Assembly (NCBI GenBank): GCA_038046605.1
Contig: JBBSVW010000106.1
Location: 1 to 17,309, forward strand
DNA length: 17,309 nucleotides
Reading direction: 5' to 3'
Source: Candidatus Micrarchaeota archaeon
Lineage (GTDB): Archaea > Micrarchaeota > Micrarchaeia > Norongarragalinales > SBBD01
Each line of letters starts with the position of its first letter. The stretch's first letter is position 1. Positions 1 through 17,309 of this stretch are shown piece by piece. Below the pieces are notes generated by a model. It had not been told where the DNA came from, did not search any database, and was given only the letters and a program-made list of their open reading frames with translations. The position numbers and the translations under genes were made by a program.

Positions 1-1
1 A

Positions 2-220
2 TTGCTAAGTGAGGATATGCTGGTTGTTGATTTTGCGTACGTTTTAGGAGGGGAGACACGGCTTATTCGGGATGCGAAGAGGCGAGGGTGCAGGACGATT
101 GACGGGAAACGCCTCCTGATGGAGCAGGCAATGGATGCATACGGAATTTTCTTCGGAAAAAAAGCAGATAGGCGCGCATTTTCGCAGGCAATTAAGTTCG
201 CTTCAAAAAGGGTGAAATAA
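2..220 (+). CDS. aroE: Shikimate dehydrogenase, C-terminal fragment (gene begins before the window)
   Basis: VVDFAY...ETRLIRDAKRRGCRTIDGKRLLMEQA matches the AroE C-terminal D-x-x-Y...T...A...G...DG-x-x-x-L-x-x-Q pattern; lies directly upstream of aroC. Confidence 0.88.
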   Translation: MLSEDMLVVDFAYVLGGETRLIRDAKRRGCRTIDGKRLLMEQAMDAYGIFFGKKADRRAFSQAIKFASKRVK

Positions 221-221
221 G

Positions 222-1295
222 ATGGGGTTCGCATTCGGGAAAAATTTCAGAATAAGGGTTTTCGGCAAGAGCCATGGAAAGAAAATAGGGGTGGTTGTCA
301 GCGGCGTACCGCAGGGAATAGCTATAAACAGGCAGGGCATTCAGGCGGAGCTCGACAGGCGGAGGCCCGGCCAGAGCAGGTTCACGACCCAACGGAATGA
401 GCCGGATGAAGTGGTGATTGAAAGCGGAATCCGGAACGGAAGAACCACGGGCGCGCCCATCAAAATGGCAATTTTCAACAAGGACGTGCAGAGCAAGCCA
501 TACGAGGCGCTCGCATCCACGCCGCGGCCCGGCCATGCGGATTTTACAGCGAGGGAGAAGTACGGCGAAAAAGCGGATCTGCGCGGCGGAGGCTATTTTT
601 CCGGCAGGATGACCGCGTGCTTCGTGATGGCGGGCGCGATTGCAAAGGCGATTTTGCGGAAAAGGGGCATAAAGGCCCTTGCGTACATAAAAAAAATGGG
701 GAGCATATCAGCGCGCGAATTAAAGGACTCTGAAATTGGATCACTCACTTACAAGAGCGACGTGCGCTGCCCGGATAAGGCTGCGGAGAAGAAGATGAAA
801 AAATTGATCGGGAGGCTGAAACGCGAGGGCGATTCCGTCGGCGCAGTGATCGAGTGCCGCATTTTAAACGTGCCTGCAGGGATGGGCGAACCCATGTTCG
901 GCTCCATTGAGAGCAGCATTTCCCGGTTTGTGTTTGCGATCCCGGCAACCAAAGGGATAGAGTTCGGCTCTGGATTCGAAGCGGCACGCATGCGGGGAAG
1001 TGAACATAACGACAGGTTTGCCAAAATAAAGGTGAAAGTGGTAACCCTTTCAAACAATGCTGGAGGGATTCTGGGCGGGCTGGCAAATGGCATGCCGATC
1101 GTTTTCAGGGTTGCGTTCAAGCCCACTTCGAGCATTGCCAAGGAACAGGTCACGTTGAACGTGAAAACGGGGAGGATGGAAAAACTGCAGGTGGGGGGGA
1201 GGCACGATCCCTGCATCGCAATCAGGGCAGTGCCGGTCGTGGAAAGCGCAGCTGCGATTTGCATGGCGGATTATATTTTAGGTGATGAAAAATGA
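222..1295 (+). CDS. aroC: Chorismate synthase
   Basis: Motifs G(K)SHG, RRRPGQS, PRPGHAD, RGGG..SGR, GDSVG, KGIEFGSGF, NNAGGILGG, FKPTSSI, GRHDPCI. Confidence 0.97.
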   Translation: MGFAFGKNFRIRVFGKSHGKKIGVVVSGVPQGIAINRQGIQAELDRRRPGQSRFTTQRNEPDEVVIESGIRNGRTTGAPIKMAIFNKDVQSKPYEALASTPRPGHADFTAREKYGEKADLRGGGYFSGRMTACFVMAGAIAKAILRKRGIKALAYIKKMGSISARELKDSEIGSLTYKSDVRCPDKAAEKKMKKLIGRLKREGDSVGAVIECRILNVPAGMGEPMFGSIESSISRFVFAIPATKGIEFGSGFEAARMRGSEHNDRFAKIKVKVVTLSNNAGGILGGLANGMPIVFRVAFKPTSSIAKEQVTLNVKTGRMEKLQVGGRHDPCIAIRAVPVVESAAAICMADYILGDEK

Positions 1296-2407
1296 ACGGG
1301 ACCAAATTGGAGAAACTCCGACGGAAAATCGACAGGATTGATGCGAAGTTTATCAGCCTGGTGGCACAGAGGCTCGAAACGACCGAAAACATCGGCTACC
1401 TGAAACGCAGCAGGGGGGCGGTTGTGGAGGACCCCGCAAGGAAGGCGGAGGTGCTTGAGCGCGCAGCGCAGCTCGCTTCTGCAAAGGACGTCAGGCCGGA
1501 ATTCATATCGGCAATCATGTCCCAGATGATGTTGGAGGCGGAAGAGGTGCAGCGGGGAGGCAGACCCACAATCGCATTCCAGGGGGAGCGCGGCGCTTAT
1601 AGCGAAGCTGCCGGCAACAGCCTGTTCCCGCAGAAAATTTTCATTCCGTGCGAAACCTTCAGGCAGGTTTTCGAAGCGGTTGAAAGCGGGGAGGCGCAAT
1701 ATGCCATCGTGCCAATTGAGAACTCCACAGAAGGGAGCATAAACGAGGTGTACGATTTGCTGCTGGAGAAGCAATTGCACATCCATGCCGAGACCGTGGT
1801 GCAGGTGCGGCATTGCCTCATGGCAGACAGGGAGGCATCATTAGCCGAGATTATGGAGGTCTACACGCACCCCCAGGCGCTGGCGCAATGCCGGAAATTC
1901 ATCGAGCAGAAACTCCCGTATGCACGAATTATTCCGTTCTACGATACCGCGGGCGCGGCTAAAATGATCGCTGAAAACGGCAAGCGGAACATCGCCGCCA
2001 TCGCCAGCCAAGCCGCTGCGAAATACTACGGATTGAAGGAACTTGCCGCCGGCATAGAGGACAACAGGAGCAACTTCACCCGATTCCTGCTCCTTTCCAA
2101 AGCAACTGCCGAAAAGCCGGAAAACCCCAAAACCTCTCTGGTGTTCTCCCTCAAGCATAAGCCCGGCGCGCTATTTTCGGCCTTGAGGCCGTTTGCAGAC
2201 AAGGGCATCAACCTCACTAAAATAGAGTCACGGCCTACGAAGGGGACGCCTTGGGAATACCTGTTCTACATGGATTTCGAGGGGGATGCAAGGGAGGGAA
2301 AATTTGCGGAGGCGATTGAACAGCTGAAGGAATTTGCGGAATTCTTCAAATTGCTCGGCGTCTACGAAAAGGCAAAACGCAACGGATCGGCGGATGGGAA
2401 TGAATGA
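1292..2407 (+). CDS. pheA: Bifunctional chorismate mutase / prephenate dehydratase (P-protein, AroQ + PDT + ACT)
   Basis: N-terminal LRRKIDRID AroQ helix; FQGERGAYSE, PIENSTEGSI, HPQALAQC, NFTRF, INLTKIESRP, WEYLFYMDFEG; ATGA overlap with aroC. Confidence 0.97.
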   Translation: MNGTKLEKLRRKIDRIDAKFISLVAQRLETTENIGYLKRSRGAVVEDPARKAEVLERAAQLASAKDVRPEFISAIMSQMMLEAEEVQRGGRPTIAFQGERGAYSEAAGNSLFPQKIFIPCETFRQVFEAVESGEAQYAIVPIENSTEGSINEVYDLLLEKQLHIHAETVVQVRHCLMADREASLAEIMEVYTHPQALAQCRKFIEQKLPYARIIPFYDTAGAAKMIAENGKRNIAAIASQAAAKYYGLKELAAGIEDNRSNFTRFLLLSKATAEKPENPKTSLVFSLKHKPGALFSALRPFADKGINLTKIESRPTKGTPWEYLFYMDFEGDAREGKFAEAIEQLKEFAEFFKLLGVYEKAKRNGSADGNE

Positions 2408-2420
2408 AACCCGGCAAAGA

Positions 2421-3194
2421 ATGAAGCCCGGGCAAAGAGGCACTGTGAATATGCTCGGCCATAACGATAAAGGAAAAATCGCCGTGATCGGAATCGGCAA
2501 GCTAGGCGCCGCCATCGCTAAATTCTTGGTGAAGCGCGGATTCCGGGTTCTCGTTTTCGATAAGTACAAACGGGTTAAAATCAGGGGAGCGGAGAATGCA
2601 AAATCCCTGAAATCTGCTGTTGGGAGCGCGGATATGGTCATCCTGTCTGTTTCCCTTGCAAACACGCAAGAGGTTTTGGCCGAACTTTCTAAAATTCTCA
2701 AACCTGCCCAAATTTTGGTGGAATTGGCGGGAGTCAAAACGCCCTTTGCTGCAACACTCCGAAAAATGCCCTGCAAGGCCGTTTCGCTGCATCCCTTATT
2801 CGGCGACTTTGAATCCCTGGAGGGAAAAAACGTCATCATCGTGAAAAACAAGGATGCAGCCTTGGAAAAAAGCGCCTCAAGGCATCTAAAAAAATTTGGC
2901 GCAAACGTGATTTTTATGCGGACCGAGGAACATGACCGAATCATGGCCCAACGACAGCTGCCCGCATACGTTCTCTCGAAGCTCTTTTACGAGATTGCCG
3001 GAAACATCCCCCTCGATGCACTTACTCCCATGATGAAAAAGCATCAGGAGCTTGCGAAGGAAGTGCTGTCGGAATGGCCCCTCTATGATTCGATGCTCAA
3101 ACTGAACCCGCATTCAAGGAAGATGATTGAGAGGACGGAAAAGCAACTCAAAAAGATGAAACGGAAATATTCGAAACGGCAAAATCAAAAATAG
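2421..3194 (+). CDS. tyrA: Prephenate/arogenate dehydrogenase (TyrA family); start uncertain (2400, 2421, 2445 or 2451)
   Basis: Rossmann VIGIGKLG, SLHPLFG and EEHDRIMA motifs; located between pheA and aroA. Confidence 0.88.
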   Translation: MKPGQRGTVNMLGHNDKGKIAVIGIGKLGAAIAKFLVKRGFRVLVFDKYKRVKIRGAENAKSLKSAVGSADMVILSVSLANTQEVLAELSKILKPAQILVELAGVKTPFAATLRKMPCKAVSLHPLFGDFESLEGKNVIIVKNKDAALEKSASRHLKKFGANVIFMRTEEHDRIMAQRQLPAYVLSKLFYEIAGNIPLDALTPMMKKHQELAKEVLSEWPLYDSMLKLNPHSRKMIERTEKQLKKMKRKYSKRQNQK

Positions 3195-4450
3195 TGAATA
3201 AAATGATCAGGAACATAAGTAAATTGGGGAAGCCGGTAAATGCGTCCATCATTGCCCAGCCGTCAAAGGCGCATACGCTGAGGGCGATAATCGTCGCTTC
3301 GCTAGCCGGAGGCAAATCGGTAATTGAAAAACCCCTCTTGGCTGACGACCAACTTGCGGCAATTAAGGCAATGCGTAGGCTGGGCGCGAAAATAATAATT
3401 CAGGAAAAGGAGCTCGTAATAATCGGAATTCCCAAATTCAAGAAAATTGCCCTCAACGCCGGAAGTTCCGGCTTCCTCGCCCGTGCCCTGCTTGCAATCG
3501 CAACTGCTTCCGGAGAGGGAATCACCGTCGATGCCAGCCCCCAAATGAGGAAAAGGCCCATTTCTGAATTATGCCTCGCCCTTTCCCAATTGGGAGCCAA
3601 AATCATTTTCCTCCGAAAGCCCAATCACTTTCCGGCCGCAATAAAGGGGCCGTTGAAAGGCGGAAAGATCGTTCTCGATGCGGGAAAAAGCTCCCAATTC
3701 CTTTCTGCAATATTACTTGCTGCGCCCCTGGCCTCGGCTTCCATTGAAATAACGGCAAAAAATCTGGTGTCCGGGCCTTATGTGAACATCACGCTTGAAA
3801 TAATGGAAAAATTCGGAGTGAAAGTGCAAAAAAGGGGTAACGAATTCAAAATCGCGCCCCAAAAATACATGCCAACAAACATGAGCATAGAGGGAGATTA
3901 CAGTTCCGCGGCGTTCTTCATGGAGCTCGCGGCGATAACCGGAGGTAAAGTGAAAATTGCCGGATTAAGTCGGGAAACAAAGCAAGGGGACAAAGCCATC
4001 CTGCCCATTCTTGAAAAGATGGGATGTAATATCCATCGAAGCCGGAATACAGTCGAAGTGACCGGCCCTAAAATCCTGAAACCCGTAATTTTCAATATGA
4101 AAAATTTTCCGGATTTGGCCGTTCCCATAGCGGTTACGGCGGCGTTTGCAAATGGCACCAGCATCCTGCAAAACATTGGCCAGCTGAAATTTAAGGAAAG
4201 CGACAGGTTGGAAGCCATAAAAATCAATTTAGGAAAAATGGGCGTGAAAGTTGAGGAAAGGAACGGCAATCTGGCCATTCACGGGAATTCCAACGCCCAT
4301 GGCGCAACCATCAACCCCTTCAACGACCACCGCATCGCCATGGCGTTTGCGATTGCAGGGCTGAGAACCGGCAACATGAAAATCAGAAATGCGGAGTGCG
4401 TCAGAAAAAGCTTTCCTACATTCTGGAAAGAAATCGAAAAATTATTTTAA
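3194..4450 (+). CDS. aroA: 3-phosphoshikimate 1-carboxyvinyltransferase (EPSP synthase)
   Basis: PSKAH..RA, MRKRP, SSQFLSAILL, EGDYSSA, QGD, FPDL, KESDRL, DHRIAM, VRKSFPTFW motifs. Confidence 0.96.
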   Translation: MNKMIRNISKLGKPVNASIIAQPSKAHTLRAIIVASLAGGKSVIEKPLLADDQLAAIKAMRRLGAKIIIQEKELVIIGIPKFKKIALNAGSSGFLARALLAIATASGEGITVDASPQMRKRPISELCLALSQLGAKIIFLRKPNHFPAAIKGPLKGGKIVLDAGKSSQFLSAILLAAPLASASIEITAKNLVSGPYVNITLEIMEKFGVKVQKRGNEFKIAPQKYMPTNMSIEGDYSSAAFFMELAAITGGKVKIAGLSRETKQGDKAILPILEKMGCNIHRSRNTVEVTGPKILKPVIFNMKNFPDLAVPIAVTAAFANGTSILQNIGQLKFKESDRLEAIKINLGKMGVKVEERNGNLAIHGNSNAHGATINPFNDHRIAMAFAIAGLRTGNMKIRNAECVRKSFPTFWKEIEKLF

Positions 4451-5242
4451 TAAGGTCATTTCCTTCGCGTGCCGCTCCAATGCCTCCAGCGCCGCCGCCC
4501 TTTTTTCCGGCGTGATTCCGCCCTTGAAGAATTCGCCGTAAATTCTAATCAGCTGGGATCCCTCAATTACACCGTCCGCGCCAGCTTCGAATGCAGCTTT
4601 CGCATGCTCGGGCTTCGAAATGCCGAAGCCGATTGCAACCGGGATGGAAGAATGAGCCTTAACCCGTCTGATCAATTCCAAAGAATATTGTTGCATCTCC
4701 TCCCTTGCGCCCGTGATTCCGATTACCGCCACCAAATAAACGAAACCGGTTGCTTCAGAGAGGATGTTTTTCATTCTTTCCTCGGAGGTTGTGGGGGAAA
4801 TCATGTAAATGAGGTCCAGATTATGCGCTTTGCAGGCTTCCCTTAATTCTGCGGATTCCTCAAACGGCAAATCCGCCGCAAGCACGCCGTCGCCGCCCGC
4901 ATCCTTCAAATCCCTGCAGAAATCCTCCAATCCGTACTTGAAAATAATGTTGTAGTAAGTCATTGCGATTATCGGCTGGGATATTCGCATTTCCCTTGCC
5001 TTTGCAATTATGGAAATGCATTTTTTTGGAGTAATGCCATTCTTGAGAGCCCTATCGGAGGCCGCCTGTATTACCTGCCCATCCGCCAAAGTGTCTGAAA
5101 AGGGAATTCCCAACTCAAAGAGGGAGGCATGTTTGCTCAATACTTTCATCTGCTGCAAAGTAAAATCTTCGTCGGGGTCGCCGGCGCAAACATAGGGCAA
5201 GTAGGAATTTCCTTTTTTTAGCGCATCTGAAATTCTGCTCAT
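4442..5242 (-). CDS. trpA: Tryptophan synthase alpha subunit
   Basis: [39 protein letters not shown]. Start moved to ATG 5242 (ATGA overlap with trpB stop, GGAGG upstream). Confidence 0.96.
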
Positions 5243-6402
5243 AAGAAACCCTCCATTCTTGCAACCTGCTGCACGTCCTTGTCCCCTCTGCCGGATAGGC
5301 AAATTACAGCCACATCCGAAGGCTTCAGCCGCATCTTCAGCAAATGGGCAATAGCATGCGCGGGCTCCAAGGCGGGCACTATTCCCTCCAACTGGGAAAG
5401 CAAATGGAACGCCTCCAGCGCTTCCTCGTCGGTTGCGGAAACGTACTCTGCGCGTCCGGTGTCCTTCAGGTACGAATGGTAGGGCCCCACGCCGGGATAA
5501 TCCAAGCCCGCCGAAATCGAATGCGTTAATTGCACCTGCCCGTTTTCGTCCTGCAATAAATAGCTCTTCATCCCGTGCAAAATCCCCTGCGAGCCCTTTT
5601 CCAGAGTAGCGCAGTGCTCTTTTGTATCCAGCCCTTTTCCCGCTGCTTCCACGCCTATTAATTTTACTTCAAGATTTTGAACAAAGGGATAAAAGATTCC
5701 AAGCGCGTTGCTTCCCCCGCCCACACACGCAACGACGTAGTTTGGAAGAGTTTTTTCCACCTTCATTATCTGTTCTTTCGTTTCCTCCCCAATCACCTTC
5801 TGGAATTCCCGTACAATTGTGGGAAAGGGATGCGGACCTACAACGGAGCCGATTACGTAATGGGTGCCGATGCAATTTGCCGTGTAATCCCTCAAGGCGG
5901 CATTGATCGCATTCTTGAGTGTTTTGGATCCAGCCTCGACAATATTCACTTTGGCCCCGAGCAGCTTCATCCGGTATACGTTCAGCTTCTGCCTCTCCAC
6001 ATCCTCCGCACCCATGTAAATTTCGCATTCCAAATTCAGCAATGCGGCCGCAGTTGCAGTGGCGACGCCGTGCTGCCCTGCGCCGGTTTCCGCAATTACC
6101 CTTCCCTTGCCCATCCTTTTTGCAAGCAGGCATTGCCCCAACGCATTGTTGATCTTATGCGCACCGGTGTGCAAAAGGTCCTCGCGCTTGAGATAGATTT
6201 TTGCGCCCATTTTTTTCGAAAGGTTTTTGGCAAAATAGAGCGGGGTGGGGCGGCCGGCGTAATTTTCCAAATAATAATGCAATTCTGCAAGGAAGGCCCC
6301 GTCCGCAAGCGCTTTCCCGAATTCCGTTTCAAGCTCCATCAAGGTTTCCATCAGGGTCTCGGGCACGAACTGCCCCCCGAATTCCCCAATATATTTTTTC
6401 AT
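5239..6402 (-). CDS. trpB: Tryptophan synthase beta subunit (TrpB1 type)
   Basis: [24 protein letters not shown] (PLP lysine), [38 protein letters not shown]. Confidence 0.98.
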
Positions 6403-7145
6403 AATTCACACCCCTTCAATTCCCTTATTTTCCCGGCCATATTTTGGGATTGCATGATCGAAGTCCCGACTAGAAACGATCTTGCTCCGAACGGCAGGAG
6501 CTCCCGTATCTCCTTGCAAGAAAGGATGCCGCTTTCCGAGACGAGAATTTTCCCCTCCGGCACATATTTCGCCAGCCTTTTCGTCCTGGAAATATCAACC
6601 GAGAGATCGTCGAAACTGCGATTGTTGATTCCGATGACGTCCGATATTTTTCCAGCTGCCTCGATCTCAGCCTTTGAAAAACATTCCACGAGAGGCTGCA
6701 TCCCCAAGTCCGCCGCCATGCCGGCAAAATGGCCCAAATCCTCCCCGATTATTTTCGGAATCAGCAGGACCGCATCCGCGCCGAACGCATCCGCCTCGCG
6801 AATCTGCTTTTCAGTTACGATGAAATCCTTGCATAAAACAGGCAGGCGGCTGTTCATTTTAGCCAGCGTGATGTTCTCCAAATTTCCCCCAAAGGCAGTG
6901 GGTTCGGTGAGGATTGATATCGCATCCGCACCCGCTTTTTCAAATATTTTTGCACTTGCGGCAGCATCAAATTTCCCCAATTTTCCCCCTGATGGGGAAG
7001 CGGGCTTGAGCTCTGCAATCAACGAATATGGTTTTGCAAGCAACGCCCTTTGGAAATCCTGCTTTCTTATCCCAATTCGTGCCTTCGGCGCCAGCATTTC
7101 CCTTCTTTTGTGATATTTGATTATTTTTTCAATTTTCCTATGCAT
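6399..7145 (-). CDS. trpC: Indole-3-glycerol phosphate synthase (no fused TrpF domain)
   Basis: [55 protein letters not shown]. Start at ATG 7145 preferred (GAGG upstream). Confidence 0.95.
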
Positions 7146-8139
7146 TTGATTCAACCCTCAATTTGTCCAGTGCCTCCCTCGCGGCGCCGGAATGGATGCT
7201 ATCCAGCGCAATTCCGATTCCTTTTGAAATGCCGGCAGCCTTACCAGCTATGTAGATTGCAGCGCCGGCGTTTATGATCACCGAATCCAAATAAGGCGAA
7301 TGGATTCCATCCAAAACATCCCTGATTATGCGCGCATTTTCCTTTGCATCCCCGCCTTTTATGGCGCCCAGCGTGAACGATGAAAAACCGAATTCTTGAG
7401 GATTTATCACGTAATCGCGAATTGCGCCATTTGAAATTTCTGCGGCAAGGGTTTCCGAGGACGCTGAAATCTCATCCGTCTCCGAGGCGACAACCAGGGC
7501 CCTTTCGGAGCCCAGCAGACGCAGCACTTCCGCGATTTTCGGCAGGAGCGCCTTATCATACACCCCGAGCACTTGGAATTTCACTTTCGCGGGATTGCAG
7601 AGAGGGCCAAGAAGGTTGAATACCGTCCTGAAGCCCAACTGTTTCCGTATTGGCGCAACGAACATCATGGATGGATGGAAGTTGGGCGCAAAAAGGAAGG
7701 CGATATTGCATTTTCTGAGGCACGTTTCCGCGCGTCCCGCATCCATGTCCACGTTGATCCCCAATTCCTTCAACACGTCCGCAGAGCCGCATCTGCTGGA
7801 TATGCTTTTGTTTCCGTGCTTCGCAACCGGTATGCCTGCGCCCGCAACAACAAAGGAAGCGGCGGTGCTGATGTTGAAGGTGCCCTTTCCGTCCCCGCCC
7901 GTTCCGCATAAATCCATTGCATTTGGTGGCGCCTTAACCGAAACGGACTTCTCCCTCATGACCTTAGCCAAGCCGTAAATTTCCGCCGGGGTTTCCCCTT
8001 TCATTTTCAAGGCCGTCAGGAAAGCGGCTATATGGGAGTCCGGCGCGTTTCCTCCAGTAATCTCCTCCATCGCCCCCTCCGCTTCGTCTGTTTCCAAATC
8101 CCTTTTCTCAACCAATTTTTGGATCGTTTCCGCCAGCAT
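7138..8139 (-). CDS. trpD: Anthranilate phosphoribosyltransferase
   Basis: KGET, DLCGTGGDG..TFNIST, VAKHGN, GSADVL, FAPNFHP, RTVFNLLGPL. Start moved to ATG 8139 (GAGGTG upstream). Confidence 0.97.
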   Translation of the reverse strand: MLAETIQKLVEKRDLETDEAEGAMEEITGGNAPDSHIAAFLTALKMKGETPAEIYGLAKVMREKSVSVKAPPNAMDLCGTGGDGKGTFNISTAASFVVAGAGIPVAKHGNKSISSRCGSADVLKELGINVDMDAGRAETCLRKCNIAFLFAPNFHPSMMFVAPIRKQLGFRTVFNLLGPLCNPAKVKFQVLGVYDKALLPKIAEVLRLLGSERALVVASETDEISASSETLAAEISNGAIRDYVINPQEFGFSSFTLGAIKGGDAKENARIIRDVLDGIHSPYLDSVIINAGAAIYIAGKAAGISKGIGIALDSIHSGAAREALDKLRVESNA

Positions 8140-8144
8140 ATTGC

Positions 8145-8705
8145 TCACACCTCGTAAAAATTCCTCATTATCTTTTTCCCGTCCTGCGTGAGGATGGACT
8201 CCGGATGAAATTGGACGCCGTAGATGGGAAGTGTCCGGTGCTGCACTCCCATGATCTCGTTCTGCTCGGTTTCTGCCGTGATCTCCAGGCAATCGGGCAA
8301 GTCCTGCCTGTCGATAATCAGGGAATGGTAACGCACCGCCGAAAACGGGTTTTCCACTCCCTTGAAAATTCCCTTTTTCCTATGGAAGATTTTGCTCGTT
8401 TTTCCGTGCAGGAGCTGCTTTGCCCGAATTACCCTGCCGCCGTATGCCTCAGCCATGGCCTGGTGCCCTAAACACACCCCCAAAACCGGCTGCTCGGGCT
8501 GCAGTTTCAAAATCTCAAGCGTCGCCTTTGAATCCCTCGGATGGCCGGGCCCGGGGCTGAGGACGATTTTATCGTAATTTTTGAGGTGCAGGCCTGCGAC
8601 CGGCTCGTCGTTCCTTCGCACGGTTACTTCCGCGCCGGCCGCTTCGAAATATTGCGCCAAATTGTATGTGAAGGAATCATAATTGTCAATCAGCAATATC
8701 TTCAT
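8145..8705 (-). CDS. trpG: Anthranilate synthase component II (glutamine amidotransferase)
   Basis: IDNYDSFTYNL, LSPGPGHP, GVCLGHQ, RYHSL, GVQFHPES (Cys-His-Glu triad). Confidence 0.97.
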   Translation of the reverse strand: MKILLIDNYDSFTYNLAQYFEAAGAEVTVRRNDEPVAGLHLKNYDKIVLSPGPGHPRDSKATLEILKLQPEQPVLGVCLGHQAMAEAYGGRVIRAKQLLHGKTSKIFHRKKGIFKGVENPFSAVRYHSLIIDRQDLPDCLEITAETEQNEIMGVQHRTLPIYGVQFHPESILTQDGKKIMRNFYEV

Positions 8706-10059
8706 GTGATGCACCCCTGATGGCCTCGACCATCGCCCTCATCTTCGCCTCCGTTTCCTGGAACTCGCGTTCAGGAATGGAATCGTAAACAATGCCCGCT
8801 CCCGCCTGTAGATGCGCCCTTTTTCCTGAAATGATTATGCTCCGGATGGTTATCGCAAAATCCATGTTTCCGGAGAAGTCGAAATAGCCAACAGCGCCAC
8901 CATAAGGCCCGCGCCTTTGCTTCTCGAACTTCTCTATGAGTTCCATCGCCCGGATTTTCGGAGCGCCGGACACGGTTCCCGCAGGCAGGCACGCCTTCAA
9001 CGCATCAAAACCGTCCTTTCCCTCCCGCAATTTGGCAGTGACATTCGAGACGATGTGCTGCACGTGGGAGTATTTTTCCACCCCCATCAGCTCATCCACG
9101 ATTACGCTGCCGGGCGCCGCGACCTTTCCCAAATCATTGCGGTGCAAATCCACCAGCATTATGTGCTCCGCCCGTTCCTTCTCATCCTGAAGCAGCTCTA
9201 TTTTCAGCTTCTCGTCCTCTTCAACATCCTCGGAACGCGGCCGCGTCCCCGCAATGGGCCTCGTTGTGAGGATGCCGTTTTCCAGCCTAACGAGCATTTC
9301 CGGGGAGGAGCCCATGATTTTCGAATCCCCGAAATCCAGGTAAAAAAGGTACGGGGACGGATTTATCCTACGCAAAATTTTATAGATCAGCGCCTCGTCG
9401 CCCTCGAAATCGAAGGAGACCCTGCGCGAGAGCACGGCCTGGAAGATATCACCGGCCTTTATGTGCACCTTCGCCTTCTCAACCGCAGCCTCGAATTCCT
9501 CCTTGGGAAAATCAGAGCGTTCCTTAAGAAGGGAAAATTCCGCAGAATGCTTCTGCCCCATTATTTTTTCGATTTCGCCGGAATCAGCCGGGCCATGCGA
9601 GATAAGGTAAATTTTACCATGGAGATGATCGAAGCATATCACCGATTCCGGAATTATGAAATGCATATCCGGCAAATCGAGGTCGTCCTGCAGTTCCGAT
9701 GGCAAATTCTCAAAATACCTCACGGCATCGTAGGATAGGTACCCCACCATCCCGCCAGAAAACGCCAGCGTAGGTATTTTTTCCGCCGAAAACCGGGAAA
9801 ATTGCTTCCGCAACTCATCGAATGGCCGCTTGGACTCGAATTTTTCCCTCCCCCCATTCATTACTTCGATCCCGCTCCCCTTTGCCTTGAAGGAAAAAAT
9901 GGGCTTGAAGCCGATGATGGAGAACCTCGCGGTCTTCTTAATTCCCTCGACGGACTCGAGCAGGAAGCATCCGCTGCCGAAATGCGCCCTTATTGAAAGG
10001 AACGCTTCGAATGGATTGGCGCTGCAGCGCAACTCTTTTACAGTAGTGGTTAGATGCAT
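8686..10059 (-). CDS. trpE: Anthranilate synthase component I
   Basis: LLES (Trp feedback motif), GDIFQAVLS, NPSPY, SSPE, PIAGT, EHIMLVDL.RND, PAGTVSGAPK, QAGAGIV.DS; GGTGA SD at 10064-10068. Confidence 0.97.
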   Translation of the reverse strand: MHLTTTVKELRCSANPFEAFLSIRAHFGSGCFLLESVEGIKKTARFSIIGFKPIFSFKAKGSGIEVMNGGREKFESKRPFDELRKQFSRFSAEKIPTLAFSGGMVGYLSYDAVRYFENLPSELQDDLDLPDMHFIIPESVICFDHLHGKIYLISHGPADSGEIEKIMGQKHSAEFSLLKERSDFPKEEFEAAVEKAKVHIKAGDIFQAVLSRRVSFDFEGDEALIYKILRRINPSPYLFYLDFGDSKIMGSSPEMLVRLENGILTTRPIAGTRPRSEDVEEDEKLKIELLQDEKERAEHIMLVDLHRNDLGKVAAPGSVIVDELMGVEKYSHVQHIVSNVTAKLREGKDGFDALKACLPAGTVSGAPKIRAMELIEKFEKQRRGPYGGAVGYFDFSGNMDFAITIRSIIISGKRAHLQAGAGIVYDSIPEREFQETEAKMRAMVEAIRGASHEDIAD

Positions 10060-10104
10060 AAAATCACCAAAAGCAAAGGCAGAATCAGCAAAAGCTCCGG
10101 CTAC

Positions 10105-10161
10105 TCAGGCACGCCAGGAGAACTTCTCAAAAACCATGGGATCTATAAGTCCGTTTACCAT
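10105..10161 (-). CDS. Putative trp operon leader peptide MVNGLIDPMVFEKFSWRA (alternative start 10137: MVFEKFSWRA)
   Basis: Read by hand: ATG GTA AAC GGA CTT ATA GAT CCC ATG GTT TTT GAG AAG TTC TCC TGG CGT GCC TGA. It lies between the TATA box and trpE and ends 45 nt before the trpE start. Confidence 0.6.
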   Translation of the reverse strand: MVNGLIDPMVFEKFSWRA

Positions 10162-10185
10162 AGTACTATTTTTAGGCGGATCAAA

Positions 10186-10195
10186 CTTTATAAAA
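10186..10195 (-). promoter_or_regulatory. TATA box of the trp operon
   Basis: TTTTATAAAG on minus, about 25 nt upstream of the leader ATG; BRE weak. Confidence 0.65.
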
Positions 10196-10243
10196 CTAAT
10201 GGATCGAATCGTTCATCAATCGGTCAACGCTCCCAGACGGGCT

Positions 10244-10260
10244 GAAAAGCGTTTTTTAAG
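10244..10260 (+). promoter_or_regulatory. BRE-TATA promoter of tRNA-Pro
   Basis: GAAAAGCG followed by TTTTTTAAG, ending 27 nt before the tRNA 5' end. Confidence 0.6.
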
Positions 10261-10287
10261 CTATACTTACCATTAATTGATCCGAAT

Positions 10288-10543
10288 GGGGTCGTGGGGT
10301 AATCTGGCATCCTACCGCCTTGGGGACTTTCCCTGCTAGCTTATGCGAAAAGCAATGAAAGCTAATGTGGCGGCGATCCGAGTTCAAAGGCCAAATGGTT
10401 TTGATTCGCGCGCAAATTCGTTTCTTGGCGGCGGAGCCGTTCGCCACCTTCTCCCACGAGAATTTGGTTCTCGGGGGCCGTGCAGACTTTGTCTGCCCGG
10501 TTTCTAAAGAAGGGGGCAAGGCATGAAAATCTCGGCGACCCCA
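10288..10543 (+). tRNA. tRNA-Pro(GGG) with two introns: 10326-10367 (37/38) and 10389-10529 (59/60)
   Basis: Exons 10288-10325, 10368-10388 and 10530-10543 join into a cloverleaf: acceptor GGGGTCG/CGACCCC, anticodon stem CCGCC/GGCGG, loop TT-GGG-GT, T arm CCGAG-TTCAAAT-CTCGG. Both junctions form BHB-type motifs. CCA is not encoded. Confidence 0.93.
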
Positions 10544-10553
10544 TGTCTGCAAC

Positions 10554-10586
10554 GGGGGGCATAGCCCCCCTTGACCAGACTGGTCA
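10554..10586 (+). repeat. Two adjacent inverted repeats downstream of tRNA-Pro
   Basis: GGGGGGC-ATA-GCCCCCC (10554-10570) and TGACCAG-A-CTGGTCA (10572-10586). Confidence 0.8.
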
Positions 10587-10651
10587 TTCCCCCCAAATTT
10601 GTGCTGCGAATTATTTTTTGCAACCTCCTGTTTTCGTCTCATTCCCATTTG

Positions 10652-10660
10652 TTTTTTAAC
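10652..10660 (+). promoter_or_regulatory. Possible TATA box of tRNA-Gly
   Basis: TTTTTTAAC about 25 nt upstream of the tRNA, with the same form as the tRNA-Pro promoter. Confidence 0.5.
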
Positions 10661-10684
10661 TGAAAGCACCAAAATATTGGGGAC

Positions 10685-10847
10685 GCGGCTGTGGTCTAGA
10701 TGCCTTTCCTTCCGGAAAAAAGCGCGTAGCGCCAAAATCCTTTCTTTTGCGGCGCCATACGCTTTTCTTTTGGAAAGAAAAGCAAGGCAGTGGTCAGGAT
10801 CTGGGCTTTCCAAGCCTATGGCACGGGTTCGAATCCCGTCAGCCGCA
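10685..10847 (+). tRNA. tRNA-Gly(TCC) with a 91-nt D-loop intron (10700-10790, position 15/16)
   Basis: Exons 10685-10699 and 10791-10847: acceptor GCGGCTG/CAGCCGC, anticodon stem TGGGC/GCCTA, TCC at 10809-10811, T arm ACGGG-TTCGAAT-CCCGT. Splice motif: central helix GTCT/AGGC with bulges AG^A and AG^T. Confidence 0.92.
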
Positions 10848-10861
10848 CTCTTTGACACCTA

Positions 10862-10884
10862 TAGGGGGGAAGGATTCCCCCCTA
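10862..10884 (+). repeat. Perfect 10-bp inverted repeat downstream of tRNA-Gly
   Basis: TAGGGGGGAA-GGA-TTCCCCCCTA. Confidence 0.8.
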
Positions 10885-10928
10885 CTCGTAGTCGCCTCTA
10901 CCCCCTTTCAAAACTTTGCAAATTTAAA

Positions 10929-11333
10929 TCAGACAATAAGCCTCATTTTCAGCTCGAAAAAAACATCCCCGTCGTAAAATATGCGGCTAGTGGGGATTAT
11001 TTTTTTGAAATTATTTTCGTTCTTATTTCCGCAGTTTATTTTCATGGAATTGGCGCGCGCATCGATGATTAAGCAGTAATTGCCAAGTTGGAAAATTAAA
11101 TCCTCAAATTCTGACCTTATTTTTTCTTTTGCAAGCAAATTCCCCCTCGAGAAATCGGCGAATTCCGAATAATAACCTTTCGCGGCGATTTGCTGGAAAT
11201 CGTTTGCGAGCTGCTGCAAATAAAGATCCGAATAGGTGGGAAGTGGCAAATAACGGATTGCGGAAATAAGCGAAATTGCAATTAGCAGCGTGATTGCCGC
11301 CTCAAGTGAAAAAATGAAGCCCTTATGCGCCAT
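10929..11333 (-). CDS. Pilin-like membrane protein with a class III (prepilin-type) signal peptide
   Basis: N-terminus MAHKG|FIFSLEAAITLLIAISLISAI has a basic residue, Gly and a hydrophobic helix. AATATATAG lies about 25 nt upstream on minus, suggesting a leaderless transcript. Confidence 0.7.
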   Translation of the reverse strand: MAHKGFIFSLEAAITLLIAISLISAIRYLPLPTYSDLYLQQLANDFQQIAAKGYYSEFADFSRGNLLAKEKIRSEFEDLIFQLGNYCLIIDARANSMKINCGNKNENNFKKIIPTSRIFYDGDVFFELKMRLIV

Positions 11334-11627
11334 GGAAAGAAAGGGCCGGAAGCTGCTATATATTCGTTTGGTAGATAAAAAATCAAAAGGAAGTTGATTC
11401 TGGTAGCAATTCTGCGATATGATTGCAATTTATCATCCAGTGCGATGCAGGGAAACGATCCAAAGGCTTGCCGATAAGGATGTTGAAAAGATGGCCGGGG
11501 GCGCCATTCGATAGAAAATAGCATCGGACAATGAGGAACATTTCTTCAGGGCGGCGACCAAAGGAGTTAAAAATAAGTTGCCACCATCCTTAAGTAATAA
11601 GTTTGATGAGGGAAGAGGGCGATTTGA

Positions 11628-14315
11628 ATGAAAAAGATGGTTACTTTTGCGATAATTGCATTGCTATTGCTGGCCTCGATTCAAATATCGGCATCGCCCA
11701 CAGCTTCCTTTGAAGGCAAGAGGGTCATAATCCTTTATAAGAACGAGGTCGGAAAGCAGGATATTGACGAGCTGGGGACGGTTGGCACAAAAATAATGAA
11801 AACCTTCAAGGCAATCAACGCCGTCTCCGCAGAAGTTGATGAGAATCGCATTGCGCAGATTGAATCGGACGAGGATGTGGTTGCCGTTTTCGAGGATTTC
11901 CGCGTCTTTGCATCACTTTCCGGCAGCGTTCCCCAAATCAATGCGGATGACGTGAATTTACTTGGCGGAAGCGGCATCGGGGTGAGGGTTTGCATCGTTG
12001 ACACCGGAGTGGATGATACCCATCCTTCCCTGAATGCGCTGGTTGCTGAATATGATTTTGTGAATCTCGATGCGGATGCGATGGATGACAACGGCCACGG
12101 AACGCATGTGGCGGGCATCGTCGCTTCCAAGCATTCAACTTACAAGGGAGTTGCACCGGGCGCATCCCTGATGGCGGCAAAGGTTTTGGATGCGCAGGGT
12201 TCCGGCTGGACTTCGGATGTTATTGCGGGCATAGATTGGTGCGTTGCAAACGGCGCGGACATAATTTCCATGAGCCTAGGCGCGGGCGCTTACAGCGGCA
12301 CGTGCGATACGTTGCCTATTGCGCAGGCAAGCAATACTGCAGTAGATCAGGGGGTCATGGTATTCGCTGCAACCGGAAACAACGGCTATATCAATTCAAT
12401 ATCCGCGCCGGCATGCGCAAGCAAAGTGATTGCAGTCGGAGCGGTTGATAAAAATGATGGCAGGACACCTTACTCCAATGAGGGAACAGGATTGGACATC
12501 GTCGCCCCCGGAACGAGCATAACCTCAACCTATTTGGGAGGCGGTTTTGCCACCCTTACCGGCACCTCGATGGCGACACCTCATGCTGCCGGGACTGCAG
12601 CGCTGCTTTTAGGGAAAAAGCCCGCTTTGACTACTGCGGAAGTGCGCTCCATCATGCTGGGCTCCGCTAAAGATTTGGGCGCAGCTGGCTTTGATACCAT
12701 TTATGGTTATGGCAGGGTGGATGCACTTGCCGCATGGAATGCTATCGCTGTTGGAAACCAGCCGCCGGTTGCGAATGCGGGGCCGGATAAAACAGCGAGC
12801 GATGCGGATGGAACCGGTTCGGAGGCAGTAATTCTTGATGGTTCCACTTCCTATGATCCCGATGGGATTATCACGAGCTATGAATGGAAGGAGGGCAACC
12901 TGACGCTGGGCACAACTGCGGTTCTAGCAAGCAGCTTTTCGATAGGGACACATACCATCAGCCTGACCGTAACCGACAACAATAATTCGCAATCGAGCGA
13001 TACCGCAATAGTTACTGTGAACGCGAATCAGCCGCCAATTGCAAACGCGGGTGCGGACCAAACGGCAATGGACTCCGATGGCAACGGTTTTGAAACATTC
13101 CTATTGAACGGTTCCGCATCCTCTGACCCCGATGGAACCATAGTAAGCTATGAATGGCAGGAGGGAGCAGCCGTTTTAGGAAATGGTGCAATGATCGCTT
13201 TCAATTTCACAGTTGGAATCCACAATGTGACCTTGAGAGTTACGGACGATTCCGGCGCAAGCAGCACGGATATGGCCACCATAACTGTTACTGCGTTTGC
13301 CAACCAGCCGCCGGTTGCGAATGCGGGGCCGGATAAAACAGCGAGCGATGCGGATGGAACCGGTTCGGAGACGGTCGCTCTTGACGGCTCTGCTTCCTAT
13401 GACACGGACGGCGCAATAGTTTCTTACGAATGGAAGGAGGGCGAAGTTGTTTTAGGAACCGGAGCAGTAATTTCCCCTGTTTTTGCAGTTGGAATGCACA
13501 CGGTTGTTTTGACAATAACGGATAATAATGGTGCGACGGCTTCTGACACGGCGATTGTAACGGTAAATGCAAACCAGCAGCCGGCCGCAAATGCGGGAGC
13601 GGACAAGAACGCTTACACAGGCCAAAATGTGGATTTCGATGGCTCCGCAAGCGCCGACCCCGACGGGAGCATTGTCAGTTATAGTTGGGATTTCGGGGAC
13701 TCCTTCAGTGCAACCGGTGTCACTGCAACTCACGCCTATTCCTCGCCGGGCACTTATACGGCAACACTTACCGTAACGGATAACGGAGGGTTGATGGCAG
13801 GAGATTTTGCCATTGCAACAATAAATGCCCAACCAACTACAATAGCAGTTTTTTCAGATGATTTCCAAAGCGGCGGGTTTGGCAAATGGACGGAGTCAAA
13901 TGAGTTCGACTGGAATGTTGAAAACCCTGCAGAGAGGAACATTCCCAGCTATCCTTCCTCCAATTTAGTCGCGCACGCGGACAAATGCACTTCCTCAAAG
14001 GGATGCATCCTGACGATGAAGACCGGCGCGAATTTAAGCGGCTACCTGAATGCCACCTTGAAATTCTGGAGATATGTGGACAACGATTTGGACAACGGCG
14101 AATTCCTGCAGGTTCAAGTGCTTAACGGCGCAAGCTGGAAAACAATATTCGAATGGAAGAACGGAAGCGGGGATGATGACACGTGGCACTACGAGACATA
14201 CGCCTTGCCGCCGGCTTACCTCACCGGCAATTTCAAGGCAAGGTTCGTCACGAAGGAAAGCTCATCAAGCGAGGATGCGGAAATCGATGACGTTTTGATT
14301 GAGGGAATAAGGTAG
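11628..14315 (+). CDS. Secreted S8 (subtilisin-family) serine protease: signal peptide, I9-like propeptide, catalytic domain, four PKD/Ig-like modules, C-terminal beta-rich domain
   Basis: Catalytic triad motifs IVDTGVD, NGHGTHVAGIVA, GTSMATPH; oxyanion-hole ATGN; four NQ(P/Q)PxANAGxD modules, the last with WDFGD. Confidence 0.95.
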   Translation: MKKMVTFAIIALLLLASIQISASPTASFEGKRVIILYKNEVGKQDIDELGTVGTKIMKTFKAINAVSAEVDENRIAQIESDEDVVAVFEDFRVFASLSGSVPQINADDVNLLGGSGIGVRVCIVDTGVDDTHPSLNALVAEYDFVNLDADAMDDNGHGTHVAGIVASKHSTYKGVAPGASLMAAKVLDAQGSGWTSDVIAGIDWCVANGADIISMSLGAGAYSGTCDTLPIAQASNTAVDQGVMVFAATGNNGYINSISAPACASKVIAVGAVDKNDGRTPYSNEGTGLDIVAPGTSITSTYLGGGFATLTGTSMATPHAAGTAALLLGKKPALTTAEVRSIMLGSAKDLGAAGFDTIYGYGRVDALAAWNAIAVGNQPPVANAGPDKTASDADGTGSEAVILDGSTSYDPDGIITSYEWKEGNLTLGTTAVLASSFSIGTHTISLTVTDNNNSQSSDTAIVTVNANQPPIANAGADQTAMDSDGNGFETFLLNGSASSDPDGTIVSYEWQEGAAVLGNGAMIAFNFTVGIHNVTLRVTDDSGASSTDMATITVTAFANQPPVANAGPDKTASDADGTGSETVALDGSASYDTDGAIVSYEWKEGEVVLGTGAVISPVFAVGMHTVVLTITDNNGATASDTAIVTVNANQQPAANAGADKNAYTGQNVDFDGSASADPDGSIVSYSWDFGDSFSATGVTATHAYSSPGTYTATLTVTDNGGLMAGDFAIATINAQPTTIAVFSDDFQSGGFGKWTESNEFDWNVENPAERNIPSYPSSNLVAHADKCTSSKGCILTMKTGANLSGYLNATLKFWRYVDNDLDNGEFLQVQVLNGASWKTIFEWKNGSGDDDTWHYETYALPPAYLTGNFKARFVTKESSSSEDAEIDDVLIEGIR
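12756..13370 (+). repeat. Identical 69-nt direct repeat (12756-12824 and 13302-13370) in PKD-like modules 1 and 3
   Basis: Both copies encode NQPPVANAGPDKTASDADGTGSE with identical codons. Confidence 0.9.
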
Positions 14316-14319
14316 CTGC

Positions 14320-14330
14320 TTTTTTCTCTT
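14320..14330 (+). terminator. Oligo-T archaeal-type terminator after the protease
   Basis: TTTTTTCTCTT begins 5 nt after the stop codon. Confidence 0.5.
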
Positions 14331-14402
14331 AGGCGGCTGTGCGGCAGCTTGCCGGTTAGGCGGAAGAAATCCGTTTGGTGGAAAAAATAAAGGAAGTTGA
14401 TT

Positions 14403-14807
14403 TCATTGCAGCAATTCGGCGATTTCAGGCGTATTTAGCACCAGCACCTTTTCTTGATTTTTCAATTTGGCGTCATTTGACCAAATGGGAAAGCCAAGCG
14501 CCAGGGCCAATTCAAAATAACGGAAATCATCTGGATCGGGGGAAATTGTCTTGGCTTCGTGTTCAAATTTCAAGGATTCGCGTCTGCTGATGATCTTCAA
14601 TCTGTCAAACAACAGTCTCTCAAGCAATCCTAATTGAGGGAAATCAACTTCAGACTTGTCAAATATTTCTTCCCTATATTTACCGTATTCAAACAACAGG
14701 AAATCCGGTGCATAGATATTCAGGTTAGATTGCAGAATAAGCCTCCTGGTGAACGAATTCTTTGAAAAGCATCCGAGGAGTATGTTCGCATCAATTACGA
14801 CCTCAAC
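14403..14807 (-). CDS. PIN-domain (VapC-like) ribonuclease; expected start position is GTT, so possibly a pseudogene
   Basis: VVIDANIL, APDFLLFE, DPDD..Y..LAL, IWSNDAKL give the acidic PIN residues. The upstream part of the 272-aa ORF call overlaps the antitoxin and looks spurious. Confidence 0.85.
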   Translation of the reverse strand, partial: VEVVIDANILLGCFSKNSFTRRLILQSNLNIYAPDFLLFEYGKYREEIFDKSEVDFPQLGLLERLLFDRLKIISRRESLKFEHEAKTISPDPDDFRYFELALALGFPIWSNDAKLKNQEKVLVLNTPEIAELLQ

Positions 14808-15043
14808 TTGTCTTTTTCCCTCTCTTTGCGGATACGGGCAGACATATCCTTGTTGATCTGCCTGCCTATGCGGATAGCGTCTTCGTCCGTAAATTTGCTT
14901 TTTGAAAGGGCGGAATCTATCCAATCGAGCATCGCAAGCTTTTCCTCGAACGTCTGCCTTGCTATCTCCCCCCAGCGTATTTCCGGGTGCTTTTTCATTT
15001 TCTGGTCTATATCCTCTGAAATATGGAATGTCCTGTTTGGCAT
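14795..15043 (-). CDS. Ribbon-helix-helix type antitoxin / transcriptional regulator
   Basis: MPNRTFHISEDIDQKMKKHPEIRWGEIARQTFEEKL fits a beta-alpha-alpha RHH pattern; 82 aa; overlaps the PIN gene; GGTG upstream. Confidence 0.8.
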   Translation of the reverse strand: MPNRTFHISEDIDQKMKKHPEIRWGEIARQTFEEKLAMLDWIDSALSKSKFTDEDAIRIGRQINKDMSARIRKEREKDKLRS

Positions 15044-15263
15044 GGCCACATACACCACATATAGCGAATAAGTCGGATATCGGGCAATTTGCCGCCTTAT
15101 TCTCATATTGCGTTTTTTCAAATATTTTACTTAAACGCAATATTCCACATATTTCGAATATTTTAAAGGTTTCGGTTGAGAAGAGCATGGATGAAAGGGG
15201 CGGAATCAGAAATATAAGCATTCGGTAAAAAATTAGTAAACTTGGAGTTGATTTTCACGAAAC

Positions 15264-15668
15264 TCATTTCAGCTCGCTCTCCAAATCCTCTATCGAATAG
15301 CTTGACTTGAAGCCATGCTGAACCGCATAGGTTTCGAATTCCCGAATGTTCATACCGGCTTTATCCGCGACCTCACTGATCGAAATCTTTCCGCCAGAGT
15401 ATTTTTTGAGCGCCTTCTCCTTGCGGTATTTGGCTAGCGCCTGCTTTTCTGAAAGGTATTTCTTTCTTGAACTTTTCATTCCAAGCTCTTCTTCTTCCAG
15501 CTTCCTTGCAACCATTGCAAGCTCGACATCCTTGACCAAATTATATTCCTTGTTTAGCGCAAAAATGCCCATCCGCAGCGCATCGGTTTTGGAGCGCGCC
15601 AGCCCCACATCGACTGCTTTTTCCAAAATCATTTCCGGAAGCCCAACAAATCTTAGCGTAGTTCGCAT
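15264..15668 (-). CDS. Antitoxin-like protein: N-terminal RHH-like region plus C-terminal UPF0175-like HTH
   Basis: MRTTLRF...GLARSKTDALR (RHH-like); ALKKYSGGKISISEVADKAGMNIREF...YSIEDLESEL (UPF0175-like); GAGGGTGA SD before ATG 15668. Confidence 0.72.
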   Translation of the reverse strand: MRTTLRFVGLPEMILEKAVDVGLARSKTDALRMGIFALNKEYNLVKDVELAMVARKLEEEELGMKSSRKKYLSEKQALAKYRKEKALKKYSGGKISISEVADKAGMNIREFETYAVQHGFKSSYSIEDLESELK

Positions 15669-15720
15669 GCTAATCACCCTCTAATTGCATGCTAATTATG
15701 CGTCAAACAACTATATATAC
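15665..15720 (-). promoter_or_regulatory. TATA box (TATATATA, 15712-15719) and GCATGCTAAT direct-repeat operator candidate
   Basis: Repeats at 15665-15674 and 15687-15696, between the TATA box and the start codon. Confidence 0.55.
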
Positions 15721-15818
15721 GTTTTCTTGGAACATTTTATGGTTTAGAGGAAAAGTTCCATTTAATTGTTGGGTAGAAAAAAAAATCAAAAAAGAGTTGA
15801 TTTACATAGATTTTTATC

Positions 15819-16226
15819 ATGGGCAATGCTATTATGAATATGCCAAAAGAAGCTGCAAGAAGGCTGGAGCGCGTTCTTGTCGGATGGATGCTCGGAGGAA
15901 CTCCGGTTAGCTTATTAAGAGCTCGCGGAAAAACCCAGGAAGAAATCGCTTACAAAAGGGAAGAGGATAAATCCGACAAGGCCCTACTAGGCGGAGTTGC
16001 CAAGTTACTAGCCCCTTCGTCAGGTACTGGAAATAATTTCGTACGGACTGATTCAGAAGAGAGATCCACACTAATTGCAAAAACAAATACGGATTCTATG
16101 AAAATGTGGGAACCAAGGCTCCTTGAGGCGGGCAAATTTTATGGTAATAAAATTGCAGGAAAAAAATTGAATTTTGTTGTCGAACATTTGAAAGATCGAA
16201 TTGCGTTCCATTTCAGCAAAAAATAG
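15819..16226 (+). CDS. Hypothetical protein (135 aa)
   Basis: Longest ORF in an AT-rich segment, flanked by non-coding A/T-rich DNA; no recognised motif. Confidence 0.6.
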   Translation: MGNAIMNMPKEAARRLERVLVGWMLGGTPVSLLRARGKTQEEIAYKREEDKSDKALLGGVAKLLAPSSGTGNNFVRTDSEERSTLIAKTNTDSMKMWEPRLLEAGKFYGNKIAGKKLNFVVEHLKDRIAFHFSKK

Positions 16227-16398
16227 AAATTGGCAATTCAGAATCGACATTAAATACGAACTAATTACCTCCAAACAACTAAATAACCCCAATTTTCCCT
16301 CCGTTTCCGTAAATTGACCGTTTTTCTGCTGGAAAAGGGGCGAATGATACCATCGGGAATTGCCGAATTATTCCGTTTCCTAATTGACGCATTCACGA

Positions 16399-16413
16399 GG
16401 GAAGGTTTAAATA
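16399..16413 (+). promoter_or_regulatory. BRE-TATA promoter of the rRNA transcription unit
   Basis: GGGAAGG followed by TTTAAATA (16406-16413), about 24 nt before the first leader hairpin. Confidence 0.7.
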
Positions 16414-16436
16414 TCCCGCGATGCAAAACTCCTCTC

Positions 16437-16716
16437 CGCATAACTGGCATGCAGCTATGCGTTAAATGCTACAGACCCGGTAAATCAGAGCTTTACGCTA
16501 TGACTGATCTTTGAAGTGGGCCTGGCTACTATGATTCCATGATTAGTGCCTAGCACGCTTCATTCCACTGTGGCGAAAATGGGAATTTGAGTAGGTTTGA
16601 AGCTTCAAATTCGACTCAGGTGCTGAGGAGCAAACGCCATTAGTTCTTGCGATTCGTATCGTATTCAGCGTTTAGCTGAGTACACAGCCTGCTGTCCTAA
16701 CCGATGGCAGGCTGTA
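16437..16716 (+). other. Structured pre-rRNA 5' external transcribed spacer
   Basis: Series of hairpins (16437-16461, 16588-16618, 16662-16682, 16684-16715) between the promoter and the 16S 5' end. Confidence 0.6.
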
Positions 16717-17309
16717 ATACCAGTTGATCCTGCTGGAGGATACCGCTATCAGAATTCGATTAAGCCATGCAAGTTTTGCGTTGGGGCTTCCCAACGCAGC
16801 GAACGGCTCAGTAACACGTACTTAACCTACCCTATGGAGGCGCACAACGTCGGGAAACTGACGGTAATACGCCGTAGCTCTGGATGTCTGGAACGACGCC
16901 AGAGCAATAAGGATTGCAAATTGTAGCAACTCCGCCTTAGGATGGGAGTGCGGCTGATTAGGTAGTTGGTGGGGTAAAGGCCCACCAAGCCTATAATCAG
17001 TAGAGGCTATGGGAGTAGGAGCCTCGAGATGGGCACTGAGACAAGGGCCCAAGCCCTACGGGGTGCAGCAGGCGCGAAAATTCCGCAATGCGCGAAAGCG
17101 TGACGGGGGAACTCTGAGTGCTTCCCTTACGGGAAGCTTTTGCCCAGGTTGAATCCCTGGGAGAATAAGTAGTGGGTAAATCCTGTGCCAGCCGCCGCGG
17201 TAATACAGGTAGTACAAGTGGTATCCACGAATATTGAGTCTAAAGCGCCCGTAGCCGGCTTGGCAAGTCCTCTGTGAAATTTACAGGCTCAACCTGTAAG
17301 CGTGCAGTG
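16717..17309 (+). rRNA. rrs: Archaeal 16S rRNA, 5' part (runs off the window end)
   Basis: GTTGATCCTGC, AAGCCATGCAAGT, ACGGCTCAGTAACACGT, CCCTACGGGGTGCAGCAGGCGCGA (archaeal signature), GTGCCAGCCGCCGCGGTAA. Confidence 0.98.

Follow-up and report, generated by a model that had tools for sequence, protein, structure and literature searches.

The trp operon of the window, by which we mean the whole 17,309-nt stretch of DNA analysed here, is preceded by an 18-codon upstream ORF (uORF) that begins at leaderless distance from an archaeal TATA box, carries a single Trp codon close to its stop, and is followed by a U-rich spacer and an SD-led trpE start. With a probability of about 0.5, we take this uORF to be a real translated leader, on which the ribosome would sense charged tRNA-Trp. 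Judged by itself, the window leader is a weak case. Its setting in the lineage adds to it, since aromatic-rich leader ORFs precede DAHP synthase across the Micrarchaeia, the class of ultrasmall archaea to which the window belongs, and related genomes indicate that these archaea very probably let ribosomes sense aromatic amino acids through leader mini-ORFs.

Architecture of the trp leader

The first-pass annotation described, on the minus strand, a TATA box, an ATG-opened 18-codon ORF ending in Phe-Glu-Lys-Phe-Ser-Trp-Arg-Ala-stop, and a U-rich tract with the trpE SD behind it. All of these elements are present, and no coordinate needs correction (Table 1). Two Phe codons accompany the Trp codon among the last eight codons of the uORF. 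The spacer contains T4 runs at 10093-10090, 10072-10069 and 10063-10060 and a T3 run at 10077-10075, its U tracts being short (3-4 nt), and a direct repeat formed by GCTTTTGCTGATT (10095-10083) and GCTTTTGGTGATT (10074-10062). DNA contigs from three other sequencing runs are identical over the leader parts that they cover, which leaves no variation to analyse. The contig is archaeal, with the 5' part of an SSU rRNA (516.5 bits; 95-97% identity to same-genus genomes).

Table 1. Coordinates of the trp leader elements and neighbouring genes in the window
Feature	Position	Strand	Basis or remark
trpE-trpG-trpD-trpC-trpB-trpA operon	4442..10059	minus	Pfam matches
trpE	10059-8686, ATG at 10059	minus	Pfam Chorismate_bind, 321.8 bits
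TATA-like box TTTTATAAAG	10186..10195	minus	direct sequence reading; best trp-operon promoter candidate
Second A/T-only 8-mer TAAAAATA, possible alternative TATA box	10167..10174	minus	MAFFT alignment to the G033 trpE TATA box
TATA-like element CTTATAGA	10149-10142	minus	
8-bp palindrome TAGTACTA, possible operator remnant	10161..10168	strand-neutral	between TATA box and ATG
uORF, 18 codons + TGA, peptide MVNGLIDPMVFEKFSWRA	10105..10161	minus	same frame as trpE
uORF start ATG	10161-10159	minus	
uORF stop TGA	10107-10105	minus	
Internal in-frame ATG of the uORF	10137-10135	minus	
Sole Trp codon UGG of the uORF	10114..10116	minus	three codons ahead of the stop
Irregular hairpin	10090..10127	minus	local MFE -13.4 kcal/mol
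U-rich spacer, 45 nt	10060..10104	minus	T = 22/45; uORF stop to trpE
trpE SD GGTGAT	10068-10063	minus	
tRNA-Pro(UGG)-like gene, two introns	10288..10543	plus	sequence reading; bounds the 229-bp promoter region
tRNA-Gly(UCC) gene, intron in D region	10685..10847	plus	Rfam tRNA on the 3' part, 30.7 bits; 5' part from sequence reading

Upstream of the operon lies a divergent tRNA gene and no divergent regulator. The 5' part of this tRNA-Pro-like gene (10285-10388) is conserved as a single copy in 8/10 same-family genomes, and the gene is called by neither ARAGORN nor Rfam; its presence makes the minus-strand ORF 10256-10858 spurious. A GGGAAAGTCC-like string at 10285-10388 had raised the suspicion of an RNase P RNA, for which Rfam gives no support; by its sequence, the segment belongs to a tRNA-Pro-like gene split by introns, of which it forms the 5' part.

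Most mRNAs of the window genome look leaderless. In front of its 1034 long ORFs, TATA-like 8-mers are most frequent at -31 to -28 relative to the ATG, and those of the trp leader begin at -33/-34 from the uORF ATG, a geometry that suits the genome and places a TATA-like 8-mer about 30-34 nt ahead of the start codon, as for a leaderless start. The box TTTTATAAAG also has the top score in 10260-10040 with a weak promoter matrix obtained by EM on 665 upstream regions, which is non-discriminating (6.8 for the box versus a median best of 5.65 in random windows). No A/T-only 8-mer is found between the uORF and trpE, indicating that the 5' UTR of trpE is at least about 85-100 nt long. If the alternative TATA box TAAAAATA were used, the uORF would likely start at ATG 10137; this element (10174-10167) or CTTATAGA could set the transcription start within or past the uORF.

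Chance expectation was estimated from 5000 dinucleotide shuffles of 10185-10060. An ATG ORF of 8-40 codons with a Trp codon is present anywhere in 790 of them, at leaderless distance in 168 (3.4%), and at leaderless distance with Trp within the last five codons in 57 (1.1%). The window configuration is therefore expected by chance in 1.1-3.4% of cases by a strict definition and in 15.8% by a loose one. Within the genome, a TATA box and an ATG mini-ORF lie upstream of 25/264 SD-led long ORFs, seven of these mini-ORFs containing Trp; the count takes in trpE itself and one case inside aroC.

These figures bear on the alternative that survives best, a serious possibility to which we give less than even odds: an ordinary promoter with a long 5' UTR, in which an 18-codon frame lies without function, the operon being constitutive or under the control of some other protein that binds, for example, at TAGTACTA. 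Both the loose shuffle count and the occurrence of mini-ORFs, some with Trp, at SD-led genes speak for such a chance ORF, as does the overlap of the palindrome with the predicted start site, whereas the rarity of the strict configuration speaks against it. The palindrome is a single GTAC copy downstream of the TATA box, and no repeated operator boxes flank the window TATA box.

A segment containing the Trp codon had also been proposed to pair with RNA just past the stop. This pairing is indeed the local MFE fold, in which 10127-10119 is paired with 10098-10090 around an inner stem; codons E-K-F-S-W-R-A make up the 5' arm and CUUUU ends the 3' arm, with the stop codon in the loop region. The hairpin is not above chance, with 44 of 200 shuffles folding equally well (z -0.62), and the whole leader, whose folding the annotation had put forward as a check, is no better folded than shuffles (z +0.77, +0.54 and +0.06). 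This lack of a structure signal again favours the chance ORF. A search of the leader for bacterial-type terminators gives 0 sites, and Rfam finds no leader family at gathering thresholds in the whole window nor at E up to 10 in 9900-11700. The leader contains one irregular hairpin and no mutually exclusive antiterminator and terminator hairpins, in agreement with the caveat in the annotation that a classical four-segment antiterminator is missing.

The annotation further held that a ribosome stalled at the Trp codon would block the hairpin and alter access to the U-rich RNA, in an attenuator adapted to archaeal termination or to SD access. Blocking of the hairpin stands in our model, where a ribosome placed at F14, W16 or the stop codon would preclude the hairpin. 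A change in SD access does not: the modelled probability that the SD is unpaired stays at 0.44-0.49 whatever the ribosome position, and we rejected relief of SD sequestration as the downstream step. The model likewise gives it no support in the genome's own aro leader (0.54-0.69 across ribosome positions, with ribosome masks offset by 1 nt, which is immaterial to SD accessibility). Read-through or recoding of the UGA, which would fuse the uORF to trpE in the same frame, was also rejected: table 11 leaves all window genes intact, and the operon would respond to Trp in the wrong direction.

Leader ORFs at aro and trp operons of the class

A second leaderless ORF in the window genome (G000) lies on contig C62 and precedes DAHP synthase. 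It has 24 codons (MAREVLSKSVSAGFSSFGYFYFWQ) and ends in FGYFYFWQ-stop. A TATA 8-mer at -32 is followed by the ORF, a 117-nt structured U-rich spacer, and SD-led DAHP synthase and aroB. The folding energy of this leader is -62.8 kcal/mol (z -2.72), equalled by 0/200 shuffles. Of 30 related archaeal DAHP-synthase loci of the class, 27 have such an aromatic-rich ORF upstream, compared with a background of 0.066 per 700 nt. These leaders contain 5-8 aromatic codons per 10 and carry conserved hairpins that start at the stop codon. The mean z of folding around the stop codons is -1.94, with values below -1 in 20/27 leaders and above -1 in 7/27, and the hairpins are backed by compensatory pairs (6/11 and 3/13). 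DAHP synthase and leader of G000 are typical of the archaeal class, identities within the order being 60-68%. We also tried and rejected a model in which the run of aromatic codons pairs directly with the SD region of DAHP synthase (mean z +0.25 over 25 leaders).

The trp and aro leaders of the window genome share their promoter geometry and a layout in which a leaderless ORF with putative sensory codons beside its stop is followed by a U-rich spacer and an SD-led gene, with a hairpin at the stop that is only a candidate in the trp leader. They differ in that the trp uORF has 3 aromatics in its last 8 codons, short of the run of at least five in 10 near the stop that marks aro leaders, and in that its hairpin is not significant whereas aro leaders have significant structure; it also lacks the hairpin motifs that are conserved among them. 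A Trp codon is found in 20/27 aro leaders and exactly one in 19. The caveat that the uORF has only one Trp codon is accurate, with a single TGG in the frame, and is weakened by the finding that a lone Trp codon is usual in aro leaders. That the sister aro operon has leaderless ORFs of a sensory type, in the same genome and in the whole class, argues against a chance ORF at trpE.

Close relatives of the window TrpE are scarce: identity is at most 53% in family, order and class searches (401 class genomes), and scans of genome and metagenome contigs reveal no TrpE above 48% beyond the window's own record. Conservation of the uORF is not demonstrable at this distance, which is a further point for the chance ORF. 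The GGATNTACTTTGG pattern, with 1 mismatch allowed, matches at control level in 99 genomes, and its two exact matches are not at trpE. The TrpE nearest to that of the window is from genome G033, which is also the only one with a similar layout among the trpE loci compared: a uORF (MNAGAITDVAWRPFTA) gives way to 40 nt of pyrimidine-rich spacer and then to an SD and the ATG. Pairwise alignment of the two leaders is uninformative, and homology is not demonstrable.

At 13 further trpE loci, a short ORF at the 5' end has its Trp codon in a site of CUU_UGG_C type, and trpE follows in the +1 frame. The shift site is CUU_U (UUU_U in a minority), UGG is followed by C, and an SD-like element lies 3 nt upstream, so that by analogy these sites look like an RF2-style frameshift sensor. 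Frameshift-type starts of this kind imply that TrpE is mis-annotated in the genomes of those relatives. Their consensus is GAT GTA CTT TGG C, to which GAT GTG GCT TGG C in the G033 uORF is clearly related. The window uORF is of a different make: it is in the frame of trpE and closed by TGA, its Trp site reads UCC_UGG_C instead of YUU_UGG_C, and the +1 frame closes after 4 codons. In all, 14 other loci have an ORF with a Trp codon at trpE, which again speaks against the chance ORF.

The comparison raises the question of whether the uORF is a decayed relic of the relatives' Trp-codon leader, of frameshift or G033 type, which would have drifted after trpE acquired a newer SD and ATG downstream. 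UCC_UGG is not slippery, and G033 resembles the window in that its related motif stands apart from an SD-led trpE start. Directly ahead of the window trpE, TTT TGG TGA in the -1 frame occupies the position of the relatives' site, but this frame has no start codon. We nevertheless consider a relic unlikely, since the ATG is still at leaderless distance, the 18-codon frame is intact where a drifting 57-nt frame would quickly gain stops, and the operon would be left without Trp control given the absence of TrpY described below.

Adopting a functional leader at the window trpE, we tentatively propose that the class may use three forms of aromatic sensing, a broader claim that we rate as possible rather than probable. 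The forms would be leaderless Phe/Tyr/Trp-rich ORFs at DAHP synthase; a stand-alone single-Trp ORF at trpE (window and G033); and a +1 frameshift at a hungry codon, sited at CUU_UGG_C in many relatives, through which TrpE would be made only when Trp-tRNA is scarce.

Operon origin and proposed working

A TrpY-family gene was not found in the window genome (90.7% complete) by protein search at E up to 10 or with NF053754 at E up to 1; the search was positive in 11/14 control genomes. In relatives, trpY is divergent from trpE (192.3 bits for one representative, cut-off 180), and paired GTAC-containing boxes lie just upstream of the TATA box. The absence of TrpY from the window genome is a further argument against a functionless frame.

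The trp/aro block is missing from 10/10 same-family genomes searched and is located at a synteny break. In a quick tree, the window TrpE is not part of the main clade of the class and branches near bacterial sequences; its place off the main clade makes common ancestry of the leaders uncertain. A metagenomic homologue (L050/L052, 45% identical) has the leader ..LYWWYWYY.., with four W in six codons, and a hairpin-U7 terminator, and served as a positive control for a textbook attenuator. Although the tree, this homologue and the synteny break could be read as a classical bacterial-type attenuator, transferred horizontally with the operon and acting on RNA polymerase through alternative terminator and antiterminator hairpins, this reading is highly improbable and, by the missing structure, already largely refuted. 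The window leader has no tandem Trp codons, neither a four-segment structure nor a hairpin-U terminator, and a promoter of archaeal TATA, leaderless type; the DAHP synthase of the block and its leader are typical of the archaeal class.

A translated, Trp-sensing uORF could work as follows. Transcription would start a few bases ahead of ATG 10161, permitting immediate ribosome loading. When Trp-tRNA is scarce, the ribosome would stall with UGG (10116-10114) in the A site and cover the RNA from about 10131 to 10101, so that the hairpin 10127-10090 could not form; it would also shield the first half of the leader. More transcripts would then pass or survive the U-rich tract (10104-10060), with translation from the SD-led trpE start. 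With ample Trp, the ribosome would terminate at the UGA and leave, the leader would fold and be exposed, and output would drop via U-tract termination, decay or poorer translation. Of the attenuator that the first-pass annotation envisaged, an apparently leaderless ORF with a Trp codon ahead of an SD-led trpE is upheld, whereas a significant hairpin and a terminator site are not. Evidence from outside the window strongly backs the use of ribosome-read leader ORFs in the lineage.

Should the window ORF function in this way, sensing of charged tRNA by coupling or occupancy also runs with archaeal transcription and leaderless translation; for the lineage, the aro leaders make such sensing very likely. 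Two questions of long standing, the crosstalk of archaeal ribosomes with RNA polymerase, termination factors or RNA decay and the control of biosynthesis in genome-reduced, regulator-poor DPANN archaea, would become testable on short defined sequences. Should the three-form reading be true, it would represent the first leader-peptide attenuation in Archaea and the first regulatory frameshift in nature to be driven by starvation at a sense codon.

Comparison with known systems

Leader-peptide attenuation is a textbook bacterial mechanism and relies on ribosomes trailing RNA polymerase. Enterobacterial trpL and the window leader share a short ORF before trpE, a cognate codon near its end, a hairpin overlapping the end of the ORF and U-rich RNA; the predicted translated ORF of the window has 18 codons and lies 45 nt before trpE. 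The logic would be shared as well, in that the position of the ribosome reports the supply of charged tRNA. However, trpL has tandem Trp codons and the window one, and the alternative 1:2, 2:3 and 3:4 hairpins and hairpin-U-run terminator of trpL have no counterpart in the window. The window ORF, moreover, has a predicted leaderless start behind an archaeal TATA box, and archaeal RNA polymerase and termination differ.

In the literature searched, we found no report of archaeal leader-peptide control; trp control in archaea is described there via protein regulators only. Such regulators are TrpY and Tar, and TrpY represses trpEGCFBAD in Methanothermobacter thermautotrophicus (PMC6737238). Besides TrpY, no Trp-responsive regulation of a trp operon is known to be established in archaea. 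Relatives of the window resemble the TrpY system, with divergent trpY and boxes in the shared promoter region, whereas the window has no detectable TrpY, a divergent tRNA gene and only one GTAC palindrome.

Archaeal termination uses aCPSF1/FttA and U tracts, and transcription-translation coupling is discussed as a basis of attenuation and polarity (PMC8716108, PMC13681488). The window likewise has a U-rich tract between leader ORF and trpE, although its U runs are short. Ribosome-controlled use of aCPSF1/FttA termination is not reported in the literature searched.

Bacterial RF2 is controlled by an autoregulatory +1 frameshift (review PMC5009743). The frameshift-type relatives, not the window, share with RF2 as given there a zero-frame ORF, CUU_U, a slow A-site codon then C, an SD-like element 3 nt upstream and a protein in the +1 frame. 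The A-site codon of RF2 is the stop UGA and that of the relatives the sense codon UGG, so the signal would be the supply of Trp-tRNA. The window departs from this type with UCC_UGG_C and a uORF that lies in the trpE frame behind a stop. The same 2016 review states that no natural functional trans-frame protein from hungry-codon frameshifting is known (PMC5009743).

In the mycobacterial 'Cys ribulon', leaderless polycysteine short ORFs lead several biosynthetic operons, and stalling alters expression of the next gene, the ribosome on the Cys tract standing in the way of an RNA duplex that would otherwise sequester the following ribosome-binding site (bioRxiv 10.1101/834739). That system differs from the window in its bacterial host, in a poly-Cys tract versus a single Trp codon, and in its use of SD accessibility, which is constant in our model of the window. 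It shares with the system proposed here a leaderless mRNA that has a sensory short ORF as its first cistron.

The trp leader and its surroundings

One end of the 17.3-kb window, which is a complete contig, carries the 5' portion of an archaeal SSU rRNA gene (516.5 bits). This fragment is 95–97% identical to same-genus genomes and 71–80% identical to same-order genomes, which assigns the contig to this archaeon. A long minus-strand ORF at 10256–10858 proved to be spurious. The plus strand upstream of trpE instead carries two tRNA genes, tRNA-Pro(UGG)-like and tRNA-Gly(UCC), and dispersed repeats, which places the trp promoter within a 229-bp divergent intergenic region.

The tRNA-Pro-like gene, missed by both ARAGORN and Rfam, is interrupted after the anticodon loop (~10327–10368) and in the T loop (~10389–10530); the second intron contains copies of a dispersed repeat also present on at least seven other contigs of the genome. 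The tRNA-Gly intron (~90 nt) is situated in the D region, and the Rfam model detects only the 3' part of this gene (30.7 bits) while ARAGORN finds nothing. An S8 subtilase gene is located between orf134 and a PIN-domain gene; G006, a genome of the same genus, has none there.

Features of the trp leader and its surroundings in the window, and of the leader ORF on contig C62 of the same genome
Feature	Position	Strand	Remarks
trpE-G-D-C-B-A	10059–4442	minus	
aroC, pheA, tyrA-like gene, aroA	window	plus	
TATA-like box	10195–10186	minus	TTTTATAAAG
uORF ATG	10161	minus	opens MVNGLIDPMVFEKFSWRA
Trp codon of uORF	10116–10114	minus	TGG, single
uORF stop	10107–10105	minus	TGA
U-rich spacer	uORF to trpE	minus	45 nt
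SD of trpE	10068–10063	minus	GGTGAT
trpE ATG	10059	minus	
tRNA-Pro(UGG)-like gene	10288–10543	plus	intron-split, two introns
tRNA-Gly(UCC) gene	10685–10847	plus	one intron; 3' part by Rfam tRNA model
S8 subtilase gene	11628–14315	plus	four PKD domains
C62 leader with its ORF	locus L208 1148–1374 (C62 = L208 + 4799)		ORF leaderless, 24 codons, MAREVLSKSVSAGFSSFGYFYFWQ, then stop

The first-pass annotation had proposed a ribosome-mediated trp attenuator upstream of trpE. On re-reading the sequence, we found its TATA box, ATG, 18-codon ORF, TGG, U-rich spacer and SD all at the coordinates claimed. The uORF and trpE share a reading frame, with one TGA between them. Across 1034 long ORFs of the genome, TATA-like 8-mers peak 31–28 nt before the ATG, indicating that leaderless mRNAs are common; the uORF ATG has such 8-mers at −33/−34, a geometry that would fit a transcription start on this ATG or a few bases upstream. 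The proposed hairpin is indeed the local optimum fold (−13.4 kcal/mol), but 44 of 200 shuffles are equally stable, and the leader as a whole folds no better than shuffled sequences (z of +0.06 to +0.77). Neither a hairpin-U terminator nor a matching Rfam family was found for the window leader.

Leader ORFs upstream of DAHP synthase

Listing TATA+ATG mini-ORFs upstream of SD-led genes in the same genome revealed a second leader. On contig C62, rpoN is followed by a TATA 8-mer at −32, an ATG ORF, a spacer, an SD, the gene for DAHP synthase (274.4 bits plus an FXD domain) and aroB. Seven of the last eleven codons of the ORF are aromatic, and the 117-nt spacer forms two strong hairpins and has U5, U4 and U3 runs ahead of the SD (AGGTGA). 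The leader folds with −62.8 kcal/mol (z −2.72), and none of 200 shuffles is as stable. On the minus strand of a third contig (C79; L239 ~2885–2814), a TATA-preceded short ORF, MRAALRLEGFLWSCFYFWGYWHY (three Trp, three Phe and three Tyr before the stop), lies 130 nt upstream of a gene whose 493-aa product contains a PEP-utilisers mobile domain.

In a class-wide search, 79 of 401 genomes proved to have a DAHP synthase. Among the 30 returned loci, 27 have an upstream same-strand ATG ORF of 10–50 codons (at least five aromatic in 10), with endings such as ..RFGYFYFYFA, ..FSFGYFYWQN, ..FFSFSFWY and ..FGFFSFGYRPQENHE, each directly before the stop; the background of aromatic-rich ORFs in the window genome is 0.066 per 700 nt. 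The 90 nt around the stop codons have a mean z of −1.94 (20 of 27 below −1, 13 below −2), and two subgroups contain conserved hairpins with compensatory changes at 6 of 11 and 3 of 13 pairs. These leaders are a conserved leader-ORF family in archaea and, judged from sequence, a candidate for the first archaeal leader-peptide attenuator family; our literature search returned no report of leader-peptide attenuation in archaea. Trp occurs in 20 of the 27 ORFs, and in 19 exactly once, which shows that the lineage reports Trp through one UGG and weakens the earlier caveat that the window ORF has only one Trp codon. The conclusion that ribosomes of this lineage read leader ORFs to sense aromatic amino acids is much firmer than any about the window ORF itself.

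Synteny with same-genus genomes comprises the 16S gene, PIN, UPF0175, orf134, tRNA-Gly and the tRNA-Pro-like gene, and stops at ~10254–10285. The next genes in G005 are rpoN, rps9 and rpl13; in the window's genome, rpoN is found on C62, followed by the aro leader. Across the contig gap, the aromatic pathway genes (window ~1–10285 and C62) therefore appear to have been inserted as a single block between rpoN and tRNA-Pro, apparently flanked by the aro leader on one side and the trp leader on the other. Searches of 10 other family genomes found DAHP synthase in 2 and TrpE in none.

trpE upstream regions in relatives

TrpE searches were positive in 10 of 68 genomes of the order and 58 of 401 of the class, with an identity to the window's TrpE of at most 53%, and searches of two public contig collections yielded none closer. 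We examined 57 trpE loci (38 plus 19; of the latter, one lacked a hit and one the 5' end). Three upstream architectures recur. In the first, seen at many loci, a divergent TrpY-family gene (192.3 bits on NF053754 for one representative) goes with a plain SD-ATG start, and GTAC boxes lie in pairs next to the TATA box. TrpY and Tar are the known archaeal trp regulators according to PMC6737238; no TrpY-family gene was found in the window genome.

In the second architecture (L003, L004, L005, L110, L112, L119, L125, L128, L129, L144, L146, L150 and L156), a short ORF that is preceded by an SD of its own or by a TATA box at leaderless distance has a single TGG at codon 7–11, and trpE lies in the +1 frame with respect to this ORF. 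The sequence at the site is CTT_TGG at 10 of these 13 loci and TTT_TGG at one, with CAT or CGT before TGG at two; C follows directly at 11, and exactly 3 nt upstream there is an SD-like hexamer such as GGCGGT or AGGGAT. At four of the loci the trpE frame contains no ATG, GTG or TTG. In L111, from the same genus as L005 and L110, the extra base is absent and the single frame ..SGFLGAR.. corresponds to the predicted L110 trans-frame product ..EGFL/GLR... Codon choice in the trpE frame is frozen at the site, with TTT at 11 of 11 Phe and TAC at 7 of 7 Tyr codons, whereas in the same genes these account for 56% of Phe and 43% of Tyr codons. Because of the CUU_UGG_C-type site, the hexamer and the +1 frame, these trpE starts look like an RF2-style sensor whose signal would be Trp-tRNA, making hungry-codon +1 frameshifting a candidate control of TrpE synthesis at the 13 loci. 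We found no report of trpE frameshifting in archaea in the literature searched.

The third architecture, a stand-alone Trp-codon ORF, occurs in the window, in G033 (L009) and in L132. The TrpE fragments of G033 match the window TrpE best; its uORF, MNAGAITDVAWRPFTA, is followed after the stop by 40 nt, an SD and ATG, and reads GAT GTG GCT TGG C, a sequence with an evident relationship to the consensus of the second architecture. L132 (genome G322) has a ~90-nt insertion between a TrpY-type promoter and the trpE SD, missing from congeners L118, L121, L122 and L142, which creates the ORF MTMITLARWTLTHESIR, leaderless in appearance and holding a single Trp codon; this ORF possibly arose by chance.

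Metagenome contigs L050, L051 and L052 (TrpE 45% identical) carry a textbook bacterial trp attenuator, in which a sigma-70-like promoter is combined with the leader peptide ..ANLYWWYWYYAHK.. and with a hairpin that leads into a T-rich stretch (TTTTTTGTTTG). They served as a positive control for our reading of upstream regions.

The window ORF as a possible Trp sensor

We give a probability of about 0.5 to the window ORF being a working Trp sensor. The original observation is confirmed and its attenuator interpretation partly supported: the lineage uses a leader-ORF system, as the aro family shows, but the window leader has neither a hairpin-U terminator nor a fold that beats shuffles.

The strongest rival, a chance ORF, is a tentative but serious possibility. 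When the leader was dinucleotide-shuffled 5000 times, an ATG ORF of 8–40 codons with a Trp codon arose in 790 cases, in 168 at leaderless distance from the TATA box, and in 57 when W must also fall in the last five codons. The genome contains 834 TATA+ATG mini-ORFs (261 with W); upstream of 264 SD-led long ORFs there is one in 25 cases and a W-containing one in 7. Taken alone, the window uORF is suggestive, a signal only at the few-percent level. We consider it unlikely that the ORF is a decayed relic. An imported bacterial attenuator is highly improbable, the bacterial four-segment design not being present, as the first-pass annotation had itself cautioned.

The mechanism we favour is a ribosome-occupancy sensor, in which a shortage of Trp-tRNA would stall the ribosome on the leaderless uORF at UGG. 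The stalled ribosome would cover ~10131–10101 and prevent the 10127–10090 hairpin, favouring read-through into the downstream RNA, its survival or its translation. Thermodynamic modelling of the trp leader left SD exposure unchanged by ribosome position, and the aro family gives no support for sensory codons pairing directly with the SD. The likelier downstream step would therefore be protection from decay, or termination at the U-rich tract of the kind described for aCPSF1 with U tracts in archaea (PMC8716108).

The RF2 frameshift site, according to a 2016 review (PMC5009743), is CUU_U, in a minority UUU_U, with a UGA nearly always followed by C and an internal SD as stimulator; most of the 13 loci in the relatives have CTT_TGG and a following C, with an SD-like hexamer upstream. 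The same review knows of no functional trans-frame protein from hungry-codon shifting. For the window ORF, the closest mechanistic analogue is provided by the mycobacterial leaderless polycysteine ORFs (bioRxiv 10.1101/834739), with which it would share the design of a leaderless sensory short ORF, whereas its own sensory tract is a single Trp.
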